A DNA stretch of 64,000 nt from assembly GCA_964402225.1 (NCBI GenBank), contig CAYOBQ010000002.1:27594-91593 (forward strand), in the 5' to 3' direction. Both the position numbers and the translations under genes were made by a program. The notes below the pieces were generated by a model, which was not told the origin of the DNA, ran no database searches, and was given only the letters and a program-made list of their open reading frames with translations. Below, piece by piece: positions 1 through 64,000 of the stretch. The number at the start of each line of letters is the position of its first letter. Position 1 is the first letter of the stretch. The DNA comes from an uncultured Nannocystaceae bacterium. Lineage in GTDB: Bacteria; Myxococcota_A; Bradymonadia; UBA7976; UBA1532.

Positions 1-822
1 GGCCTCCACGTCGGTGGCGGTGATCGGCTCGGGCACGGGCACCGCCAGCGTGACCTTGTCCGCCAGGGCGTTGGTGAGCCAGGGCTGACCCTGGCTCAAC
101 GCCCAGGCGCGCTCCAGCGCGGCCTCGGTGAAGGGCTGTCCGGTGTCCGTGGTGTGCTGCCCGTAGAGGGTGCGCACGTCCGCGTTCGTGAAGTCGCCGA
201 TCCGCAGCGACGCGACCTTGATGTTGAAGGGGCTCGAGCTCCCCGCCTGCGGCGCGCCAACGCCGGAGGCGATCTTGTAGTCGCGGACGTCCCGCAAGCC
301 ACACAGGACGACGGACGCGGGGAAGTCCTTCGGCCTGGACCCGTGGCCAGCCCGGAGCTGCGACAGGACCGAGAGCAGCGAGTCACCGCGCAGCGCATCG
401 ATCTCGTCGAAAAAGAGCGCCAGCGGCTTCCGACAGGCTCTCGCCCACGCCATGAGGTTGCTGCGGAGCCTCGAGCCGACCTCCGCCTCGCGACGCGGCG
501 GCGGACGATCGACGGGGTCGAGTTGGATGGACGCCTCCAACTCGATCTCGGTGAGGATGAGGTTCTCCGCCGCCCCGACACCATCGACTGCGATCTTGGC
601 CCCCTCGCAGGAGAAATACAGTGCCGCGAAGCGCCCGTCGGCGTAGAGAGCCCGGGCGAGGGCCGAAAGCGTCGTGGACTTGCCGGTCTGGCGCGGCGCG
701 TGGACGATGAAGTAGCTCATCCGCCCGATGAGTCGCGGCGCTTCTGGAAGCCGTGACTCCGGGGGCAGCATGTAGTGCCGCTCGGGGTCGCAGCGCCCTG
801 CGGTGTTGAAGAAGCGCTCCAT
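1..822 (-). CDS. AAA-like ATP-binding protein (AAA_35/predicted AAA-ATPase type), N-terminal part; gene continues beyond window start
   Basis: Minus-strand frame ending at ~820-822 translates MERFFNTAGRCDPERHYMLPPESRLPE...MSYFIVHAPRQTGKSTTLSALARALYADGRFAALYFSCEG. Walker A is APRQTGKST. The FNTAG..C.PE.HYM.PP N-terminal motif is typical of the bacterial AAA-like domain family. The ORF runs off the window edge, so it is not in the six-frame track. Confidence 0.6.
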   Translation of the reverse strand, partial: MERFFNTAGRCDPERHYMLPPESRLPEAPRLIGRMSYFIVHAPRQTGKSTTLSALARALYADGRFAALYFSCEGAKIAVDGVGAAENLILTEIELEASIQLDPVDRPPPRREAEVGSRLRSNLMAWARACRKPLALFFDEIDALRGDSLLSVLSQLRAGHGSRPKDFPASVVLCGLRDVRDYKIASGVGAPQAGSSSPFNIKVASLRIGDFTNADVRTLYGQHTTDTGQPFTEAALERAWALSQGQPWLTNALADKVTLAVPVPEPITATDVEA

Positions 823-1199
823 GGACTGACCCTACGGGCGACAACGACCGACCACAAGCCGCGGGGTCAGAGGCGCAGGACGGTGATCTCCCGCCCCGAC
901 GGCGCGGTCCCTGACTCGAAGCGAGAGCGCTCGGCGATGGGTGGAGCGGCGGGGCGACGATCGAAGAGGAGCAGCACGCCGTGGACGAGGACATCGGTAG
1001 GCTTCGAGAGCGCCAAACCCGGCTGGCGGGCGCGTGCAGCGCGCCGCGTCGCGACTCTGCCGCAGTGTCCTCAGTCACTGATTCGGGGCAGCCGGCGTCG
1101 CTCTCGATAACCAACGACGCGCGCGTCTTTGTCGGAGCGCGGGTGGAAAACCGCGGGGAGGGCGCAAAACTGCCGTCGAGGTCACGTCCAGGAGAGGTG

Positions 1200-3605
1200 A
1201 TGCCCGTCCGCGCAGCCGTCATCCTCGCCGGCCTCCTGTGCTGGAGCCCCGCCTCCGCCGCACCACCGCCCGCTTACGACCGGGCCGAAGCGGCGTACAA
1301 GGACGGCGACTATCCAGGTGCCGCGCGCCTCTACGAAGACGCCGTTCTCGAGCTCCCCGAGGCCCAAGGCCCGGAGGTGATGACCAAGCTCGGCCGCTCG
1401 CTGGCCAAGGCGGGACGCCTCGACGAGGCGGAGCGGTGGCTGAAGCGGGCGCAGCGGGAGGGGACGCCAAGGGTCAAGGCCATCGCGCTGCGCAACCTGG
1501 GCCGCGTGCTCCAGAGCCGAAACGACCTCGAGGGCGCGCTGAAGCTCTACACCGAGGCCCGCGACGCCCACGCGAGCCGGGGGGAGAAGCGCGACCTGCT
1601 GATCGCCAACCTCTACATCGCAAACGCCGCCGTCCTCGAGGGGCGCCTCTTCCCCGCGTACCAGGCGTACGAGGGCGCGCTGCAAGCAGCCCGCGAGCTC
1701 GGTGAATCGAAGCAGGAGGCTGCGGCCTTGGCGAACCTCGGCTTCGTGCTCATTGAGGTTGGAGAGCTCAAGGCCGCCGATTGGCAGCTCCAACAAGCCG
1801 CCGAGCTTCACGCCGAGGCCGGACGCGGGGCCGATCTAGCAGGGATTGAGCTCGCGCGAGCCCGGGTTGCTCTACAAGCGGAGCGATACGCGGACGCGAT
1901 GCGCCACGCCGCCCAGGCCAGCCAACTCGGGCCTGATTCGGTCGAGTTTCGTCGGAGCCTTGCCGCGCTCAGAGGCTACGTGGCTCTGGAGACGGGGCAG
2001 ATAGACAAAGGGCTCGAGCTCGTCCGGACTGCGGTGAAGGATGGCGAGCCAGTCTCGACGCCCCGGTTGCTGGACGAGCTCTACCTCCTGGAGGCGAAGT
2101 TGCAACTGAGAGCGGGCAGACCAGCGTCGGCCACCCGCGCACTCGACAAGGCCGCCCAGTGGCCGAGCTCGGCCCGACGCCAGGCGCACGCCGCATACAT
2201 CCGGGCCCGACTGGCTCGAGACCCCGCCGCGAAGATGATCCTGCTCAATCGGTTCTTGGACTTCTCCGAGCGCGCCCGTGGGGGCTTCGCGGCCGACGCG
2301 CTTCGCCTGTTCTTTCGCCCCGCAAACCTGCTCGGGTACGAAGAGTTGGTCGGAGAGGCGGCTCGTCACGGTCACGCCGACCTCGCCTGGCGAACCTCGA
2401 GTCTGGTGAAGGGACGGGCCTTCGCCCACCGCCTACTGACCCAACGGAGGTCTCGCAGATCGCAGGCTGTCGATCCGCTGGTGAGCCTCCGGCTCGGAGA
2501 GAGACTGCGCAACTCGAGAGGTGTCCATGAACGAGGGACCGAGCGCGGCGTCGACCTGCCCGCCGGAATGGCGATTCTCGACTACTTCACCACCCCCGAC
2601 GCCGTCGTCGCGGTCTGGCTCGACGCCAACCACTCGAGGGTCGTCCACCTTCCGATCCGCCGCGTCGGGCTCCTGGATCGAATCATCGCTCTCGAATCGG
2701 GAATCAGGCGCGGCGATGAGAGCTACCGCGACGCCGCGGAATGGCTCGCCAAGCGACTGATCGAGCCGTTCGCGGCCGAGATCAACTCCAACCTCGACGC
2801 GTTGCTCATCGCCCCATACGGTGCTCTGCATCGTGTTCCGTTCGAAGTCCTCCCGTTGCGCGGACGACCCCTCGTGCGCGAGGTCGCCATCTCCTACGCG
2901 GCGAGTGTCCCAGTGGCGATACGAGCGGCTCGGGGCGACCGATGGACCGTCCCGAGCCGGGTCGCGGTCGTGGCGGATGCCCAGTCCAACCTACCGGGGG
3001 CTCGCCGTACGAGTCTCGCCTCGCAGAGACGATGGCCCCACGCGAGAGCAGCGATCGGTGAGGACGCGAGCGAGGCCTCCGTTCGCGCGATGCTGCCAAC
3101 TGACCTGCTGCACTTTGCAGTCCATGGTCGGCGGACAGCGCGGGGCACCTACCTCAATCTCAGTCCCGGGCCAGTCCACGATGGCCGGCTCTACACAGAC
3201 GAATTGGCGGCGCTCGACCTCGAAGGGGCCCTCGTTGTGCTTTCAGCCTGCGCGACGGACGCGGTCGTGCCCGCTCCGGGGGATGAGATGCCAGGCCTGC
3301 TTGGACGCGGCGCGCTCTTGGGCGGGGCTCGAACCTCCATCGGAACGCGCTGGCCCATCGACGACGAGGCGGCCCGAGTCCTCTTCGAAGCGTTCTACGA
3401 ACACCTCGAGGAACGTGGGCCATTGGGCGCCCTCGCGACCGCGCAACGCGCGCTGCTCGACACCGCGGAGGAGGCTCCGGTCGTAGCGTTGCGGAGGTCT
3501 CGTGCGTGCGCGAAGAGGGGACTCACGCCGTGCAACCGTCTTCCCACCGCGCTATCTCATCCAATACACTGGGCCGCCTTCACGCTACGCGGAAACCCAA
3601 ACTAG
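1200..3605 (+). CDS. secreted TPR-repeat protein with C-terminal CHAT (caspase-like) peptidase domain
   Basis: Signal peptide MPVRAAVILAGLLCWSPASAAPP after an AGGAG-like RBS. Multiple TPR-like repeats (AEAAYKDGDYPGAARLYEDAV, LRNLGRVLQSRNDLEGALKLYTEA, etc.). C-terminal CHAT hallmarks: HFAVHGRR (His) and ALVVLSACATD (Cys). The ORF-track start at 981 (GTG) is probably too far upstream. Confidence 0.8.
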   Translation: MPVRAAVILAGLLCWSPASAAPPPAYDRAEAAYKDGDYPGAARLYEDAVLELPEAQGPEVMTKLGRSLAKAGRLDEAERWLKRAQREGTPRVKAIALRNLGRVLQSRNDLEGALKLYTEARDAHASRGEKRDLLIANLYIANAAVLEGRLFPAYQAYEGALQAARELGESKQEAAALANLGFVLIEVGELKAADWQLQQAAELHAEAGRGADLAGIELARARVALQAERYADAMRHAAQASQLGPDSVEFRRSLAALRGYVALETGQIDKGLELVRTAVKDGEPVSTPRLLDELYLLEAKLQLRAGRPASATRALDKAAQWPSSARRQAHAAYIRARLARDPAAKMILLNRFLDFSERARGGFAADALRLFFRPANLLGYEELVGEAARHGHADLAWRTSSLVKGRAFAHRLLTQRRSRRSQAVDPLVSLRLGERLRNSRGVHERGTERGVDLPAGMAILDYFTTPDAVVAVWLDANHSRVVHLPIRRVGLLDRIIALESGIRRGDESYRDAAEWLAKRLIEPFAAEINSNLDALLIAPYGALHRVPFEVLPLRGRPLVREVAISYAASVPVAIRAARGDRWTVPSRVAVVADAQSNLPGARRTSLASQRRWPHARAAIGEDASEASVRAMLPTDLLHFAVHGRRTARGTYLNLSPGPVHDGRLYTDELAALDLEGALVVLSACATDAVVPAPGDEMPGLLGRGALLGGARTSIGTRWPIDDEAARVLFEAFYEHLEERGPLGALATAQRALLDTAEEAPVVALRRSRACAKRGLTPCNRLPTALSHPIHWAAFTLRGNPN

Positions 3606-3617
3606 GGAGTTCTTTCC

Positions 3618-4511
3618 ATGGCCGATCCTACCGACGCGAGGCGCCAACAGCAGCGCTCTGAGACGATAAGAGCCCTCGTAGGGCAGGGAGACCTGGCCCA
3701 ACGTTCGCCTTGCACTCACCCGTCACCGACCACCGCACCGGCCGTCGTCGCGGGCGGTTGTGGCGTCACGGTCACGGTTCACGTCGCTTGCAACTGCGGA
3801 GGACGAGGGAACAGCGCCGGCGTACGACCCGCGGGGCCGCCCGGTCCACAGCCGACCGACCCCGAAGACCCCGAGCTCCCACGGCCGTTCTTCCACGACA
3901 GCTCCGTGCCCCGCCACGCCTTCCCGCTGTGGGCCAGCGGCTCCCTCCCCCACCACTACCAGTCCGTCCACCAGTGGGCGTACGAGGCCGCCGGCGACCA
4001 GATGTCGACCTTCATGTTCGCCGAGAACGATGCCACGGCGTACAAGTACCGGGGCTTTGGGGTAGCGGATGTGGGGGGTGGGAGCAGCCCGGTGTCGGTG
4101 ACGATGGGAGCGGGCTACGACAGCGCCTCGCGGAAGAGCTACGGGGCGGGGGACTGGCCCGTGCAGGGGCTGGCGTTGGCGGCCACCCCGGGGCCGCCGG
4201 ATTCGTCCGGGCTTTGGGTCGTGGACTTCGTGCACAGCGCCGCCCCGGCTGGCGACCACCTCCAGTTGGTGCTCATCCCGCGCAAGGTCGGGAACTACGG
4301 CACCTCCCACACCTTCACGAAGTACAAGTACCAGGGGGCCGTGAGCACCTTGGCGTCCGTGGGCGGCACCACGACGGCGACGGTCTACCTGGCCCAGCCG
4401 GTGGAGTACTACGCCTTCGTCGTCTCGTCGCCGAGCGCGAGCTACGGGGTGGAGAAGGAGAACGCCACCTGTGAGGTGGTGTCCCAGGTGTTCGAGCTCG
4501 CGGCACCCTGA
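3618..4511 (+). CDS. hypothetical protein with Pro/Gly-rich disordered N-terminus and Gly/Ser/Thr/Tyr-rich beta-type C-terminal half; translationally coupled to downstream S8 peptidase
   Basis: 297-aa ORF 13 nt after the CHAT gene stop. Its stop TGA overlaps the ATG of the S8 gene (cccTGATGcct). No signal peptide and no recognisable catalytic motif. Confidence 0.5.
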   Translation: MADPTDARRQQQRSETIRALVGQGDLAQRSPCTHPSPTTAPAVVAGGCGVTVTVHVACNCGGRGNSAGVRPAGPPGPQPTDPEDPELPRPFFHDSSVPRHAFPLWASGSLPHHYQSVHQWAYEAAGDQMSTFMFAENDATAYKYRGFGVADVGGGSSPVSVTMGAGYDSASRKSYGAGDWPVQGLALAATPGPPDSSGLWVVDFVHSAAPAGDHLQLVLIPRKVGNYGTSHTFTKYKYQGAVSTLASVGGTTTATVYLAQPVEYYAFVVSSPSASYGVEKENATCEVVSQVFELAAP

Positions 4512-6775
4512 TGCCTCGCTTTGGTGACATCTACGGTGTGGCGGCTCGGCGGGTCCGGGCGGATGCGCCGACGTTGGCGGAGCGGGTCCGCGCCGAGCTT
4601 CGGGCCGCTCGGGCCGCTGGCCTGTCGGCGGTGGCGGGGGGGGATGACGACGACGTGGCGCGGGCTCGGCTCTTTCCTCGCGGGAAGGGCTTCAAGGAGC
4701 CGATCGTCAAGGACTTCGGCGGCCATGGCGTGATCCCGGGGGCGGACGACGACGACGACGGGGCGCCGCGGCGCGTCCCGCCCCTCGAGTTCGACCCGAT
4801 GCGCTACCCGCCTCGCGTCATCCTGCTCTTCTCCCGGCCGCCCTTTCGCGCCTACCGCGACGGCATGCGCGACTTCCTCGATCCAGCGGTCGCGGCGGCC
4901 TTCGCGCGGCTGGATCGGCTGACGGAGGGCGGGATCGATCTGCGGCGCATATTCACGAGCCTCCCCGACGCCGACCGCCGGCGGGTGCTGGGGGAGGTCT
5001 CCGATCGCGCCTACGCGGTGCACCTTCGCCGGGGCCTCGACCCCTCGGAGGTCCACCGGACGCTCGACCAGATGCTGGTGACGGACCGCCGCGAGGTGGG
5101 CGAGGCGCCGCTGCTGACCTGGGCCTATGTGGAGCCGCTGCCGGCGCCGCCGCCGAGCCTCCCGTCGGATCCCTTCCTCGGCGATCAGACCGCCTTGACC
5201 GACCCCTTCCCCTCTTCGATCGGGCTGTCGAGGGCCTGGGACGCGGGGGTCATGGGCGATGGGGTCCGCTTCGTCGACGTCGAGCAGGGCTGGCTCCTGT
5301 GCCACGACGATCTGCCCAAGGCCGCCGACGGCACGCCGGCGATCACGCCGCTTTGGGGCGTCAACGCCGCCTACGGACACCACGGCGCCGCGGTCCTGGG
5401 GCTCTTGGCGGCGACCCACGAGACGCGGCAGGGGGCGGGCGTCGCGCCGCGGGCCGAGGGGCGCGTGGCGTCGGTGTGGTCGGTGGCCGAGGGGGCCATC
5501 TTCGACCAGGGTCAGGGCTGGGGCGTCCCGGCCTTTGGTGAGCCCGATGACCTGCTGCCGTGGATCGGCTCAACGCTGATCCACAGCCCCGCCGACGCCA
5601 TCCTCGCGGCCCTCCACTGGCTCCGGGCCGGCGACGTCCTGGTGATCGAGCACCAGGTAGGGGACTTCGTCAGCTACCGCGGGCGCGAGGTCTTCACCTT
5701 GCTGCCGGCGAGCGCCGATCCGTTGACGCGGCTGATGCTGCGGGCGGCCTATGCCCTGAATGTGGTGGTCATCGAGGCCGCCGGGAACGGTGGCTACGAC
5801 CTCGGCGGCTACAGGGACCCCAACGGGCACGCGGTCTTCAGCGATCCGCGCTACCACACGGGCTCGATCATGGTAGGGGCCGGCAAGGACGTCGGCGACC
5901 ACGAGCGCTACGACTCGGCCACGGCGGGGAGCAACTACGGGCACCGGGTCGACAACTACGCCTGGGGACTTCACGTCGCGACCCTGGGCGATCCGACGGC
6001 GCCGTACAGCCTCGACGGGTGGAACACCGACTTCCGCGCGACGAGCGCCGCCACGGCCCTCGTCGCCTGCGCGGCGGTCGCCCTCCAAGGCGCGCGCAAG
6101 CAAGCGGGGAAGGATCCCTACACCCCCGACAAGATGCGAGACGCGCTGCGTCACGGGGTGCCCTCCGGGGACGCCGCCTTGTACCCGATCGGCGTGATGC
6201 CGGACCTGGATGTGGCCCTCGCGGCGGCCCTCTCGGCGGGGGCCGCGGGCGCCCCGACGCCCAACCTGTGGATGCGCGACCACGTCACCGACACCGGCGT
6301 GCCCTTCGACGTCCTCCCGAACGCCGCGCGACGCAGCCCGGATCTGCACATCATCGAGATCGCGACGGGGGCCCGCGTCGCCGACGGCGATCCCGTGGAG
6401 CGTAGCGCCAACCCCGCCTACAGCGTCGTGGCCCACGTCCGAAACAGGGGCGCCACGGCCCACGACGTCCCCCTGGACCTCTACCTCGTGGCCCAGATCC
6501 CCGACGCGTTCACGGGCCCGAAGACCAGCGACGCACTCCACCTCACGACCGTGAACCTCGGACAGGTCGACCAGGGGGGGGCGACCCCCACGCCCGCACA
6601 GCCCTTCCGCACGGACCTCGGCGCCAACTTCTCGGTCCTGTGGGTGGTCGCGGTGGTCCGCGGGCCCGACGATCAGGCCGGTCAGCCCCCCGCCGCGGGG
6701 ACCCCCGAGCTGGCGTTTCTCAACTGGGTCACGGCCCACGAAAACGTCGCGGTTCAGGACATCCTGCTGGCCTGA
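4511..6775 (+). CDS. S8 family subtilisin-like serine peptidase (no signal peptide; long N- and C-terminal extensions)
   Basis: Catalytic triad context: FVDVEQGW (Asp), HHGAAVLGLLAA (His), GWNTDFRATSAATALVACAAVAL (GTSxA Ser), plus NVVVIEAAGNGG oxyanion region. 754 aa. Confidence 0.8.
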   Translation: MPRFGDIYGVAARRVRADAPTLAERVRAELRAARAAGLSAVAGGDDDDVARARLFPRGKGFKEPIVKDFGGHGVIPGADDDDDGAPRRVPPLEFDPMRYPPRVILLFSRPPFRAYRDGMRDFLDPAVAAAFARLDRLTEGGIDLRRIFTSLPDADRRRVLGEVSDRAYAVHLRRGLDPSEVHRTLDQMLVTDRREVGEAPLLTWAYVEPLPAPPPSLPSDPFLGDQTALTDPFPSSIGLSRAWDAGVMGDGVRFVDVEQGWLLCHDDLPKAADGTPAITPLWGVNAAYGHHGAAVLGLLAATHETRQGAGVAPRAEGRVASVWSVAEGAIFDQGQGWGVPAFGEPDDLLPWIGSTLIHSPADAILAALHWLRAGDVLVIEHQVGDFVSYRGREVFTLLPASADPLTRLMLRAAYALNVVVIEAAGNGGYDLGGYRDPNGHAVFSDPRYHTGSIMVGAGKDVGDHERYDSATAGSNYGHRVDNYAWGLHVATLGDPTAPYSLDGWNTDFRATSAATALVACAAVALQGARKQAGKDPYTPDKMRDALRHGVPSGDAALYPIGVMPDLDVALAAALSAGAAGAPTPNLWMRDHVTDTGVPFDVLPNAARRSPDLHIIEIATGARVADGDPVERSANPAYSVVAHVRNRGATAHDVPLDLYLVAQIPDAFTGPKTSDALHLTTVNLGQVDQGGATPTPAQPFRTDLGANFSVLWVVAVVRGPDDQAGQPPAAGTPELAFLNWVTAHENVAVQDILLA

Positions 6776-7278
6776 CTACAGGACATCTCCCTCGATGCGC
6801 CGGGTCAGGACCGTGTCGATCCGGTCCAGGAAGGCGAAGGTGAACGGCACCGCGAGGGTGACGACGACGACGCGGGGGACGATGAGCGACCCGACCCGGG
6901 CCGCGAGGAGGGTGTCGCCCATGAAGACGCGGGCGACGACCACCAGCAAGAAGAGGCTGACGAAGCCGCCGACGAGGCCGAGCAGGCCGTAGCCGACGAC
7001 GCCCTGGAAGCGGACCTGATTACCGAGGGCCGCGGCGGCGTAGAAGAGCAGGACGGCGTGGAGCATGTGCAGGCCGAGGGGGGAGCCGGCGAAGCCGTCG
7101 GCGATGGCGCCCAGGGCCGCGGCGAGGACCGCGCCGTGGATCCAGGACCGCCGACCGCCGATCCAGAGGACCACGGCGCTGAGGAGGTCCGGGGACCAGG
7201 CGTCGAGGGCGAAGGCCTCGCGGACGAAGAGCTCGCCCATCAACGCGCCGATGCCGACCAGAACCGGTAGGGCGGTGT

Positions 7279-7282
<4 letters not shown>
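6776..7282 (-). CDS. mreD: rod shape-determining protein MreD
   Basis: 168-aa polytopic membrane protein immediately downstream of mreC, overlapping it by 4 nt. Typical mreBCD order. Confidence 0.7.
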
Positions 7283-11085
<3,803 letters not shown>

Positions 11086-11092
11086 CGTCGCG

Positions 11093-12154
11093 CTACGCGA
11101 TCGCGCGGCGGAGCCACCTCAGCACCGACAGCGGCAAGAGGCCCGTCCGCAGGAAGCCGATGCGGGCGCGCCAGAGTTCGTCGGCTGTCTCCGCGCGACC
11201 CGCCGAGGCGAAGTAGCGGACCAACCGGTCGAGCAGCATCGAGACCATCCGCCCGTCGCCGTTGCGGTAGGCGGTCGACACCTCCTCCACCAGCCACGCC
11301 GACTCCGCTCGCTCACGGGCGCGGACCACGCCGGGCTCGACGTAGGCGGCCTCGGAGGGGTCGGGGCTGCACCGAATCGTGACGTCCACCGCGGCGAGCT
11401 GCGTCCCGCCATCGAGCACGGCGACGCGGGCGAGCCGGTGGGTCCCGATTCGCCGACGGGGGACGGCCATCTCGAGGGTGTGGATCAGCGCGCCGGAGGC
11501 GGGCAGCGCGCCGGCGTCCCAGCTCAACGATCCAGCGCGCTCGTCGAAGCGAACCGCGTCAACAGCCCGCGGGCGCGGAGCCACCCGGAAGAGCCGCTGC
11601 GCCTCGATGTCCTGGGCGAAGGCGACCTGAACCTGGAGGGCTCGGCAGGCCGATCGGCGAAGCTGGTCGAGGTGACCGCGCAGCCCATCGGCATCGATGA
11701 CCTCGCCCCCCACGCGCGTGATGAGGCGCTGGAGCGGCCCCGAGTCGACGTCGGGCCCGGCGCAGACGAAGTCGAAGGCGACCCCTTCCTCGGCGGCCTT
11801 CTCGAGGGCGGGGAGCGCGTCGGAGGCGCCGAGCATCGGGCGCGTCACGAGCAACAGGATACGCTCGATGTCCGCGTCACCCGCTGACTCCAACGCGCCG
11901 TGCAGCGTCGAGAACGGCTGCACGGGCTCCTGCGTTCGGTCGCGGAGCCCCCTGGGCGTCCAGGCCCGAGCGCCGTCCGTCGCCTCGAGAGCCCGGCGGG
12001 CGAGGGCCGCCGAGCCGACGACGGCCACCGCGACGTCGAGGGGGCGCGCTTCGACCGGCGGCGCGGAGATCTCGAGCAGCGCGGTGACCTTCAGCGCGGC
12101 GTCGGCGACCGAGCAGACCGGCGGATCCACGCGGCAACGAATCGTGACGCTCAC
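11093..12154 (-). CDS. hypothetical protein, possible vWA-like fold; last gene of the signalling operon
   Basis: GTG start overlaps the TGA of the upstream PP2C gene (acGTGAgc). The product is globular-looking, with DVAVAVVGSAAL...ILLLVTRPMLGASD...FDFVCAGPDVD beta-alpha patterning. No confident motif. Confidence 0.45.
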   Translation of the reverse strand: MSVTIRCRVDPPVCSVADAALKVTALLEISAPPVEARPLDVAVAVVGSAALARRALEATDGARAWTPRGLRDRTQEPVQPFSTLHGALESAGDADIERILLLVTRPMLGASDALPALEKAAEEGVAFDFVCAGPDVDSGPLQRLITRVGGEVIDADGLRGHLDQLRRSACRALQVQVAFAQDIEAQRLFRVAPRPRAVDAVRFDERAGSLSWDAGALPASGALIHTLEMAVPRRRIGTHRLARVAVLDGGTQLAAVDVTIRCSPDPSEAAYVEPGVVRARERAESAWLVEEVSTAYRNGDGRMVSMLLDRLVRYFASAGRAETADELWRARIGFLRTGLLPLSVLRWLRRAIA

Positions 12155-14025
12155 GTGTACGCCTCCGCGAACCCGTCGGAGGCGAAGCGAAGGACGATGC
12201 AGGAGATGTTGTCGCCTCCCCCCCCCCGGTTCGCCGCAACCATCAAGTCGAAGGCCGCCCAGGTCGCCCCCGGGGCGGCGTCCACGATCTCGCGAATCCG
12301 GCGCTCCGCGTCCTCCTCGTCGAGCCCCGCGTAGTCCGGGATGCCGTCGGAGGTGAGCACCAGGGTGTCCCCCGGCAGCAGGTCGAACTCGAGGAACTCT
12401 GGATGCAGGGGGACCGCTACGAGCTGGTCGTCGTCGCCCTTCTCGAACTCGCCAACGCAGCGGATGAGGGCCGCGGCGGACTGCACGTTGCGGGCGAACG
12501 TAGGCGGCCGGCCCATCCGCATGAGTTGAGTCGCGAGGTCGTGGTCGACCATCAACGAGGCGATGTGACCATCGCGCACGAGGTAGATTCGGCTGTCGCC
12601 AATGGAGCAGAGCGTGGCGTGGTTGCGCTCCAGGAGCACCGCGACCGTGGTGGCCGCCATGATGCCCTCCGGCGGGCCCTTGAACCGCGGAATGGTCTGG
12701 TGGACGAGCCGCCCTATCCGGCCGTTCGCCCGATCCAGGATCCCTTGGAGCAAGCGTTGGCGACCCGCGGCGGACTCTGGAAGGACGGGGGTCATCTCGC
12801 CCAACCCGTCGAGCGTGCGGTCGTCGAGCTCGTCGCCGTCGACGCAACCGGAGGCGATCTCCCGCCACCCCTCGAGGGCCTCCTGGCGGACGCACCCGCT
12901 CGCCATGTCGCCGCTCCCGTGTTGCGAGATGCTGACGCCATCGCTGATCAAGAACAGGCCGATGCCGGTCTCACCGTGGTAGGCCAGGAAGAGGTCGTCC
13001 TGATTGGTCGGCGCGTACTGACCCTTCAACACCCCGATGTGCAGCTCGTGCCCGATGTCGACCGGGAGCGGGCTCGGGGTGACCTCCCGGCGTCGGCGCA
13101 CGGTGCGCAACGCCTGCTCCAGGGCGCCGAGCAGCTCAGCGGCGTCTGCGTAGCGCCGGGCGGGGACGGGGGAGGTCGCTCGCCGAGTCACCGCCGCCAG
13201 CTCCGCGGGCACGTCCTCGTGGTAGATGTGCGGCGGCGGCAGGCGGTGGGAGGACTCGCTGGCTTCGACCAGTCGCGCGATGCGCGCCAGCACATAGAAC
13301 ATCGACACGCCGATGAAGAAGACGTCCGCGCGCGCATCCACCACGCCGTCGCAGTGGCCTCGGACCTCCGGGGCGGCGAACCCGCGGATCGCTCGGCGCC
13401 GAGCGTCGTCGCGCGGTGCCTCACGCGACCACAGCGTGGGCGGCGCGCGGAAGACGCAGTGCCCGTCGACACCGACCAGCAGCTCTCCCGGATCGGGGTC
13501 GCCGACCATGTAGCCGGCGGCGTGCAGTCGCGCAAACGCCCGCGCTATGGGGACGATCCAACGCTCGACGAGCGCCAGCGACTCCCCGCCGTCGCGGTCG
13601 GCGAGGACCGCCGTCAGCCCCTCTTGCAGACTCGGCGCGTCGGGCAGCGCGGTGAGCGTGTAGCGCAGGCCATCGAGGTCCAGCCCCGCGCTCGGGCTCA
13701 ACGCCAGCTCGTCGAGGGTCGCGCGGGCCTCGGCGCGCCGCCCGAGGACGCCGCCGGGATCCCCCGCCGGGGTGACGAGGACCTCGAAACGACGGCCCTG
13801 CGCGTCGGCCCCCAGGTAGCGGTGGGACCCCTCGGGAGCGACCAGCGGCGCGCGGAGCTCTACCGACTCAACGAGATCCCCGACCGTCGGCCACGCGACG
13901 CCATCGCCGGTCTGCTCGAGCTGGAAGCCGCAGGTGCCGCAATACCGGTCGTCCCCGGCGCGGCCATTGCAGACCGGACACGCGTCCGGTCGGTCGGCCA
14001 CCCGATCACCACTCGCTGTGGGCAC
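12151..14025 (-). CDS. multidomain signalling protein: N-terminal C4 zinc ribbon, Ser/Thr-kinase-like domain (possibly degenerate), C-terminal PP2C-family phosphatase
   Basis: Zinc ribbon: CPVCNG...CGTCG. Kinase-like subdomain VIb/VIII-like segments: LHAAGYMVGDPDPGELLV, GFAAPEV, DVFFIGVSMFYVLAR. PP2C motifs: LFLAYHGETGIGLFLISDGVSISQHGSGDMAS, LVLTSDGIPD, GGGGDNISCIVLRF. Confidence 0.75.
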   Translation of the reverse strand: MPTASGDRVADRPDACPVCNGRAGDDRYCGTCGFQLEQTGDGVAWPTVGDLVESVELRAPLVAPEGSHRYLGADAQGRRFEVLVTPAGDPGGVLGRRAEARATLDELALSPSAGLDLDGLRYTLTALPDAPSLQEGLTAVLADRDGGESLALVERWIVPIARAFARLHAAGYMVGDPDPGELLVGVDGHCVFRAPPTLWSREAPRDDARRRAIRGFAAPEVRGHCDGVVDARADVFFIGVSMFYVLARIARLVEASESSHRLPPPHIYHEDVPAELAAVTRRATSPVPARRYADAAELLGALEQALRTVRRRREVTPSPLPVDIGHELHIGVLKGQYAPTNQDDLFLAYHGETGIGLFLISDGVSISQHGSGDMASGCVRQEALEGWREIASGCVDGDELDDRTLDGLGEMTPVLPESAAGRQRLLQGILDRANGRIGRLVHQTIPRFKGPPEGIMAATTVAVLLERNHATLCSIGDSRIYLVRDGHIASLMVDHDLATQLMRMGRPPTFARNVQSAAALIRCVGEFEKGDDDQLVAVPLHPEFLEFDLLPGDTLVLTSDGIPDYAGLDEEDAERRIREIVDAAPGATWAAFDLMVAANRGGGGDNISCIVLRFASDGFAEAYT

Positions 14026-14062
14026 TACGCCTCCGCCGGTGCGAGCGGCGATGCTACCCCGA

Positions 14063-15970
14063 TCACCAGCCGCGGAGCGAGGGCCCCGAACGCAAGCTGC
14101 GCTCGGATTCGTCGAGGCGGTCGGCGCGCAGGACCGTGAAGCTGAAGGTCGAGCCCTCCCCGGGGCGGCTCTCGACCCAGATACGCCCCTCGTGGAGGCC
14201 GATGAGCTCGCGGCAAATGGGCAGCCCCAACCCCGTGCCGACGACCTTCAGCTCCCCCTCAATCTGCCGGAACTTCTCGAAGACGTGGGGGGCGTCCTCC
14301 GGGGAGATTCCGGTGCCGGTGTCGATGACGTCGAAGCGGATGTCGGTGTCGTCGTAGGTGACGCGCACGCGGATGCTCCCCTCTTCGGTGAACTTGATCG
14401 CGTTCGACAGCAGGTTGACGAGGACCTGCGAGACCCGGTCGCCGTCCGCCCAGGCGGGGGGGCAATCGCTGGGGAGGGTGGGCTCGACGGGGAGCCCCTT
14501 GACTCGCCACAGCCCCGCGGTGGCCGCGATCGCACCATCGACCAGCGGGGCCACCTCGGTCTCTTCCAAGTGCAGGTTGAGCTTCCCCGCCTCCAGCTTG
14601 CTGAGATCGAGGACGTCGTTGACGAGGCGGCCGAGGCGCTCGCCCTCCGCGTCCACGACCTGCATGTCGTCGAGGACCTTCGCGAGGGCCTCGCGGGCGG
14701 GGCCCTCGACGCCCTGGAGCGCTGGCGTCACCTGGCGGCTGAGGCGCCGCAGGTTGAGCTTGTTGAAGCCCACGATGGAGGTCAACGGCGTGCGCAGCTC
14801 GTGGGAGACGCCGGCGAGGAACGCCGCCTTGAGATCCTCGAGCTGCCGTTCCTTGGTGACGTCCCGCTTGCGATTGATGATCGCCTCGATCTCGCCGTTC
14901 TTGCCCAACAGCGGGTAGGTGCTGATGCGGGTCACGGCGTTGCCGAAGGCGCGGTGCTCCACGCTCTTGGGCTTGCGGTCACGCAGCGTCGCGAAGGCCG
15001 GGCAGTTCTCGCAGATCTCGTCACGCATGCGAAAGGCGCGGTAGCACTTCCGCCCGATGGCGTCGCGCCCGAACATCGAGCGGGCCGCGCGGTTGGCCTG
15101 GAGGATCTCCCCCTCGGGGGAGAGCACGGTTATCGGATCGGTGATCGCGTCGAAGAGATTCTGAAAGAACCGCTCCGAGTCGGCGAGACGGGTCTCCACG
15201 AGCGCCAACTCACGGGTCAGCTCGTCGACGTCGCGCGACTGCCGAGCGACGAGCACCACCCGCTCCACCCGCCCATCCTCGAGCCGGGACACGGCCCCGG
15301 AGGTCTCGAGCCGGATCTGCTCCCCCGTCGCGTCGGTGAAGTCGACCTCGACGCGGCTCGCCGCCCCTGCCGGATCCGCGAGGAGCACGCGGTACCAGGC
15401 CGGCATGCGACCAAAGAGGTGTTCGACGCTCAGCCCACAGGCGCCTCCGTGATACCCGAGAAACGTCGCGAAGGGTGCGTTGTGCAGCTCGACGACGCCG
15501 TTGGCGTCCAGCACGACGAGGGCGTCGGGCATCGAGTCGATGACCTGCTGGATGTAGTCCCGATCGACCCGCGCCTCCTGCGCGAGCAGGAGGTAGGCGG
15601 CCATCTCGTTGACCGCCGCCTTGAGGCGTCCCATCTCGTCGTGGCGCCGCACCTCGAGGCGACCCTCGAGCTCCCCGCGAGCGATGGACTCGACGCGGGC
15701 GAGCACCTCGTTGAGCGGGCGCACGACACGACCGTGCAGAAGCACGACCGACGCCCCGGCCAGGACCAGGATGCCAGCGGTGAGGAGCACCGTCGCGATG
15801 ATGGGGTCGAACCCGGTGCCGGTCCCCACGACGTAGACCGCGAGCCCGGCGCAGACGGGCACCAGCAGGCTGTAGACGCCGATCAACAGCAGCAGCGTAC
15901 CGAAGGTGCTCAGCCGGGGCGCCGGTGGCTTCCCCGCCGGCCCGGTCTCAGAAGTCGAAGTCGAGGTCAA
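14063..15970 (-). CDS. sensor histidine kinase (TM-HAMP-PAS-HisKA-HATPase_c)
   Basis: Two N-terminal TM helices. HAMP and PAS regions. H-box GVSHELRTPLTSIVGF. N/G1/G2 boxes (LVNLLSNAIKFT, IDTGTGI, GTGLGL). Confidence 0.85.
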   Translation of the reverse strand: MTSTSTSETGPAGKPPAPRLSTFGTLLLLIGVYSLLVPVCAGLAVYVVGTGTGFDPIIATVLLTAGILVLAGASVVLLHGRVVRPLNEVLARVESIARGELEGRLEVRRHDEMGRLKAAVNEMAAYLLLAQEARVDRDYIQQVIDSMPDALVVLDANGVVELHNAPFATFLGYHGGACGLSVEHLFGRMPAWYRVLLADPAGAASRVEVDFTDATGEQIRLETSGAVSRLEDGRVERVVLVARQSRDVDELTRELALVETRLADSERFFQNLFDAITDPITVLSPEGEILQANRAARSMFGRDAIGRKCYRAFRMRDEICENCPAFATLRDRKPKSVEHRAFGNAVTRISTYPLLGKNGEIEAIINRKRDVTKERQLEDLKAAFLAGVSHELRTPLTSIVGFNKLNLRRLSRQVTPALQGVEGPAREALAKVLDDMQVVDAEGERLGRLVNDVLDLSKLEAGKLNLHLEETEVAPLVDGAIAATAGLWRVKGLPVEPTLPSDCPPAWADGDRVSQVLVNLLSNAIKFTEEGSIRVRVTYDDTDIRFDVIDTGTGISPEDAPHVFEKFRQIEGELKVVGTGLGLPICRELIGLHEGRIWVESRPGEGSTFSFTVLRADRLDESERSLRSGPSLRGW

Positions 15971-16337
15971 GTCCCAGCACCTCGGCGGCGCGGGTGACGA
16001 TCTGGTCGGGGTCGAAGGGCTTGGTCAGGAACTCGTGGGGGCCCGTCTGTGCGTCCATCGGCCCGGTCTGCCCCTTGGCGGTCAGGATCACGATGTGCAC
16101 GCCCGCGAGTTGAGGGTCCCGCCGGATGGCGGCGCAGACCTCGGTGCCGTCCATGCCCGGCATCATCACATCGAGGAAGACCAGATCCGGCTTCAGGTCC
16201 CGGGTCTTGGAGAGGCCCCCGATCCCGTCCTCCGCGAAGTGGATCTCGACCCCCTCGAGCTCCAGCTCCTCCAGGGTGCGGTGGAGCAGCAGCCGGATGT
16301 GGCTCTCGTCGTCGACGATCAAAATGCGCTTGGCCAC
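15948..16337 (-). CDS. single-domain response regulator (CheY-like receiver)
   Basis: VAKRILIVDDESHIRLLL...LVFLDVMMPGMDGTEV...IVILTAKG has the receiver Asp pocket, phospho-Asp and Thr/Lys. GAGAGG RBS before the GTG start. Sits between two histidine kinases. Confidence 0.8.
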   Translation of the reverse strand: MAKRILIVDDESHIRLLLHRTLEELELEGVEIHFAEDGIGGLSKTRDLKPDLVFLDVMMPGMDGTEVCAAIRRDPQLAGVHIVILTAKGQTGPMDAQTGPHEFLTKPFDPDQIVTRAAEVLGLDLDFDF

Positions 16338-16347
16338 CGGATCCCTC

Positions 16348-17505
16348 TCAGTCGTTGCGCGCGAGGGGCAGATGCACCGTGAACACGGCGCCTTCACCGA
16401 CCTCGCTCCGAGCCGAGACCCGCCCATCGTGGTGCTCGAGGATCGTGCGCACGAGGGCGAGACCGAGCCCGGTCCCCTCCTTCGTGTGTATCACGTTCTC
16501 GATCCGATAGAACTTGTCGAAGATCTGCGGGAGTTGCTCTGGATCAATCCCGATCCCGCTGTCGGCGACCTCCACATGGACCTCGTCGCCATCGACCCAC
16601 TGGCGCAGTCGCACCCACCCCTCGTCGGTGAACTTGATGGCGTTGGCGACGAGGTTGGTGAAGACCTGGGAGAGCCGCGTGCCGTCGCACTCCACCACCG
16701 CTTCGTCTTGTGTCTCGCAACTCAACTCGAGCCCCTTGGCCTCGGCCTGGATGCGCAACAGCGTGACCACCCCCCGCACGACCTTCGAGACCGGCCGAAC
16801 GTCCATGTCGTACTGCATCTTGCCGGCGAGCAGCTTCGACACGTCGAGGATGTCGTTGATGATGACGATGAGCTTGTCGGACTCCTCGTCGATGATCCCC
16901 ACGAACTCGCGGAGGATCTCGCCGGGCATGTCCTCGTCGTCGAGGATGGTGGCGGCGAAGCCCTTGATGCTCGCGAGCGGAGTGCGCAGCTCGTGGCTCA
17001 CGTTGCTGACGAAGTCGTTCTTCATCTCGTCGAGGGCCTTGAGCTCCTCGTTGAGCCGCGCGAGCTCCTCGTTGTGGTCGCGCAGCCCGACGATGAGCTG
17101 GTTGTTCACCAGCGCGATCCCCGCCTGGCGCCCCAGGGCGCGCACGAGCTTCGCGTCCTCGGCCAGGAATTCGCCACCGCCCCGACGGTCGCAGAGCGAG
17201 ATCTCGCCGAGGTGGCCCTGGGCGGTCTCGATCGGGACGCTGAGCGCCGAGGTCTGTGTCTCGGGCGCCGACCCGACGACCAGGCCGTCGTCGAGGACGA
17301 TGCGGCCCTTTCGCGCGCGCACGATCCGCCGCGCCTCGCGCAGGACGAGCTTGCAGATGTCCTCCGGCCCCAGGCAGGCGTTTATCGACTCGCCGATGCG
17401 GTAGAGGAGGGTGATCTGTCGATAGCGGTTGAGCGTCTCGCGAGAGAGCGCGTCGACCTGGGATTTGAGCTCGATGACCCGCGGGTCGGCTTCAGATTCT
17501 GCCAT
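16348..17505 (-). CDS. GAF-domain sensor histidine kinase
   Basis: N-terminal GAF-like region. H-box SHELRTPLASIKGF. HATPase_c motifs (NLVANAIKFT, DSGIGI, GTGLGL). Confidence 0.85.
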   Translation of the reverse strand: MAESEADPRVIELKSQVDALSRETLNRYRQITLLYRIGESINACLGPEDICKLVLREARRIVRARKGRIVLDDGLVVGSAPETQTSALSVPIETAQGHLGEISLCDRRGGGEFLAEDAKLVRALGRQAGIALVNNQLIVGLRDHNEELARLNEELKALDEMKNDFVSNVSHELRTPLASIKGFAATILDDEDMPGEILREFVGIIDEESDKLIVIINDILDVSKLLAGKMQYDMDVRPVSKVVRGVVTLLRIQAEAKGLELSCETQDEAVVECDGTRLSQVFTNLVANAIKFTDEGWVRLRQWVDGDEVHVEVADSGIGIDPEQLPQIFDKFYRIENVIHTKEGTGLGLALVRTILEHHDGRVSARSEVGEGAVFTVHLPLARND

Positions 17506-17536
17506 CCGACCGAATGTTAGGACGCGCGGCCGCTCG

Positions 17537-18277
17537 CTACAAGTCAGCCCGCACCGGACGCGACGCGCGCGAGCGAGTCTTGCCGTCTTCGTCCCAGGCC
17601 ACCACGTAGAAGGTGTAGGCGTGCCCGGCCTCCAAGGCGATGGTCAGACGGGTCTCCTCGGTGAACCAGACGTAGCTCTGCTCGACGAAGGCGGCGTTCC
17701 GCCCCGCCCGCAAGCCGTGGACCGCGTACTTGTCGGCCGCATCGACTTCGTCCCACTCAAGGGTGATGGCGTCCCCCTCGACCGTCGCTCGGAGGTTCTG
17801 CGGCGCCCCGAGGAAGCCCGTCTCACGGCCGCAGACGACGCACAGCTCCTCGGGCTCCTCGGGCTCCGCCTGTTCGCGGCCGGCGAAGGCCTCCTCAGGC
17901 GGCAGATCCCCGGCCGCGCACATCATGCGACACGCGCGGTCGAGGCCGCACCGCGCCGCACACGACGGCTCACCGCTGGCCTCCCCCCGCGAGGGGAGAC
18001 GATCGGCGTCGGGCATCCCCCGGTTCGCGTTTGGATCCTCCACGCGCCGTCGCCACGCCTCGATGGGGCGCGCGTGCGGGTCGTGGCGTCGAATGGTGCG
18101 CCACGTCCCCGGAACCTGGAACTCGGCGCGTCGCGCCGCGTCGGCGTCGAGCTCCGGCGTGAAGAGCTCCGCCTCTTCGACCTGCGTCGCGAGCCCCTCG
18201 GGGCTGGTCCCCGCCGGCCCGGGCTCGTGGCCACAGGCCAGCAGCGCGAGAGGGACGAGGGTGAGCAACGGGCGCAT
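17537..18277 (-). CDS. lipoprotein with C-terminal fibronectin type III-like domain
   Basis: Lipobox LALLACG. Cys-rich middle. C-terminal PQNLRATVEGDAITLEWDEV...YTFYVVAWDEDG is an FN3-like pattern. Confidence 0.55.
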   Translation of the reverse strand: MRPLLTLVPLALLACGHEPGPAGTSPEGLATQVEEAELFTPELDADAARRAEFQVPGTWRTIRRHDPHARPIEAWRRRVEDPNANRGMPDADRLPSRGEASGEPSCAARCGLDRACRMMCAAGDLPPEEAFAGREQAEPEEPEELCVVCGRETGFLGAPQNLRATVEGDAITLEWDEVDAADKYAVHGLRAGRNAAFVEQSYVWFTEETRLTIALEAGHAYTFYVVAWDEDGKTRSRASRPVRADL

Positions 18278-18280
18278 CTT

Positions 18281-19051
18281 TCAGTCCTCCGTCGCTCGCG
18301 TCGGCGTCATCCCGGCGTAGAGCGCGTAAAGCTGAGCGTCGTCGGCGTCCTTCGCGTTCGCCTCCATCTCCGCGTACCGCGCGCGGACGAACTCGAAGAG
18401 CTCGTCGCGGAACTTCGCCATGTCGTCGGGGCGCGCGAGGAAGCTGAAGGTTCGCGCGCCCGCGGACGCTGGCGCGTCGTCCAGGAAGCGTCGGCGGATG
18501 GTCTCCGTCACCGCCTCGAGGTGCTCGTAGAGCGCGTCGATGCGCGCATCCCAGTCGTCGTCGACGACGAGATCCTGGTGCATCTCCACGCAACGGTAGT
18601 GGACGCGGGCCCCGGGGCGGGATGGCGCCTCTTCGATGCGGCCCTCACGGACGAGCGCCTTCACCGCCAGCCGCGTGCTGTCGAACTCGTTGCAGTGGGG
18701 GAGCCGGTCGGCCAGCTCGTCCATCGTCATCGGCCGCTGCCGCAACAGGTCCTCGACGCGCCGCATCAGGTTGGTCTCGTTCTGCTCGAAGAAGCCGCCC
18801 TTGTTGAAGCGCGCCGAGAGCGCCTTCACGGTGCGGGTGGACTTCCCGAAGATCAGCGAGATCAAGTTGATGGTGGAGTGCTTCCGCTTCGCCTCGCGCC
18901 ACAGCGCGAGGGTCATCATGTCCTTGACCGTGTCGAGCGGGTAGTTGTGGTCCACCGCCATCTTCACGGCCGGGTAGAAGGTCGCGAAGAGCACCCGGAG
19001 CAAATACTCCGGGTAGGGGATCGGCGCCGCGTCTCGTGACTCTGCTTGCAT
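18281..19051 (-). CDS. hypothetical protein, possible winged-helix DNA-binding regulator
   Basis: Start at MQAESRD ATG. The upstream 260 codons of the ORF-track entry are the antisense of a plus-strand ORF and are rejected. Helix-turn-helix-like segment KSTRTVKALSARF and RLAVKALVREGRIEE. Confidence 0.5.
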   Translation of the reverse strand: MQAESRDAAPIPYPEYLLRVLFATFYPAVKMAVDHNYPLDTVKDMMTLALWREAKRKHSTINLISLIFGKSTRTVKALSARFNKGGFFEQNETNLMRRVEDLLRQRPMTMDELADRLPHCNEFDSTRLAVKALVREGRIEEAPSRPGARVHYRCVEMHQDLVVDDDWDARIDALYEHLEAVTETIRRRFLDDAPASAGARTFSFLARPDDMAKFRDELFEFVRARYAEMEANAKDADDAQLYALYAGMTPTRATED

Positions 19052-19267
19052 TCGATGCTCCGTCGACAGGCGAAGTCCGCAGATACTAGCGGACGGAACC
19101 CTCCCTCTGCACATTTCGGGACCAGACGTCGGCCCCGAAAAGGGAAAAAAACTGCCCACGCGATCTCGAGGCGCACACTTTTCGCGTCCTCGGGGAGGCC
19201 GGGTTAAGGTGCCGATCGAGCGCACGCAGGGGGGAATGATGAGCCGAGTGGCGAGTGAGCGGAGACG
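19052..19267. promoter_or_regulatory. AT-enriched divergent intergenic region (probable promoters for both flanking genes)
   Basis: A roughly 215-bp non-coding gap with locally low GC (e.g. gaaaagggaaaaaaactg) in an otherwise ~71% GC window. Sits between divergently oriented ORFs. Confidence 0.3.
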
Positions 19268-19729
19268 ATGAGCCGACCGGACCCGTTCCAGGTGAAACGC
19301 CGCCCGATGGCCCGTGCGGAGCGCGATTTCGCCTTCGCGCGCGGTCGTCAGGACGGCGCCGACCGTCCGCCCTTCACCGAGGAGGGCGCCCTCGATGTCG
19401 ATGGATTGCACCAGCTCCTCGAGCGGGCAGAGTCGGTCATCGAGGGGCAGGGATACGAAGACGGCGGCGCGGGCCAGTTTCTGGGTAGCGCGGTGCTCAC
19501 CCTCTCGGCCCCCGAGGGCCTCGCCGGGCGTCTCGCGGTTGCGGTCACCACCGACGCGCGCGCGAGGCAAGCGGTGCGCGATCGGATCTTCCGTGAGCTG
19601 GCTCGCCTCCTCGGCCCATCGACCCCCGCAGACTTCGACTTGAGCCTGCGCGCGCGGGTCGACGGAGACGCCGTTCGCGTCGATGCGGACATCGAAGCGG
19701 CGCTTCCGGTGGTAGACCAGACCTCCTGA
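19268..19729 (+). CDS. hypothetical protein
   Basis: 153-aa ORF with protein-like composition directly upstream of the MerR-TPR gene. No recognisable motif. Confidence 0.35.
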   Translation: MSRPDPFQVKRRPMARAERDFAFARGRQDGADRPPFTEEGALDVDGLHQLLERAESVIEGQGYEDGGAGQFLGSAVLTLSAPEGLAGRLAVAVTTDARARQAVRDRIFRELARLLGPSTPADFDLSLRARVDGDAVRVDADIEAALPVVDQTS

Positions 19730-19745
19730 CGGTACATTCCGGGCG

Positions 19746-20630
19746 ATGACGCTGTATTCGGTGCACCAGGTGGCGCGCCTCTCGAGCGCGAGCGTCGACC
19801 AACTACGACGGTGGGACCGGAGCGGTCTGCTCCCGGCGTGCAAGGACGCCGAGCGTCCCGCCTACAGCTTCCAGGACGTGATCGCCGCGCGAGCAGCGGT
19901 GGCGCTGCTCGCAAAGGGCGTCGGCACGCGGAAGCTCCGGGAAGCGGTCGAGGCGGTGCGCGCCATGAGGCCCGAGGGCGGCCACCCGTTGGCGGAGCTG
20001 CGGCTCTTCGAGGAGGCGGGCCAGATCGTGGTTCGACTGGAGGACACCCTCCTCGAGCCGCGCTCGGGCCAGGCGCTGCTCGCGCTGCCCATCGGCTCGA
20101 TGACCGAGGAGCCCGGCGGCGAGGTCCTGCGCGTGCCGCTGCCGCGGACCGAGGCGGCCGACGCGCAGGCGCTGCTCGAGGCGGGGCTGGATGCGGAGGA
20201 GGCGGGTGACGACGAGACCGCAGAGCTACGTTACAAACAGGCGCTCGAGATCGAGCCCGACCACGCCGGGGTCCTGCTGAACCTGGGCAATATGAGCTAT
20301 CGCCGCGGTGCGCTGCGGCGCGCGAGCGAGCTGTACCGCGCGGCCACACGCGCCGAGCCGGCCTACGCGCAGGCCTGGTACAACCTCGCCAACACCCTCG
20401 ACGATCTGGGGCACGTCGACAGCGCGGTGCACGCCTACGAGACCGCCCTCGGGCACGAGCCCGAGCTCGCCGACGCCCACTTCAACCTCGCGTTGCTGTG
20501 GGAGAAGCTAGGCCGACGGGACCGCGCACGGGCCCATTGGGAGCGCTACGTGCTCATCGACGGGGACAGCCAGTCAGCCCGGCTCGCCCACCGCTTCCTC
20601 GACTTCGACGGAGACGCCCCCGACATCTGA
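19746..20630 (+). CDS. MerR-family HTH domain fused to TPR repeats
   Basis: N-terminal MTLYSVHQVARLSSASVDQLRRWDRSGLL (MerR-type HTH). At least three TPR repeats (AELRYKQALEIEPDHAGVLLNLGNMSY..., AQAWYNLANTLDDLGHVDSAVHAYETAL..., ADAHFNLALLWEKLGRRDRA). Confidence 0.7.
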   Translation: MTLYSVHQVARLSSASVDQLRRWDRSGLLPACKDAERPAYSFQDVIAARAAVALLAKGVGTRKLREAVEAVRAMRPEGGHPLAELRLFEEAGQIVVRLEDTLLEPRSGQALLALPIGSMTEEPGGEVLRVPLPRTEAADAQALLEAGLDAEEAGDDETAELRYKQALEIEPDHAGVLLNLGNMSYRRGALRRASELYRAATRAEPAYAQAWYNLANTLDDLGHVDSAVHAYETALGHEPELADAHFNLALLWEKLGRRDRARAHWERYVLIDGDSQSARLAHRFLDFDGDAPDI

Positions 20631-21032
20631 AGACGTCGCCAGCTCGGCGAGAAGCTGGGCGACCTGCGGGGCTTGCTCGGCGAGGAGCTCGAGCTCGACG
20701 CCGCTCAGGTACGCCGTGCGGTGCCCACGCAGGAGCGGGAAGTCGAGGCGCAGCGCGTAGCGATCGTCGGTGCGAGTGACGGCCATCGTCTCGGCGTAAC
20801 GCTCGACATCGGCCACCACGGACTTCAGGTACCGATGGAGGCGAAGCCCCCGGCGGGCGCGCGGGTCCTCGAAGAGATAGAAGTGCCGATTGCGCGACAG
20901 CCGGGCGCCGGCCCGCAGCATGCGGAAGGTCGCCCACGTCGTCGGGTGCAGCGGTTTGTCGACGCTCTCCATGCCCAATCGTACGGCGCCAGACGAGAAT
21001 AACTCCAGGAATTCACGTAGATTCGGCGCCAT
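20574..21032 (-). CDS. hypothetical protein
   Basis: Roughly 150-aa ORF (start at MAPNLREF). Convergent with the MerR-TPR gene and overlapping it by ~57 nt. Divergent from the CoA-transferase gene. No motif recognised. Confidence 0.4.
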   Translation of the reverse strand: MAPNLREFLELFSSGAVRLGMESVDKPLHPTTWATFRMLRAGARLSRNRHFYLFEDPRARRGLRLHRYLKSVVADVERYAETMAVTRTDDRYALRLDFPLLRGHRTAYLSGVELELLAEQAPQVAQLLAELATSSDVGGVSVEVEEAVGEPG

Positions 21033-22269
21033 GTCAGAGACGAAGACGCCGCTTGACGGCATTCGCGTGCTCGACCTCTCACGCGTGCTCGCGGGCCCCT
21101 ACGCGACCATGCTGCTCGGGGATATGGGCGCGGAGGTGGTGAAGGTCGAGCGACCCGGCGGCGGCGACGATACGCGCCGCTTCGGGCCGCCCTATGTCGG
21201 CGGCGTCTCGACGTACTACCTTTCTATCAATCGTAGCAAACGCTCGATCGCCCTCGACCTGAAACACCCCGACGGCCAGGCCGTGCTCTGGCGGCTGGTG
21301 GAGTGGGCGGACGTGCTGGTCGAGAACTTCCGCCCGGGGACCCTCGACCGCCTCGGGTTCGGCTACGACGCGTGCGCCGCGCGCAACCCACGCCTCGTCT
21401 ACTGCTCGATCAGCGCCTACGGACACGAGGGGTTGCCCGATTGGTCGCGGCGCCCCGGCTACGACGTGATCCTCCAGGGGGTGGGGGGGATCCCGAGCCT
21501 CACGGGGCCCCCGGACGGGCCGCCGTTCAAGGTCGGCGCCTCGATCGCCGACGTCGTCAGCGGAATGAACGCGTTCCAAGGCATCCTCCTGGCGCTCTAC
21601 GCACGCCAACGTAGCGACCGCGGCCAGCACGTCGACTGCGCGATGCTCGACGGTCAGGTGGCGCTGTTGACGTACCTCTCGAGCGCGTGGCTCAACGCGG
21701 GCATCGAGCCGCCGAGGATGGGGAACCGTCACCTCTCGATCGCGCCCTATAGCAGCTACCGCGCGGCGGACGGTTGGATGAACCTCGGCGTGGCCAACGA
21801 GGCGCTGTGGGCGCGCTTCTGCCAGGCGGCGGGCTGCGAGCGGCTGCGGGATGACCCGCGCTTCGCGAGCAACGACGTCCGAGTCGAGAACGTAGAGGAT
21901 CTCGACACCGAGCTGGCACAGGTGTTCGAGAAACGCACGGTCTCGAGTTGGCTCGAGGTCTTCGACGCCGCCGGGGTCCCCGCCGGCCCCGTGCTCACCG
22001 TGCCCCAGGCGATGGCCCACCCGCAGCTCGAGGCCCGCGACATGATTGTCGCGATGTCGCATCCAGAGGCGGGTCCCCTGCGACTCGTGGGCCCCCCCAT
22101 CAAGCTGGGCGAGACCCCCGCGCGGCCCCATCTGCCGCCACCTGGGCTCGGCGCCCACACCGACGAGGTGCTGCTCTCGCTCGGGTACTCGACCGACGAG
22201 ATCGAGGCGCTCCGAACACGCGGCGCGGTGGCCGGCGAGATACGGGAGGGCCTGGCGCGGTCCAATTGA
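21031..22269 (+). CDS. CoA-transferase family III protein (CaiB/BaiF/formyl-CoA transferase-like)
   Basis: MSETKTPLDGIRVLDLSRVLAGPYATMLLGDMGAEVVKVERP is the hallmark N-terminus of family III CoA transferases. Conserved catalytic Asp region GIPSLTGPPDGPPFKVGASIADVVSG. Confidence 0.85.
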   Translation: MSETKTPLDGIRVLDLSRVLAGPYATMLLGDMGAEVVKVERPGGGDDTRRFGPPYVGGVSTYYLSINRSKRSIALDLKHPDGQAVLWRLVEWADVLVENFRPGTLDRLGFGYDACAARNPRLVYCSISAYGHEGLPDWSRRPGYDVILQGVGGIPSLTGPPDGPPFKVGASIADVVSGMNAFQGILLALYARQRSDRGQHVDCAMLDGQVALLTYLSSAWLNAGIEPPRMGNRHLSIAPYSSYRAADGWMNLGVANEALWARFCQAAGCERLRDDPRFASNDVRVENVEDLDTELAQVFEKRTVSSWLEVFDAAGVPAGPVLTVPQAMAHPQLEARDMIVAMSHPEAGPLRLVGPPIKLGETPARPHLPPPGLGAHTDEVLLSLGYSTDEIEALRTRGAVAGEIREGLARSN

Positions 22270-22337
22270 GGAAGGCGTGGCACGCGACGTGCTTGGAAAA
22301 GACCGTGACGAACGGACACCTCGAACTGGAGGCGGAA

Positions 22338-22913
22338 ATGGTCCTCACCGGCGTGACTTTCCTCGGGCCCGAGACCCACGACGCTCGCACCCTCGAGCGC
22401 CTCCCCCCACCGCTGCGAGAGCTGCTGACAGAGGTGAACGGCTTCGTCGCCTACCGTGGCGGCCTGCACCTGCGCGGCGCCTGCGACATGCCGTCCTGGC
22501 ACTCCATCGACGTCGTGTGGCGTGGGGTGTTCGCGCTCCACGGGCTCTTTGACTCGGTGTTGCCCGCGGACATCCCCTTCGGCCAGGACTTCCGCGGAGA
22601 CCAGCTCCTGTTGCGCCGGGGCCGGGTGTGGCGTCTGGACACCACAACCGGGGTGACCACCTGCCTCGACGTGGACCTCGACAGTTTTCTGGCGGCCGCG
22701 CGTTGTGATCCCGTCGATTTCCTGGGGCTCCAGCCGCTGCGAGGGTTCCTCGACGGGGGCGGCCTGCTCCGCCCGGGGCACGTCCTCGACCTCGAAGGGC
22801 TCCCCGACGACGGGCTGACGCCGGTCCCCGGTTGGGTCCGCGCCGTGAGCGCGAACCACGCCATCGTCGCCCGCGCCGACGCCCTCAGCGACGCGGCGTT
22901 GGCGGCGGGCTGA
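22338..22913 (+). CDS. SUKH-1 (SMI1/KNR4) family protein
   Basis: LPPPLRELLTEVNGFVAYRGGLHLRG resembles the SMI1/KNR4 LPxxYxxFLxxxNGG...l.l.g signature. Start uncertain: ATG 22338 or GTG 22296. Confidence 0.5.
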   Translation: MVLTGVTFLGPETHDARTLERLPPPLRELLTEVNGFVAYRGGLHLRGACDMPSWHSIDVVWRGVFALHGLFDSVLPADIPFGQDFRGDQLLLRRGRVWRLDTTTGVTTCLDVDLDSFLAAARCDPVDFLGLQPLRGFLDGGGLLRPGHVLDLEGLPDDGLTPVPGWVRAVSANHAIVARADALSDAALAAG

Positions 22914-24231
22914 GCCTCCCCTCGAGGGCCTCGATCTTCGCGCGGAGACGCGCGATCTCCTCCTGCTGCATCTGGATCGCGGCCATCGCCAGGCTCGCGT
23001 AGCCGTACAGGTCGACCTGGTCGCCCGAGGCGCGCAGCGCCTCCGGCGGGACCCCATCCTCGATGACCACCCCGAAGAATCGCTCGGCGTCTCCTTCGCG
23101 GTAGCGCCAGGTGGCCAGCGGCGTGCCGAGGGCGCGCCTCGCCAGGCGGTCACGCTCCTCCGTCGAGAGGTAGCGCACGTCGGTCTTCGACGCCCGGGAC
23201 GAGCGCGGGCACGGCCCCGCACGGGGGTCTTCGTCGTCGCACAGGAGCCGCACGTTGCAGCCATCACCGAGATCGCACATCGTCCCCTCCACCCCGCAGG
23301 CCGCGCCCTCCATCTGACCGTCGCAGGGCGGGATGTTCGGATCGGGCCGGTGTCCGCCGCAGACGGGATCGCCGCACGTGCGATACCACTGGAAGCGCGC
23401 CTCGACCTCGACGCAGGACCCGCCGCCGCAGTCGCGGGTGCACCCCCACAGGCCCGACTCCGGGTCGCAGCGGCAACTCGACGGGACGCACTCCCCGATC
23501 TGGCGACACTCCTGACCATCGGGGCAGCCGGTGTTGCGACACCCCTGCGGGTTGGGGCCCTCGCACGCCTCGGGCTCCGGCTCCACGCAGGACCCACCGC
23601 CGCAGTCTGCGGTGCAGATCCAGGAGCCGTTGTTCGGATCGCAGTCGCACGACGTCGGGATGCAGGCCCCCTCTTCGACCCGACACTCGCGCCCGTCGGG
23701 GCAGCCGGTCTGGGCGCACCCCTGCGGGTTCTCTCCGGGACACTCCATCGCGTCGCGCCGCTGACAGACGCCGCCCCCACAATCGGGCAAGCAGCTCCAC
23801 AGGCCGGAGTCGGGATCGCAGGCACACCCCGAGGAGAGGCAGCCGTCGTCCTCCGGGGCACAGATATGGTCCGGGGGGCAATCGGCGTCCGCCGAGCAAC
23901 CCGCCGGGTTCGGGCCGGGGCACGGCTCGCCGTCGTCGGGGACGCAGGTCCCGCCACCACAGTCCTCGGTGCAACTCCACACACCGCCATCGCAAACGCA
24001 CTCGGAGGGGAAGCAGCCCTCCTGGGCGCAGACCTCGCCATCGGGGCAGCCGGTGTTGCGGCAACCCTGCGGGTTGGGACCGCCACATTCACCTTCACCC
24101 TCGCCTTCCCCTTCCCCCTCGCCTTCACCGCCGTCGACGCTCACGCCGCCGCCGCCGTCGGCCCCCCCGCCACCACCGGTCGGCGTGCACCCGACCACCA
24201 CCAGCGCGAGCCAAAGCCACAACGTTCGCAT
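22885..24231 (-). CDS. lipoprotein with five tandem Myxococcus-type cysteine-rich repeats and a C-terminal intramolecular-chaperone (peptidase S74, endosialidase-chaperone-like) domain
   Basis: Lipobox LALVVVGCT plus a Gly linker. About 47-aa repeat GPNPQGCRNTGCPDGxxCxxxxCxPSxCxCDxxxGxWxCTxDCGGGxC repeated about five times. C-terminus ASKTDVRYLSTEERDRLARRALGTPLATWRYREGDAERFFGVVIEDGVPPEALRASGDQVDLYGYASLAMAAIQMQQEEIARLRAKIEALEGR matches the S74 chaperone-of-endosialidase pattern. Confidence 0.7.
   Translation of the reverse strand: MRTLWLWLALVVVGCTPTGGGGGADGGGGVSVDGGEGEGEGEGEGEGECGGPNPQGCRNTGCPDGEVCAQEGCFPSECVCDGGVWSCTEDCGGGTCVPDDGEPCPGPNPAGCSADADCPPDHICAPEDDGCLSSGCACDPDSGLWSCLPDCGGGVCQRRDAMECPGENPQGCAQTGCPDGRECRVEEGACIPTSCDCDPNNGSWICTADCGGGSCVEPEPEACEGPNPQGCRNTGCPDGQECRQIGECVPSSCRCDPESGLWGCTRDCGGGSCVEVEARFQWYRTCGDPVCGGHRPDPNIPPCDGQMEGAACGVEGTMCDLGDGCNVRLLCDDEDPRAGPCPRSSRASKTDVRYLSTEERDRLARRALGTPLATWRYREGDAERFFGVVIEDGVPPEALRASGDQVDLYGYASLAMAAIQMQQEEIARLRAKIEALEGRLSPPPTPRR
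23360..24070. repeat. tandem ~140-bp coding repeats (encode the Cys-rich protein repeats)
   Basis: Near-identical DNA blocks, e.g. ggcccgaacccgcaggg(t/g)tgcgc... / gggcagccggtgttgcgacacccctgcgggtt recur at ~141-bp spacing inside CDS 22885-24231. Confidence 0.55.
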
Positions 24232-24309
24232 GATCTTCCCCCCGAGTCTTCGAGCCATGATGAACCGACGCGCTCGATCGAATCCACAGATCGAGCCCGG
24301 GCGCGGTCG

Positions 24310-25080
24310 TCAGCCGCCTTCGACGCCCAGCTTCAAAAGCTGGAGATCCAGCGGGAAGAATGTGCCCTCGAGCCGGTGCTCCACGCGGCCAGTAGCGTCC
24401 AGCGTGAACCACGAGGGGGCGACATCGAGTTTCAACCGCCGAAAGACCTCGTCGTCCGTGTCGGCCCAGGTGTTGCTGCCCAGCGCCTCCGCGTAGCGCT
24501 CCACGCGCTCCGGACTGTCGTGACCCACCACGATGGCGAGCCCGATCTCCTCGTCGTCCCGCCAGCGATCCCGCAGACGCTCGACCAACGGGAGCGACGT
24601 CTTGCTCGCCTCGCTCCAAGGTGCCAGATAGACGACGACGCACACCGGCCGGGCGCGGCAGATCACGGCCTCCTCGGCGCCCACGGCGGACAGCGCCTCG
24701 GACGGGAAGGGCGTGGGCCGAAGCGACATCGCGGCGATCCCCCCGGCGACGCTCAACGCCGCCGCGATGAGGACCGCGCGGACCCACCGGGTCCCGCCCC
24801 CGGCCGCCTCGCCCATCACCACCAGACCCGGCGTCGACTGGGAGGGCAGCATCGGGCGCGGTGCGGGACGCCCCGGCGCGCCCACGCCAGGTGCGCCCGG
24901 GATCGTCCGCCGCGGCATCGAGAGCTGCGTCTCCGCGAACGCGTCCTGAGGCTCGACGGGCGCCGGGACCGTGTCCGCCTCCACCTTCCGCGGCGGCGGG
25001 GTCGCTTGCTCGGCGCCACAGAAGGCGCAGACCGCTACCTGGTCGGGGATCCGTTTGTCGCAGGAGGGGCAGGCGCGCAC
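24310..25080 (-). CDS. membrane-anchored protein: N-terminal zinc ribbon, TM helix, thioredoxin-like fold lacking CxxC
   Basis: MRACPSCDKRIPDQVAVCAFCG zinc ribbon. TM WVRAVLIAAALSVAGGIAAM. TlpA/redoxin-like CVVVYLAPWSEASKTSLPLVERL with no redox cysteines. Confidence 0.5.
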   Translation of the reverse strand: MRACPSCDKRIPDQVAVCAFCGAEQATPPPRKVEADTVPAPVEPQDAFAETQLSMPRRTIPGAPGVGAPGRPAPRPMLPSQSTPGLVVMGEAAGGGTRWVRAVLIAAALSVAGGIAAMSLRPTPFPSEALSAVGAEEAVICRARPVCVVVYLAPWSEASKTSLPLVERLRDRWRDDEEIGLAIVVGHDSPERVERYAEALGSNTWADTDDEVFRRLKLDVAPSWFTLDATGRVEHRLEGTFFPLDLQLLKLGVEGG

Positions 25081-25117
25081 CGTCGGATGCTCGCAGCGCC
25101 TCGATCGCCTGTCAAAA

Positions 25118-25864
25118 TCAGCGTCGCGTGAAGCTCGCGATCATCGCCTCGCGGGTCTCGTCGGAGAAGAGCCCATCGAGCAGGCGCTCGTCCTCATCGG
25201 GGGGCTGGGCATCGAGGCGATCCCAGGAGGGCCCCCGGATGTGCGCCTTGGAGATCCGGTACGCGGCGGCGGGCCGGCCGACGGCGCGCTCGATCCAGGC
25301 CCGCGCGTCGGCCTCCGCGTCGTCGACGAGGGCGTCGCCGAGGCCCATCTCGTACGCCTCCGCCGGGCCGACGCGCGCGACGCTGTAGACCAGCTTGCGT
25401 AGCGCCCTCGGCGTCGTCGCGCTGCGCACCATCTCGATGGCGGTCCGCGGGAAGGGGACCCCGATGTCGAGCTCCGTCAACGCGAGGGTGTAGCTGCCGC
25501 GCGACCAGGCGATGTAGTCGCCGGCGAACGCGAGGATCAAACCACCGGCGATGGCGTGCCCCGCGACCGCCACCGCCACCGGCTTCGGGCACCGGAAGGC
25601 CGCGGAGAAGGCGCGGTCGAAGCGTCCGAAGAAGTCGCTCATCCCCGGGCGGTCGAGGGCCGTCACCTCCATCAGATCGAGCCCCGCCGAAAAACACCGG
25701 CCACGGGCCCGAACGAGCACACCGCGGATCCCGTCGTCCCTCGCGACGCGGGCGAACGCGTCCCCCAGCGCCGCGTTCGTCTCGGCGCCCAGCGCGTTGA
25801 CCTTGGGACGGTCGAGGACCAGCTCGGCCAGCCCACCCTGGACATCGAGGTTCACTCCGCTCAT
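25118..25864 (-). CDS. enoyl-CoA hydratase/isomerase family protein (crotonase fold)
   Basis: LAELVLDRPKVNALGAETNAALGDAFARVARDDGIRGVLVRARGRCFSAGLDL and AVAVAGHAIAGGLILAFAGDYI are typical crotonase oxyanion-hole segments. Confidence 0.8.
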   Translation of the reverse strand: MSGVNLDVQGGLAELVLDRPKVNALGAETNAALGDAFARVARDDGIRGVLVRARGRCFSAGLDLMEVTALDRPGMSDFFGRFDRAFSAAFRCPKPVAVAVAGHAIAGGLILAFAGDYIAWSRGSYTLALTELDIGVPFPRTAIEMVRSATTPRALRKLVYSVARVGPAEAYEMGLGDALVDDAEADARAWIERAVGRPAAAYRISKAHIRGPSWDRLDAQPPDEDERLLDGLFSDETREAMIASFTRR

Positions 25865-25964
25865 GGCCCCCAGCCTACACCCACCGCGCCGCGCGGGCTC
25901 TTGTTGAATCCAAGACGCCGTCCGTCGTACCTACGTGCGCGCACCCGGGCGCCTGGAGGTCTTG

Positions 25965-26576
25965 ATGAGTCGTCTGTTCACCGCCGCCGCGCTGCTCGCG
26001 ATGGCCGCGCCAGCCCTCGCCGACGAGGCGAAGCCGGCCCACTACACCGCCGCCCAGGTCGAACAGGCCGCCAAGGCGATGGCGAAGAGGATGGGGATGC
26101 CGCTCGAGGAGCGCATCGAGCTGGTGGATCGGCTCGCGGAGAAGCTCCGCAAGCCGGCTTTCAAGGAGTGGACCCGGGGCCGCCCGATCAACGGCGTCTT
26201 CGCGTACACCATGAAGGAGGGCGGGCTGGTCGTGAAGTGGACCAAGGGGCGCGGCAAGGCGGTCTTTGCGGGGGGGCCCGAGGACATCCACGTGGTGCTC
26301 AAGGCCACCAGCATCGGCGCGCAGATCGGCGGCTCCAAGCAGTGGGGCGTAGGCCTCATCGTTGGGCTGAAGCGTCTCCGCGCCTTTGGCGGCGACTACA
26401 AAGGCAACGTCCGCCAGGCGACGGCGATCTCCGCCGGACACGCCATCACCGAGCTGCGCCGGGTCGGCCTGCGCGACGAGAAGGACCATCATCGGGTGCT
26501 CCTCTTCGCCCTCACGAAGGGCCTGTCCGCGAGCGCCGGCGGCACCAAGCTGCGCATCAGCGTGGACTGGCCATGA
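25965..26576 (+). CDS. secreted hypothetical protein (possibly SYLF/Ysc84-like lipid-binding fold)
   Basis: Signal peptide MSRLFTAAALLAMAAPALA. Gly-rich beta patterning GGLVVKWTKGRGKAVFAGG...GAQIGGSKQWGVGLIVG. Confidence 0.4.
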   Translation: MSRLFTAAALLAMAAPALADEAKPAHYTAAQVEQAAKAMAKRMGMPLEERIELVDRLAEKLRKPAFKEWTRGRPINGVFAYTMKEGGLVVKWTKGRGKAVFAGGPEDIHVVLKATSIGAQIGGSKQWGVGLIVGLKRLRAFGGDYKGNVRQATAISAGHAITELRRVGLRDEKDHHRVLLFALTKGLSASAGGTKLRISVDWP

Positions 26577-27724
26577 GGTATCTCACGCTCGCGCTCTTCG
26601 TCGCCGGATGCGCCCCCACCGGAGGAGGAGGCGGCGGCGGCGCTGGCATCCGCGGCGACGCCACCACCGCCGACGGCGGCCCTCCGGGTGATGGAGCGAT
26701 GCCCGGCGACGCCGCCCCCGACGCCGCCACCGACGCCGCGCCGCTGCCGGCGAACGTCTTCGCGACGCCCCACGCCGTCAACATCGTGGATCCCGAGGCG
26801 GCGGCCAATGTCGAGCGGTTCCTGACCCAACAGGATCTCTCCGGCCTGCACGCCGCGGCCCGCGCATTCTATGAGATCTACGGGGACGACTACGACTTCC
26901 TCTACACCTTCAGCCAGCGCGAGGTCCCCAACGCGCCGGGGGGCGTCTTCCGCCACGCGCACCCGCCGAACATCCCGGAGATCGGCCTGATGGGGGGCGA
27001 CCTCGATCCGGCCTTCGGGAGCGCGGAACGACTCCGCGGCGCGGTCGCCGTGAACTTCTTCGACGGCGGCAACGGTCCGACCATCCACGAGACCTTCCAC
27101 TACTGGGGCGTCTTCCTGGACCGGAGCTTCGGCTTCGGACGAGACCGGGACAACGAGTTCGGCGCCCACTGGGGCCTGGCCGGCGTCATGGGGCAGATGG
27201 GCGGCTTCGATCCCGAGTCCATCGAGTGCGTCGATCCCGCGGGCGCCCCGCCACCCTGCACCGAGAACGCCCAGGGCGAGCAGGAGATCACGATCGGCTC
27301 CTTCGGCCCGACCGCCAACGGCGGCGATGGCATCCCGTACGCGCCCATCGAGCTCTACCTCATGGGTGTCCTGCCCGCCGCCGAGGTGCCGAGCCCGATC
27401 CTGGTCATCGAGGACGGCCACTTCGTCGAGTACAACGAGGCCACCCAGCGGCTGCGCTTCGCCGTCGGCGGCTTCCGCCAGGTGACGATCCAGGAGATCA
27501 TCGACCTGCACGGCGAGCGACCCCCCGCCGACGAGGCGGACCGGAACCTCCGAGCGGCCTTCGTGCTCTTCTCCGACGAGCCGCTCCCCGCCGCGGCCCT
27601 CGAGCGGCTCGACCACTGGGCGCGTGTCTTCGGCAACATCGAGCCCTCGAACTTCCTGGAGTCCTTCGAGTCCGCCACCGGTGGGCGCGCCACCATGGAT
27701 GTCCGCCTCGGACCGCCGCGGTGA
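26573..27724 (+). CDS. lipoprotein with HExxH zinc-metallopeptidase-like motif
   Basis: Lipobox LALFVAGCA plus a Gly linker. TIHETFHYWG contains HETFH (HExxH). ATGA overlap with the upstream gene. Confidence 0.5.
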   Translation: MRYLTLALFVAGCAPTGGGGGGGAGIRGDATTADGGPPGDGAMPGDAAPDAATDAAPLPANVFATPHAVNIVDPEAAANVERFLTQQDLSGLHAAARAFYEIYGDDYDFLYTFSQREVPNAPGGVFRHAHPPNIPEIGLMGGDLDPAFGSAERLRGAVAVNFFDGGNGPTIHETFHYWGVFLDRSFGFGRDRDNEFGAHWGLAGVMGQMGGFDPESIECVDPAGAPPPCTENAQGEQEITIGSFGPTANGGDGIPYAPIELYLMGVLPAAEVPSPILVIEDGHFVEYNEATQRLRFAVGGFRQVTIQEIIDLHGERPPADEADRNLRAAFVLFSDEPLPAAALERLDHWARVFGNIEPSNFLESFESATGGRATMDVRLGPPR

Positions 27725-29061
27725 GGCACGCTGCGCGCGCCCGCACATCGCTCGGCCTGGCCCTGGCGCTGGTCGGCTGCGACAGCGGTGGCTCGATCGA
27801 CGCCTCAGAGGGGCGGTGCGGCGCCTTCGGACGCGACCTCGAGGTCGGCGAGTCCGCCGACGACGAGATCACCTGCACCCGCTGCACCTGCCACGCGGTG
27901 GGGGAGCTCGGGTGCCAGCCGCTGCCCGGGTGTGGCGACGGTGGCCCCTCGGCGGACGTCGGCGAGGCGCTCGCCGACGCCGCCACGCGCGACGGCGCCC
28001 CATCCCCCGATCCCCCGATGGTGCTGGTCCTGGTGGACACCTCGACGTCGATGAACGAGCGCGTCCGGGACCGCGCCCCCCCCGAGACTTGCGCCGGTGA
28101 AGGCTGCCCGCCCTGGGTCTTCCCGAACTGTGACGCGCGGGACGCCCCCGAGACCCGGCTGGGCCGCCTCAAGGCGGCGTTGCGCCGTGTCTTCGCTGGC
28201 GAGCCGACGGCGCCACGCGCGGCGCTGCTGCGGTTCCCGCAGCGCCCCCGAGCCCCCGCCGAGTGCGCCGGAGGCTACGGCGAAGGCGCCGCCCGCATGT
28301 CGGGCCACGGCGGCGAGAGGGAGACGTCCCTCGCACGGTGGTTCGGGTCCAACCTCTCGGAGATCGTCGCGGTGCCCTTTGACGCGCCCGCCGGCGGGTG
28401 GGGGCGCGCCCTCGACTTCAACGAGACGGTGGACGTCACGGGCATGGCCTGCGAGACGAGCGAAGACTGCGCGTCGGGCCTGTGCGAGGCCCGCGACTGC
28501 GTGACGGTGGTCCAACCGGAGCTGCGCGCCGACGGCCCCTCCCCCCTCGGCGTCGGCCTCTTCTACGCCGGCGAGTACCTTCGCCACACGGTGCTCGATG
28601 GCGCCACCGGCCCCGTGGTTCTCCTGTTGGTCGTCGACGGCGGCGACTCCGAGGTCACCGAACCCGGCGACTTCTTCCACCCGCGGGTTCAGGCCAAGCG
28701 ACTCCGCTACGGGCTGGGCTGTGCCCGTGACGACGCCTGCACCGGGGGCGCCACCTGCGTCGACGGCGTGTGTCGTCCGCCGGAGGGGACCATCGACGCA
28801 GGCGCCATGGTCTGCTCGGTGCTGGGGACCCCCTGCCGGAGCGGCGGCGAGTGCAACGGCGCCACGTGTCGCGCGGTGCGGATCGACGAGGACACGCCGC
28901 GCAACCTCCAGTCGACGGTGGAGCTGCGCGTCCTGGACTTGAGCGGGATCGCCGACGCCCACGGCGGAGTCCGGGCCTACACCGGCGGAAACAACCTCGC
29001 CCTCGACACGCCGAGCACCGACGACCTCGAGGCGGCGATCCGCGACCTCGTCAGCCGCTGA
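27721..29061 (+). CDS. lipoprotein with von Willebrand factor A (vWA) domain and Cys-rich modules
   Basis: GTG start overlapping the upstream TGA. Lipobox LALVGCD. MIDAS-like VLVLVDTSTSMNERV. VVLLLVVDGGDSEV. Several CxxxxC modules. Confidence 0.6.
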   Translation: MRHAARARTSLGLALALVGCDSGGSIDASEGRCGAFGRDLEVGESADDEITCTRCTCHAVGELGCQPLPGCGDGGPSADVGEALADAATRDGAPSPDPPMVLVLVDTSTSMNERVRDRAPPETCAGEGCPPWVFPNCDARDAPETRLGRLKAALRRVFAGEPTAPRAALLRFPQRPRAPAECAGGYGEGAARMSGHGGERETSLARWFGSNLSEIVAVPFDAPAGGWGRALDFNETVDVTGMACETSEDCASGLCEARDCVTVVQPELRADGPSPLGVGLFYAGEYLRHTVLDGATGPVVLLLVVDGGDSEVTEPGDFFHPRVQAKRLRYGLGCARDDACTGGATCVDGVCRPPEGTIDAGAMVCSVLGTPCRSGGECNGATCRAVRIDEDTPRNLQSTVELRVLDLSGIADAHGGVRAYTGGNNLALDTPSTDDLEAAIRDLVSR

Positions 29062-29154
29062 GGAGCGGTCCGTCGCTCATCGCTGCATGGTCGCTGGTGA
29101 TGGCGCTTTTGGGACAGCTCCGGATACGGGGAGCGCTGTTGGTCCTGGTCCGAC

Positions 29155-29859
29155 GTGGTGAGCGTGGATCGATCAGCCGCGCGCGTCTCCGTGCTCACCT
29201 CGACGCGGCCCTCGAGCGCGGTCGCCAGCGCCAGCTCGAAGTCTGGGCGGCCGACGCCGGCGGTTCCGTCGCTCCTCGGTGGACTCCTCGCCGACGATCC
29301 AGGCCTCGGCAACACCGCCGCCCGCGCCCTGGTGGAGGAGCTGGTCCCGCGCTGGTGGCTCGAACGACGCTACCATCGGCGGTCGCAGGGCATCGCCTGG
29401 CGCGAAGCGTCGGAGCTTGTGGAGCAACGCCTGCGCAGAGGCCGCCATTGGCCGCGTCTTCGGGCGCGGTTCAGGGCCGCCCGCATCGACTATCAGGCGC
29501 TCGCCGCGCGTGCCAATGCACACCCCTACGAAGGGTGGCGCCAGTTGGTGAGGCTCTGGTGCTCGGTGGGCGCGGCGGTTGGGCCTCTGCTCAAGCGAGC
29601 GAACGACACGGACTGGACATACATCCTGCTGGGGTCGTTCAGCCTGCCCACCGAAGACACGATGCTGCTGGACGTGCACCCCGCAGTGATCGAGGCGATG
29701 ACCGAGCTCGGCTACACGGCGGTCCAACTCACCTCACCCCCTGCGCCCACGTCGGTACACCCGCTCCCGACTGGAGGGGGTACGCGCATCGGACCGATGC
29801 CCTTGCCGAGGCGCGTCTTCCGGCTCCGACCGATTCCTGCCCGCGAACCCGTGGGGTGA
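29155..29859 (+). CDS. hypothetical protein (weak call)
   Basis: 234-aa ORF in the gap between convergent genes. Composition is protein-like (W/Y-containing: PRWWLERRYHRRSQGIAWREASELVEQ). No motif; exact start unclear. Confidence 0.3.
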   Translation: MVSVDRSAARVSVLTSTRPSSAVASASSKSGRPTPAVPSLLGGLLADDPGLGNTAARALVEELVPRWWLERRYHRRSQGIAWREASELVEQRLRRGRHWPRLRARFRAARIDYQALAARANAHPYEGWRQLVRLWCSVGAAVGPLLKRANDTDWTYILLGSFSLPTEDTMLLDVHPAVIEAMTELGYTAVQLTSPPAPTSVHPLPTGGGTRIGPMPLPRRVFRLRPIPAREPVG

Positions 29860-29885
29860 ACCCCGACGACCTCGAGGCGGCGTCG

Positions 29886-32633
29886 TCAGCCGCTGAGATC
29901 GACGCGTCGGCACAGCAACGTGTGGAAGCCCGTGGGCGCCAGCGCGTCCCGGCGACCGCTGCTGAAGTCGGTGGCCACGTCGCGCATCAGAAACGGCTGC
30001 GCGTCGTAGCGTCGAACGACGTCGTCGACGGAGACCGCGGCGGCCCACGACGGCGCGACCTCGATGGCCAGATCGCGGTTGGCCGCCAGCGTGCCCTCGT
30101 TTTGCAGGACCAGCCCGCCCTCGCAGACCAACCGCGAGCGCACCCGACCTTCGAGCTGTCCGCTCGTCTTCAGCGCGAGGTGCTCGCCGAAGCGGACGTC
30201 GGCGCGCGCGTCGGTCCAGGGGGCCACCGTGACCCGAGCCACGGCGTGGGCGTCGCCGGACCGTAGCCGGTGCAGACCCGCCTCGAGTCGCAGGAAGCCG
30301 TAGGGCCAGGCGCCGCCGAAGGAGAACATCGCGGGCTCATCATCGGCCCGGGGCTCGCGGAGCACGCCGACCCCTCGGTGCTGGGCGCGCGCCCAGGCGA
30401 GGTAGGTGCGCACCAGGAGATCGCGGGCGGGACGCCCCGACGCGCCCAGCGGGGCGACCTCGACCAGCGCGTCCCACTCCCCCTCCCGGCCCAGACGAAC
30501 CAGCTCACGCCAGCCGCGCTCGAGCGCGTCCTCGAGGCGGACCAGGGCGTGGGCCGCGCGGTCGACCAGAGCGCGGGTGTCCGCCGCCGCGTGGGCGTCC
30601 CGAAGACCGGCGAGCTCGTCGCGCAGCCGGTCGAGGCGATCACACGTCGCGTTGAGGCGCCCGAGGTCGCGGAGGTCCCGGGCCGCCGCGGCGGAGTCGT
30701 TCCAGAACTCGGGCTGGGCGCGCAGCTCCGTGACGCGCTCGCGCTCGCGGTGCAGGAACGGCTCGTCGAGGGTGCCAGCGAGGGTTTGGAGACGCGCCCC
30801 CGCCGCGTTGATGGCCTGCCCGATGGCGGCGCGATCGAGCTTGCGCCCGGGGACGGGCTCGACGGGCGCGTGCTCACGGGCGTGGGCGCGGCTGCTGGGC
30901 GTGTCGACGACGCTGACGCGCACATGGCCGTCGCGGGCGCGGGCGCGCAGGATCGAGCCTGGCTCCACGGCCCGCTCCATCAGGGTCATCGCGAGGGGCA
31001 AGACCAGCCGGCGCTGGAGCTCGCGCTTCAGGGCCCGGGCGCCGTAGCGGATCTCGTAGCCGCGGGCGATGAGCTGGTCGAGGGTCTCGTCGTCGACATC
31101 GACCACCAGGTTCCGGCGGGTCACGCCCTCCCGCGCCAGGATCCGGTCGAGCTCCTGGCGGGCGACGCGGCGCACCTGTCCCTCGTCGAGGGGATGGAAG
31201 ACGGCGACGTGCTGGAACCGGTTGAGCAGCTCCGGGCGAAACGCCCGCTCCAGCGCCTCCACCGTGCGCGACCGCCGCTCCGAGGCGTCGACGGAGCCAC
31301 CGAAGCCCACCGCGCGGTCGGCGTCTGAGGCCCCGACGTTCGAGGTTGCGATGAGGATCGTGTTGCGGAAGTCGACGGCGCGGCCACCGGGGGTCGTGAG
31401 CCGGCCCTCGTCGAGCAACGGCAACAGCATGTCCCAGACGTTCTCGTGGGCCTTCTCGAGCTCGTCGAAGAGCACCACCTGGAACGGGTGGGCCCGCACC
31501 GGATCGACCAGTCGCGCCGGGCGGCTGGGCTCGCGGGGGTTGCCCAGCAGCAGCTCGAAGGCGTGGTAGTCCTTGAACTCGCTGAGATCGAAGCGCAGCA
31601 AGCGGTGTGGGCTCCCGAAGAGGAAGGTGGCCAGCGCCCGGGCCAGCTCCGTCTTCCCAACGCCGGTCGGGCCGACGAAGAGGAAGGTGCCGATCGGCCG
31701 GGCCGGATCGCGCAGTCCCGCCTTGAACAACGCGATGGTCTCGACGACGGCCTCGATGGCCTCCGTCTGACCCACGATGCGCTCGGTAAACCACGCGCGG
31801 ATCTCGCGGGCCGGCACGGTGGCGTGGGGTGAGACGACGAAGAGCGGGAGCCCGCTGTAGATCGAGAAGACGCGCTCCACGAAGTCGGCCGTGAGCGGCT
31901 CGGCCTCGCCCTTGGCGCGCTTCGACTCGAGGTAGGCGCGCACCTGCTCGAGCATCGTCAGCGCCGGGCCGGGTTGCGTGCGCGTGTGGCCGAAGGTGCC
32001 CGTGAGATCGATCAGCCGCCCGCGGGCGTCGGCGTCGAGATCGAGGCGCGCGCGCTGGGCGGCATCGGCGACGACCTCCTCGACGGTGGACGCGTCGAGG
32101 GGCGCGACGGGGTGTTGGTGGAACTGGGTCAGCAGCAGGGGGTGACGCTCCATCTGCCGGAGCTGCTCGGGCTGCGCCTCGCCCAGCAGCACCAGCCCCT
32201 CCTCGAGGTAGGGCGCCAGCGCGTCGAGCATGTTGCGATGGCTGTTCGAGCTGCGACCGGCGTCGGGGAGGTGCCACACGTCGGTGACGCAGAGCACCTT
32301 CCGCTCCGCGATCGCCCGCTTGGCGACGGCGGTGACCTTCGACTCCCACTCGCCCAGGTACCGCGTGCGACTCATGAGCTGCGTGGTGCTGGTCTGCACG
32401 AGCCCCAACCCGCCGGCGGTCGCGAGGCGCGCGGCGACGGCGTGCACGATGGCCGTCTTGCCCACGCCGGGCTCACCGACCAGCAGCACCGAGCGCCCGC
32501 GGCCGAGAAGATCGGCGACGGCCTTGGCGTCGGCGTCACGGGCCAGGACCGGGGCGAACGCGTGGTCACGGGACGCCGCGAGGAGGTCCCGACAATCGAC
32601 CTCCAGGGCATCATGGAATGCGTCGTCGCTCAT
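29886..32633 (-). CDS. ClpA/ClpB-family double AAA+ ATPase (no Clp N-domain, no M-domain) fused to a C-terminal class-I peptide-chain release-factor-like domain (RF1/RF2 fold, GGQ and codon-recognition motifs not evident)
   Basis: NBD1 Walker A LLVGEPGVGKTAIVHAVAARLA. NBD2 Walker A FLFVGPTGVGKTELARALA, sensor/arginine region VVLFDELEKAHENVWDMLLPLLDEGRLT...NTILIATSN. The C-terminal ~300 aa aligns to the RF2 N- and GGQ-domains: AQPEFWNDSAAAARDLRDLGRL (cf. [22 protein letters not shown]), SFGGAWPYGFLRLEAGLHRLRS (cf. [21 protein letters not shown]), VRRYDAQPFLMRDVATDF...LAPTGFHTLL (cf. [35 protein letters not shown]). Start at MSDDAFHD. Confidence 0.8.
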   Translation of the reverse strand: MSDDAFHDALEVDCRDLLAASRDHAFAPVLARDADAKAVADLLGRGRSVLLVGEPGVGKTAIVHAVAARLATAGGLGLVQTSTTQLMSRTRYLGEWESKVTAVAKRAIAERKVLCVTDVWHLPDAGRSSNSHRNMLDALAPYLEEGLVLLGEAQPEQLRQMERHPLLLTQFHQHPVAPLDASTVEEVVADAAQRARLDLDADARGRLIDLTGTFGHTRTQPGPALTMLEQVRAYLESKRAKGEAEPLTADFVERVFSIYSGLPLFVVSPHATVPAREIRAWFTERIVGQTEAIEAVVETIALFKAGLRDPARPIGTFLFVGPTGVGKTELARALATFLFGSPHRLLRFDLSEFKDYHAFELLLGNPREPSRPARLVDPVRAHPFQVVLFDELEKAHENVWDMLLPLLDEGRLTTPGGRAVDFRNTILIATSNVGASDADRAVGFGGSVDASERRSRTVEALERAFRPELLNRFQHVAVFHPLDEGQVRRVARQELDRILAREGVTRRNLVVDVDDETLDQLIARGYEIRYGARALKRELQRRLVLPLAMTLMERAVEPGSILRARARDGHVRVSVVDTPSSRAHAREHAPVEPVPGRKLDRAAIGQAINAAGARLQTLAGTLDEPFLHRERERVTELRAQPEFWNDSAAAARDLRDLGRLNATCDRLDRLRDELAGLRDAHAAADTRALVDRAAHALVRLEDALERGWRELVRLGREGEWDALVEVAPLGASGRPARDLLVRTYLAWARAQHRGVGVLREPRADDEPAMFSFGGAWPYGFLRLEAGLHRLRSGDAHAVARVTVAPWTDARADVRFGEHLALKTSGQLEGRVRSRLVCEGGLVLQNEGTLAANRDLAIEVAPSWAAAVSVDDVVRRYDAQPFLMRDVATDFSSGRRDALAPTGFHTLLCRRVDLSG

Positions 32634-32694
32634 GCTCCCGCGGTATAGCACCTCTTCCCACGCTCGCGCGTGCGGTGCACGATAGCGCTCACCC

Positions 32695-34035
32695 ATGCGC
32701 GTCCCCCCCATCGCCCTGCTACTCGTTGGCTGCCTCCCGGTGCTCGAGGACGAGTGCAGCGGGGGCGACTGCCCGCAGGGGCGTTGCGTGGCGGGCGTCT
32801 GCGTCGACGAGCCCGATGCGGGCGAGACCCCTGACACCCAGGTCGACGCCCAGATCCCAGACGCCGCCGCCGACGCTCGGGTGCCCGACGCACGTCCCCT
32901 CGACGGCCCCCTCCCCGACGTGCCCCGATCCCCCGAGATCTGCGACGGCGTGGACAACGACGTCGACGGCGCGATCGACGAAGGTGTCTGTGCCTGTCAA
33001 CCGGACGGCGCGCCGCGGGTCTTCGGCGGGCCGGCGGTCGGCCCTCCCTCCCTCGCCGAGAGGGCGGCCGGGACGCCCTCCGCGGCGTGGCTCACGACGA
33101 CCCAGGAGGAGGGCACGAGCCCCTGGCTCTTCATGGGCGAGCGCGAAGGGCCGCTCACCCTCGCCCAGACCCGGGCCGACCTCTTCGGCGCCCCGGTGCT
33201 GGCGCTCCTCGCGGGGCGCCACGTCGCGGTGGCGCGGTACGAAGTCGAGGGCGCCGCGGCGATGGGGTGGTCTCTGGGCGAGGCCGGCCCGGCGGACTCG
33301 TGGGCGCTGCGCAGGCACGACGGTCGCGCTTTCGAGACGCCGAGCGATCTCGGCGGGGCGCGGGTGGGGAGATCGCTGGCGGCGGCCTTCACCCACCAAG
33401 AGGCCGACACCCGCACGCTGAGCCTGGTGCGCCTCGACGCGGACGGGTTCAGCGCGCCGGTCGAGCTCGCGCGCGGCGACTTCACGAGGATGGCGCCAGC
33501 GGTGGCGACGGTCTCGCGCCGACTCCTGGTGGCCGTCGCGCGGGACGAGGGGCGGACGCTGCGGGTGCTCGACGCGATGGGCGACCACGCCCCCGCCGAG
33601 GTGCACCTCGATGGGTTCATCTCGGCGGTTCGGCTGGCCTCACGCCAGCAAGACGACGTCGCCCTGCTCGCGGTGACCTACACGCGGGGGCGCGAGTCGA
33701 TCGCGCGGCTCTTCGTGGTCCGGCTCGCCGACGCGGTCGAGGTCCAGCCGACGGAGTTCGAGGTCGTGGTCCACGACCGGACGACGCCCGCCGTGGGCCG
33801 CACCGACGGCGGCTTCGCCGTGGCCCTGCTGCAGCTCGGAGCGGTGAGGTACCTGCAGTTCGATCTGGCCGGCGTTCAGCTCGGCGAGGCCCACGCCGTG
33901 GAGGTCGTCGACCCCGGCGGCGACGGTGTCGCGGACCTCGCGGTGGCCGCGCGGGGGGCGATGCGCTGGGTCGCCTGGACCCGCTCACGGGGCGCCGAAC
34001 CGGGCCTCGTGATGCAGCCAATGAACTGCCGATAG
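32695..34035 (+). CDS. hypothetical lipoprotein
   Basis: Lipobox LLLVGCLPV. Cys-rich N-terminal module followed by a ~350-aa probable beta-rich domain. No catalytic motif recognised. Confidence 0.55.
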   Translation: MRVPPIALLLVGCLPVLEDECSGGDCPQGRCVAGVCVDEPDAGETPDTQVDAQIPDAAADARVPDARPLDGPLPDVPRSPEICDGVDNDVDGAIDEGVCACQPDGAPRVFGGPAVGPPSLAERAAGTPSAAWLTTTQEEGTSPWLFMGEREGPLTLAQTRADLFGAPVLALLAGRHVAVARYEVEGAAAMGWSLGEAGPADSWALRRHDGRAFETPSDLGGARVGRSLAAAFTHQEADTRTLSLVRLDADGFSAPVELARGDFTRMAPAVATVSRRLLVAVARDEGRTLRVLDAMGDHAPAEVHLDGFISAVRLASRQQDDVALLAVTYTRGRESIARLFVVRLADAVEVQPTEFEVVVHDRTTPAVGRTDGGFAVALLQLGAVRYLQFDLAGVQLGEAHAVEVVDPGGDGVADLAVAARGAMRWVAWTRSRGAEPGLVMQPMNCR

Positions 34036-34093
34036 AGCGAAGCGCTTGCAACCAAGCGCCTGATCACTAGAATCCCCCCCGCCCGCAGCACAG

Positions 34094-34324
34094 ATGGAGA
34101 ACGGGGTGGCCAAGGAAGAGGGAATCACGGTCGAGGGGACGGTCATCGAGCCGCTCCCCAACGCGATGTTTCGCGTAGAACTCGAAAACGGCCACAAGGT
34201 GCTCGCCCACGTCTCCGGGAAGATGCGGAAGTTCTTCATCCGCATCCTCCCCGGCGACAAGGTGACCGTCGAGCTGTCCCCCTACGACCTCACGCGTGGT
34301 CGAATCACCTACCGCGCGCGGTAG
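34094..34324 (+). CDS. infA: translation initiation factor IF-1
   Basis: [68 protein letters not shown] is the canonical S1-like IF-1 sequence. Confidence 0.9.
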
Positions 34325-34343
34325 CTCGACCTCTTCAGTCGAG
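34325..34343. terminator. short inverted repeat between convergent infA and trpS (possible bidirectional terminator stem)
   Basis: ctcgacCTCTTCAgtcgag forms a 6-bp stem with a 7-nt loop. No T-tract, as expected for a high-GC genome. Weak call. Confidence 0.2.
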
Positions 34344-35297
34344 GCCGCAGTTGCGACGCGCGCGGCTCAGCACCTCGCGCGCGACGACGCGAGCCTTCTC
34401 GGCGCCGGCCTGGAGAACCGCCTCGACCTCGTCGGGGCGCTGGTCGTAGGCGTCACGCCGGTCCCGCATCTCACCGAAGTGCTCGTCGATCTTGGCGAGC
34501 AGCGCGAGCTTCGCGTGCCCGTAGCCGTAGCCGCCAGCGCGGTAGAGCTCGGCCATCTCCGCCTTCTCGTCGGCGCTCGCCATCAGCGAGTACAGGGCGA
34601 AGACCGTGCACTTGTCGGGATCCTTGGCGCCCTCGAGGGGCGTCGAGTCAGTCTTGATCGCCATCACCAGCTTCTTCAGCGCCTTGCCGCGGGCGAAGAT
34701 GGGGATGGCGTTGCCGTAGCTCTTCGACATCTTGGTGCCGTCGAGGCCGGGGACCGCCTCCGGGACACCGAGGTGGTGCCTCGGTAGCACGAAGGTCTCG
34801 CCGTACTTCGTGTTGAAGTGCGTCGCCATGTCGCGGGTCATCTCGACGTGCTGGACCTGGTCGGGCCCAACCGGGACCACCTTCGAGTCATAGAGCAGGA
34901 TGTCGGCGGCCATGAGGACCGGGTAGTAGAACAACGACACGCTGGCGGCGATGCCCCGGGCCTTCTTGTCCTTGTAGGAGTGGGCGCGCTCCAGCAGCCC
35001 CATCCCGGTCACGCTCGCCAGCAGCCACGCCAGCTCCGTCACCTCGGGCACGTCGGACTGCCGGAAGAAGACCGCGCGCTCGGGGTCGAGCCCGCAGGCG
35101 AGATACGTCGCCGCGAGGTCGAAGACGTTCCCTCGCAGCGTCGCGGCGTCGCCGCTGCTGGTCAGCGCGTGGTAGTCGGCGATGAAGTAGAAGGCGTCGT
35201 CCTGGGTGGCGACGTGCTGACGAATCGCCCCGAAGTAGTTGCCTAGGTGTTGCAGCCCCGAGGGCTGAATCCCGGATAGGTGCCGCTCGCCCGCCAT
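34335..35297 (-). CDS. trpS: tryptophan--tRNA ligase
   Basis: SGIQPSGLQHLGNY (TrpRS-type HIGH region) and KMSKSYGNAI (KMSKS). About 320 aa, the size of a class Ic synthetase. Confidence 0.9.
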   Translation of the reverse strand: MAGERHLSGIQPSGLQHLGNYFGAIRQHVATQDDAFYFIADYHALTSSGDAATLRGNVFDLAATYLACGLDPERAVFFRQSDVPEVTELAWLLASVTGMGLLERAHSYKDKKARGIAASVSLFYYPVLMAADILLYDSKVVPVGPDQVQHVEMTRDMATHFNTKYGETFVLPRHHLGVPEAVPGLDGTKMSKSYGNAIPIFARGKALKKLVMAIKTDSTPLEGAKDPDKCTVFALYSLMASADEKAEMAELYRAGGYGYGHAKLALLAKIDEHFGEMRDRRDAYDQRPDEVEAVLQAGAEKARVVAREVLSRARRNCGLD

Positions 35298-35344
35298 TCT
35301 CGCCTCCCTTTGAGTCGCGGCGCGACGCTACGCGGACTCCGGCG

Positions 35345-36016
35345 CTAGAACAAGCGTCCGCGCGGCTTGGCGACCATGCCCTCCATCATCAGCGCGACCA
35401 ACCCGCGGCCGAGCTCCGCGGGGGTCGCTTCGAGCTGCTCCGGGTGGTCGAGGTACCAGGCGGCGAGGCGCTCGATGGCGCCGACCACGGCGAGGGCGCT
35501 GACGGCGGGGGGGACATCGGCGCGAAAGACGTCGCTTTGGTGCCCTCGCTCGGCCAGCTCGATGGCCCGCTGCGCGACCGCCCGCGAGAGCTCGGCGATG
35601 GCGACCCGCGCCCCGTGGGCGGGGCCGCGGCTCTCCTGGAGGTAGATGCGGACCAGCGCGGGGTTGTTCGCGATGTGCGGGGCGAGCTCGGCGGCGAGGG
35701 CCTCGTGGGCGGCGCTGAAGTCGGCCAGCTTGCGGGCGCCACGCACCGCGGCCCCGCAACGATCCAACGCCGCCGCGACCGCCTGGTAGAGCGGATCGAA
35801 CATCACCCGTACGAGATCGTCCTTGTCCTCGAAGTAGCGATAGAAGCTGCCCTTCGCGACGCCCGCCGCGGCGACGATCTGATCGATGGTGGTGACATCG
35901 ACCCCGTGCTCGACGAACAGCGGCTGGGCGGCGGAGGCGATCTGCTCCCGGCGCCGCTTGCGGTTCTGGTCGCGCTTGCCGCCGGGCCGCCCCGGACGAA
36001 GCGGAGGGTCGTTCAT
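35345..36016 (-). CDS. TetR/AcrR-family transcriptional regulator
   Basis: RKRRREQIASAAQPLFVEHGVDVTTIDQIVAAAGVAKGSFYRYFEDKDDLV is the TetR N-terminal HTH signature. Confidence 0.8.
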   Translation of the reverse strand: MNDPPLRPGRPGGKRDQNRKRRREQIASAAQPLFVEHGVDVTTIDQIVAAAGVAKGSFYRYFEDKDDLVRVMFDPLYQAVAAALDRCGAAVRGARKLADFSAAHEALAAELAPHIANNPALVRIYLQESRGPAHGARVAIAELSRAVAQRAIELAERGHQSDVFRADVPPAVSALAVVGAIERLAAWYLDHPEQLEATPAELGRGLVALMMEGMVAKPRGRLF

Positions 36017-36488
36017 GGCCGGAGAGTACAACAACAACGCACCAGCGCTATCCTCGCGAGGTGGACATCCAAGCCGCCCGGTCCATGTCGACCTCGGCGT
36101 CCCGCCGCGGGACCCGAAGCAGGCCGCGGTCGACCACTGGGAAGACCTGCTGACGCTGGCCCACCGCTTGGAGAGCCTGTGGCCAGATCGGCGCCTCGAT
36201 CTGGTGGTCCTCGGTCATCAGGGCCCGCTGTTCTGCCACCAGGTCCTCCTCGAGGGTCGCCTGCTCTACGACGCAGACCCGGATCGACGCGTCGACTTCT
36301 TCCGAGGTCGCCTGGACCACCTCGCCCGGATCCCCCACTCCAGCCTCCAAGACGGTGCGGTACAGTCCCGGCGCGGCGACCTGGAGCGGGTGCTCGGCGA
36401 TCTGCTGGCGTCGCTCGAGGATTGAGGGCCCGCCGGGGGCGCGCGACGCGGCTGTCAACGCGTACGATTCGTGGCATCTTCTCGGCGG

Positions 36489-37364
36489 ATGAACTTCCGC
36501 GTCCTGCTGCCCGACCTCACGCCCACAGACGAGCGCCTGGCTCGCCTCACGGCCGCGGTGGGCGACGTCCTGGGGCTGTCGGCCGAGCAGCTCGCGAGCC
36601 GCGCCAGCGCTCGGCCCGCCTGGCTGGCTGACCTCTCGAGTCGCGCCGACGCCACCCGGGTCGCCGAGTCCGTCGAGCGTCACTATGGCCTGCGCACTTC
36701 AGTCGCCCCCTCGATCGGCCGCCCTTTCCCTGATCTGGAAGCGCTGGTGGACGCCATCGAGGGCTCCACTACGACCGACGGCATCCCGGCCCCCGCGGCG
36801 ACCCCGCCGCCACCCGACGAGGTCCCCGGGCCGGGCGACCCGCGCGGGTGGCCGGTCTGCGGCGGACCGATCCCCACGCACGAGGCGCCCCGCGTCCCCT
36901 GGCCGCCCCCCCCGCGGGAGGAGGTCCCCGACGACCAGGGCCCTGCGGCGGAGACCCTCGCCTTCGAGGTCGACCCCTTCGAGATGACCGCTCCCGCGGG
37001 GAGCGCCGCCGCGCGCGCCGCGGCGTTGGAGGAGCAGCGCTCCCCCGTGACCGCGCCTCACCTCACGGACGCCTGGCGCGTCGAGGACACGCTGGCCCCC
37101 GTCGATGACCCCGCCGACGACGGCCTCGAGCTCGACTGGGACCGCGGGCGTGCCTCTCCGGCGGCCTCGACGCCGGCGCCGAGCGGGACCGCCTCCGCCG
37201 GCTGGCTGCCCCCGCCGAGCCCGGCGGAGCTCGAGGGCCCCCGCCACGAGTACGACCCGCGCGCGTGGGTCGTGTGGGGCGGCGTCCTGCTCGCCCTCGC
37301 CGCGGTCGTCCTGGTGGGGAGCCCCACCTTGATCATCATGCTGTTGAAGATGGGGACCTCCTGA
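36489..37364 (+). CDS. proline-rich hypothetical protein with C-terminal membrane anchor
   Basis: Start MNFRVLLPDL. Long Pro-rich low-complexity centre. C-terminal TM AWVVWGGVLLALAAVVLVGSPTLIIMLL. Stop overlaps the next gene's start (TGATG). Confidence 0.45.
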   Translation: MNFRVLLPDLTPTDERLARLTAAVGDVLGLSAEQLASRASARPAWLADLSSRADATRVAESVERHYGLRTSVAPSIGRPFPDLEALVDAIEGSTTTDGIPAPAATPPPPDEVPGPGDPRGWPVCGGPIPTHEAPRVPWPPPPREEVPDDQGPAAETLAFEVDPFEMTAPAGSAAARAAALEEQRSPVTAPHLTDAWRVEDTLAPVDDPADDGLELDWDRGRASPAASTPAPSGTASAGWLPPPSPAELEGPRHEYDPRAWVVWGGVLLALAAVVLVGSPTLIIMLLKMGTS

Positions 37365-38017
37365 TGGAGGCCTTCCGCTGGATCGGACACGGATTCAGCC
37401 TCTTCGCGTCGGCCCCCGGGAGCTGGGCGCTCCTGACGCTGGTCGGGGGGGTGCTCTACGTGTTGCCGTTCGCGATTCCCCTGTACGGCATCCTGCTTGG
37501 CTCCTGGGCCCTACCGGGCCTGTACGCCGCCCTCTTCCTCGCCGCCGACGCCGCTGACCACCGCGAGCCCATCACGCTTGGTCTCCTCGTCGACGCTTGG
37601 GACTGGCGCCGCGCGCGGACCCTGATCCGGGTCGGCGGCCTGGCGCTCGCCGCGAACGCCTTCCAGGTCCTCCTCCAACTGCACGCCGCGGACGTGGATC
37701 CCACGGGCCGCATGGCCGGGATGGACTGGGAGAACCTGGTCATCCTCGTCGCGATCGACCTGGTGCTCTCGGTCTACTTCATGCTGACCGTCGCGTTGAT
37801 CACCCTCACCAACGCCTCCGCGGCGGAGGCGCTCACGGACGCGGGCACGGCCATCTTCGCCCGCCCGCTCCACATCAGCCTGCTGGTGCTGGTCGTCTCG
37901 ATCGTGACCCTGCTCGGCGCGGCTTCCATCGTCGGCCTGCTGATCGCGCTCCCCGTGACCTTCGCCACCGTCTACTACGCGGCCCGCGACCTCTACGGCC
38001 TGGAGGGGAGCGATTGA
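37364..38017 (+). CDS. integral membrane protein (5-6 TM), unknown function
   Basis: MEAFRWIGHGFSLFASAPGSWALLTLVGGVLYVLPFAIPLYGILLG... Hydrophobic helices throughout. Translationally coupled on both sides. Confidence 0.55.
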   Translation: MEAFRWIGHGFSLFASAPGSWALLTLVGGVLYVLPFAIPLYGILLGSWALPGLYAALFLAADAADHREPITLGLLVDAWDWRRARTLIRVGGLALAANAFQVLLQLHAADVDPTGRMAGMDWENLVILVAIDLVLSVYFMLTVALITLTNASAAEALTDAGTAIFARPLHISLLVLVVSIVTLLGAASIVGLLIALPVTFATVYYAARDLYGLEGSD

Positions 38018-38028
38018 AGCGCCTGCGC

Positions 38029-39189
38029 ATGAAGTGCGCCGGCTGCGGTCGCGTCGTCCCCGTCGGCCACCAGCCCTGCCCCAAATGCGACCATCTCCCC
38101 ACGTGTCGCGTGAAGGCACTCGGCCCCCCGGGGCACCTGCCCGAACGACTCGCGCGAGCCCTCGGCCAACGCGGCTACGACGCCGAAGCCGTCCGCCGCG
38201 CGCTGCGGGTCGAGGCCGATGGTGCCCTGCTCGACGCGTCGGGGGACCGCCTCGGTGTGCTGCTGCGCTTCCTGGAAGCGACCCAGACCGAGCTGGTCGT
38301 CGCCCCCCTCGACGCCGAGGGGAACGCGATGGCGGCGGCGATCGAGGCGAAGGGACCGCCCGTCGGCCTCCTCGTTCTCGCGGCCATCGCGGCGGCGGGC
38401 ATCACGTCGGTGGCCCTGCGCCTCGCCGGGGTCGGCGCCGTGGAGCCCCTCCCCGTCGCGGTGGCCGAGCCGGACGCCGCCGTCGCCGCCCGGGTGACTC
38501 CAGACGCCACGACGCCCCCGGAGCCCAGCAGATCCGCCGCCGACGCGGCGCCGCCGACCCACGTGCCCGACGCCGGCGTCGCCCCCGCGCGAGCGGCTGA
38601 GGCGAGGGCACGCGACGCGACGGTCATCCTCCGCCTGCCGAGCGGGCGCGTCGCCGCCGGGCTCCTGGTGACCCGGGAGGGCCACATCCTCACCCAGCTC
38701 AGCCTCCTGGCCGACGCCCGGGAGGTGAAGGTGCGATTCGCCGACGACACCTCCGCCGTCGCCCGCCGCGCCCGCGACCACGCGGCCCACGACCTCGCGG
38801 TCCTGCGGGTCGTCGGCGGCGCGACCGCCACCCCGGCGTCCTTGGACGGCGCCGCAACGCTCAGACGGGGCGACGAGGTCCTCGTCGTGGGCTCACCGGT
38901 GGGCGGCGACTTCGCCATCTCCCGGGGCCGGATCACCCGCCACGAGGTGTGGCTCGGCGCGCGCCCCGCGTTCCGAATCGACGCCCTCACGGGCCCCCGG
39001 CACAGCGGCGGTGCGGTCTTCGACGCCCGCGGGACGGTGGTCGGCCTGCTCACGGACAACACCCGGCGCGCAGACACCGGCTACGCGCTCTACATCGAGT
39101 TGGCCTACCAAGGCGACGCGGTCCTGACCCCGATCCTCGGACGTCACCCGCGCAGCCCCGCCTTCGCCGGGCTGAAGCCCCGCCGTTGA
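38029..39189 (+). CDS. membrane-anchored trypsin-like (S1/DegP-type) serine peptidase with N-terminal zinc ribbon
   Basis: CAGCGRVVPVGHQPCPKCDH zinc ribbon. TM LLVLAAIAAAGITSVAL. Chymotrypsin-fold motifs HDLAVLRV (Asp region) and GPRHSGGAVFDARGTVVGL (GxSGG Ser). The stop overlaps the recC start. Start could alternatively be TTG 38014. Confidence 0.65.
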   Translation: MKCAGCGRVVPVGHQPCPKCDHLPTCRVKALGPPGHLPERLARALGQRGYDAEAVRRALRVEADGALLDASGDRLGVLLRFLEATQTELVVAPLDAEGNAMAAAIEAKGPPVGLLVLAAIAAAGITSVALRLAGVGAVEPLPVAVAEPDAAVAARVTPDATTPPEPSRSAADAAPPTHVPDAGVAPARAAEARARDATVILRLPSGRVAAGLLVTREGHILTQLSLLADAREVKVRFADDTSAVARRARDHAAHDLAVLRVVGGATATPASLDGAATLRRGDEVLVVGSPVGGDFAISRGRITRHEVWLGARPAFRIDALTGPRHSGGAVFDARGTVVGLLTDNTRRADTGYALYIELAYQGDAVLTPILGRHPRSPAFAGLKPRR

Positions 39190-42100
39190 TCGTTCACCGC
39201 AGCGACCGGGTCGAGGTGCTCGCGGAGCGGCTCACAGACCTCACGCAGACCCCGCCGGCGGATCCGCTCGCGCCGGAGATCGTGGTCGTCGACAGCCGCG
39301 GGATGGCGCGCTGGCTCGGCTTCCGCCTGGCCCAGCGGCTGCCCGTCTGCGCTCACTTCGAGTGGCCGTCGCCGGGGCGCTTCCTCTACGACTGCTTCGA
39401 AGCCGTCCTCGGCCCCGACGCCGTCGACTTCGCGGGCTGGTCCGCCGATCGACTCCTGTGGGCGGTCGCGCAGACGCTCCCCACGCTCACCGGTCGGCCC
39501 GACTTCGCCCACCTCGCCGCCTACCTCGGGGGCGACGCCCCCGGCGCGCGCAAGCCGGTGCTGTTGGCGCGAGAGATTGGCCGCGCGTTTGCGCGCTACG
39601 TCCGCTACCGCCCCGACCTCCTGCGCGCTTGGGACGATGGGGCCGGGGATGGCTGGCAGCCCGCCCTGTGGCGCGCGCTGCCGAACCACGACGCCGGCGC
39701 GCACCTCGCCCGCGTCGCCGACCGTTTCGCCGCGCGCGTGGGCCACGCCACCGCGGCGCTGCCGGCCCGCGTCTCTCTCTTCGGCCTCACGACCCTCCCG
39801 CCCCTCTACACAGAGGCGCTGCGCGCCCTCGGGCGCCACGTACCGGTCCACATCTTCGCGCTCACGCCCACCCTCGCCACCGAGGCGCACCCGCTCTACG
39901 CCTCCAATGGCCGGCTCTTCATGGATCTGGGCGCCTCGCTCGCGGACGCCCAAACCCTCCACGACGACTTCGCGGAGCCCGACGCGACGACCCTGCTGGG
40001 CGCGCTCCAGGCGGATCTCGTCGCAGGCCGCGTCCGACCACACGTCCTGGGCGCCGACGGCAGCGTGCAGATCCACGCCTGCCATGGGCCCATGCGCCAG
40101 GTCGAGGTGCTGCGCGACGCCCTCGTCTCCGCCTTCGACGCGCTCCCGGACCTCCAGCCGCGTGACGTCCTCGTGATGACGCCAGACATCGACACCTACG
40201 CGCCCCTCGTCCACGCCGTCTTCGCCGACGAGACGCCGGGTGTGCCCCCGATGCCCTTCCGCGTCGCAGACCGCGCCGCGCGCCACGGGAACCTCGTCGG
40301 CGAGGCGCTGCTGGCCACGCTCGCGCTGGTCGGTGGCCGGGCCGAGGCTTCGACGGTCACCGACCTCCTCGCCACGGGCCCCGTCCACCGGCGCTTCGGC
40401 GTCGACCCCGATGACCTCCCGCGCGTCCGCGGCTGGATCGCCGACTGCGGCATTCATTGGGGCATCGACGCCGACCATCGCGCGGCGTGGGGACAGCCAC
40501 CCGACGCCACCCACACCTGGCGCGCGGGCACCGACCGGATGCTCCTCGGGCGCGCGATGGCCGGTGACTGGCTACACCTCTACGGCGGCACCCTCCCCTA
40601 CGACGATGTGCAGGGCCGCGACACCCTCGTATTGGGTCGGGTGGTCGACTTCCTGGAGACCCTCTTCGAGCGGCTGCGCGCGATGGCGGATCCGCGACCC
40701 ATGGCGGAGTGGTCGGGCGCCCTCACGACGACCCTCGACGCGCTCTTCGCCAGCGGGGACACCGACGCCTCGCAGCACGTCCAACTCCGGGAGATCATCA
40801 CCCAGATGGTCCGCGACGCCGCCGCGGTCGGCGCGGATCTGCCGGTGAGCGTCGACGCCATCAGCGCCCTCATCGCCGCGCGGCTGGACGACCGGGGCGC
40901 GCCCACGGGCTTCCTCTCGGGGGCGATGACCTTCTGCGAGCTCGTCCCGATGCGCAGCATCCCGTTTCGGGTCATAGCGCTTGTGGGCATGGACGACGGC
41001 GCGTTCCCTCGCTCCGCCACGCGGCCAGGCTTCGACCTCGTCGACCGCGAGCCCCGGGCCGGCGACCGCAGCCGCCGCGACGACGATCGCGCCCTCTTCC
41101 TGGAGGCCGTGCTGGCGGCCCGGGACCGGCTGCTGGTGACCTACACCGGGCGCGACATCCACGGCAACCGGACGAAGGCGCCGGCGGTCCCCATCGGCGA
41201 GCTCATCGATGTGCTCGCCGACACCTTCCCGGGGGTGGAGCTTCGCCGTGAGCATCCGCTGCAGGCCTTCAGCCCGCGGAACTTCGACGCCGCCGGGCCG
41301 CGCAGCTACGACCGGGGCGCCCTGCGGGCCGCCGCGGCGCTCTCGAGCTCACGTCGGGAGCCCCCCGCGGCCTTCTTCGCCGAGCCGCTCCCGCCCCCCG
41401 AACCCGCGCCGATCGACCTCGACCTGCTCTGCCGCTTCTTCGAGGGGCCCGCCCGCGCGCTGCTGGGGCGCCGGCTCGGCCTCTGGTACCGATCCGACGA
41501 GGATCCGATCTCCGACGCGCGCCCCCTGGATCTCGACGGCCTCGCCCGCTGGAAGCTCGGCGACACGCTCCTCGGTCTCCGCCTGAAGCACCCCGGCCTC
41601 AACGCCTTCGAGGCGATGATGGCCAGCGGGCTCCTACCGCCAGGCCCCCCCGGGCGCGAAGCCTACGACCGAGCCGAGCGCACGGTGGGCAACCTCGTCG
41701 AGTCGATCGAGCGGGCCCGGGCGGGGGCCGCCTTCCACCCCATCGACGTCGATCTCGAGATCCCCTCGGACGGCGCGCCGGTGCGCCTCATCGGCCGCGT
41801 CGACCACCTCTATCCGGGCGGCCGAGTCCACCATCAGTTCTCGCGCGTACAACCGAAGCACCTCGTGTCTTGGTGGGTACGCCACGTCGTGCTGCACGTC
41901 GCCGCCGGCCCCGGCTCCAGCATCCTCCTCGGCCGCCCCTCCCGGGGAGAGGGCGTCCGCACGGAGCGCCTCGGCCCGATCCCCCTCGAGGCGGCCCGGA
42001 CGTGCCTCCTCGATCTGCTCTCGCTCTACGCGGAGGGCCAACGAACCGCGCTGCCCTTCTTCCCCGCCACCTCTCGCGCCTGGATGAGCCGGCTCCCGGA

Positions 42101-42281
42101 TCGCGCCGCCGCCGCCCAGGCCGCGCGCGCCGCCTGGTACCGGGAGCGAGACGCCTACTACGACCGCGCCTTCGGCCTCGGCGACACGCCCCCCCCGGCG
42201 TCGGCGGCGCTGCGGGAAGACTTCGCGACCCTGGCGAGGCGCATCTGGACGCCCTTCGACCGGGCCCGTGGTCGCGCATGA
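39186..42281 (+). CDS. recC: exodeoxyribonuclease V gamma subunit RecC
   Basis: LIVHRSDRVEVLAERLTDLTQ...PEIVVVDSRGMARWLGFRLAQRLPVCAHFEWPSPGRFLYDCF matches the RecC N-terminus (MLxVYHSNRLD...GM.WL...F.P..F.W). About 1030 aa. Directly followed by recB with an ATGA overlap. Start appears to be TTG. Confidence 0.85.
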   Translation: MIVHRSDRVEVLAERLTDLTQTPPADPLAPEIVVVDSRGMARWLGFRLAQRLPVCAHFEWPSPGRFLYDCFEAVLGPDAVDFAGWSADRLLWAVAQTLPTLTGRPDFAHLAAYLGGDAPGARKPVLLAREIGRAFARYVRYRPDLLRAWDDGAGDGWQPALWRALPNHDAGAHLARVADRFAARVGHATAALPARVSLFGLTTLPPLYTEALRALGRHVPVHIFALTPTLATEAHPLYASNGRLFMDLGASLADAQTLHDDFAEPDATTLLGALQADLVAGRVRPHVLGADGSVQIHACHGPMRQVEVLRDALVSAFDALPDLQPRDVLVMTPDIDTYAPLVHAVFADETPGVPPMPFRVADRAARHGNLVGEALLATLALVGGRAEASTVTDLLATGPVHRRFGVDPDDLPRVRGWIADCGIHWGIDADHRAAWGQPPDATHTWRAGTDRMLLGRAMAGDWLHLYGGTLPYDDVQGRDTLVLGRVVDFLETLFERLRAMADPRPMAEWSGALTTTLDALFASGDTDASQHVQLREIITQMVRDAAAVGADLPVSVDAISALIAARLDDRGAPTGFLSGAMTFCELVPMRSIPFRVIALVGMDDGAFPRSATRPGFDLVDREPRAGDRSRRDDDRALFLEAVLAARDRLLVTYTGRDIHGNRTKAPAVPIGELIDVLADTFPGVELRREHPLQAFSPRNFDAAGPRSYDRGALRAAAALSSSRREPPAAFFAEPLPPPEPAPIDLDLLCRFFEGPARALLGRRLGLWYRSDEDPISDARPLDLDGLARWKLGDTLLGLRLKHPGLNAFEAMMASGLLPPGPPGREAYDRAERTVGNLVESIERARAGAAFHPIDVDLEIPSDGAPVRLIGRVDHLYPGGRVHHQFSRVQPKHLVSWWVRHVVLHVAAGPGSSILLGRPSRGEGVRTERLGPIPLEAARTCLLDLLSLYAEGQRTALPFFPATSRAWMSRLPDRAAAAQAARAAWYRERDAYYDRAFGLGDTPPPASAALREDFATLARRIWTPFDRARGRA

Positions 42282-45200
42282 TCGACGCCTTCGACCTCAA
42301 CGGACCGCTGCCCGAGGCGTCGCTCTTGCTGGAGGCCAGCGCTGGCACCGGGAAGACCTACAGCATCGCCCACCTCTTCGTCCGCCTCGTCGTCGAGCGT
42401 GGCCTGGCGGTGGACCAGATCCTCGTCGTGACCTTCACCGAGGCGGCCACCGCCGAGCTTCGGGACCGCGTGCGCGCCCGGCTCCGCGACGCCGAGCACG
42501 CGCTGCGCGAGGGCGCCGCCCCCGACGATCCACCCCTCGCGGCGTGGATCTCCAACCGCGAGACGACCCGGGAGGCCGACGCCGCGAAGCTGCGCGAGGC
42601 GCTGCTGGGCTTCGACCGCGCCGCCATCTCTACGATCCACGGCTTCTGCCGTCGGATGCTCCTGCGCAACACCTTCGAGAGCGGCGCTCCCTTCGGCGTC
42701 GAGCTCGGGGGCGAGGACCGCGCGCTGCGGGAGGAGGTGGTGCGGGACTTCCTCGCCGTGGAAGTCAACGCCCGCGAGCCAGGGCGCGCCCGGGCGCTGC
42801 GCCGCTTCGCCTGGACCTCGTGGCTCAACAATCTCGCCCGCGCCGTCGCCGATCCCGACGTGGTGCTCCTCCCCCCCGCCGACCCCGAGGCGGACATCGA
42901 GGGCGCCCCCCATCGGTTCACGGCCTTCCTCCGCGCGGAGCTGGCCCGGCGCAAGGCGGCCCGGCACGTCCGCGGCTACGACGACCTCCTGCGCGCGCTG
43001 CGCGACGGGCTCACTGGAGGCCCGCTGGCCGACGCGCTGAAGGCGGCGGTCCGCGCGCAGTTCGCCGCCGCGCTCATCGACGAGTTTCAGGACACCGATC
43101 CCGTCCAGTGGGCGATCTTCCGCGCGGTCTTCGCCGAATCGGGGGCCCCGCTCTACCTCATCGGCGATCCAAAGCAGGCGATCTACAGCTTCCGCGGGGC
43201 CGACTTGCACACCTACCTGGACGCCCGGGAGGAGGTCGCCGGGGCCCGCGCGCTGGTGTGCAATCACCGCTCCACGAAGCGGCTGGTGGAGGCGACGAAC
43301 GCGCTCTTCGGAGGCCACGACGACCCATTTGGTCACCGACGCATCGAGTACGCGCCCGTCTCGGCCGCCCGGCCCTCGACGGCGGGCCCAGCGCCGCTCG
43401 AGCTGCGGTTCGTCCCCCGGGCGTGCGGCGAGCGCGGGCTGCCAGGGCTCGTCGCCGCGGATCTCGCTCGGGCCATCGAGCGACACGGCCGCGCCGGGGG
43501 CAACGCGGTGCTGGTGCGGACGCGGCGCCAGGCCCGCGACGTCCAATCGGCGCTGCGGCGGTGCGGCGTGCCCTGCGTTCTGCGAGGCGCCCAGAGCGTC
43601 TTCGAGTCGGAGGAGGCCGCCGCCACCGCCGATATCCTGGCGGCGATGCACGCCCCCGGCGACGCCGCGGCCGTCAAGCGGGCGCTCGTGACCTCGCTCA
43701 TCGGCGCCGACGCCGCCACCATCCTGAGCCTCGACCGCGTCGAGGACGCCTGGGATCGCTGGGTCGGCCGCTTCCGGGAGTGGGGCCGGCTGTGGCAATC
43801 GGAGGGCTTCATTCGGGCGTTTCGGCGACTCATGGCCGAGCTGTCGCTGCCCGCCACCCTGCTCGGGCGCCGGGGCGGTGAGCGCGCCGTCACCAACGTC
43901 GCCCACCTCTCGGAGCTGCTCCACCACGCCGAGACGCGGCGACGGCTCGACCCCCCCGCGCTGCTGGCCTGGCTGCGCCGACACATCGAGGACCCCGGCG
44001 ACGACGACGCCGCCCAGATCCGTCTCGAGAGCGACGCCGACGCGGTGGAGGTGCTCACCATCCACGGCGCCAAGGGCCTCGAATTCGACGCCGTCTGGGT
44101 GCCGTTTCTGCTGGAGGGGCGCGCGCTGTCGAAGACCGACAGGGAGATCCTCCGCTGCCGCTCGGACGGGCGGCGGGCGGTCCACTACGGGACCCTCGCG
44201 AGCAAGCGCGCCGCCCTCGCCGGTGCCGAGGCCGACGCCCGCGCGGAGGCCTCGCGGCTGCTCTACGTCGCGGTGACGCGGGCGCGCGAGCGTTGCACCT
44301 TGTATTGGGGCGCGCTCCACGGCCGCGGCTACGCCTCCCCGGTGGCGAGGCTCCTCTTCGGGCGCGACGGCGCAGACTTCGGGGCGGTCTGCGATCGGGT
44401 CAGCGGCCTCTCGGACGACGAGATGCAGCGCGAGCTCACGGCGCTGGCGTCGGACTCGATTCGGGTCACCGTGGCGTCGCGGGGGGAGGTCGAGTGGCGG
44501 CCACCACAGGCCCCCATCGCCGCCCCCGAGCTGGCCGCCCTCGAGACGAGCCGAGGGTCGCTCGACGCGCTGTGGCGGCGCACCAGCTTCAGCGGGCTCA
44601 CGCGCGGCGAGCTCCACGGGCCGCTGCCGGTGCGTGACGTGGACGCCGAGCCCGAGGACGCGGGCGACGAGCTCGACGTGCGCCCGGAGACCCCCATCGC
44701 GCTCCACGACTTCCGCGCCGGCGCCCTCGTCGGGACTTGCCTCCACCAGATCCTCGAGCTCCACGACTTCACGGAGCCCGACGACCTGCCCGGCGTGGTC
44801 ACCAGCTCGATGGCCGCCCACGGCCTCGACCTCATCGACGCGGAGCGCGTGACGGCGGCCCTGCGGGCGGCCATCGACACCCCCTTCGACACAGCGCGCC
44901 TCGCCGACATCCACCGCGCCGACCGCCTCTGCGAGCTGGACTTCACCTTCTCGGTCGCCGGGGGCTTCTCACCGACGCCCAAGGTGAGCCGAAAACGGCT
45001 GGCGGCGGTCTACGCGGCCCACGACCGTGGGGCGCAAGCAGACTCGATCCGCGCCCTCCACTTCCAGCCCTTCGGGGGCTTCCTCACCGGCTCGATCGAT
45101 CTGGTCTTTCGGCGCGATGGCCGGTTCTCGTTGGCGGACTACAAGTCGAACTTCCTGGGCCCGAGCGTCGCCGACTACGCCCCCGAGCGGCTCGCCGAAG

Positions 45201-45424
45201 CGATGCTCTCCCGCCACTACTTCCTCCAAGCGCATCTCTACACCGTCGCGCTCCATCGTTACCTGAGCTACCGGCTGCCGAACTACGACTACGCGCGCCA
45301 CGTGGGCGCGGCCTACTACCTGTTCCTGCGAGGCATGGATCCCGACCACCCGCCGGGCACGGGGGTCCACGTCGAGCGCCCCTGTGAGCGCTTCGTCCGC
45401 GCGCTGTCGGAGGCCCTCGATTGA
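42278..45424 (+). CDS. recB: exodeoxyribonuclease V beta subunit RecB (helicase/nuclease)
   Basis: LLLEASAGTGKTYSIAHLFVRLVV (Walker A, UvrD-like). DEFQDTDPVQWAIF (motif II). C-terminal PD-(D/E)xK nuclease region (IDLVFRRDGRFSLADYKSN). Confidence 0.9.
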   Translation: MIDAFDLNGPLPEASLLLEASAGTGKTYSIAHLFVRLVVERGLAVDQILVVTFTEAATAELRDRVRARLRDAEHALREGAAPDDPPLAAWISNRETTREADAAKLREALLGFDRAAISTIHGFCRRMLLRNTFESGAPFGVELGGEDRALREEVVRDFLAVEVNAREPGRARALRRFAWTSWLNNLARAVADPDVVLLPPADPEADIEGAPHRFTAFLRAELARRKAARHVRGYDDLLRALRDGLTGGPLADALKAAVRAQFAAALIDEFQDTDPVQWAIFRAVFAESGAPLYLIGDPKQAIYSFRGADLHTYLDAREEVAGARALVCNHRSTKRLVEATNALFGGHDDPFGHRRIEYAPVSAARPSTAGPAPLELRFVPRACGERGLPGLVAADLARAIERHGRAGGNAVLVRTRRQARDVQSALRRCGVPCVLRGAQSVFESEEAAATADILAAMHAPGDAAAVKRALVTSLIGADAATILSLDRVEDAWDRWVGRFREWGRLWQSEGFIRAFRRLMAELSLPATLLGRRGGERAVTNVAHLSELLHHAETRRRLDPPALLAWLRRHIEDPGDDDAAQIRLESDADAVEVLTIHGAKGLEFDAVWVPFLLEGRALSKTDREILRCRSDGRRAVHYGTLASKRAALAGAEADARAEASRLLYVAVTRARERCTLYWGALHGRGYASPVARLLFGRDGADFGAVCDRVSGLSDDEMQRELTALASDSIRVTVASRGEVEWRPPQAPIAAPELAALETSRGSLDALWRRTSFSGLTRGELHGPLPVRDVDAEPEDAGDELDVRPETPIALHDFRAGALVGTCLHQILELHDFTEPDDLPGVVTSSMAAHGLDLIDAERVTAALRAAIDTPFDTARLADIHRADRLCELDFTFSVAGGFSPTPKVSRKRLAAVYAAHDRGAQADSIRALHFQPFGGFLTGSIDLVFRRDGRFSLADYKSNFLGPSVADYAPERLAEAMLSRHYFLQAHLYTVALHRYLSYRLPNYDYARHVGAAYYLFLRGMDPDHPPGTGVHVERPCERFVRALSEALD

Positions 45425-47217
45425 TCGATATCTTCCGCGAGGCGAGGGTGCTCGGCCCCCTCGACGTGCACTTCGCGAACGCAATGGCGCGGCTGGGCGC
45501 CGGCCGTGACCCCTTGGTGCTGCTCGGGCTCGCCCTCGCCAGCCGCGCCCCCAACGAGGGTCACGTCTGCGCCGAGCTGTCCACGCTGAAGGACACCATC
45601 CGCCTGGAGGGCGATGAGGGCCGACCGCCCCCCGACCTCCCCTGGCCGGAGATCGGTCCTTGGTGCGCGGCCCTCAGCGCCTCCCCCGCGGTCCGCGGCC
45701 CGGAGTCGACGGAGCGCACGCCACTGGTGCTCGACCGCGACCGGCTCTACCTCGACCGCTACTTCCGCCACCAGCGACGTCTCGTGGCCTCGGTCTCCGC
45801 ACGCCTCGGGTGGCGTGACGACGTCGATCTGCCGCTGCTGACCGCCGGGCTCGACCGGCTCTTCGAGGGCAACGACCGCCAGAAGCTCGCCGCGGCGATG
45901 GCCGTGATGCGGGGGCTGACGGTCATCTCCGGCGGCCCCGGCACCGGGAAGACCACCACCGTCGTGCGTATCCTGGCGCTCCTCGTCGAGCAGGCGAAGG
46001 GCGGCCACCCCCCTCGGATCGCCCTCGCGGCGCCCACCGGGAAGGCCGGCGCGCGCATGGCCGAGTCGGTGCGCCGCGCGAAGGGCCTCGACATCGCCCC
46101 GGAGGTCGCCGCCGCCATCCCCGACGACGCCCAGACCCTCCACCGCCTGCTCGGCTTGCGCCCCAACCAGCCGACCGCCCGGCACCACGCCGGCAACCCG
46201 CTACCCCACGAGGTCGTCGTCGTGGACGAGGCGTCGATGGTCGATCTGGTGATGATGGATCGCGTCTTTGCGGCGGTCCCGCCCGGCGCGCGCCTGGTGC
46301 TGCTCGGGGATCGCGACCAGCTCGCCTCGGTCGAGGCCGGCGCGGTGCTCGGCGACGTCTGCCCGGAGGGGGGCCGAGGCTTCACGCCCTCGTTTGCGGC
46401 CCGGCTGGAGTCGGTGCTCGGCGCCCCGCCGCCCGCGCCCGTCGACGCCGACGACACGCCCGGCGTCTGGGACTCGGTGATCCAGCTCGACCACACCTGG
46501 CGCTTCGGTCCCGACAGCGGGATCCACGCCCTCTCGCGGGCGATCAACGAGGGCGACGGCCCACGCGCGGTGGCCTTGCTCGCCGACCCCTCCTACCCCG
46601 ACGTCACGCGCCTCCCGCCCGATGACGCGGCCCTCCATTCGCTGGCCGTCGACGGCTACCGGCCCTGCGCGGAGGCCACCGACGCAGACGGCGCCCTCGA
46701 CGCCCTCTCCCGCTTTCGCGTCCTGTGCGCCCACCGCCGCGGGCACCTGGGCGTCGGCGCCCTCAACCGTCGTATCGAGACGTGGCTCGCAGGTGACGGG
46801 CTCATCGACCCATGCGAGACCTGGTACCCGGGCCGCCCGGTCCTTGTGACGCACAACGACCACGGCCTGCGGCTCTACAACGGCGACGCTGGCGTGGTCA
46901 TGGCGCGGGGAGAGACCCGTCGGGCCTGCTTCCCGGGGGCCGACGGTCCCAGGATCTTCAGCCCCGCCCGGCTCCCCGCCCACGACACCGTCTACGCCAC
47001 CACGGTGCACAAGTCCCAGGGGAGCGAGTTCGACCACGTCCTCGTCGTCCTCCCCGAGGTCCTCTCGCCGATCGTGACCCGCGAGCTCCTCTACACGGCC
47101 GTCACCCGAGCCCGACACCGCGTCACCGTCGCGGCCACCGAGGCGGCCCTCGCCGACGCCGTCGGACAGCGCGTGCAGCGAGCCTCGGGGCTGCGCGCCC
47201 GCCTCTGGGGCGGGTAG
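45421..47217 (+). CDS. recD: exodeoxyribonuclease V alpha subunit RecD
   Basis: LTVISGGPGTGKTTTVVRILALL (Walker A). VVVDEASMVDL (Walker B). TVHKSQGSEFDHVLVVL (motif V/VI). 4-nt overlap with recB. Confidence 0.9.
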   Translation: MIDIFREARVLGPLDVHFANAMARLGAGRDPLVLLGLALASRAPNEGHVCAELSTLKDTIRLEGDEGRPPPDLPWPEIGPWCAALSASPAVRGPESTERTPLVLDRDRLYLDRYFRHQRRLVASVSARLGWRDDVDLPLLTAGLDRLFEGNDRQKLAAAMAVMRGLTVISGGPGTGKTTTVVRILALLVEQAKGGHPPRIALAAPTGKAGARMAESVRRAKGLDIAPEVAAAIPDDAQTLHRLLGLRPNQPTARHHAGNPLPHEVVVVDEASMVDLVMMDRVFAAVPPGARLVLLGDRDQLASVEAGAVLGDVCPEGGRGFTPSFAARLESVLGAPPPAPVDADDTPGVWDSVIQLDHTWRFGPDSGIHALSRAINEGDGPRAVALLADPSYPDVTRLPPDDAALHSLAVDGYRPCAEATDADGALDALSRFRVLCAHRRGHLGVGALNRRIETWLAGDGLIDPCETWYPGRPVLVTHNDHGLRLYNGDAGVVMARGETRRACFPGADGPRIFSPARLPAHDTVYATTVHKSQGSEFDHVLVVLPEVLSPIVTRELLYTAVTRARHRVTVAATEAALADAVGQRVQRASGLRARLWGG

Positions 47218-47239
47218 CCCGCCGTCGGTTTGACCCTCG

Positions 47240-47701
47240 TCAGTGGTAGATCGTGAGGTAGAGCTGCTCGTCCCCCCGGCGGAGCGCGACGCGCGCGTAC
47301 TCCTTGCCGGGGAAGCCAATCGAGATGTCTCGGCCGAGGGTGACGCAGGGCATCGAGATGCGCGCGTGGCAGCCGAGGGCCTTCTTGAGGCCACCGCAGA
47401 CCATGTTGACGACCTCGCCCACGATGTCCGAAGCGTGGGCGGAGTTGACGGCGTCGTCCTCGAGCTCGAACACATCGGCGGCGGTGGTCATCGCGAGGTG
47501 TCGTGAACACTCCAGCGTCACGACCCCCGTCCAGCCCCCCGTCAGGTGGATCCAGCCGAGGCAGCGCTCCGCGGGAAGCTGGGCGCCATTGCCCACCTCC
47601 AGCCCCACGTGCGTCAAGCAAGCCCAGCTCTCGCTCGCGATCTGGGCGAGCGCCTCGGCGGACAGGCCCGCGCCCCCGCTCACCGCCGGATGCGATAGCA
47701 T
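47240..47701 (-). CDS. CheX/CheC-like chemotaxis phosphatase domain protein
   Basis: SDIVGEVVNMVCGGLKKAL resembles the CheX E-x2-N-m-x-G-G signature. Small (~150 aa). Lies downstream of cheR. Confidence 0.6.
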   Translation of the reverse strand: MLSHPAVSGGAGLSAEALAQIASESWACLTHVGLEVGNGAQLPAERCLGWIHLTGGWTGVVTLECSRHLAMTTAADVFELEDDAVNSAHASDIVGEVVNMVCGGLKKALGCHARISMPCVTLGRDISIGFPGKEYARVALRRGDEQLYLTIYH

Positions 47702-48495
47702 GTCGTCCTCCCCATTCTCGTCGGTTGGAGCTCTGGATCGAGCCCCGTGATGTTCTCGCACCCGCCCACCATCAGGTAGCCATCGGGGTGCATCGCCCGC
47801 TTGGCGTGTCGTAGGACCCGACGCCTCACGCCGTCATCGAAGTAGATCAGCACGTTTCGGAGCAACAGCACGTCCACCCCGGACACTGGCGCGGCGTCGA
47901 GCAGGTTCGCTCGCTCGAACCGCACCCGACGGCGGATGCGGTCCGTGACCTGCCACTGCCCGTCCTGTTGACGCAGGTACTGCGCCTTGAGGTCGTCGGG
48001 GAGCCCACGCCGCACCTCGAAGTTCGAGTAGCGGCCCTCGCGCGCCTGCTCCAGCGCGCGCCCACAGATGTCGGTCCCGACGAGCTCGAGCCGGAGGGTC
48101 GGGGCGTGGGCGTCCGCCACCATCGCGATGCTGTAGAGCTCCTGTCCCGTGGAGCACGCCGCGCTCCAGATCCGTGCCGTGCGGCCGAGCCGGAGGAGCT
48201 CCGGGAGCAGGTGCTCCCGGAGCAGCTCAAAGGGGTGCTGGTCGCGGAAGAACGAGGTCTCGTTGGTGGTCATCGCGCTGACCACCTCGCGCACGTCTCG
48301 ACCCTTCTTCAGTCGACCGACGAGCTCGCCGAGATCCCGGCAACCGAGCTTCGTAGCCAGCCGCTCGAGACGCGGGCGCACCAACTGGGCGCGCTCCTCG
48401 TCCATCGTGATCCCTGCCCGATCGCGGACCAGACGACGGAGGTAGGCCAGCTCCTCGTCGTCGGATCCGCGCTTCACTGAGACTGCCCAATTCAT
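47680..48495 (-). CDS. cheR: chemotaxis protein methyltransferase CheR
   Basis: TNETSFFRDQHPFELL and RIWSAACSTGQELYSIAMV are the CheR SAM-MTase signatures. ATG overlaps the cheY stop (TGATG). Confidence 0.85.
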   Translation of the reverse strand: MNWAVSVKRGSDDEELAYLRRLVRDRAGITMDEERAQLVRPRLERLATKLGCRDLGELVGRLKKGRDVREVVSAMTTNETSFFRDQHPFELLREHLLPELLRLGRTARIWSAACSTGQELYSIAMVADAHAPTLRLELVGTDICGRALEQAREGRYSNFEVRRGLPDDLKAQYLRQQDGQWQVTDRIRRRVRFERANLLDAAPVSGVDVLLLRNVLIYFDDGVRRRVLRHAKRAMHPDGYLMVGGCENITGLDPELQPTRMGRTTCYRIRR

Positions 48496-48863
48496 CAGCA
48501 GGGCACCCCCAGGCCGGCGAGCTGTTGGCGCACGACGTCGCGGGTGAACGGCTTCGTCACGTAGCCCGAAGCGCCGGCGGCGATCGCTTGACCGACCTGC
48601 TCCTCCTCGGACTCCGACGTCACCATCACCAGCGGCGTCCGGACATACGCGTCCATGCCGCGGAACTCGCGGAGGAAGTCGTAGCCGTTCATCTCCGGCA
48701 TGTTCCAATCGACCATCACCAACTGCAGATCGTCGATGCAGCCGAGCTTCGCGAGCGCGTCTTTGCCGTGCTCCGCCTCCGTCACGGAGTAACCGCACTC
48801 GCGCAGGATGCGCGAGAGGATCATCCGAATCGCCCTGGAATCATCGATCACCAGCGCTTGCAT
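48495..48863 (-). CDS. cheY: CheY-like single-domain response regulator
   Basis: MQALVIDDSRAIRMILSRIL...LVMVDWNMPEMNGYDFLREFR...PLVMVTSESEEEQVGQAIAAGASGYVTKPF. GGAGGAG RBS. Contains the DD, D, T and K receiver residues. Confidence 0.85.
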   Translation of the reverse strand: MQALVIDDSRAIRMILSRILRECGYSVTEAEHGKDALAKLGCIDDLQLVMVDWNMPEMNGYDFLREFRGMDAYVRTPLVMVTSESEEEQVGQAIAAGASGYVTKPFTRDVVRQQLAGLGVPC

Positions 48864-48892
48864 CTGTCTCCTCCATCTGCCGCCTCGGGCGG

Positions 48893-50050
48893 CTACGCCG
48901 ACACCGCTTCCACGGCGCCCATCAAACTGTCGAGGACGCTCGCGGCGTCCTGGTTTCCCGTTCTCCGCAGGGCCACGCCGAGGGCGCCGAGCATCCCCCG
49001 GTTCTTGCTGTACTTCCGCGCGAAGGCGTCGAGCAGCGTGCGCGTCACGGGCTGGCCCTTCGCCTCGCCGACGAGCAGGCACATCATCCGCACGCGCGCC
49101 GTGGCGCCGCCGCTGAGTCCGCCCGGGAGCTCGACCTCGGGTAGCCGGTCGAGCAGATCGGGGGTGTCGAAGGCGACCAACTGCGCCGCCGGTAGCCCCA
49201 GCTCCGCGGCGAGGCGCCCCAAGAGCTTCGCCGCGGGGGGGCGTCGCCTCCCCCCCGACGCAGGCTTCGGCCCCGCCGCGTCGCGCATGGACTCGAGGGC
49301 CGCCATGCTCCGATCGAGCTGTTCGGGGTCGAGCCCCATCTCCGCCAGGGTCGCGGGATCGGCGCGGTTGGTGAGGTCGTTGAACATCGACTGAAACGCC
49401 AGCAGATCCGGGAGCTCGCCCGCGTCGAAGTCGTCCTGCTCCGCGAGGTGCTCCCCCATGGACCGAAGGCGCCGCGCCACGTCGACCTCGGTGGAGTCCG
49501 CCCCGCCGAGGATGCTGGCGATGGAGCGCAGCTCGTCGTAGTCGACGCCGCCGGACGCGGCCCCGTCCTTGCGATGCTTGAGGACCCACGCCAACAACGA
49601 GAGGCGCGCGCAGTCGAGGGCGTATTGCTCCGAGAGCGCCTCCCTCACCTGCCCCGCGAGCCGGATCAAGCGCGGGATGTCGACGGCGACGATGAAGGTG
49701 CGCGTGACGTCGAGCATCCGACCGAGCAGCGTTCGGAAGTCCTCGAGGGCTTCGGTGTCCTCCAGGCCGCCGGCCACGACGACCCCGGCGAGCTGGCGGA
49801 GCTGCAAGAAGTCGGCGCTGACGCGCGATCCGCCTTCGCGCTGGTGCACGTGTTGGAGGACCGCCTCGAACATGCGGACCAACCGCGCTTCCCCCGCGCG
49901 CCCCTCGGCGGCGCGACCCATGTGGGCCTCGACCGCCTTGTACAGCGAGCGCACGAAGTCGAGGGAGACGGCCTCGGAGTCCGCCAGCGCGAGATCGAGT
50001 TGGGCCTGGTCCCGGCGCGCGTAGAAGAGGAGGGCCTCCGCGATGGGCAT
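48893..50050 (-). CDS. hypothetical alpha-helical protein encoded in the chemosensory cluster
   Basis: 385-aa ORF with protein-like composition between cheY and a receiver-like gene. No motif recognised. Confidence 0.5.
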   Translation of the reverse strand: MPIAEALLFYARRDQAQLDLALADSEAVSLDFVRSLYKAVEAHMGRAAEGRAGEARLVRMFEAVLQHVHQREGGSRVSADFLQLRQLAGVVVAGGLEDTEALEDFRTLLGRMLDVTRTFIVAVDIPRLIRLAGQVREALSEQYALDCARLSLLAWVLKHRKDGAASGGVDYDELRSIASILGGADSTEVDVARRLRSMGEHLAEQDDFDAGELPDLLAFQSMFNDLTNRADPATLAEMGLDPEQLDRSMAALESMRDAAGPKPASGGRRRPPAAKLLGRLAAELGLPAAQLVAFDTPDLLDRLPEVELPGGLSGGATARVRMMCLLVGEAKGQPVTRTLLDAFARKYSKNRGMLGALGVALRRTGNQDAASVLDSLMGAVEAVSA

Positions 50051-50062
50051 CGAGACGGCGCC

Positions 50063-50656
50063 CTAGCACTGAACGTCGAGCACATCGACCACCGCCTCCA
50101 CCTGCTTCTCGAAGCGACCCGCGCCCTGGCGCGGGACGTTGGAGGCGAGCTCGAGCATGCGGCCGCGCCAGCGGGCGTCGTCCATCGCACCGGAGGCGCC
50201 GAGCAGACGAACGCTCGACGGCGTCTGCCGCGTGCGCCGGTAGGTGAGGACCTCGTTGATGAGATCATTGAGCCGCAGCGGCGCCGTCAGGAAGCCGTGG
50301 ACGCCCAGCCGAGAGGCGGACAGAGCGACCTCGCGGCTCCACTCGGGGGCGAAGCCCAGCACAATCGGCGGCTCGGGGACGTTGGCGCGCTTCATGAGCG
50401 CGAAGAACTCCGTCGGGTCGAAGTCCGGGTCCGGCCACGGCAGCAGCAACCCCGCGCACTGGCGAGAGGTGTCGGCGAGCAGGTCGAAGACGCCCACCGG
50501 ATCCCCCACGCCAGCCACCGCCATGTGACCCCCGGACTCGATGTGCTCGGTCCACGTCTGCAAGACCGAGAGGTCCGGCTGGAGGACGATCAACCGCGGG
50601 CGGCGCTCCAAGGAGGCGCGTCGGGCGGTCGCAGATCGGGCGGTCGAGGCTGGCAT
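50063..50656 (-). CDS. hypothetical protein with possible degenerate receiver-like domain
   Basis: RLIVLQPDLSVLQTWTEHIESGGHMAVAGVGDPVGVFDLLAD...LLLPWPDPDFD has a weak receiver-like pattern. Low confidence. Confidence 0.35.
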   Translation of the reverse strand: MPASTARSATARRASLERRPRLIVLQPDLSVLQTWTEHIESGGHMAVAGVGDPVGVFDLLADTSRQCAGLLLPWPDPDFDPTEFFALMKRANVPEPPIVLGFAPEWSREVALSASRLGVHGFLTAPLRLNDLINEVLTYRRTRQTPSSVRLLGASGAMDDARWRGRMLELASNVPRQGAGRFEKQVEAVVDVLDVQC

Positions 50657-50821
50657 CTAGCATGGAATCGTCCTCCGGGGCGCTGGAGTGTTGCCCGCGG
50701 TCAAGGGCGACCCGGGGTCCGCCCGACCCTCCCCGTCACGGTGCGCGCCGACGGGTCCGAATGAACGAGGGGAGAGCGAAGGAGCGTCGAAGATGTATCG
50801 AGCCGAAACAGGGCGGAGACG

Positions 50822-51322
50822 ATGAACGCCACCGCCAAGAAGCCCGTGATGCGGGCGGACTTCATCAACGCGTTGCTCAACGCGACGGTCTCCGTCGTGA
50901 GCATGATGGCCGAGATCGAGCCCAAGCCCGGGGCGCCCTACATCAAGAAGGACCGCGTCTCGCGCTCCGACGTGACGGGGATCATCGGCCTCGCCGGCGA
51001 CGACGGGCTGCGCGGCGCCTTCGCGATCGGCTTCGACCAGCCGTGCATCCTGCACGTCGTCTCCGAGATGCTCGGCGAGCAGTTCGACGAGCTCAACGAC
51101 GACATCCGCGACGCGGTTGGAGAGCTCACGAACATGGTCTCGGGCGCCGCCCGCGCGACCCTCGACGAGCTGAACATGTGCTTCGACATGGCGGTGCCCA
51201 CCGTCATCTGTGCCCGCGAGCACGAGGTCACGCTGGTGACCAAGGCGCCCATCATCGTGATCCCATTCACCACCGACCGCGGCGGCTTCTTCACCGAAGC
51301 CACGCTGTGGCAATCCACCTGA
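50822..51322 (+). CDS. cheX: chemotaxis phosphatase CheX
   Basis: FINALLNATVSVVSMMAEIEP...VTGIIGLAGD...DAVGELTNMVSGAARATL matches CheX. 12 nt upstream of cheY. Confidence 0.7.
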   Translation: MNATAKKPVMRADFINALLNATVSVVSMMAEIEPKPGAPYIKKDRVSRSDVTGIIGLAGDDGLRGAFAIGFDQPCILHVVSEMLGEQFDELNDDIRDAVGELTNMVSGAARATLDELNMCFDMAVPTVICAREHEVTLVTKAPIIVIPFTTDRGGFFTEATLWQST

Positions 51323-51334
51323 AGGAGGCGAGTC

Positions 51335-51727
51335 ATGATCGACCTCAGTGAGAAGATCCTGGTCGTCGACGACTTCTCGACGATGCGACGCATCGTAAAG
51401 ACGACCCTCAAGCAGATCGGCTACGAGCAGATCCTGGAGGCCGAGTCCGGCGACGAGGCCCAAGCGCTGCTCAAGGAGGAGGGGCCCTTCGGGCTCGTCG
51501 TCTGCGACTGGAACATGCCCGGCATGAGCGGGTTGGACCTGCTGCGCTGGGTACGCCAGACCGACCGGCTACGGGGGCTCCCGTTCCTCATGGTCACCGC
51601 CGAGGCGAAGCGCGAGAACATCCTGGAGGCGATCCAGGCCGGGGTGACGAACTACGTCGTCAAGCCGTTCAACAAGCAGAAGCTCGCCGAGAAGATCCAG
51701 GCCATCGCGCAGCCGGAAGCGGCCTGA
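51335..51727 (+). CDS. cheY: chemotaxis response regulator CheY
   Basis: [36 protein letters not shown]...[21 protein letters not shown]...[29 protein letters not shown] is near-canonical CheY. Confidence 0.85.
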
Positions 51728-51735
51728 GCGGCGCC

Positions 51736-53202
51736 ATGCATACGTTGACCGACAGACTGTCGATTCGGGGTCGCATCTTCCTCGCGTGTGGCGTGCTGGT
51801 GGCGCTGATGGCGATCGTGACGGTGTCGTGGTTCCCGGCGCGTGAGGCGGCGGTGGTCAACGAGGCGCTCTCGCAGAAGGCGGAGTCGCTGGCGCGGGTG
51901 ATCACGACGGCGGGCGCGTCGGTGGTCGCGGCCGGCGACGAGGCGGGGGCGTCGATGATGCTCCAGGGGCTCGCCAGCGATGGGGACTTCGCGGCGGCCG
52001 TCGTCCACGGCGCGAAGGGCGAGGTGCTCGCGCGGCGTGGCCGCGCGGACGCCTTGAAGGAGGGGAGCGACGCCCACCGGACATCGCTCACCATCCGCCA
52101 CGAAGGTCGGGAGGTCGGCCAGATCATGGTCGCGCTGTCCACCGAGGCCGCCGCCGCGGGGGCCGCCGAGGCGAGGAGCGCGGGGCTGCTGTCCGGCTTC
52201 ATCCTGCTCGTCGTGGGGCTCCTTCTCGCCGCCTGGGCGGGGCAAGCGACGAGCTCGAAGCTGCGCGGCCGAGTGACAGAGCTCACCGAGGTCGCCACGG
52301 CCCTCGCGCAGGGTGACTTCACTCGGCGCGTGTCGGCGGGCCACGACGAGTTCGGGGTCGCCGGCGAGGCGATAAACGCGGTGTCTGCGGCCTTCGCCGA
52401 GGCCCTGCGCAACGTGGCCGAGAGCGCCCGGGAGCTGCGCGCCACCGCGGTGTCCCTCGACGGGGTCAGCGGGGACATGGCGGACCGCGCCGACAGCGCC
52501 GTGGGGCGCGCGGTGGAGGTCTCCCAGGCCGCCGAGGACAACAGCGCCCGGGCCAGCGCCGCGGCGACGGCGGTGCAGCAAATGGGCCAGAGCATCCGCG
52601 AGATCGCACGAAACACGACGGACGCGGTCCGCGTGGTCGACGAGGCGGTGGCGGTGACTACCCACGCCTCCGAGCGTATCCAGCAGCTCGGGACCAGCAG
52701 CACCGACGTGGGCAACGTCAGCGCGCTCATCACCGACATCGCGGCGCAGACCAACTTGCTCGCGCTCAACGCCTCCATCGAAGCGGCGCGCGCGGGCGAG
52801 GCCGGACGAGGGTTCGCGGTGGTGGCCAACGAGGTGAAGGAGCTGGCCAACGCCACCGGGCGCGCGGCCGGCGAGATCGGCTCCTTGATCGAGGCCATCC
52901 AGCGCGACGCGGGCCTCGCCGTGGATGCGATCGACGGGATCTGCAAGATCATGGACTCGGTCAACAACTACCAGCAGGGCATCGCGGTCTCGGTCGAGGA
53001 GCAGGAGCGAGTGACGCGTGACATCGGCGCCAACGTCTCCGACGCCGCCGACGCCAACCACGGCATCGCGGGTGGGATCACCAGCGTCGCCGAGGCCGCC
53101 CGCATGACGGCCACCAGCGCCGTCGAGGCCCAGGGCGCCGCGACCCGGCTCACCCAGCTCGCCGGGCAGATGGACGCCTTCGTCGGCCGCTTCCGCGCCT
53201 GA
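51736..53202 (+). CDS. methyl-accepting chemotaxis protein (TM-HAMP-MA)
   Basis: Two TM helices, HAMP, and the highly conserved signalling hairpin [34 protein letters not shown]. Confidence 0.85.
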
Positions 53203-53280
53203 CTCCACTGTCCTACATGTAGGGAACTTGACCACCAGCGCTCAACGTCGCACGATGCTCGCGTACCCCCATGGCGCGAG

Positions 53281-53811
53281 ATGCCGGAAGGAAGCGACAT
53301 GCCACCTGGAAGCAACACCATCGAGCGACGTTCCCTGCGCAGCCGCCAGCCCGATCTGGCCACCCGTCACTACATGCTCAGCGTCACCCGCAAGCACCAG
53401 CCGAGGGCCATCGTCCTGGCTGATCTGAAGGGGCGGATGATCGCCGGCGTCGAGGGCCGCCCGTTCATGGAGACGGGCTTCCTCGCGACCCGCGCCGACG
53501 CCGGCCGCGGCGACGCGCTGGCCAAGGCAGCCCTGGACGACCTGCTGGTTCAGGCCCGCGCCGAGGCTGCGGCCCAGGACGCCGCCGACTTCGGCGAGAG
53601 TCCCAAGGGTCCGGGGCTACTCGATCGCGTTCGCGCCTGGTGGAGGACGCGGCACCGCGACTCGACCGACGCCCGCACCGCCCGCCGCGCCAACGAGCTC
53701 CACGTCCCCGGCGGCGAGTTCCTGTTGGTCGTCGAGGGCGACGCGGAGGTGGCCGACGCCGCCTTCGACGAGGCACGCGCCGGGCTGGAGCGCATCCTCC
53801 GCGCCGCCTGA
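53281..53811 (+). CDS. hypothetical protein, possibly roadblock/LC7 (MglB-like) fold
   Basis: AIVLADLKGRMIAGVEG resembles the roadblock core vvfLvDknGqliasaG. Downstream of the MCP. Low confidence; start uncertain. Confidence 0.35.
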   Translation: MPEGSDMPPGSNTIERRSLRSRQPDLATRHYMLSVTRKHQPRAIVLADLKGRMIAGVEGRPFMETGFLATRADAGRGDALAKAALDDLLVQARAEAAAQDAADFGESPKGPGLLDRVRAWWRTRHRDSTDARTARRANELHVPGGEFLLVVEGDAEVADAAFDEARAGLERILRAA

Positions 53812-53961
53812 TCGACCCACGGCGCGCCCACCCCCGGCGCCATCGGGGCGGATTTCGACGATTCTCGTCGTGGATTCACGGCAAGAAGCGTCCGCCTCGA
53901 GCGCATCCTGCGCGCGGCCCAAACGAGCTATGGTGCGCGGGCCTCTCTACGCGGAGCCCGT

Positions 53962-55761
53962 ATGCGCCACCCTCTGCTCCTCCTCTTCGCGTGCTTCTTC
54001 GCGTGCACCCGCCCCGGGCCGACGCCCGAGGCGCCGAGGCCCGCCGAGAGCAAGAAGCCCGCGGTCTCGCAGAACGCGCTGACGGACGCGGCGGGGACCG
54101 AGCTCGTCCCCCGCGAGGCGCTCTTCGTCGCCACCACGGGGCCCATCGGGCGAACGCTCGAGCGGCTCGGCTACGGGGCCTTCACCAAGGCCCTGGGCGC
54201 CATCTATCTCGAGGCCGCCGCCGAGATCACCCGTGACGTCGGGCGGAACCTCCTCGATCCGAAGGCCTGGGGCGAGATGGGGGTGGATCTGGATGGCCCG
54301 CTGGGCTTCGCGTGGCTGGACGCCCCCGGCGAGACGGCGATGTTCTTCGCCACGCTCCGCGACGCGAAGGCCTTCGAGGCGGCGGTGATCGCCATGGGGG
54401 CGCGCGCGAAGGACGTGTTCGTGCGAGCCCCCCACGGCGAGGCGCTCATGCTGCACCCCAAGAGCACGCGCGAGGTCAACTTCGTGATCCGGGGTCGACG
54501 CGTGGCCTTCGTCTTCTCCGATGACGGCGCCGAGACGGGGCTGCGGTGGGCAAACCGGATCGCGACGTTGAAGCCCACCGAGTCGATGGGGGCCGACGCG
54601 AAGGTAAAGGCCGAGCTGGCGGCCGTGGGTGGGGGCGTCGACCTCGGGGCGATCCTCAACACCCGCGCGCTGGTCGACGCCATCGTGGCCGACATCTCCC
54701 GGGACCGCTCGGCGGAGTGGGACCAGCGACGCCTGGAGCGGGCTCGCGAGCAGGGCGACCAAGCCGCCATCGCCGCCGCCGAGGCGCGCATCCGCGAGCG
54801 TCGGCTTCGCGATCCGTTGGCCCCCGCCAAGCACAAGGCGAAGGGGGTCTTGGTGCGGGGCTTCCTGGCGGGGATCGGCGACCTCGCCCTCGGGCTCGAC
54901 GTCGAGGGCCCGACGCTGCGCCTCCGCGCCCGGCTACCGCTCACCGCCGAGTCCCTGCCGCGGGCGGTCTTCTCCGGCGGAGAGGGGGCGCTGCGCCTCC
55001 CCCTGGCCTACAGCGCGCGGCCGACGCTCTTGAGCACCGGTCGAGTGAACGTGAAGGCGGCCATCGAGCGCCTCCGAGCCATCGTCACCGCCGCCGGAGA
55101 CGGCGACGACCTGGAGGAGCTCGACCGGACGGCGCGCGAGGTGCTGGGCGCGGGGCTCGCCGATTTGCCGACCGTCCTCACGGGAGAGCTGGGCGCGGCG
55201 GTCACGCTCACGCCGGTCGAGAGCCGTCGCTTCCTCGGCTTCTTCGAGGGCGTCCGGGGGGCCGGCGCGCTGGGCCTGAAGGACACGAAGCGCGCCCGGG
55301 AGGCGCTCGGCAAGGGCGCCGCTCGCGCCGGCGTTCCCCTCGATCCCAGCGGTCGACTCCAGGTGCCCATCGGCCGCGGACACGTACTCACGGCCGGGGT
55401 CACGGGGGACTACCTCGCCGCCGCGAGCGACGAGTCGGTCTACGCTCGAATCGGCACCGGGGACGCGAGCGCCTCCTTCGTCAATGGCCTGAAGAACGCC
55501 GCGTTGAAGGCGCTCTTCTCCCGCCCGGACCCGGCCCAACTCTGGGCCTTCGATCCGGGGATCGTCGCCGTCTTCGGCGCCGGCAAGAAGCACCAGGTCG
55601 AGGCCGTCGCCCTCCAGAAGGCGAGCGGCCTCACGGCGGCGCGCGTCGACCTCGACGGGAAGGCGCTGCGCATCGACGGCGGTCAGTTCTGCGGAGCGGC
55701 CAGCGTCCCCGACGCCTTCGCGGCCCTCGGTCGCTTCATCTCCGCTGTCGAGCGTTGGTAG
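53962..55761 (+). CDS. hypothetical lipoprotein (599 aa)
   Basis: Lipobox LLLFACFFACT. No catalytic motif recognised. Confidence 0.55.
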   Translation: MRHPLLLLFACFFACTRPGPTPEAPRPAESKKPAVSQNALTDAAGTELVPREALFVATTGPIGRTLERLGYGAFTKALGAIYLEAAAEITRDVGRNLLDPKAWGEMGVDLDGPLGFAWLDAPGETAMFFATLRDAKAFEAAVIAMGARAKDVFVRAPHGEALMLHPKSTREVNFVIRGRRVAFVFSDDGAETGLRWANRIATLKPTESMGADAKVKAELAAVGGGVDLGAILNTRALVDAIVADISRDRSAEWDQRRLERAREQGDQAAIAAAEARIRERRLRDPLAPAKHKAKGVLVRGFLAGIGDLALGLDVEGPTLRLRARLPLTAESLPRAVFSGGEGALRLPLAYSARPTLLSTGRVNVKAAIERLRAIVTAAGDGDDLEELDRTAREVLGAGLADLPTVLTGELGAAVTLTPVESRRFLGFFEGVRGAGALGLKDTKRAREALGKGAARAGVPLDPSGRLQVPIGRGHVLTAGVTGDYLAAASDESVYARIGTGDASASFVNGLKNAALKALFSRPDPAQLWAFDPGIVAVFGAGKKHQVEAVALQKASGLTAARVDLDGKALRIDGGQFCGAASVPDAFAALGRFISAVERW

Positions 55762-55763
55762 CC

Positions 55764-56531
55764 ATGCTCGAAGACGGCGATCCGGTGGTGCTGGTCGACC
55801 GCAAGCACCGCATCCACCACGGCACCCTGCGCGCCGGGGGGACCACCAACGTGCGCGGCGATCTGGTCACCAACGATGACGCGATCGGCGCCGCCGACGG
55901 CTGCAAGGTGCGCTCACGCAAGGGGCGGCCGTTCCGGGTCTTCCGGGCGACCCTGGCCCAGCACGCGCTGCACATGACGCGGCACGCCCAGATCGTCTAT
56001 CCCAAGGACATCGCGATGATCGTGAGTTGGGGCGATGTCTCCCCCGGCGCCACGGTGGTCGAGGGTGGCTTCGGCTCCGGCGCGCTGACGATGGGGCTCC
56101 TCCGCGCCGTCGGCGAGCGGGGACGCGTGGTGACCTACGAGCTGCGCGAGGAGTCGATCAACCGGGCCCGCAAGAACGTCCGAGCCCTGCTGGGCGACAC
56201 GCCCCAGCACGAGGTCCGCCACGGCGACATCTACGACGGCATCGACCTCAGGGACATCGACCACGTGGTTCTCGACGTCCCCGAGCCGTGGGAGGTGGTA
56301 CCCCACGCTGTCACCGCGCTGCGCTCCGGCGGGATGTTCATCAGCTATGTGCCCACCGTCCTACAGCTCCAGCGTGTCGTCGCCGCGCTGGAGGCCGCCG
56401 CCAGCTTCGACTGCATCGAGTGCACCGAGACGCTGCTGCGCCACTGGCACGTGAGCGCGCGCAGCGTCCGGCCCAAGAGCCAGATGGTCGGACACACGGG
56501 CTTTCTGGTCTTCGCCCGCCGCGAGGCTTGA
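55764..56531 (+). CDS. trmI: tRNA (adenine-N1)-methyltransferase TrmI/Gcd14 family
   Basis: IVYPKDIAMIVSWGDVSPGATVVEGGFGSGALTMGLLRAVGERGRVVTYELREE...HVVLDVPEPWEVV matches TrmI (SAM motif I VxExGxGSG and the DxPxPW motif). Confidence 0.8.
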   Translation: MLEDGDPVVLVDRKHRIHHGTLRAGGTTNVRGDLVTNDDAIGAADGCKVRSRKGRPFRVFRATLAQHALHMTRHAQIVYPKDIAMIVSWGDVSPGATVVEGGFGSGALTMGLLRAVGERGRVVTYELREESINRARKNVRALLGDTPQHEVRHGDIYDGIDLRDIDHVVLDVPEPWEVVPHAVTALRSGGMFISYVPTVLQLQRVVAALEAAASFDCIECTETLLRHWHVSARSVRPKSQMVGHTGFLVFARREA

Positions 56532-56543
56532 CCGAGCAGGGGT

Positions 56544-57746
56544 CTAATACTCGGGCGGCGTCCACTCGGCGACGAGCTGCTCGATGTCGGCGGCGGGGCG
56601 CGCGCGGGAGAAGAGCCAGCCCTGACCGTAGTCCACGCCGAGCTCTCGGAGCACGTGCGCCTGGGGCGCCTCCTCGATGCCCTCAGCGACGATCCGCATC
56701 GATAGCCCCTTCGCCAGGCCGACGATGGAGCGCACCAGCGACCGGTTCGACTCGTCGTCGAACATCGCGCGCACGAAGCTCTGGTCGATCTTCAGCGTGT
56801 CGGCGGGCAGCGAGTGCAGATAGCTCAAGCTCGAGTAGCCGGTCCCGAAGTCGTCGATGGCGATGCTCGCGCCGCGATCGCGGAGCGCCGCCAGGATCTT
56901 GCGCGCCGTGTCCGGGGAGTGCATCAGCAGCGACTCCGTGATCTCCAGCTTCACGCGAGGCGGTGGGATGCCGACCTCACGGAGGGTCTCCTCGATGTTC
57001 TCGACGAAGCCCGGCGACGCGAAGTCCTTCCCGGAGAAGTTGACGCTCATGAAGGTGTCGTCGCCGAAGCGCCGGAGCTGCTCGCACGCCGTCCGAAAGG
57101 CCCAGCGGGTCATCATCACGATGAGCCCGCAGCGCTCGGCGGCGGGGATGAACGCCCCCGGCGGGACCAATCCCCGCTCGGGGTGACGCCAACGGATCAA
57201 CGCCTCGAACCCCGCGATATGCCCTTCGCGAAGGTCGATGAGCGGCTGGTACCACAGCTCGAACTGCTCCTCCTCGATCGCCGTTTGGAGCTCCTGCTCG
57301 AGCCGGATGGCGCTCAGCGCCTCCTTGCGGGCGCTCTCGCTGACTTGTTGCGTCCCGCTCTCCATCTCGGCGTCGCTCGTCAACCGACGCAGCGTGCTGC
57401 GCAGGTGGTCGAGGACCACGTTGATACACATCCGCAGGATCGGATCGGTCCGGGCGATGCGCTGGTTGAGCTGGTCCCGGGTGATCATCAACAGCGTGCA
57501 GTCCGCGACGGCCCGCGCGCTCGCCGAGCGCGGCTTGTCGTCGATGATCGCCATCTCACCGAAGAGCTCGCCGGGCACGCGCGTGGCCAGCTTGAGGTGC
57601 TGGTCGCCGTCGGCGACCGTGATGTCGACCTCGCCGGCCTCCACGATGTACGCGCAGTCCCCCGGATCACCCTCCGAGAAGACCAGCGCGCCTGCCGGAA
57701 ACCGCCGCCTGAACTCCATCACCGCCTCCAGGGGATTCACGAGCAC
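56544..57746 (-). CDS. cyclic-nucleotide-binding domain fused to EAL domain (putative c-di-GMP phosphodiesterase)
   Basis: cNMP-binding FSEGDPGDCAYIVEAGEVDI...GELFGEMAII...RSASARA (FGE...RSA). EAL hallmarks FEALIRW, EITES, DDFGTGYSSLSYL, KIDQSF. Confidence 0.8.
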   Translation of the reverse strand: MLVNPLEAVMEFRRRFPAGALVFSEGDPGDCAYIVEAGEVDITVADGDQHLKLATRVPGELFGEMAIIDDKPRSASARAVADCTLLMITRDQLNQRIARTDPILRMCINVVLDHLRSTLRRLTSDAEMESGTQQVSESARKEALSAIRLEQELQTAIEEEQFELWYQPLIDLREGHIAGFEALIRWRHPERGLVPPGAFIPAAERCGLIVMMTRWAFRTACEQLRRFGDDTFMSVNFSGKDFASPGFVENIEETLREVGIPPPRVKLEITESLLMHSPDTARKILAALRDRGASIAIDDFGTGYSSLSYLHSLPADTLKIDQSFVRAMFDDESNRSLVRSIVGLAKGLSMRIVAEGIEEAPQAHVLRELGVDYGQGWLFSRARPAADIEQLVAEWTPPEY

Positions 57747-57782
57747 CGCGCATCCTACCCCGCCCCGCCGGACGGGCGCACC

Positions 57783-59396
57783 TCATCGAGCGTTCGCCCC
57801 CGCGGATCGGTACTCGATGATCACCAGACTCTCCGGCGGCGGGACATCCCGCAATCGGATGACGAGGTCCCCGGGGCATCCGGCGCCAGAGATGACCTCG
57901 AAGGCCTCGGAGGGGACCCGGTCTCCGTCCACCGTCACGGCGAAGTCCGGCTCCACCGGGTGCGGCGCCTGCGACAGGCAGTAGCCGGGCACCGGCGTCA
58001 CGATCCGTTCCTTGATGTGGCCGTACGCCTCCGCGTGGTCATCGACGCAGATGTGGGTGCACGGCTCGGTATCCCCTTCGGCCCCCACCGGGCAGCCGAC
58101 GCCGCCGAAGGCCTCCGCGAGCTCGAGGTAGCGACGCCCGGAGAAGGCCGCCCCGTTCGCCGACTCGCAGCTCGGCTGGACCGGGCCCCGGCAGCGCCCA
58201 TCGGGGCAGCAGCGGTCGCGGGTTTCCTCGGGATCGTATCGCTCCGATTCGGGATCACAGACCGGCTCCGGCGCGCCGGGGTTGTAGCTGATCTCGAAGC
58301 CAGCCTCGGTGTAGTCGCGCAGGCCGACGATGGCCACGACGAGCAGCTTCCCAGACCGCGGATCCTTCAGCTCCGAGAGGAAGTCGACGTAATCCGCGAC
58401 GGGGACCAGCTCCGATCGCCGCCACTCGCACTCGCTGCCCTCCGCGCGATCGACGGCGCAGCTTCGACGGCACGCGGCGGGATCGAGCTCGCCGCAGTCG
58501 CGCAGGAAGCAATCGGCCGGTGAGAGTTCGCCGCACAGCGCCCGGTCGAGGTACGCGTCGGGGACCCCGTCGCCGTCCTCGTCGGCGGGGCCGTACCTAC
58601 AGATGGGCCGGCGGCTGCGCGCCGGGTTCGCCGCGGGATCCGAGCAATCGTTCTCGTCGCTGACGAAGACCACCACCAACAACGCATCGGGGCGCAGGAA
58701 GCGCGGCTCGGCGACGCAGTCCTGGTCATAGACGCCGTCTACGCAGCACGCCCCGAAGGCCGCCACGTTGGGCCCATCGCAAGACAACGCCGTGCGCATC
58801 GCCTCCAGCCCCTTCTCGAACCCATCGCCGTTGGTCCCCAACGTCACCATGCACCGAAACCTGCGCGCCAGCTCCGCCTCCTGCGCCACCTCCGCCCCCG
58901 GCCCCCACCGCAGAATGGGTGACAGCGCCCCCGACTCGACCAACTCGGCGCAGTCGGCGGTGTCGGGCGCCAACGCCTCCCCGGCCTCGTCACGGCAGTT
59001 CAACGAGGGCACCGGCGGCGCGGGCGATGTCAGGAATCGCCCGTTGCGCCCGTTCGGCGGGTGCATATCCGTGCTGACGACGGCGAACCGCCAATCCGCG
59101 TTGGGGATCTGCCTGATCGGACCGTCGGCGAGGGCGCGGAAGTTTCGGGCGAGGTTGCCCTGCTCTTCGCACATCGAGCCCGAGTCATCGACCACGAAGA
59201 GCATGTCGACCTTCACCCGGGGCGGCGTTCGAAAGCTGTCGAAGACCCGCGCCCCTTGCGTCTGCGTGCCGGCCTCGAGGGCGGCATCGGGTGGCGGCTC
59301 ATCGTCTGCGCGGGGAGCGCGGTCGATGCAGCCCAGCAGGGCCAACGCCAGCCACCATCCCCTCGACCGCGGGGCCCATTCGGTGCTTTGGTGCAT
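57783..59396 (-). CDS. lipoprotein with vWA domain and Cys-rich modules
   Basis: Lipobox WWLALALLGCI. MIDAS MLFVVDDSGSMCEEQ. VVVFVSDENDCSD. Many Cys pairs. Confidence 0.6.
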   Translation of the reverse strand: MHQSTEWAPRSRGWWLALALLGCIDRAPRADDEPPPDAALEAGTQTQGARVFDSFRTPPRVKVDMLFVVDDSGSMCEEQGNLARNFRALADGPIRQIPNADWRFAVVSTDMHPPNGRNGRFLTSPAPPVPSLNCRDEAGEALAPDTADCAELVESGALSPILRWGPGAEVAQEAELARRFRCMVTLGTNGDGFEKGLEAMRTALSCDGPNVAAFGACCVDGVYDQDCVAEPRFLRPDALLVVVFVSDENDCSDPAANPARSRRPICRYGPADEDGDGVPDAYLDRALCGELSPADCFLRDCGELDPAACRRSCAVDRAEGSECEWRRSELVPVADYVDFLSELKDPRSGKLLVVAIVGLRDYTEAGFEISYNPGAPEPVCDPESERYDPEETRDRCCPDGRCRGPVQPSCESANGAAFSGRRYLELAEAFGGVGCPVGAEGDTEPCTHICVDDHAEAYGHIKERIVTPVPGYCLSQAPHPVEPDFAVTVDGDRVPSEAFEVISGAGCPGDLVIRLRDVPPPESLVIIEYRSAGANAR

Positions 59397-59424
59397 GTGC
59401 CCTTTCCTCCGGCGGCGGCACCAG

Positions 59425-62400
59425 ATGGACGATCGATGGACCCCTCTTCTTGCGCTCCTGCTCCTCGTTTGCTGCGACGACACCACCGCCGCCGACCCAC
59501 CTGACGCGAGCTGCGAAGGCGCCTGCTTCGAGACCCTCGACGCGGGCCCGCCGCCGGGCCAGACGCTGGCGCCCGACGCCGGCCCGGACTCGAGCGCCGA
59601 CTCGCGGGAGCACACCCCCTGTGACCCCACGCCGGCCCCCGAGGTCCCCCCCGGTCTGGCTGGGCTGGCGCCCCGGCTTCAGCTCGCGGCGGGCGGCCCT
59701 CCGAGCGCCGACCAGCTCGTGCTCGCCGATCTCGACGGCGATCCCGACGCCACCGACGAGCTGGTAGTGGTCCGCGGCGGGCGGGTCGAGGCCTACGACA
59801 GCGATGGCCGGATCCGCTGGCGCTCCGAGGGCTTCGGCGCCACCGCCCTCCTGGGCGCCGCCGATCTCGATGGCGACGGGCGCCGGGAGGTCGTCGCGAT
59901 CTCGGTGCGTGACGCGCGGGTGCTCGACGCGCTCACGGGCGCCGTCTCCTGGCGGCTCCCCGAGCGCCTCTTCGGCCCGGAGACAGACCCCCTCGTGCGC
60001 ATCCGCCACGCGCTGCTGACGGACCTCGAGGGCGACGGTCTGCCGGACCTCTACGTCGCCGATGGCGGCTGCTCCCAGGCAGGTCGGGGACACGGCGCGG
60101 TGGTGCGCTTCGCCGGGGACCTGGCCGGCGCGGGACCGCAGACGATCATCGCCGGCCCCCGCGCCAACGGGCGCTGCGCTCGCTGGCAAACGGTGAGCGA
60201 CGTCGACGGCGACGGCGCACCGGACGTCCTGGTGACGGACGCCCAGGGCATCAACGCCTTCGACCCGCTCACCGGGGCACGCCGCCTGTGCGGCGACCTG
60301 CCCGGCACCCCCGCGTCGGGCAAGCTCCCGCATCGCGCGACCCCCGACGGCCTCCTGGTCGTCGACCGCGGGCGCGTGCTCTGGGTGGCGCCCACCGACG
60401 GGCCCAGCGAGCGCTGTGAGGAGGGGCGCCTGCTCGGCGCGCGGTGGGTCGTCGACCTCGGCGGTCCCGTACAGCCGGCGGGCACCCACACGGCGGACCT
60501 CGATGGCGACGGGATCCCCGACGGCCTCACCTCGTTTTGGACCGGCGCCGCGTGGCGCACCGTCGGGCTCTCCGGCGTGGACGGGGCGCGCCTGCTCGAG
60601 ATCGAGGACGCGCGGCTTCTGGGCGCCTTCGCCGACGGGCTGCTCCTTCGGCGCGGGGACGGTCGGGCGCCGGCGCGCCTGGGACGGGTAGAGCGCTGGG
60701 TCGACGGCGCGGTCGCGTGGGGCATGGACCGGGCGGACGTCGTCACCCGGCCGCCCCCGCCCACGGTCACGGGGCGCACGCGCGAGTTCGCCGATCCGGT
60801 GACCTCCGGCGGGCGCGTGGCCCTCGTAGCCGGACGAACGGATCGCGTCGACGAGCTCCGGCTGGTCGACGTCGGCGGCGACGCGAGCTCGCTGTCGCTC
60901 AACGGGCCCGTGGGCGCGGTGCTCCCTGCGACGGACGGCCTCGTCGTGGCCACCGCCGACGGTGGCCTGGCGTTGCTCGATCAGACGCTGAGCCTGCAAA
61001 ACGCCGACCCCGAGGGGCGACCCGCCGCCCGCGCCCCGAGCGGCGCGCCGACCTTCGCCCACGGCGCAGGCAGCGATGGGTCGTTGCTCTTCGCCTGGAC
61101 CGCCTCGGGCGTGCTGCGGGCGCTGGATCTTCGGCTCGACGGGGCGGAGCGCTGGCGGGTCGACGTCGGAGGACCGATGCGCCCCGGCGCCCGACCCCTC
61201 GTCTCCGGCGCCGGCGTGGTGGTCGTCAAAGACGCCCGCGGTGGGCCCAGCGCCTGGTCCGGCCTCGACCCCGCCACCGGCTCCGTCGTGTGGCGCTACA
61301 CCGCCGATCCGACCCAGGTCACGGCGCTGCGCGATCCGGTCTCTGTAGGCGGGCTCGCGGTGCTCTACGGCCGCGGCGAGGCCAACGCGGTCCCGGCGCC
61401 GGATCCCCGCTGCCCGGAGGACACCACCAACGCGGCGGATCTCGCGGCCCCCGATCCCGACTGCCCGGAGCGGCCCGTCTTCGTGCGGGTGCTCATCGGC
61501 CTCGACGCGACGACCGGCGCCTGTCGCTGGCGCAGCCTGCTGCGCCCCAACACCGCCTGCGGCGGCCCCAGCAACCAGGTGGCCAGCGTCGCCGACGGGG
61601 CGCTCTACATCACGGAGAGCAACGCGGTTCGTCGCATCGCCACCGACGACGGGACCGTGGAGGCCACCGCGGACAACGGGCGCTACCCGGAGGGGGCTCC
61701 GATCGGCGGCGGCTGGATCCGGGCGACGGGGGGGACGCCCCCGCTGGTGCGCGTGGGGGGCAACGGGCCGCCCGACGCCCTCGACGCCGATCTACGGCGA
61801 GTCTGGCGCGCCGACGAGCCCGAGCAACGGGCGCAGACGTGGGTCGTACGCGACGCCGCGGCCCTCGGTGAGGCCTTGTGGATGTCCCCCGGCCGCGGCC
61901 TGCCACTCCACCGATACGCCTTGGCCGACGGGGCCCTCGTGGCCACGCTCGGGCTCCGCGACGGCGCGAGGGTCGATGACGCCGAGACCGCCGACCCCCT
62001 CTCCCTGGAGCGAGTCACCGACGGGGACGCCGAGCTGGCATTGGTGAGCGCCGACGACGCGCGACTCTACGCGCTTCAGCCCGACGGGGCGCTGGCTTGG
62101 ACGCGGTCGCTCCCGGCGGGGATCGGGCAGGCCGACGTCGTCGATGCCGACGCCGACGGGGCGGACGAGTTGGTGATCGCCTTGACCGACGGCGGGGTCT
62201 TCGTCTTCGACGCGCCCGCCATCGCGGCGCCGGAGGCGGCGTGGGACCTGCCCTGCCCCGCCGTCGCCGGCTGCGCCCCGGGGGCGGAGATCGACGAGAC
62301 GCCGCGAACCGACGCGCTGTGCGCCGAGTGGGTGCCGGTGGAGGGGGCAGATGGCTACGAGGTCCGGGTGGTCGGCCGGTTCGGAGCCGTCGTCCTCGAC

Positions 62401-62883
62401 TGGACCGAGGTCGGGGCCGGCGGCGCGGCGCGACTCGATGAGCTCCGCCTCGTGCCGGGGCTGACCTACCGGATACAGGTGCGCGCCTGGCGGGCGTCGG
62501 GGGATCGGCTCGAGCGGTCTGCCGGCACGTCCACCGACGGCGTCGAGGTGGTCAACGACCCCGCGCCGGAGGTGAGCCTGACGGTGTCACCGATGGTGGT
62601 GGCGCCAGGCGGTGGGCCGGGGGTGGTGCTCGTCGAGGCCAGCGACGACGACTTGCTCGCCGGGTGGCAGCTCGAGGTCCTGGACGGCGAGGACGTGGTG
62701 CGCACGCTCGCCCGATCGGCGCTGGCCCACCGACACTTCGAGGCGCGCCGCGAGTGGGATGGGCGCGACGACGCCGGCCGGGCCGCCGCCCCGGGGGCCT
62801 ACGAGGTTCGCGCCCGCTTTACAGACCGCGCCCGCAACACGGAGGTCGTGGGGGTCGCGGTGTGCGTAGAAGCGTGTCAATGA
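59425..62883 (+). CDS. large secreted FG-GAP/beta-propeller repeat protein with C-terminal Ig/FlgD-like domain
   Basis: Signal peptide MDDRWTPLLALLLLVCC. Repeated FG-GAP-type Ca-binding loops (DLDGDGRREVV, TDLEGDGLPDLYVADGG, SDVDGDGAPDVLVTD, DLDGDGIPDG, DADADGADELV). C-terminal FEARREWDGRDDAGRAAAPGAYEVRARFTDRARN is Ig-like. Confidence 0.65.
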   Translation: MDDRWTPLLALLLLVCCDDTTAADPPDASCEGACFETLDAGPPPGQTLAPDAGPDSSADSREHTPCDPTPAPEVPPGLAGLAPRLQLAAGGPPSADQLVLADLDGDPDATDELVVVRGGRVEAYDSDGRIRWRSEGFGATALLGAADLDGDGRREVVAISVRDARVLDALTGAVSWRLPERLFGPETDPLVRIRHALLTDLEGDGLPDLYVADGGCSQAGRGHGAVVRFAGDLAGAGPQTIIAGPRANGRCARWQTVSDVDGDGAPDVLVTDAQGINAFDPLTGARRLCGDLPGTPASGKLPHRATPDGLLVVDRGRVLWVAPTDGPSERCEEGRLLGARWVVDLGGPVQPAGTHTADLDGDGIPDGLTSFWTGAAWRTVGLSGVDGARLLEIEDARLLGAFADGLLLRRGDGRAPARLGRVERWVDGAVAWGMDRADVVTRPPPPTVTGRTREFADPVTSGGRVALVAGRTDRVDELRLVDVGGDASSLSLNGPVGAVLPATDGLVVATADGGLALLDQTLSLQNADPEGRPAARAPSGAPTFAHGAGSDGSLLFAWTASGVLRALDLRLDGAERWRVDVGGPMRPGARPLVSGAGVVVVKDARGGPSAWSGLDPATGSVVWRYTADPTQVTALRDPVSVGGLAVLYGRGEANAVPAPDPRCPEDTTNAADLAAPDPDCPERPVFVRVLIGLDATTGACRWRSLLRPNTACGGPSNQVASVADGALYITESNAVRRIATDDGTVEATADNGRYPEGAPIGGGWIRATGGTPPLVRVGGNGPPDALDADLRRVWRADEPEQRAQTWVVRDAAALGEALWMSPGRGLPLHRYALADGALVATLGLRDGARVDDAETADPLSLERVTDGDAELALVSADDARLYALQPDGALAWTRSLPAGIGQADVVDADADGADELVIALTDGGVFVFDAPAIAAPEAAWDLPCPAVAGCAPGAEIDETPRTDALCAEWVPVEGADGYEVRVVGRFGAVVLDWTEVGAGGAARLDELRLVPGLTYRIQVRAWRASGDRLERSAGTSTDGVEVVNDPAPEVSLTVSPMVVAPGGGPGVVLVEASDDDLLAGWQLEVLDGEDVVRTLARSALAHRHFEARREWDGRDDAGRAAAPGAYEVRARFTDRARNTEVVGVAVCVEACQ

Positions 62884-63851
62884 TCGGCGCCCACGCGATG
62901 GGGGCACTCGGCATGCGCATCCTCCTGGTCCTGATCACCACCGCCACGGCCCTCGCGGGCGAGTGCCCGCCGACCGACGGCGACTGCTTCCAGGGGCAGG
63001 CCATCGACGCGATGAAGGCGGCCGACTGGGCCCAGGCCGTCACGTGGTGGGAGCGCGCCTACGCGGCGCGCCCCGACGCGGTCTTCGTGTTCAACCTCGC
63101 CTCGACCTACGACCAGTGGGGGGGGCATTGCCGGGAGGCGTTGGCGGCCTTCGACCGCTACTTCGCCGTGTGCCCGCCCGACGCCGTGTGCGAGCAACGG
63201 GCCGTCGCGGCCTCGCGCCGCGACCACATCACGAAGAAGTGCCATGGCACGCTGCGCATCGACACCGTACCGACCGGCGCGGCGATCTCGGTGGACGACG
63301 AGCCGCGCGGGGAGAGCCCGATCGAGCTGAAGCTCGTCGAGGGGACCTATCGGGTGGTGGCGCGCATGGGAGACGCGAGGCCGGTGACCCAGGCGGCCCG
63401 GATCGCGGGCGGTCAGGACTCCGAGATCGTGCTCCGCTTCCCGGAGCCAAAGGTAGAGGCGCCCCCCGCCACCGAGCCCACCCCGGTGGTCGTGATCAAG
63501 AAGCCCGAACCGCCGCCGCCACGTGAGGGCCTCGGCGCGTGGAAGTGGACCGCCCTCGGCGTCGGCGGCGCGGGCCTGGTCACCGGGATCGTGTTCTCGA
63601 TCACCAGCGCCCAGGCGGTGGACGACGAGCAGACGGAGCGCGACCGGGGTGAAGATGCCGACCGGGATCGGGTCCTCGGATTCCAGGACGACGCGATCCG
63701 CGATGCCTGGATCGCAAATCTGGGATACGGGGTAGGAGCGCTGGGTCTGACGGCCGGTGCCGTGATGCTCTGGCTCGACTCGTCCGAGACGTCGACGGCC
63801 TGGCAGCCGGTGCTCGGACCCGGCGTGGCCGGCCTGATGACGAGGTTCTAG
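62880..63851 (+). CDS. PEGA-domain protein with TPR-like N-terminus and C-terminal TM helix
   Basis: Signal peptide. PEGA-type IDTVPTGAAISVDDEPRGESPIELKLVEGTYRVV. TM WKWTALGVGGAGLVTGIVFSI. ATGA overlap with the upstream gene. Confidence 0.65.
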   Translation: MIGAHAMGALGMRILLVLITTATALAGECPPTDGDCFQGQAIDAMKAADWAQAVTWWERAYAARPDAVFVFNLASTYDQWGGHCREALAAFDRYFAVCPPDAVCEQRAVAASRRDHITKKCHGTLRIDTVPTGAAISVDDEPRGESPIELKLVEGTYRVVARMGDARPVTQAARIAGGQDSEIVLRFPEPKVEAPPATEPTPVVVIKKPEPPPPREGLGAWKWTALGVGGAGLVTGIVFSITSAQAVDDEQTERDRGEDADRDRVLGFQDDAIRDAWIANLGYGVGALGLTAGAVMLWLDSSETSTAWQPVLGPGVAGLMTRF

Positions 63852-63852
63852 A

Positions 63853-64000
63853 TGAAGCACCATCGGCTCGCGTCCCTTCCGTTCCTGCTCGCGGCCGGGT
63901 GTGTCCCCAGCTTCGAGCAGACCGAGTGCTTCTCCAGCAACGACTGCGACAGCGGCGAGGTGTGTCGGGCCAACGTCTGCGTCACCGCGGACGCCGCCAC
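63853..64000 (+). CDS. lipoprotein, N-terminal fragment (continues beyond window)
   Basis: MKHHRLASLPFLLAAGCV lipobox followed by a Cys-rich module. Truncated by the window end. Confidence 0.4.

Follow-up and report, generated by a model that had tools for sequence, protein, structure and literature searches.

A conserved cassette of three tightly packed genes

What do a caspase-like protease, a small protein of no known family and a subtilase have in common when their genes lie end to end? The question is raised by the beginning of the window (the whole 64 kb stretch of DNA analysed here), where three tightly packed plus-strand genes encode a TPR-CHAT protease (1200–3605), a 297-aa protein that we call the partner (3618–4511) and an S8 subtilase (4511–6775). 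The start ATG of the TPR-CHAT gene is preceded by GGAGAGG and that of the partner by TAGGGAG. Of the packing claimed in the first-pass annotation, the −1-nt TGATG junction stood, the ATG of S8 overlapping the TGA of the partner by 1 nt, and the 13-nt spacing is corrected to 12 nt between TPR-CHAT and partner (3606–3617). Translation of partner and S8 is predicted to be coupled via the TGATG overlap. The whole block splits an mreBCD/pbp2-rodA cluster.

The same order recurs in other genomes. TPR-CHAT is located directly upstream of the partner in 12 of the 13 lineages examined, with S8 directly downstream in most long-form members. The complete order with tight spacing was found in the window and at L007, L001–L006, L012, L013, L092/L093, L095–L097 and L101, and is shared by at least eight divergent lineages; at L099, L100, L102, L104 and on one JGI contig, the C-terminus of a CHAT protein is encoded immediately upstream of the partner. 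Neighbourhoods flanking the cassette loci differ, and partner identity goes down to 22–30%. The three genes form one rare conserved cassette recurring in other bacteria, and this synteny, a comparison proposed in the first-pass annotation, supports the earlier view that they belong to a single cluster.

Incomplete loci were informative about which genes go together. L098 carries CHAT and partner without S8, and L103 a short partner without CHAT. At L009, S8 has stayed intact despite the loss of CHAT and of the greater part of the partner gene, and an MNT/HepT toxin-antitoxin pair replaces part of the cassette. No partner gene was present at six acidobacterial loci composed of ECF sigma, anti-sigma, CHAT and S8 genes. 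The partner tracks CHAT, not S8. Seen from the S8 subfamily, no other neighbour is as widely shared as TPR-CHAT, which was found no more than 4.5 kb away at 12 of the 82 loci; those 12 belong to Myxococcota, Acidobacteriota and Bacteroidota.

The two proteases

The TPR-CHAT protein (801 aa) begins with a signal-peptide-like N-terminus, MPVRAAVILAGLLCWSPASA/APPP (aa 1–20, nt 1200–1259), which runs directly into an array of Pfam TPR families (roughly aa 24–320), with neither a fused zinc anti-sigma domain nor a transmembrane helix. The CHAT domain (PF12770, clan CD caspase-like) covers aa 511–799 (nt 2730–3596) and scored 146.4 bits (cutoff 24, E 1.6e-42). Its catalytic residues, His642 in an AVHG motif (nt 3123–3125) and Cys684 in an LSAC motif (nt 3249–3251), form a dyad that is invariant across nine related CHATs; CHATs of the cassette type also share a conserved Cys pair within a C-terminal insert. 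A signal peptide or lipobox was found in all full-length CHAT orthologues, and CHAT is predicted to be exported via its Sec signal peptide. Within the cassette, CHAT alone carries an export signal. In the L001 operon, two further genes have export signals. When the CHAT profile was compared to the PDB, the 60 matches listed included a single chain with a CHAT domain, the periplasmic TPR-CHAT of the Myxococcus anti-sigma factor DdvA (8rot_B, E 3e-13, over the dyad region).

The S8 subtilase (754 aa) consists of an N-terminal extension (aa 1 to ~95) that contains acidic runs, an alpha/beta region at the position of a propeptide (aa ~95–245), the catalytic domain (aa ~246–566, nt 5246–6208) and a beta-rich C-terminal domain (aa ~590–754, nt 6278–6772) in which no Pfam domain was detected. 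The match to Peptidase_S8 (PF00082, MEROPS S8) reached 35.4 bits (cutoff 21.8). Asp256 (nt 5276–5278), His291 (nt 5381–5383), the oxyanion residue Asn426 and Ser512 (nt 6044–6046) are invariant in the family alignment and align to the catalytic positions of subtilisin. Between aa 95 and 245, no Pfam match was obtained even at E 10, and an I9-type propeptide is not confirmed by Pfam; a distant relative, P0006, gave no more than a weak Fervidolysin_NPro-like match (E 0.16). Neither S8 nor its orthologues have a hydrophobic N-terminal segment, i.e. they lack a signal peptide. The S8 profile retrieved subtilisins from the PDB, the best being intracellular serine proteases (E 2e-17), which counts against the envelope reading proposed below.

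The first-pass annotation had described the first gene as a signal-peptide-bearing TPR array ending in CHAT with conserved His and Cys, and the third as an S8 protease with long extensions and no signal peptide. Both descriptions are borne out, the former by Pfam and the invariant dyad, and the catalytic residues of both enzymes, which it had singled out for careful alignment, are all intact.

The partner founds a rare family

The partner ORF is a real gene and the founder of a rare family: it shares 51% identity with a full-length orthologue, P0002, and the partner profile matched 21 cluster representatives among 1.84 billion. The conservation of this ORF, on which the first-pass annotation had made its readings depend, is thus established. 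The protein lacks a signal peptide and had no match in Pfam, NCBIfam or PADLOC; nor is it similar to DUF4384 (hhalign probability 1.8%). Its N-terminal module (aa 1–90, nt 3618–3887) comprises a helix (aa 7–22) followed by a Cys-rich strand, GGCGVTVTVHVACNCGG, with Cys32, Cys48, Cys58 and Cys60, positions that are not strictly conserved. The module ends with an acidic-proline motif, DPEDPELPRP (aa 81–90, nt 3858–3887).

Two Fn3/Ig-like beta-sandwich domains were modelled behind this module (aa ~91–180 and ~183–297, nt 3888–4508) by AF2, with a pLDDT of 76 overall and of 85–94 over aa 90–160. Fold searches returned generic beta-sandwiches only, and no gasdermin, pore-former, toxin or known subtilisin inhibitor fold. 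The earlier description of an uncharacterised protein with a beta-rich C-terminal part therefore agrees with the model and with the lack of a family match. In the family alignment, the best-conserved linear element is PPDP(E/D)(L/M)PxP. Short-form members start precisely at this element, and in the model it is located in a low-confidence, probably disordered segment ahead of the folded domains.

Shared N-terminal elements and sigma factor links in relatives

In the six partner-less acidobacterial loci, S8 itself carries an N-extension containing an HITINE-like strand, a Cys-rich motif (CCC in five of six) and, in most of the six, two to three tandem repeats such as YVMPDPDDPE. The presence of the same elements at the N-terminus of the partner and on the acidobacterial S8 may reflect module transfer, a resemblance between low-complexity segments that was judged by eye, without statistics.

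Relatives also connect CHAT with sigma factors. DUF4384 transmembrane proteins are encoded directly upstream of CHAT at L012, L013, L092 and L098, the last of which has an ECF-sigma-like gene in addition. An adjacent ECF sigma was found only in relatives, namely L098 and L010/L075/L079/L086/L089. The 64 kb window contains no homologue of the sigma, anti-sigma or DUF4384 genes of these relatives, so the signalling link is drawn from the relatives only. Some of the Csx30 proteins cleaved by the Craspase TPR-CHAT are known to have DUF4384 as their C-terminal domain (bioRxiv 10.1101/2022.08.17.504292).

A possible envelope proteolytic unit

Our tentative first choice is that the cassette works in proteolytic signalling or processing, at or across the cell envelope: CHAT would dock on the partner or cleave it, and the subtilase would thereby come under its control. 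The unit is best seen as an envelope device since the same CHAT is wired, in relatives, to an ECF sigma and a DUF4384 anti-sigma-like protein. In this scheme, the TPR arm of the exported TPR-CHAT would offer, like that of DdvA, a surface for sensing or docking. CHAT would dock on the partner, probably cleaving it at the acidic-proline linker PPDP(E/D)(L/M)PxP, and may also cleave a similar acidic stretch in the N-extension of S8. Such cleavage would free or activate the partner–subtilase pair, giving a two-tier proteolytic cascade. We infer here the cleavage of partner or S8 by CHAT, the role of the PPDP motif as CHAT recognition site and, with them, the biological output of the cassette. CHAT and its proposed substrates may occupy different compartments, because partner and S8 are without signal peptide. 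Further points against the scheme have been given above: the intracellular proteases as best PDB matches of S8, the window's lack of homologues of the relatives' sigma, anti-sigma and DUF4384 genes, the variable Cys positions of the N-terminal module, the departures from the pattern at L103, L098 and L009, and the propeptide-position region that Pfam does not confirm. Both might nevertheless reach the periplasm after the precedent of PopC, which does so and is secreted without a signal peptide (PMC6434023).

A wider version, which we regard as doubtful, would make of this an undescribed periplasmic cascade from a caspase-like protease to a subtilase. Substrates would carry as their mark a portable module at the N-terminus, a Cys-rich strand combined with acidic-proline repeats of the PDP type, borne either by a beta-sandwich carrier or by the subtilase itself, and the module may also serve for export or tethering in the absence of a signal peptide. 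An ECF sigma/DUF4384 anti-sigma switch would be fed by the cascade in some lineages, as an extracytoplasmic counterpart of Craspase–Csx30–RpoE.

The first-pass annotation had offered two other readings. One of them, which we consider unlikely, is a pair comparable to PopD and PopC of Myxococcus xanthus. In the form weighed here, the 297-aa protein would be co-translated with the signal-peptide-less S8 and would act in the cytoplasm as its inhibitor or as a gate to its secretion; regulated degradation would then free S8 to be exported, and CHAT would be an accessory. A subtilase without signal peptide, TGATG-coupled to its partner in a myxobacterial-looking genome, is as this proposal would have it, and to that extent the earlier claim stands. 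An S8-linked partner and the gene order do not: popD is downstream of popC, and PopD binds and restrains PopC (PMC4320627), whereas the partner is upstream of S8; CHAT and partner occur without S8 at L098; and S8 is intact without a partner at L009 and at the six acidobacterial CHAT–S8 loci. Moreover, a generic tandem beta-sandwich that matches no known subtilisin inhibitor is not what an inhibitor of S8 would suggest. The other reading is a conflict or cell-death module. In the form weighed here it is cytoplasmic, and a repeat-sensor protease (CHAT and/or S8) would set free a toxic or pore-forming effector from the middle protein, in the manner of bacterial gasdermin systems. Genes of bacterial and fungal gasdermins do adjoin those of CHAT, C14 or subtilase proteases that carry fused repeats, TPRs among them (bioRxiv 10.1101/2021.06.07.447441); the MNT/HepT pair at L009, as in variable islands, and the rearrangement scar adjoining the cassette (see below) go in the same direction. 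This reading is nonetheless very improbable: the middle protein has no gasdermin, pore-former or toxin fold, CHAT is exported and found its one CHAT-domain match among the 60 PDB matches listed in the periplasmic sensor domain of DdvA, and PADLOC matched nothing except a weak generic TPR. The general idea of a protease encoded beside its substrate keeps some plausibility, and the findings favour envelope signalling or processing over a cytoplasmic death module. Neither of the earlier readings is well supported, since the partner follows CHAT rather than S8 and has neither a gasdermin nor an inhibitor fold.

Strict adjacency of CHAT and partner would also suit a securin-like arrangement, to which we likewise assign a low probability. 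The disordered N-terminus of the partner, with PPDPELP, would act as a pseudosubstrate inhibitor or chaperone of TPR-CHAT, and degradation of the partner by S8 would release CHAT activity. CHAT belongs to the separase-type proteases, the DdvA paper (PMC11506125) names securin as the inhibitor of separase, and a conserved linear motif in a probably disordered segment before folded domains would be appropriate for such a role. Against it, the compartments do not match, CHAT being Sec-exported unfolded and the partner having no signal peptide, and the presence of the same N-terminal elements on S8 in partner-less loci is left unexplained. Finally, the three genes could be functionally unrelated neighbours joined by chance or local insertion, as might be thought from a block that interrupts the mreBCD/pbp2-rodA cluster next to a rearrangement scar. 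Their order and spacing, however, recur with unrelated flanks in at least eight divergent lineages, and stop and start codons overlap; the synteny data effectively refute this reading, whose probability is close to nil.

Comparison with known systems

To our knowledge, hardly any work has been done on exported TPR-CHAT proteases, and DdvA is the sole characterised example. DdvA and the CHAT of the cassette are both extracytoplasmic TPR-CHAT proteins with a His-Cys dyad, from the same phylum-level background, and relatives of the cassette adjoin ECF sigma and anti-sigma-like genes. DdvA differs in having a fused anti-sigma domain and a transmembrane helix, the CHAT studied here being a free exported protein; in having an adjacent cognate ECF sigma, the window containing no homologue of the relatives' sigma genes; and in being devoid of both beta-sandwich partner and subtilase. 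It controls a CBASS/CRISPR island, and no genes of this kind were identified in the stretch examined here.

In Craspase (type III-E), the TPR-CHAT Csx29 cleaves Csx30, which holds the ECF sigma RpoE. There as here, a TPR-CHAT is found next to a dedicated protein with a flexible linker, a substrate in the case of Csx30 and a candidate in ours, and both systems have an ECF sigma link, with DUF4384 present in some Csx30 and in the proteins upstream of CHAT in relatives. Craspase is however cytoplasmic and RNA-guided (Cas7-11), while our CHAT is exported and accompanied by no CRISPR component; Csx29 was absent among the 60 PDB matches listed for the CHAT profile. The pair of PopC (UniProt Q1DFT5) and PopD (MXAN_0207) shares with the cassette a signal-peptide-less subtilase and a small partner, encoded in one operon in M. 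xanthus and probably co-transcribed here too, both in Myxococcota, but in the cassette the partner is upstream and tracks CHAT, which is an integral third gene. Similarly, gasdermin–protease operons place a repeat-fused CHAT or subtilase next to a protein of ~250–300 aa; here the middle protein is a tandem Ig/Fn3-like sandwich, CHAT is exported and there is no PADLOC match.

The partner is thus a concrete candidate substrate or regulator of an exported CHAT, with a sharply conserved linear motif, and offers a direct way to test the specificity of periplasmic CHAT proteases and how they are activated. The cassette also supplies a second example of a signal-peptide-less subtilase of the myxobacterial type, which bears on how such proteins cross the inner membrane, a question from the PopC work. 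A new protein family comes with it, and there are hints of a portable recognition module common to two different carrier proteins.

A divergent ATPase and a rearrangement scar

Upstream of the cassette, the first 274 codons of a gene for a 522-aa ATPase occupy positions 1–822 on the minus strand, and the gene extends past the start of the window. From its ATG at 822 to that of CHAT there are 377 bp, so the divergent orientation and the distance of about 375 bp given in the first-pass annotation are right; its assignment to the AAA_35 type is not supported by Pfam, in which the AAA_16-like P-loop protein has only weak, below-cutoff matches to AAA_16 and AAA_22. Its C-terminus is possibly of the PD-(D/E)XK type (faint PDDEXK_9 match, E 0.12). 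No homologue of the ATPase was found at any other cassette locus, and it is a neighbour outside the conserved cassette. The ATPase–CHAT intergenic region holds, at 870–980 on the minus strand, a remnant of a second copy consisting of the last 37 codons and the stop. DNA alignment revealed a 123-nt direct repeat with 89% identity to the true 3′ end of the ATPase gene, and by tblastn the remnant is 86% identical (E 1.6e-13), its translation being in frame. The remnant is the scar of a rearrangement next to the cassette.

Organization of the locus

Three genes follow one another on the plus strand of the window, the G+C content of which is about 70%: a TPR-CHAT gene (1200-3605), its ATG preceded by the Shine-Dalgarno sequence GGAGAGG, the gene of the 297-aa partner (3618-4511) and an S8 subtilase gene (4511-6775). 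An ATPase gene lies on the minus strand, starting at 822 and extending beyond the window edge. The first-pass annotation had described exactly these genes for 1-6775. It was also correct about the TGATG at the partner-S8 junction, a 1-nt overlap, while the CHAT-partner gap of 13 nt proved to be 12 nt. Pfam recognized CHAT (E 1.6e-42) and several TPR families in the first product and Peptidase_S8, above its cutoff, in the third; the partner had no Pfam match. NCBIfam and PADLOC added nothing useful, and Rfam returned no RNA family in positions 1-9500. The convergent mreD ORF ends at 6776, directly against the S8 stop codon (last base 6775), with no intergenic base and no terminator-like structure in between.

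The CHAT and S8 proteases

The catalytic residues of both proteases, whose absence would have spoken against the first-pass annotation, are all intact. The CHAT dyad (His642 and Cys684) is invariant in nine related CHATs, and S8 residues Asp256, His291, Asn426 and Ser512 are likewise invariant and align with subtilisin catalytic motifs; the sequence around Asp256, D-[IV]-E-Q-G-W, is unusual.

The CHAT N-terminus, MPVRAAVILAGLLCWSPASA/APPP, is predicted to be a typical Sec signal peptide, and all full-length CHATs adjoining a partner or this S8 type carry a signal peptide or a lipobox. When the cassette-CHAT profile was compared with the PDB, the sole CHAT-domain chain among the 60 matches listed was 8rot_B/8rw5 (E 3e-13), which is the periplasmic TPR-CHAT portion of DdvA, an anti-sigma factor of M. 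xanthus. The signal proposed for DdvA is a periplasmic protein, and its self-cleavage is proposed to free the ECF sigma factor DdvS (PMC11506125). Near the C-terminus, cassette-type CHATs have an insert in which a Cys pair is conserved (ALR..C..RGL.P.C; window 3480-3560, CHAT aa ~760-785); the insert is missing from the acidobacterial CHAT. A disulfide between the two cysteines is possible and would agree with a periplasmic location. We discarded Tat or hitch-hiker export, as there is no conserved twin arginine and the partner and most CHAT signal peptides lack a suitable hydrophobic h-region.

The S8 N-terminus is devoid of a signal peptide. The best PDB matches of the S8 profile were intracellular serine proteases (E 2e-17); the profile was required, phmmer with the S8 sequence alone giving no match in the PDB. 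A total of 457 loci of this widespread subfamily were confirmed among GTDB species representatives, and TPR-CHAT is its most widely shared neighbour (12 of the 82 fetched loci, in Myxococcota, Acidobacteriota and Bacteroidota). The remaining recurrent neighbours were discarded as partners, since they reflect genus-level synteny of housekeeping genes in Agromyces and Nitrosospira. At four loci (L032, L055, L065 and L072, from Verrucomicrobiota, Planctomycetaceae and Bryobacteraceae MAGs and one unclassified MAG), the S8 gene is found just 3′ of a gene for a ~900-aa Ser/Thr-kinase/transmembrane/TPR protein, another repeat-sensor association of the subfamily.

The partner protein

An AlphaFold2 model of the partner built on a 19-sequence alignment (pLDDT 76 overall, 85-94 over aa 90-160) predicted two seven-stranded beta-sandwiches behind an N-terminal region with a helix (aa 7-22) and, both at low confidence, a beta-hairpin at the Cys-rich motif GGCGVTVTVHVACNCGG and a segment ending in DPEDPELPRP. 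The protein has no signal peptide, and searching the PDB with its sequence gave nothing meaningful. The sharpest linear feature of the family is the acidic-proline motif PPDP(E/D)(L/M)PxP, which exactly constitutes the first residues of the short members (n = 5, 200-214 aa). The N-terminal module is enriched in cysteines, their positions not being fixed across the family. We rejected a relationship between the beta-sandwiches and DUF4384, a domain of anti-sigma-like proteins (hhalign probability 1.8%), as well as the idea that the alternating strand motif serves amyloid-type signalling, inspection revealing no matching motif in CHAT or S8 of the same loci.

Conservation of the cassette

The partner belongs to an undescribed and rare family. 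The 297-aa ORF, for which non-conservation had been considered, is conserved, with a full-length orthologue at 51% identity (P0002, the single non-self match in a 5.8-billion word-indexed set) and 21 profile members among 1.84 billion cluster representatives, 9 of them below 1e-10. A word-indexed homologue search with the partner-family alignment returned 3 proteins only; one metagenome scan was without any match and another gave a single locus, L103. At the P0002 locus the order is lipoprotein, TPR-CHAT, partner, S8 and an exported 443-aa protein, in a neighbourhood different from that of the window; the CHAT-partner gap is 11 nt and the 1-nt partner-S8 overlap is the same.

Inspection of gene neighbourhoods, together with a genome scan based on an S8 alignment, traced the order CHAT, partner, S8 to L012, L013 (an uncultured Myxococcales MAG), L092/L093, L095-L097 and L101. 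On the short contigs L099, L100, L102 and L104, and also on one JGI contig, a CHAT C-terminus is immediately 5′ of the partner. Taken by lineage, CHAT is directly upstream of the partner in 12 of 13, the exception being L103. The three-gene cassette was not found in the libraries or literature searched; it joins known themes, namely TPR-CHAT with an adjacent substrate, DdvA-like periplasmic TPR-CHAT and PopC-like subtilase without signal peptide.

L103 (4067-8561; PVBE012870767.1) carries a short-form partner of 210 aa, starting MPYPHVPPDPDQP, without CHAT and preceded by two exported proteins, a VIT-vWA protein of 797 aa and a beta-propeller protein of 476 aa. Another locus, L009 (8422-10001; NCBI GCA_002998485.1, PVBE012344214.1), is syntenic with relative locus L001 apart from a replacement in the cassette: an MNT (Polbeta)/HepT toxin-antitoxin pair occupies the place of CHAT and about the first 245 partner codons, the last ~50 partner codons survive and the S8 gene (P0004) is intact.

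Sigma-factor links and the N-terminal module in relatives

An ECF sigma factor, a transmembrane anti-sigma factor, a lipoprotein TPR-CHAT and S8 are encoded in that order at five acidobacterial/Thermoanaerobaculia loci (L010, L075, L079, L086 and L089), all of which lack the partner gene; in L083 the contig starts inside CHAT, hence only CHAT and S8 are visible. The order in L098 is an ECF-sigma-like protein, a 350-aa DUF4384 protein, CHAT, a short partner and a BrkB-like membrane protein; S8 is absent. This BrkB/YihY-family protein (L098, 8685-10007) takes, in the short-form lineage, the position held by S8 elsewhere. In L012, L013 and L092 a small transmembrane DUF4384-like protein is encoded directly 5′ of CHAT. 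DUF4384 is one of the domains found at the C-terminus of Csx30, a protein that retains the ECF sigma factor RpoE and serves as substrate for the Craspase TPR-CHAT (bioRxiv 10.1101/2022.08.17.504292). The 64-kb window contains no homologue of the relatives' ECF sigma, anti-sigma or DUF4384 genes.

The six acidobacterial S8s carry an N-extension of 109-132 aa ahead of the protease, comprising a HITINE-like strand, tandem acidic-proline repeats and a Cys-rich motif. The repeat unit is YVMPDPDDPE(H)P or a variant (YVMPDPDDPEHP, YVVPDPEDPDYP or CDPEERPSILPPDDS), in three near-identical copies in L079, L083, L086 and L089 and two in L010, none being clear in L075; the motif that follows is CCC at five of the six loci and CGCG in L075. 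Judged by eye, in low-complexity sequence, this extension appears to be built from the three elements of the partner N-terminus, arranged in another order. The short partner of L098, seen in full context, is without the Cys-rich part, and no S8 adjoins it; for this reason we would assign the Cys-rich module to S8, with which it may travel, the beta-sandwich and PPDP motif travelling with CHAT.

A tentative model and its alternatives

The best-supported reading, which we hold tentatively, makes the cassette a proteolytic cascade or signalling unit associated with the envelope. In it, the exported TPR-CHAT would dock on the partner and probably cut it at the acidic-proline linker, the acidic N-extension of S8 being a possible further target. 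Such cleavage would control whether the translationally coupled subtilase is released or activated, and in relatives the same protease would be wired to ECF sigma/anti-sigma pairs. The main weakness of this model is the compartment, because both partner and S8 are without signal peptide. PopC, a myxobacterial subtilase, reaches the periplasm without one (PMC6434023), by analogy a precedent for S8 and not evidence.

The same likeness to PopC underlies one of the two readings in the first-pass annotation, a PopC/PopD-like inhibitor pair. However, the partner tracks CHAT, not S8, and the cassette order reverses that of popC-popD (PMC4320627), so that this reading is weakened and now looks rather unlikely. 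A securin-like pseudosubstrate pair we consider equally improbable. The other earlier reading, a protease with an effector in a conflict or cell-death module, also lost ground: against a cytoplasmic death module stand the generic partner fold, the lack of PADLOC hits and the predicted export signal of CHAT, and we hold it to be very unlikely. Chance adjacency of the three genes is scarcely credible; recurrence of their order at other loci marks the suspected cluster as a real module.

The ATPase and the cell-shape cluster

The AAA_35 label given to the ATPase in the first-pass annotation was not confirmed, its Pfam matches being AAA_16 and AAA_22, both weak; a faint PD-(D/E)XK hint was seen in the C-terminal half. 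No ATPase homologue occurs at any other cassette locus, and we therefore ruled it out as a module component.

The ATPase and cassette together (about 7.6 kb) are flanked by mreB-mreC-mreD and pbp2-rodA, all on the minus strand (window 1-9353; 1-15448 of L007, the source contig around the window). In many bacteria mreBCD and pbp2-rodA form a single contiguous cell-shape cluster, which gives the block the appearance of an insertion. Window 867-989 (minus strand) and a second copy beyond the window, at L007 5349-5471, form a 123-nt direct repeat (89% identity). Between the ATPase and CHAT genes lies an in-frame remnant of another ATPase copy, GVLLLFDRRPAAPPIAERSRFESGTAPSGREITVLRL with its stop codon, covering the last 37 codons; the similarity stops at about window 980, and the remnant is a rearrangement scar adjoining the cassette.

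Follow-up and report, generated by a model that had tools for sequence, protein, structure and literature searches.

The 64-kb window analysed here (the whole stretch of DNA under study) holds a myxobacterial minus-strand cluster in which histidine kinases and a receiver stand directly ahead of a protein with a zinc ribbon, a kinase-like domain and a PP2C phosphatase, followed by a vWA-like protein. This combination raises the question of whether the cluster belongs to the conflict or defence systems that its parts recall, or whether it is a signalling device of another kind. The cluster is best described as a bacterial version of a phospho-switch module that is already known, chromosomal rather than a mobile conflict or defence system. 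As to how it works, the model to which we give about even weight is a Ser/Thr phospho-switch made of g4 and g5, in which a ribbon-docked phosphatase would act on g5 and be tuned by the receiver g2 with input from g1 and g3.

Gene array and two-component genes

Five minus-strand open reading frames, g1 to g5 (Table 1), are found where the original prediction had placed them, and the domain calls agree with the gene order that it gave. The junctions, described there as overlapping or short, measure 10 nt between g1 and g2, 37 nt between g3 and g4, and 4 nt of overlap between g4 and g5, while g2 and g3 overlap by 23 nt, or are separated by 61 nt if the JGI start of g3 is used. Third-position GC in the five frames is 0.86–0.93. 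The longest frame of g2 would begin at 16427, and the JGI call is the 129-aa protein; g3 has a TTG start at 15970 with a GAGGTG Shine-Dalgarno sequence upstream, whereas the JGI gene call begins at 15886. The GTG start of g5 lies in a GTGA overlap with the g4 stop, with GGAGG 8 nt upstream, and is fixed at 12154 because third-position GC, which is 0.91 within 11093–12154, falls to 0.46 in the upstream extension of the frame.

Two further genes precede g1 on the same strand, up_246 at a distance of 31 nt and u256 another 3 nt upstream, the latter bordered by a divergent intergenic region of 216 nt. No terminator matches above background were found inside the array, which probably comprises seven closely spaced genes, not five, with u256 as the first. 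The frame of u256, called by JGI as 256 aa, has a third-position GC of 0.92–0.97 over 18300–18900, and homologues (E 1e-83 to 1e-128) occupy the equivalent position in 22 related loci. Its family and structure matches are weak and of the wHTH type only (PF0610-like_N, 0.002; AdcR/MarR, 0.16), and the protein may contain a winged helix. The N-terminus of up_246 (LALLAC) resembles a lipobox, and its fn3 match (E 2e-4) falls under the Pfam cut-off; a homologue directly precedes g1 in most related loci, or g4 where the two-component genes are missing.

Table 1. Coordinates of the genes and g4 domains in the window
Feature	Position	Strand	Description
u256	18281-19051	-	conserved 256-aa protein; possible winged helix
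up_246	17537-18277	-	putative lipoprotein, C-terminal fibronectin-III-like domain
g1	16348-17505	-	soluble histidine kinase: coiled coil, partial GAF, HisKA, HATPase_c
g2	15948-16337	-	CheY-like stand-alone receiver, 129 aa, GTG start
g3	14063-15970	-	membrane histidine kinase: two TM segments, HAMP, PAS, PAS, HisKA, HATPase_c
g4	12151-14025	-	zinc ribbon + pseudokinase + PP2C; GTG start after GGAGG
g4 N-terminal C4 zinc ribbon	13930-13980	-	CPVC-x9-CGTC, residues 16-32
g4 pseudokinase domain	13081-13893	-	residues ~45-315
g4 PP2C/PPM phosphatase domain	12184-13062	-	residues ~322-614
g5	11093-12154	-	ArnB-type three-part protein, 353 aa, GTG start

Searches with Pfam and NCBIfam, together with the visible motifs, identify g1 and g3 as HisKA/HATPase_c kinases and g2 as a receiver with the full motif set, so the GAF kinase, CheY-like receiver and PAS-HAMP kinase originally called were essentially right, except that the GAF domain of g1 is partial (1.6e-4, at or under the Pfam threshold). 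The kinase core of g1 is matched by HisKA (about 2e-19 to 1.9e-18) and HATPase_c (2.3e-31), its H-box reads SHELRTPL, and orthologues (E 1e-118 to 1e-161) occur in the 13 loci with a complete gene; the copy in L001, which ends at a contig edge, matches at 1e-55. In g3, the Pfam matches are HAMP (2e-12), PAS_8 (3e-16, in two stretches), HisKA (5e-15) and HATPase_c (2e-29). In the receiver (Response_reg, 4.2e-23), the motifs comprise a DD acidic pocket, the Asp of FLDVMMPG as phospho-acceptor, the ILTAKG Thr and the LTKPF Lys.

Domain architecture of g4 and g5

The N-terminal ribbon of g4 can be read directly from the sequence, as had been claimed, with its cysteines spaced C16-x2-C19-x9-C29-x2-C32. 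Of the 26 loci among L001–L027 whose g4 orthologue is followed by a g5 homologue, 22 keep a CxxC-x8/9-CxxC motif, and so does L011, which is contig-truncated. The ribbon is missing from those g4-like proteins whose partners are divergent or carry a canonical vWA domain, and the N-termini of these partners do not align to the β1-β2 loop of g5, where a PP motif is invariant. Ribbon and PP motif thus co-occur, in a correlation that is weak by itself and confounded by phylogeny.

Behind the ribbon, a complete, bilobal protein-kinase fold is predicted with high confidence, and both MVGDPDPGELLV and the APE motif quoted in the original prediction are found in g4. Pfam Pkinase gives no match to g4 at E<=10. 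The suspected degeneracy of this domain is borne out by an alignment of g4 and its orthologues with PknB: GxGxxG is absent, the Lys is replaced by Leu and DFG by RAP, and the HRD position reads VGD in the window protein but varies elsewhere. As far as these motifs can tell, the g4 kinase domain is a complete but catalytically dead kinase fold. The distant paralogues in L029 and L045 score above the Pfam Pkinase threshold, yet also lack the catalytic residues.

It could still be argued that g4 is a bifunctional kinase/phosphatase, with a non-canonical kinase of the WNK or CASK type phosphorylating g5 and the PP2C domain reversing the reaction. The intact fold and the Asp of VGD in the window protein would suit such an enzyme, and a writer and an eraser fused beside their presumed substrate would be economical. 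This reading is nevertheless improbable, as the Asp at the HRD position is not kept among the orthologues, where N, G, A, L, V, F, Q or W is found, and the whole family lacks the β3 Lys, the Gly-rich loop and DFG, with no substitute invariant Lys or Asp in those columns of the ortholog alignment that cover the N-lobe or the catalytic cleft.

The phosphatase call, on the other hand, proved sound. The PP2C domain matches the Stp1 model at 5e-21, and its acidic metal-binding motifs (xxD, DGxxG-like, GDSR, SDG and DN) are intact and invariant, so that it is predicted to be active. No FHA domain was matched in g4.

The vWA-like description of g5 is right in that a vWA domain is present, but the protein is not a plain vWA. 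It has the three-part ArnB-type fold, in which the vWA domain (residues ~38-167) is inserted in an eight-stranded β-sandwich (N-terminal strands 1-31, the rest at ~170-264) and followed by a C-terminal four-helix bundle (~266-353). The metal-ion adhesion site (MIDAS) is degenerate in the window clade, with VGS for DxSxS and TRP for TDG, whereas canonical relatives (L032, L039, L046 and P0079-84) retain DCSAS or DCSGS and (S/T)DG. Neither a Pfam VWA nor a PADLOC match was obtained for g5, which is a soluble scaffold of the ArnB/Sec23-24 fold that has lost this site. Conservation in g5 is highest at P11/P12 of the β1-β2 loop and, in the tip of the last helix hairpin, at R331, L335, R336 and G338; residue 337 is a Ser or a Thr in 17 of 22 sequences. 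The bundle holds a single semi-conserved Ser/Thr.

Conservation and chromosomal context

In 30 loci, a Planctomycetota MAG and Candidatus Hakubella among them, the gene immediately downstream of the g4 homologue encodes a g5 homologue, and the two genes are usually translationally coupled. The g4-g5 pair is the conserved core of the cluster. The gene order HK-RR-HK-g4-g5, with its orientation and its short or overlapping junctions, recurs unchanged in 14 loci with a g4 identity of 38–59%, basal branches of the g4 tree among them. Linkage to the two-component genes is real, although facultative: they are missing from the slot in at least seven genomes (L010, L012-L016 and L018), and also from L021 and L023, where a homologue of the lipoprotein gene directly precedes g4 (weakly in L023, E 8e-4).

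This facultative coupling bears on the view that HK-RR-HK is a separate cassette which merely shares the slot, its receiver having another target and g4-g5 functioning independently. We regard this as unlikely, but as deserving some weight. It would account for the slots between the lipoprotein gene and ppiD that hold g4-g5 alone, for the pairs of Planctomycetota and Hakubella, which lack histidine kinase and receiver genes as well, and for the scattering of such loci through the g4 tree. However, the arrangement is kept in 14 loci across the deepest clade splits; only 37 nt, devoid of any terminator-like signal, separate g3 from g4; and g2, having no output domain of its own, needs a protein partner.

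The coupling of His-Asp and Ser/Thr signalling had been called unusual. The linkage itself holds, but it is less unusual than claimed, because PP2C phosphatases under His-Asp control are already known in the form of fused receiver-PP2C proteins such as RsbY and HsbR. In these, a phosphorelay governs how active a PPM-family phosphatase is, and the substrate is a STAS-type partner-switching protein. In the present cluster, by contrast, the receiver is separate from the phosphatase and the presumed partner is ArnB-like.

The locus is single-copy and syntenic in more than 20 genomes, the order being the MerR-TPR gene, the wHTH-like gene and the lipoprotein gene, then g4 and g5, then ppiD and mreBC, and the slot is inherited vertically. 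This speaks against the resemblance to 'ternary' conflict systems that had been proposed. The 'ternary' systems of Kaur et al. (2020) are MoxR-vWA-VMAP systems with effector domains, in which the vWA gene lies next to genes for a MoxR AAA+ ATPase and for VMAP, iSTAND or another protein as the third core component, with variable effectors fused to the vWA protein (PMC7159879). Within ±10 kb, the called genes contain no AAA/MoxR, VMAP, nuclease or effector-type Pfam domain, and g5 has no C-terminal effector. Defence-system models match neither g4 nor g5 beyond generic kinase models, and the canonical-vWA relatives likewise match none. The analogy fails on these grounds.

The broader idea of a phosphorylation-gated anti-phage switch, whether TerY-P-like or 'ternary', draws on a parts list that resembles the TerY-P triad (vWA, PP2C, Ser/Thr-kinase fold and zinc ribbon) and on weak PADLOC matches to the kinase models PD-T4-6 and PglW. 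These matches cover the generic kinase C-lobe only, the kinase is dead and the MIDAS lost, and nothing points to effector swapping, the hallmark of conflict systems (PMC7159879). With single-copy, vertical synteny added, such a defence role is very improbable.

Known relatives and the proposed switch

Among known systems, archaeal ArnA/ArnB and the TerY-P triad come closest. In Sulfolobus acidocaldarius, ArnA and ArnB regulate the archaellum together with the kinases ArnC and ArnD and the phosphatase PP2A. The CX2C-X10-CX2C zinc ribbon of ArnA binds the β1-β2 loop and the helix bundle of ArnB, and the bundle is the phospho-acceptor, its phosphorylation beginning at the tip of the last helix pair (PMC12852372; PMC6509490). 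In the present cluster, the ribbon of g4 is conserved and the PP motif in the β1-β2 loop of g5 is invariant. g4 and g5 are bacterial and lie downstream of a two-component system, and g4 carries a pseudokinase and a PP2C domain where ArnA carries an FHA domain, so that the phosphatase is built in and of the PPM type rather than the PP2A type, and the FHA reader of phosphothreonine on the ArnB bundle has no counterpart in g4. Similarly, ArnB has an intact MIDAS and a bundle with many Thr, whereas the MIDAS of g5 is destroyed and the Thr-rich elongated helix pair is lacking. An uncharacterised bacterial ArnB-like vWA protein, Caci_2163 from Catenulispora acidiphila (PDB 4fx5), also differs from g5 in its intact, ion-bound MIDAS (PMC6509490).

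The TerY-P triad, which consists of a TerY-like vWA protein, a PP2C and a Ser/Thr kinase-zinc ribbon protein (Anantharaman et al. 2012, as in PMC11090510), shares with the cluster the presence of vWA, PP2C, kinase fold and zinc ribbon in adjacent genes. However, the TerY-P kinase is separate and active, with a C-terminal zinc ribbon (or OB fold), while that of g4 is dead, fused to PP2C and preceded by its ribbon. TerY is described in PMC11090510 only as a vWA domain, unlike the three-part g5 without MIDAS, and the TerY-related vWA domains of some CoCoNuT systems have a conserved MIDAS (PMC11090510). The contexts differ as well, g4-g5 occupying a conserved housekeeping slot and not defence, tellurite or restriction islands.

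The DRA0331-0334 operon of Deinococcus radiodurans (vWA, STPK, FHA protein and KI-FHA-PP2C; bioRxiv 10.64898/2026.01.23.701218) likewise joins a vWA protein with a PP2C bearing an N-terminal docking domain, a layout which supports the idea of a phosphatase targeted by its non-catalytic N-terminal module. It differs in its KI-FHA docking module, active kinase and separate FHA protein, and in having no two-component input.

By analogy with ArnA-ArnB, the phospho-switch favoured here would involve docking of the g4 ribbon at the junction of the β1-β2 loop and helix bundle of g5, keeping the phosphatase beside the C-terminal bundle. The bundle would be phosphorylated by trans-acting Hanks kinases, with the conserved tip R-x-x-[FY]-L-R-[ST]337-G as the candidate site; a search of the 64-kb window with a g4-N-terminal profile returned no active Hanks kinase. 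The dead kinase domain of g4 would serve as a docking or allosteric module and not as an enzyme, and the PP2C could instead have a substrate other than g5.

The conserved gene order further suggests that g2, a single-domain receiver, is phosphorylated by both kinases, the soluble g1 and the membrane-bound HAMP-PAS kinase g3, and that phospho-g2 then associates with g4 or with the g4-g5 complex to modulate the phosphatase, so that two His-Asp inputs would change the phosphorylation or interaction state of g5. The receiver-binding site on g4 or g5 is purely inferred. Candidate outputs of the switch would be the wHTH-like gene that heads the array and the invariant ppiD-mreBC neighbourhood.

Gene array and junctions

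The five minus-strand ORFs of the original prediction were found exactly at the predicted positions, and all of them are coding as judged by third-position GC (0.86–0.93, in a window of ~70% GC). They encode a soluble histidine kinase (g1), a receiver (g2), a membrane histidine kinase (g3), a protein with zinc ribbon, pseudokinase and PP2C domains (g4), and a vWA-like protein of 353 residues (g5). A 10-nt gap separates g1 from g2, which starts at a GTG at 16337 to give 129 residues, in agreement with the JGI call. Depending on the start of g3, its junction with g2 is an overlap of 23 nt (TTG at 15970, preceded by GAGGTG) or a gap of 61 nt (JGI start), and 37 nt lies between g3 and g4, where GGAGG precedes the GTG at 14025. 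The start of g5 is placed at the GTG at 12154 because the coding signal ends there, GC3 being 0.91 over 11093–12154 only and 0.46 in the upstream extension of the ORF. This GTG, with GGAGG ahead of it, overlaps the g4 stop codon as GTGA; g4 and g5 are translationally coupled and strictly adjacent.

Upstream of g1, the array runs on through a lipoprotein/fn3 gene and a 256-residue gene (u256), ahead of which there is a divergent gap of 216 nt. A same-strand unit of seven genes is therefore likelier than the proposed operon of five, all of whose members were confirmed, with two upstream genes to be added. A promoter and terminator scan returned one promoter-like and four terminator-like sites, a background level, such a scan being uninformative in DNA of 70% GC.

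Features of the cluster, its flanks and related genomes (window positions unless a locus is named)
Feature	Position	Strand	Remarks
CHAT/TPR protein	ends 3605 (flank 2151-6775)	+	
201-aa ORF	flank 2151-6775	+	between CHAT/TPR gene and S8 peptidase
S8 peptidase	4511-6775	+	
168-aa ORF	6776-7282		JGI call; stop-to-stop ORF 6776-7414 (213 aa)
mreC	7279-8151	-	
mreB	8148-9353	-	
ppiD	9352-11085	+	convergent with g5; 7 nt between the two stop codons
g5	11093-12154	-	
g4	12151-14025	-	
g3	14063-15970	-	
g2	15948-16337	-	
g1	16348-17505	-	
Lipoprotein/fn3 gene	17537-18277	-	31 nt from g1, upstream
u256	18281-19051	-	256 aa; 3 nt beyond lipoprotein/fn3 gene
Zinc-ribbon–kinase–TPR protein (~1000 aa)	L002:1-2998, L010:3035-6241, L012:3347-6850, L015:2902-5808	-	related loci

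Domain composition of the encoded proteins

The products of g1, g2, and g3 are ordinary two-component proteins with no unusual feature. The first holds HisKA (2e-19) and HATPase_c (2e-31) domains and a marginal GAF tail; the second is a receiver only (4e-23), with the acidic pocket, the phospho-acceptor Asp, the Thr, and the Lys all intact; and the third comprises two transmembrane segments, HAMP, two PAS domains, HisKA, and HATPase_c. A cysteine cluster in the second PAS domain of g3 (KCYRAFRMRDEICENCPAF, ~14990–15040, minus strand) is a possible metal or redox site.

The N-terminus of g4 bears a zinc ribbon (CPVC-x9-CGTC), kept in 22 of the 26 loci among L001–L027 that have a downstream g5 homologue. 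Its middle part is a kinase fold despite the missing Pfam Pkinase match, none being obtained even at E<=10: residues 132–329 match several NCBIfam and PADLOC models in their kinase regions (1e-9 to 3e-4), and family members at greater distance score above the Pfam Pkinase cut-off, with 1e-12 and 1e-13. This kinase is dead. By the alignment, the domain lacks a Gly-rich loop, a β3 Lys, and DFG (RAP in the window protein), and where the window protein has an Asp at the HRD position its orthologues have N, G, A, L, V, F, Q or W. APE is invariant, as are the Asp of subdomain IX and the Arg of subdomain XI. The alignment also includes PknB; the rows of four minus-strand neighbour kinases were left out of it. 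The C-terminal half of g4 is a PP2C phosphatase (NCBIfam Stp1 model, 5e-21), whose acidic metal-binding motifs NQDD, DGVS, GDSR, SDGxxD, and GGGDN do not vary among 26 homologues and line up with those of MspP and tPphA. With the catalytic motifs missing from the kinase and those of the phosphatase intact, g4 is therefore a zinc ribbon–pseudokinase–PP2C protein whose phosphatase is predicted from these motifs to be active. The conserved motif ANRGGGGDN is encoded by a run of ten G (~12213–12222, minus strand), which keeps the frame intact and is a likely hotspot of sequencing or slippage errors.

The g5 protein has no match in Pfam, NCBIfam, or PADLOC, even at E<=10, and its identity comes from iterated profiles built on the neighbours of g4 homologues, profile–profile comparison, and structure only. 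Its relatives were collected as the genes immediately downstream of g4 homologues. A word-indexed search with g5 recovered just 5 close proteins and 8 distant ones, so the alignment for AlphaFold2 was shallow; despite this, the model is confident (pLDDT 89.2) and predicts a vWA domain with β-strands before it (N-terminal) and after it, followed by a four-helix bundle. Distant relatives (L032, L039, L046, and the proteins P0079–84) carry DxSxS and are true VWA proteins by Pfam (1e-14 to 1e-22), and the profile of the window clade aligns with them over the full length (99% probability, E 4e-18). The g5 family profile also recovered 4fx5 from sequence (7.7e-8). In the window clade, the MIDAS is replaced, VGS standing for DxSxS and TRP for TDG. 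The description of g5 as vWA-like was thus correct and incomplete, since the protein is an ArnB-type three-part scaffold that has lost its metal site.

Conservation and genomic neighbourhood

A homologue scan with one genome per species gave 54 loci, of which L001–L045 hold a full-length g4-type match, nearly all of them in Myxococcota or Bradymonadia MAGs. Fourteen of these retain the order lipoprotein, g1, g2, g3, g4, g5, with ppiD convergent on it, and seven (L010, L012–L016, L018) have g4–g5 between the lipoprotein gene and ppiD without histidine kinase or receiver genes. In a neighbour-joining tree of g4, loci linked to two-component genes include the basal branches, and those lacking them occur here and there in the tree. 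This suggests a linkage that is ancestral but dispensable and that was lost or relocated at least four times. A wider order, with MerR-TPR and u256, then lipoprotein to g4 and g5, then ppiD, mreB, and the 213-residue ORF, recurs in more than 20 genomes, mreC being seen in the window's own contig only.

The more distant g4 paralogues (L028–L045) have no g5-like gene downstream of them; instead, pdxA, mlaD-like genes, or a zinc-ribbon–FHA gene are found there. Pairing with g5 is hence confined to the orthologues of g4 and the group of L032, L039, and L046. The zinc ribbon–pseudokinase–PP2C paralogue at L030, which has no g5-like neighbour, is immediately followed by a gene for a zinc-ribbon and FHA protein with the domain architecture of ArnA (L030:11731-12621, plus strand).

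As for the upstream genes, the putative lipoprotein has an LALLAC lipobox, a Cys-rich middle, and an fn3-like C-terminus. In most related loci its gene immediately precedes g1 (or g4 where two-component genes are absent), and it accompanies g4–g5 more constantly than the two-component genes do. Conservation of u256 is far above that of g4 or g5 (E 1e-83 to 1e-128 across 22 related loci), and its library matches are weak and of winged-helix type only (PF0610-like_N, 0.002; AdcR/MarR, 0.16). The protein is a possible DNA-binding output for the cluster.

Relation to known systems and proposed mechanism

The original interpretation holds for the domain calls and fails in its analogy with 'ternary' conflict systems. 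Those are MoxR-vWA-VMAP systems with swappable effectors (PMC7159879), and MoxR, VMAP, and such effectors are all absent from the genes called within ±10 kb. The published trio of kinase–zinc ribbon, PP2C, and vWA proteins is the TerY-P triad (PMC11090510). The cluster departs from that triad in that a dead kinase shares one polypeptide with the phosphatase, the ribbon lies at the N-terminus, g5 folds in the three parts of ArnB, and the genes occupy a housekeeping slot that has been inherited vertically. PADLOC returned generic kinase matches only for the cluster, which is not a new defence system and whose individual domains are all well known.

ArnA–ArnB is the best precedent for the mechanism. 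The CX2C-X10-CX2C ribbon of ArnA binds the β1-β2 loop and the helix bundle of ArnB, and phosphorylation of this bundle, which switches the complex, begins where the last pair of helices has its tip (PMC12852372; PMC6509490). In g5, conservation peaks at P11/P12 in the β1-β2 loop and, in the last hairpin, at the tip residues R331/L335/R336/G338; position 337 is Ser or Thr in 17 of 22 sequences. Contrary to ArnA, which holds an FHA reader, g4 has a PP2C eraser and a dead kinase in its place.

In the model proposed, g4 would be tethered to g5 through its zinc ribbon, and its PP2C domain would strip phosphates from the g5 helix bundle, or from a g5-bound client, placed there by trans-acting Hanks kinases. 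The pseudokinase would serve as a docking or allosteric module, and g2, fed by both the soluble and the membrane histidine kinase, may modulate the phosphatase or the g4–g5 complex. Leads to the output are the conserved winged-helix-like first gene and the ppiD-mreBC neighbourhood.

If this model holds, the ArnA/ArnB logic, in which a zinc-ribbon protein sits on a vWA/β-sandwich/helix-bundle scaffold whose interactions are set by its phosphorylation state, reaches from Crenarchaeota to Myxococcota, with an eraser and a dead kinase in place of the FHA reader and a two-component system as input. The cluster offers a compact, testable case of bacterial pseudokinase function and a means to examine how vWA scaffolds operate without a MIDAS. 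Its significance is limited by the small size of the family, the degenerate g5 clade comprising 30 representative clusters (50% identity) among 1.84 billion proteins, and by the origin of nearly all recovered relatives from uncultured MAGs.

Regarding an active partner kinase, a profile of the g4 N-terminal part run over all 64 kb matches g4 alone. Related genomes encode, 6–9 kb upstream and on the opposite strand, a protein of ~1000 residues, a homologue of which is absent from the 64-kb window. This protein combines a double zinc ribbon and a kinase domain with a long low-complexity region, a transmembrane segment, and TPR repeats. VAVK, HxDLKPxN, and APE are present in its kinase domain, DFG is not clear, and the protein resembles the N-terminal module of g4.

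Follow-up and report, generated by a model that had tools for sequence, protein, structure and literature searches.

We describe a gene, found in a window of 64,000 nucleotides from an uncultured Nannocystaceae bacterium, whose product is a Clp-type ATPase covalently fused to a version of the release factor (RF) RF2 that has neither the stop-codon-reading nor the chain-cutting parts of that factor. The combination of a ClpC-like ATPase with a dead RF2 is apparently an uncharacterised design; as an earlier, sequence-only reading of the same DNA had supposed, no published account of such a fusion was found in the literature searched. We tentatively interpret the protein, with somewhat less than even confidence, as a ribosome-directed Clp machine derived from a ClpC/ClpA-like ancestor, in which the dead RF would serve as a tRNA-mimicking targeting domain and which possibly acts together with ClpP.

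The architecture of the protein, the states of its motifs and the conservation of the fusion were observed directly (Table 1). The gene is a single uninterrupted ORF, the codon-position GC signal is unbroken along its whole length (GC3 0.91), and the ATG at position 32633 is supported as the start by the N-termini of the homologues, which read M-[SAG]-D-D-x-[YF]. An identical protein is encoded on 4 JGI metagenome contigs, and the fusion is present at 20 genome loci, of which 16 contain the complete ORF (912-933 aa), as well as in the complete genome of a cultured species, Oligoflexus tunisiensis (WP_141731509.1). Moreover, dozens of protein clusters carry the same architecture (about 70 cluster representatives at E<1e-30), with PCRF, AAA_2 and D2-small found in 40 of 40 superfamily members. 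The full-length AF2 model has a pLDDT of 91.5.

Table 1. Features of the fusion gene and of its product (coordinates in the window)
Feature	Coordinates	Strand	Remarks
Complete CDS	29886..32633	(-)	915 aa + stop; ClpC-like tandem AAA+ ATPase fused to RF2-like module
D1 AAA+ module	31929..32576	(-)	residues ~20-235; ClpA/ClpC D1-like
D1 Walker A GEPGVGKT	32454..32477	(-)	kept by most family members; a few are degenerate
D1 pore loop TRYLGEW	32346..32366	(-)	equivalent of ClpB KYRGEFE; aromatic conserved
Degenerate D1 Walker B VLCVTDVWH	32271..32297	(-)	aligned to ClpC/ClpB IDELH
D1 Arg-finger site LLLTQFH	32118..32138	(-)	ALERRFQ in ClpB; arginines lost
D2 AAA+ large domain (AAA_2)	31209..31700	(-)	residues 312-475; Pfam AAA_2 E 5e-42
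D2 Walker A GPTGVGKT	31650..31673	(-)	in every locus covering the site
D2 pore-loop region GNPREPSRPARLVD	31503..31544	(-)	replaces ClpB/ClpC GAPPGYVGxxxGGQLTE
D2 Walker B VVLFDELEKAH	31446..31478	(-)	D-E intact
V-G-F-G-G loop	31296..31310	(-)	at the ClpP-docking loop position of ClpC (AGFGGS) / ClpA (IGL)
D2 Arg-finger region FRPELLNR	31218..31241	(-)	P467, E468, R472 invariant
D2-small domain	30906..31190	(-)	sensor 2 (YGARALKRE) and terminal beta-hairpin; Pfam ClpB_D2-small 482-562
Linker, D2-small to RF domain 1	30798..30905	(-)	mildly basic; conserved T-x-x-S-R...R-E-x-x-P-[VI]
RF domain 1-like helical bundle	30489..30797	(-)	includes P-E-F-W-N-D; PCRF match, RF2 alignments, models
RF domain 2-like, codon-recognition scaffold	30198..30488	(-)	RF2 alignments
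HRLRSGDAHAV	30240..30272	(-)	RF2 SPF tripeptide loop (HRLVRKSPFDSGGRRHTSF) removed by 8-residue deletion
RF domain 3-like, GGQ-domain scaffold	30036..30197	(-)	helix alpha7 shortened
S-G-Q at GGQ position	30156..30164	(-)	aligned with RF2 GGQ by both MAFFT and HHalign
RF domain 4-like VRRYD...RD...FHxLLCxRVD	29889..30035	(-)	confident in the full-length model

The N-terminal part has the class I Clp/Hsp100 architecture, with tandem AAA+ modules, an AAA_2-type D2 and a ClpB_D2-small domain. The sequence-only reading had assigned D2 to the ClpB type; the nearest relatives prove to lie elsewhere, the top PDB match, among hits to ClpC, ClpB and ClpA, being S. aureus ClpC (E 9e-79) and the nearest structures the ClpC chains of ClpC-ClpP complexes (Foldseek, E 4e-41). 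The features of ClpB/Hsp104 disaggregases are lacking: Pfam returns no Clp_N match, the alignments to PDB ClpC and ClpB reveal no counterpart of ClpC 400-461 or of the ClpB M domain, both absences having been noted in the earlier reading, and the scores against the NCBIfam equivalogs are far under the cut-offs (314 vs 1232 bits for ClpB, TIGR03346; 283 vs 993 for ClpA). Like ClpC and ClpA, the protein combines a tandem D1-D2 core and D2-small with a D1 pore-loop Tyr and an [VILF]-G-F loop at the ClpP-docking position; unlike them, it has no N domain, M domain, D1 Walker B Glu, Arg fingers or D2 GYVG, and it carries an extra RF2-like C-terminal module of ~340 aa.

The D1 ring, which is matched by Pfam AAA over residues 49-144, aligns with ClpC 164-400 and with the D1 of ClpB and is modelled with pLDDT >85, appears to be degenerate as an enzyme. 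A hydrolysis-competent D1 of class I Clp/Hsp100 proteins carries a Walker B D-E pair and Arg fingers; here, TDVWH has Val in place of the catalytic Glu, which is missing in every family and superfamily member examined, and the Arg fingers are missing across the whole family. D1 is predicted to bind ATP but not to hydrolyse it. In contrast to D1, the D2 ring retains its hydrolysis set, with GPTGVGKT, FDELEKAH, the TSN of sensor 1, FRPELLNR and GAR all conserved, and would be the only hydrolysis-competent ring of the protein. Its large domain is the best-conserved part of the protein (mean column identity 0.71), its Walker A motif is kept in the superfamily save in a few degenerate members, and G324, G326, K327 and T328 of this motif are invariant in A3. 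Of the two Walker A/B sets that had been noted previously, only the D2 set is therefore intact.

The two pore loops also differ. Whereas D1 retains its Tyr, the GYVG of D2 is replaced by GNPRE-PS, a Pro/Arg-rich, aromatic-free loop with a 3-residue deletion, family-wide in the alignments. Canonical Hsp100/ClpA threading requires the aromatic residue of the D2 GYVG pore loop. As neither the Walker B Glu nor the Arg fingers survive in the D1 of any member, and D2 is devoid of the GYVG aromatic, classical unfolding is not established, and the description of the protein as a bona fide two-ring unfoldase is not supported in that form. The aromatic-free D2 loop speaks against processive unfolding and is not easily squared with a partnership with ClpP. 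Such a partnership is nevertheless suggested by the V-G-F-G-G loop, a feature that the earlier reading left unremarked and that changes the mechanistic picture. V442-G443-F444 is in register with the AGF of S. aureus ClpC and with the IGL loop of ClpA that was grafted into BAP; G443 and F444 are at least 90% conserved among 40 superfamily members, the family consensus being [VILF]-G-F; and the loop is the sole segment of the full-length model with pLDDT <50. The protein hence displays what is seen in ClpP-partnered unfoldases, namely an [LIV]-G-[FL] tripeptide carried by a flexible loop in the final AAA+ ring. A clpP gene is not adjacent in the annotated loci, and a scan of the flanking genes at other loci did not find one either.

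The C-terminal part is joined to D2-small by a linker with a mean net charge of +2.5 and displays PCRF and the overall four-domain RF fold. Pfam PCRF (PF03462) matches residues 629-790 with 32.6 bits, above its cut-off of 24, and scores 34.9 bits when the C-terminus is searched by itself; phmmer retrieves PDB RF2 chains with E 1e-10, and HHalign of the family profile with E. coli RF2 gives a probability of 97.9% (E 5e-13) over RF2 residues 11-349. The AF2 model of the module is nearest to the compact, off-ribosome RF2 (TM 0.61 to 1gqe). These results bear out the architecture proposed from sequence inspection, a Clp ATPase with an RF-like C-terminus, and the motifs quoted for it are all present (VVLFDELEKAH, LLPLLDEGRLT, AQPEFWND, GAWPYGFLRLEAGLHRLRS, VRRYD...RD and SGQ). 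The module shares with RF2 (prfB) the motifs P-x-F-W, Y-G-x-L-x-x-E-x-G-x-H-R, Q-N-x-R-x-x-x-x-N-R-x-x-A, R-R-Y and R-D. Unlike RF2, it has no SPF loop, GGQ or PF00472 match (none even at E<=10), and it is covalently attached to an ATPase; the score against the prfB equivalog TIGR00020 is 46.1 bits, compared with a cut-off of 370.

The loss of GGQ and of the SPF/PxT tripeptide had been proposed for this one gene, and the alignments confirm it and extend it to the family as a whole. The 8-residue deletion of the SPF/PxT loop is universal in the family. The first Gly of GGQ is replaced in all members; Gln persists in the window protein and in roughly half of the relatives, with homologues carrying GH, GP, GT, GI, GS, GA, GV or KG at this site. 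The position of the RF2 alpha5 Glu is occupied by Pro in the window protein and by Ala or Leu in most homologues. Furthermore, the switch loop and about half of alpha7 are gone, with 33-36 aa between Q-N and R-R-Y versus 52 in RF2 (~18 shorter), unlike in full-length class-I RFs. Judging by these motifs, the RF module is inactive family-wide.

The module has nonetheless been maintained. The four-domain RF scaffold, domain 1 included, is kept across relatives at 29-63% identity, and RF domains 2 and 3 are at least as conserved as D1 (mean column identity 0.51-0.52 vs 0.45), so that selection acts on the dead module. The residues conserved superfamily-wide (FW, Y..W, E-G-H, R-x-Y, D) all belong to the RF core, and superfamily conservation discloses no new surface motif or catalytic constellation in the module. 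In distant relatives, N-terminal HEAT or TPR repeats are added and the C-terminal RF module is retained, a pattern in keeping with an RF-based function that stays constant while the substrate adaptors vary.

The gene is monocistronic, as previously stated; of the two flanking genes described as divergent, the upstream one is indeed so, whereas the downstream one is convergent. No neighbour conserved across the family was found in the loci examined. The genes infA, whose product IF-1 is an A-site binder, and trpS adjoin the fusion gene in the closest sub-clade; the arrangement is synteny confined to that sub-clade and provides weak context. One locus has TA modules nearby.

Given these features, we propose the following scenario. 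The ancestor would have been a ClpC/ClpA-like, ClpP-partnered ATPase whose N-terminal substrate selector was swapped for a C-terminal RF2-derived module, and the extant protein would function as a standalone hexameric Clp/Hsp100-type ATPase. The module, which keeps the tRNA-mimicking four-domain shape in the absence of stop-codon reading and peptidyl-tRNA hydrolysis, plausibly binds the ribosomal A site, and could park the ATPase at the A site or factor-binding site of ribosomes with a vacant A site. The AAA+ ring is attached at the N-terminal end of RF domain 1, which in structures of RFs on the ribosome projects outward near the L11/L7-L12 stalk; docking is therefore sterically conceivable. 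D1 would be an assembly and substrate-gripping ring that does not hydrolyse ATP, and D2 the sole motor, whose ATP hydrolysis would split the complex, strip a bound factor or extract a polypeptide; the conserved V-G-F loops may dock ClpP, in which case the extracted material would be degraded. What we infer in this scenario is that the protein assembles into hexamers and binds both ribosomes and ClpP, as well as what kind of substrate it handles.

Several considerations weigh against this ribosome-directed reading. The alignments indicate that the decoding-centre-specific elements of RF2 (the SPF loop, the alpha5 Glu, the switch loop and about half of alpha7) have all been lost. In genuine RFs, alpha7 and the switch loop allow the peptidyl-transferase centre to be reached. 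With the decoding contacts and switch loop lost and alpha7 shortened, the module, if it docks at all, must do so in a manner other than that of RF2. In addition, should the RF modules emanate from the ClpP-docking face of D2, simultaneous binding of the ribosome and ClpP may be sterically difficult. Myxococcota already possess tmRNA, ArfB, RqcH and MutS2 (PMC11633108), so there is no obvious rescue gap to fill.

A bolder extension, which we consider doubtful, is that the protein founds a class of ribosome-associated machines new to bacteria, as a convergent, single-chain counterpart of Pelota-ABCE1 or Vms1-Cdc48, in which the dead RF2 probes the empty A site and the ring splits the ribosome or feeds the bound polypeptide to ClpP; in a more radical version, the D2 pore loop would engage RNA (mRNA or tRNA) instead of protein. 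If true, this would represent a hitherto unknown bacterial route of ATP-driven rescue, quality control or ribosome turnover, with an unusual division of labour, D1 gripping without hydrolysis and D2 hydrolysing without an aromatic pore loop.

The most serious competitor, which we nevertheless deem unlikely, places the RF-like module off the ribosome, as a domain exapted for protein-protein interaction, regulation or oligomerisation (selecting substrates like an adaptor, or capping the ATPase to inhibit it), with the ClpC-like ATPase and ClpP acting on soluble substrates. The loss of all elements that contact the decoding centre or reach the peptidyl-transferase centre is compatible with such a role, as are the conserved ClpP-type loop, the near-neutral charge of the module (RF2 is acidic), its resemblance to compact off-ribosome RF2 and the lack of a translation-linked neighbourhood in the family as a whole. 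However, all four RF domains would be unexpected in a simple interaction domain, and the whole tRNA-mimic scaffold is kept, with conserved positions that are those of the RF core rather than of any newly detectable surface motif or catalytic constellation.

It is considerably less probable that the protein blocks translation or parks ribosomes when induced by stress, a reading in which the dead RF is an A-site decoy and the ATPase controls only loading, unloading or assembly. There is precedent reasoning for inactive RF paralogues, in that the Gln-less baeRF-1 families have been proposed to be non-catalytic A-site decoys (PMC6514570), and the dead D1 and aromatic-free D2 pore loop argue against threading; but conservation extends to the D1 pore-loop Tyr and to the docking loop of ClpP type, the neighbourhoods showed no link to hibernation factors, and a 600-aa ATPase would be a costly accessory for mere occupancy.

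We likewise give little credence to a role in biological conflicts (an anti-phage or toxin response), whereby attacked ribosomes would be sensed or repaired by analogy with PrfH-RtcB. The patchy distribution of the family, its variable neighbourhoods, the HEAT/TPR variants and the TA modules mentioned above are in line with such a role, and PADLOC reports partial matches to the ClpB-like defence ATPases DolB and PDC-M37B; yet these cover roughly 120-200 residues, confined to the generic D2 ATPase core, instead of the full length. Furthermore, no copies were found on plasmids or phages, there is no conserved partner gene, and the sub-clade synteny with the housekeeping genes trpS, infA and recBC looks chromosomal and vertical.

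That the module still hydrolyses peptidyl-tRNA by means of S-G-Q, with the protein releasing nascent chains and then unfolding them, is very improbable: a G-Q is present at the aligned site in the window protein and in roughly half of the relatives, but RF catalysis depends on both glycines of GGQ, the first of which is always replaced, many members have H, P, T, I, S, A, V or G instead of Gln, close relatives such as L003 (SGP) among them, PF00472 finds no match, and with the shortened alpha7 and switch loop the peptidyl-transferase centre is probably out of reach. Finally, an artefactual fusion of a Clp gene with a prfB-like gene through mis-assembly or a frameshift, for which nothing but the metagenomic origin of the window speaks, is refuted to near certainty by the recurrence of the same single ORF on independent contigs, in the 16 full-length loci from different MAG projects, across dozens of clusters and in the O. 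tunisiensis genome, along with the continuous GC3 signal and the confident full-length model.

Among known systems, the rescue factors ArfB, with its C-terminal basic tail, and PrfH, with its linkage to RtcB, retain the catalytic GGQ and are missing RF domain 1 (PMC6514570). The window protein is their opposite, with domain 1 kept and GGQ lost, and RtcB was not found among the annotated neighbours; neither ArfB nor PrfH is fused to an ATPase. MRPS35 of the mitochondrial ribosome offers a precedent, in that its bacterial-type RF-PH domain is inactive, having lost the catalytic Gln, and yet the protein stays associated with the ribosome (PMC6514570), although it is a structural ribosomal protein with a GGQ-type domain only and no ATPase. 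The analogy with Vms1/ANKZF1 and Cdc48/p97 of eukaryotic RQC, drawn in the sequence-only reading, whose interpretation as a whole is partly supported, is a reasonable one at the functional level, where an RF-type domain and a type II AAA+ unfoldase act on ribosome-bound chains; Vms1, however, is a catalytically active member of the aeRF1 superfamily and recruits Cdc48 via a VIM motif, not by fusion. At least as apt would be the comparison with Dom34/Pelota of archaea and eukaryotes, an RF paralogue without the catalytic Gln motif or stop recognition that enters the stalled A site and dismantles the complex together with an ATPase (PMC6514570). This, too, is a functional analogy only, the folds being unrelated (aeRF1 vs bacterial RF; ABC ATPase vs AAA+): Dom34/Pelota and ABCE1 are separate polypeptides, whereas the window protein would unite the corresponding activities, by analogy, in one chain.

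On the evidence of its sequence, the AAA+-RF fusion, in which two ClpC-like ATPase rings (D1 and D2) are followed by an RF2-like module, is a new, conserved and uncharacterized domain architecture, with both halves in unusual states. The gene comprises one ORF (see the table), with a GC content of 0.91 at the third codon positions over the entire frame, in a sequence of 72% GC. The same frame is open further, up to a TTG at 32957, and the homologs from 20 genomes share the N-terminus M-[SAG]-D-D-x-[YF], which matches the ATG at 32633. Because these N-termini coincide there, we assign the start to this ATG; the coordinates of the earlier sequence-only reading are therefore right, and every motif string that it quoted is present. 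That the fusion is an artefact joining separate genes is essentially excluded, given that the identical protein was found on four independent JGI metagenome contigs, the largest of 113 kb, and that full-length ORFs with 49-63% identity are present in 16 of the 20 loci from other genomes.

Features of the window and of the loci that carry family genes (L-numbers), with coordinates on the respective sequence
Feature	Sequence	Coordinates	Strand	Remark
AAA+-RF gene	window	29886-32633	-	915 codons + stop
Linker, D2-small to RF domain 1	window	30798-30905	-	residues 577-612
D2 pore-1 loop	window	31503-31544	-	residues 364-377
Downstream neighbor, hypothetical	window	29155-29859	+
Upstream neighbor, hypothetical or lipoprotein	window	32788-34035	+
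infA (IF-1, PF01176, 76 aa)	window	34094-34324	+	past upstream neighbor
trpS	window	34335-35297	-	past upstream neighbor, near infA
Trypsin_2 serine protease gene	window	~38110-39189	+	transferred from JGI gene calls on L021
recC	window	~39186-42281	+	transferred from JGI gene calls on L021
UvrD-helicase/PDDEXK recB-like gene	window	onward from recC		transferred from JGI gene calls on L021
Double-ABC protein gene	L004	11106-12608	-	500 aa
AAA+-RF orthologue	L005	8318-10909		frame stops ~160 nt early
AAA+-RF orthologue	L023 (GCA_046766455.1)	7224-10193		three consecutive ORFs (76 + 352 + 540 aa)
VapB-like, Phd/YefM-like and HipA toxin-antitoxin genes	L023	15666-19695		~5-9 kb downstream of orthologue, one MAG

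The release factor-like nature of the C-terminus, which had been proposed from motifs, is borne out by several searches. The Pfam PCRF domain (PF03462) covers residues 629-790 with 32.6 bits (34.9 bits for the isolated C-terminus; gathering cut-off 24), and the NCBIfam prfB model matches with an E-value of 3e-12 and 46 bits against an equivalog cut-off of 370. A phmmer search of the PDB retrieved RF2 chains only (E ~1e-10, covering RF2 residues 16-201), and HHalign comparison of the family profile with E. coli RF2 gave a probability of 97.9% (E 5e-13) across RF2 residues 11-349, that is, all four domains. In the full-length model, which was built with AlphaFold2 from 40 sequences (overall pLDDT 91.5), the module has a pLDDT of ~90 or higher throughout. 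RF domains 2 and 3, with a mean column identity of 0.51-0.52, outscore D1 (0.45), and the positions conserved across the superfamily are RF core residues (FW, Y..W, E-G-H, R-x-Y and D), so that the module is still under selection. In the linker that connects it to the ATPase, a basic motif is conserved (T-x-x-S-R-x-x-x-R-E-x-x-P-[VI]), and the model shows this linker as partly structured (helix 579-587 and short strands).

In canonical release factors, both glycines of the GGQ motif are required for catalysis, and the switch loop together with helix alpha7 positions domain 3 in the peptidyl-transferase center (PTC). Two independent, agreeing alignments to RF2, produced with MAFFT and HHalign, reveal the loss of these and other functional elements. 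The RF2 loop HRLVRKSPFDSGGRRHTSF is replaced by HRLRSGD-AHAV in the window protein, with the stop codon-reading SPF tripeptide gone through an 8-residue deletion; S-G-Q occupies the GGQ position; and the Glu at the alpha5 tip of RF2 (G-G-T-E) is Pro in the window protein and Ala or Leu in most homologs. For the stretch between Q-N-D and I-R-S-Y, where alpha7 and the switch loop are located, every family member has 33-36 residues vs. 52 in RF2. These losses are family-wide: when the 20 genome loci are taken together with the 40 superfamily proteins, the first Gly of GGQ is kept in none and the Gln is swapped for H, P, T, I, S, A, V or G in approximately half, including close relatives (SGP in locus L003). 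A search of the C-terminus by itself gave no match to the RF-1/GGQ domain (PF00472), even with E-values of up to 10 allowed. Because of the missing Gly, the lost SPF and the shortened alpha7 and switch loop, the module should neither read stop codons nor hydrolyze peptidyl-tRNA, and is probably unable to bridge the decoding center to the PTC; the loss of both signature motifs had been correctly recognized in the sequence-only reading, and a still-active hydrolase is essentially excluded. A candidate for a new catalytic site, consisting of H/C/D residues of the C-terminal helix, was rejected, these being invariant in close relatives and not kept family-wide. Two further proteins are possible standalone relatives of the module: P0087 (327 aa), in which GGQ is present and SPF absent, and P0089 (401 aa), in which GGQ, SPF and Walker A are all absent.

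Among PDB sequences, the ATPase part matches S. aureus ClpC best (E 9e-79); ClpA can be aligned as a single piece over residues 22-560, and a Foldseek search with the full-length model placed ClpC chains from ClpC-ClpP complexes closest (E 4e-41), followed by ClpB. As noted before, neither a Clp_N domain nor an M domain is found, by Pfam or in the Clp alignments. The D1 ring retains Walker A (GEPGVGKT); in every family and superfamily member examined, the catalytic Glu of Walker B is lost (TDVWH in the window protein, with Val in its place) and the Arg-finger pair is missing (ClpB ERRF, here LTQF). The D1 pore-loop tyrosine is strongly conserved (T-[RK]-Y-[LI]-G-E-W). In D2, all catalytic motifs are intact, and no other part of the protein is as well conserved (mean column identity 0.71). 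Its pore-1 loop reads GNPRE-PSRPARLVD where others have GAPPGYVGxxxGGQLTE, with a 3-residue deletion and no aromatic residue in any member, and follows a conserved Pro- and Arg/Lys-rich pattern, G-x-P-x-x-P-x-x-P-A-x-L-x-D. By its motifs, then, the window protein combines one live ring, D2, without the canonical threading element, with one dead ring, D1. For this reason, the description of the protein as a bona fide two-ring unfoldase is too strong: the architecture and the loss of GGQ and SPF stand, and unfoldase activity and A-site docking are putative. The ring asymmetry had been overlooked, as had a further element, V442-G443-F444-G-G, which aligns in register to two ClpP-docking loops, AGFGGS of ClpC and the IGL loop of ClpA as grafted into BAP. 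Of the 40 superfamily sequences, at least 90% share G443 and F444, and the loop is the sole segment with a pLDDT below 50 in the full-length model, as would be expected of an exposed docking loop. A few full-length members (P0039, P0040 and P0094) have also lost the D2 Walker A and B motifs (e.g., GPSGVGRG and HFDAVEDAD) and appear to be in decay or to have become entirely non-enzymatic.

When the C-terminal profile was run with HMMER exhaustively against 1.84 billion cluster representatives, ~70 of these matched at E<1e-30 and 360 matched at E<1e-10. The length of complete family members is 915-940 aa. A scan of species-representative genomes, with a profile made from family members only (RF1 and RF2 left out), identified 20 loci, all in MAGs, many of them labelled Myxococcota, Myxococcales or Deltaproteobacteria. 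A cultured carrier is Oligoflexus tunisiensis (Bdellovibrionota), the protein of which (WP_141731509.1) is annotated just as 'AAA family ATPase'. PCRF, AAA_2 and D2-small are present in all 40 superfamily members. Distant relatives in the 1100-1400 aa range keep D1, D2, D2-small and the PCRF core and add N-terminal HEAT (P0099, P0111 and P0121) or TPR (P0116) repeats; these variants share the dead D1, the GYVG-less D2, the xGF loop and the absence of GGQ. In two loci, L023 and L005, the broken orthologue frames represent frameshifts or pseudogenes, or else MAG sequencing errors. Membership in a defense system was considered and dropped: matches to PADLOC models are restricted to the generic D2 core, and tblastn searches of plasmid and phage collections yielded no family copy, only ordinary prfB.

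The AAA+-RF gene stands alone and its neighbors differ between loci. The sequence-only reading, which placed a monocistronic gene between divergent lipoprotein genes, thus holds with respect to the standalone status and the divergent upstream gene; the downstream gene is convergent. The genes infA and trpS are directly upstream of the orthologue in L001, L003 and L023, and this adjacency is absent from every family locus other than these and the window. IF-1, the product of infA, binds the 30S A site; given that the pairing is confined to the closest sub-clade, we regard it as sub-clade synteny and have dropped it as a functional link for the family. Beyond this synteny, all-against-all BLAST of the ORFs of 21 loci detected no conserved operon partner, and Pfam assigns unrelated functions (ABC-F-like, SNF2, XPB, DAG kinase and O-methyltransferase) to the immediate neighbors in 7 loci. 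In a single case, L004, the end of the family gene is overlapped by a convergent gene for a double-ABC protein, the two domains of which are joined by a charged linker; this protein looks ABC-F-like, and ABC-F proteins are usually ribosome-associated. Toxin-antitoxin genes are found in L023. The protease, recC and recB-like genes of the window appear to bear no relation to the fusion, and Rfam and tRNA scans of positions 1-64000 gave no tRNA, tmRNA or Rfam-family match.

The architecture and the motif states of the window protein are direct observations, and on this basis we tentatively propose, at somewhat less than an even chance, a ribosome-directed Clp machine. The RF2-derived module would be a targeting device that recognizes the ribosomal A site or factor-binding site, which is the simplest reason for keeping a tRNA-mimic scaffold whole while discarding the decoding and catalytic elements. 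The topology would be favorable, the ATPase being joined to the N-terminus of RF domain 1, which in RF-ribosome structures points outward to the L11/L7-L12 stalk. D1 might then provide a nucleotide-stabilized ring for assembly and gripping and D2 the motor, with the V-G-F loops suggesting hand-over to ClpP. The main rival, which we rate as somewhat less likely than this, is exaptation of the module within a ClpC-like protease component, where it would serve for regulation or for interactions away from the ribosome. It is favored by the loss of all checkable specific ribosome-contacting elements of RF2, by the loss of RF2 acidity (net charge of domain 1 of ~-3 vs. -19) and by the silence of the genomic context. 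The aromatic-free D2 pore loop is accounted for by neither ribosome targeting nor exaptation. A blocker of translation and a component of a conflict system are minor alternatives.

In bacteria, the rescue of ribosomes and the quality control of nascent chains are currently explained by tmRNA, ArfA/ArfB, PrfH, RqcH/RqcP, MutS2/SmrB and HflX-type factors. To our knowledge, this set includes no AAA+ unfoldase with the ribosome as its direct target, and we know of the combination of an RF-like probe with an AAA+ or other ATPase motor only from archaea and eukaryotes, in the form of Pelota-ABCE1 and Vms1-Cdc48. If the proposed ribosome-directed function is real, the coupling of a Clp motor with a release factor that has been inactivated would be the first instance of this logic in bacteria, achieved via unrelated folds; confirmed ribosome targeting would define a new class of bacterial ribosome-associated machines. 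The protein is also a natural experiment for AAA+ mechanism, with a pore tyrosine in a dead ring, a live ring without an aromatic residue and a retained ClpP-type loop, and the homolog in the cultured O. tunisiensis makes the hypothesis directly testable. A survey of bacterial-type RF diversity covers RF1, RF2, ArfB, PrfH, ICT1, C12orf65 and MRPS35 and includes no AAA+ fusion (PMC6514570); a review of bacterial rescue pathways does not mention AAA+ or Clp factors, and our search of the full-text literature found no account of the AAA+-RF fusion. Database names for the family are 'AAA family ATPase' or the automatic 'ClpA / release factor A'.

With respect to known systems, the window protein belongs to the Clp/Hsp100 superfamily, with ClpC and ClpA nearest, but scores below both the ClpA and ClpB equivalog thresholds and has neither an N nor an M domain, nor a GYVG loop in D2, nor the motifs for hydrolysis in D1. 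The C-terminus, although a homolog of RF2, lacks GGQ and SPF, is not matched by PF00472 and falls below the prfB threshold; hence, the protein is not a release factor. Nor is it ArfB or PrfH, both of which retain GGQ and lack RF domain 1 (PMC6514570). Parallels exist with Dom34/Pelota-ABCE1, in which an RF paralogue devoid of GGQ and codon reading is partnered by an ATPase (PMC6514570), and with Vms1-Cdc48, in which an RF-type domain is partnered by a type II AAA+ ATPase, although in both cases the folds are unrelated to those of the window protein and the partners are separate rather than fused. By analogy, the window protein may work like either of these systems. MRPS35 sets a precedent in that its bacterial-type RF domain is Gln-less and still ribosome-bound (PMC6514570). 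Given that Myxococcota already possess tmRNA, ArfB, RqcH and MutS2 (PMC11633108), the AAA+-RF protein would add to canonical rescue rather than replace it.
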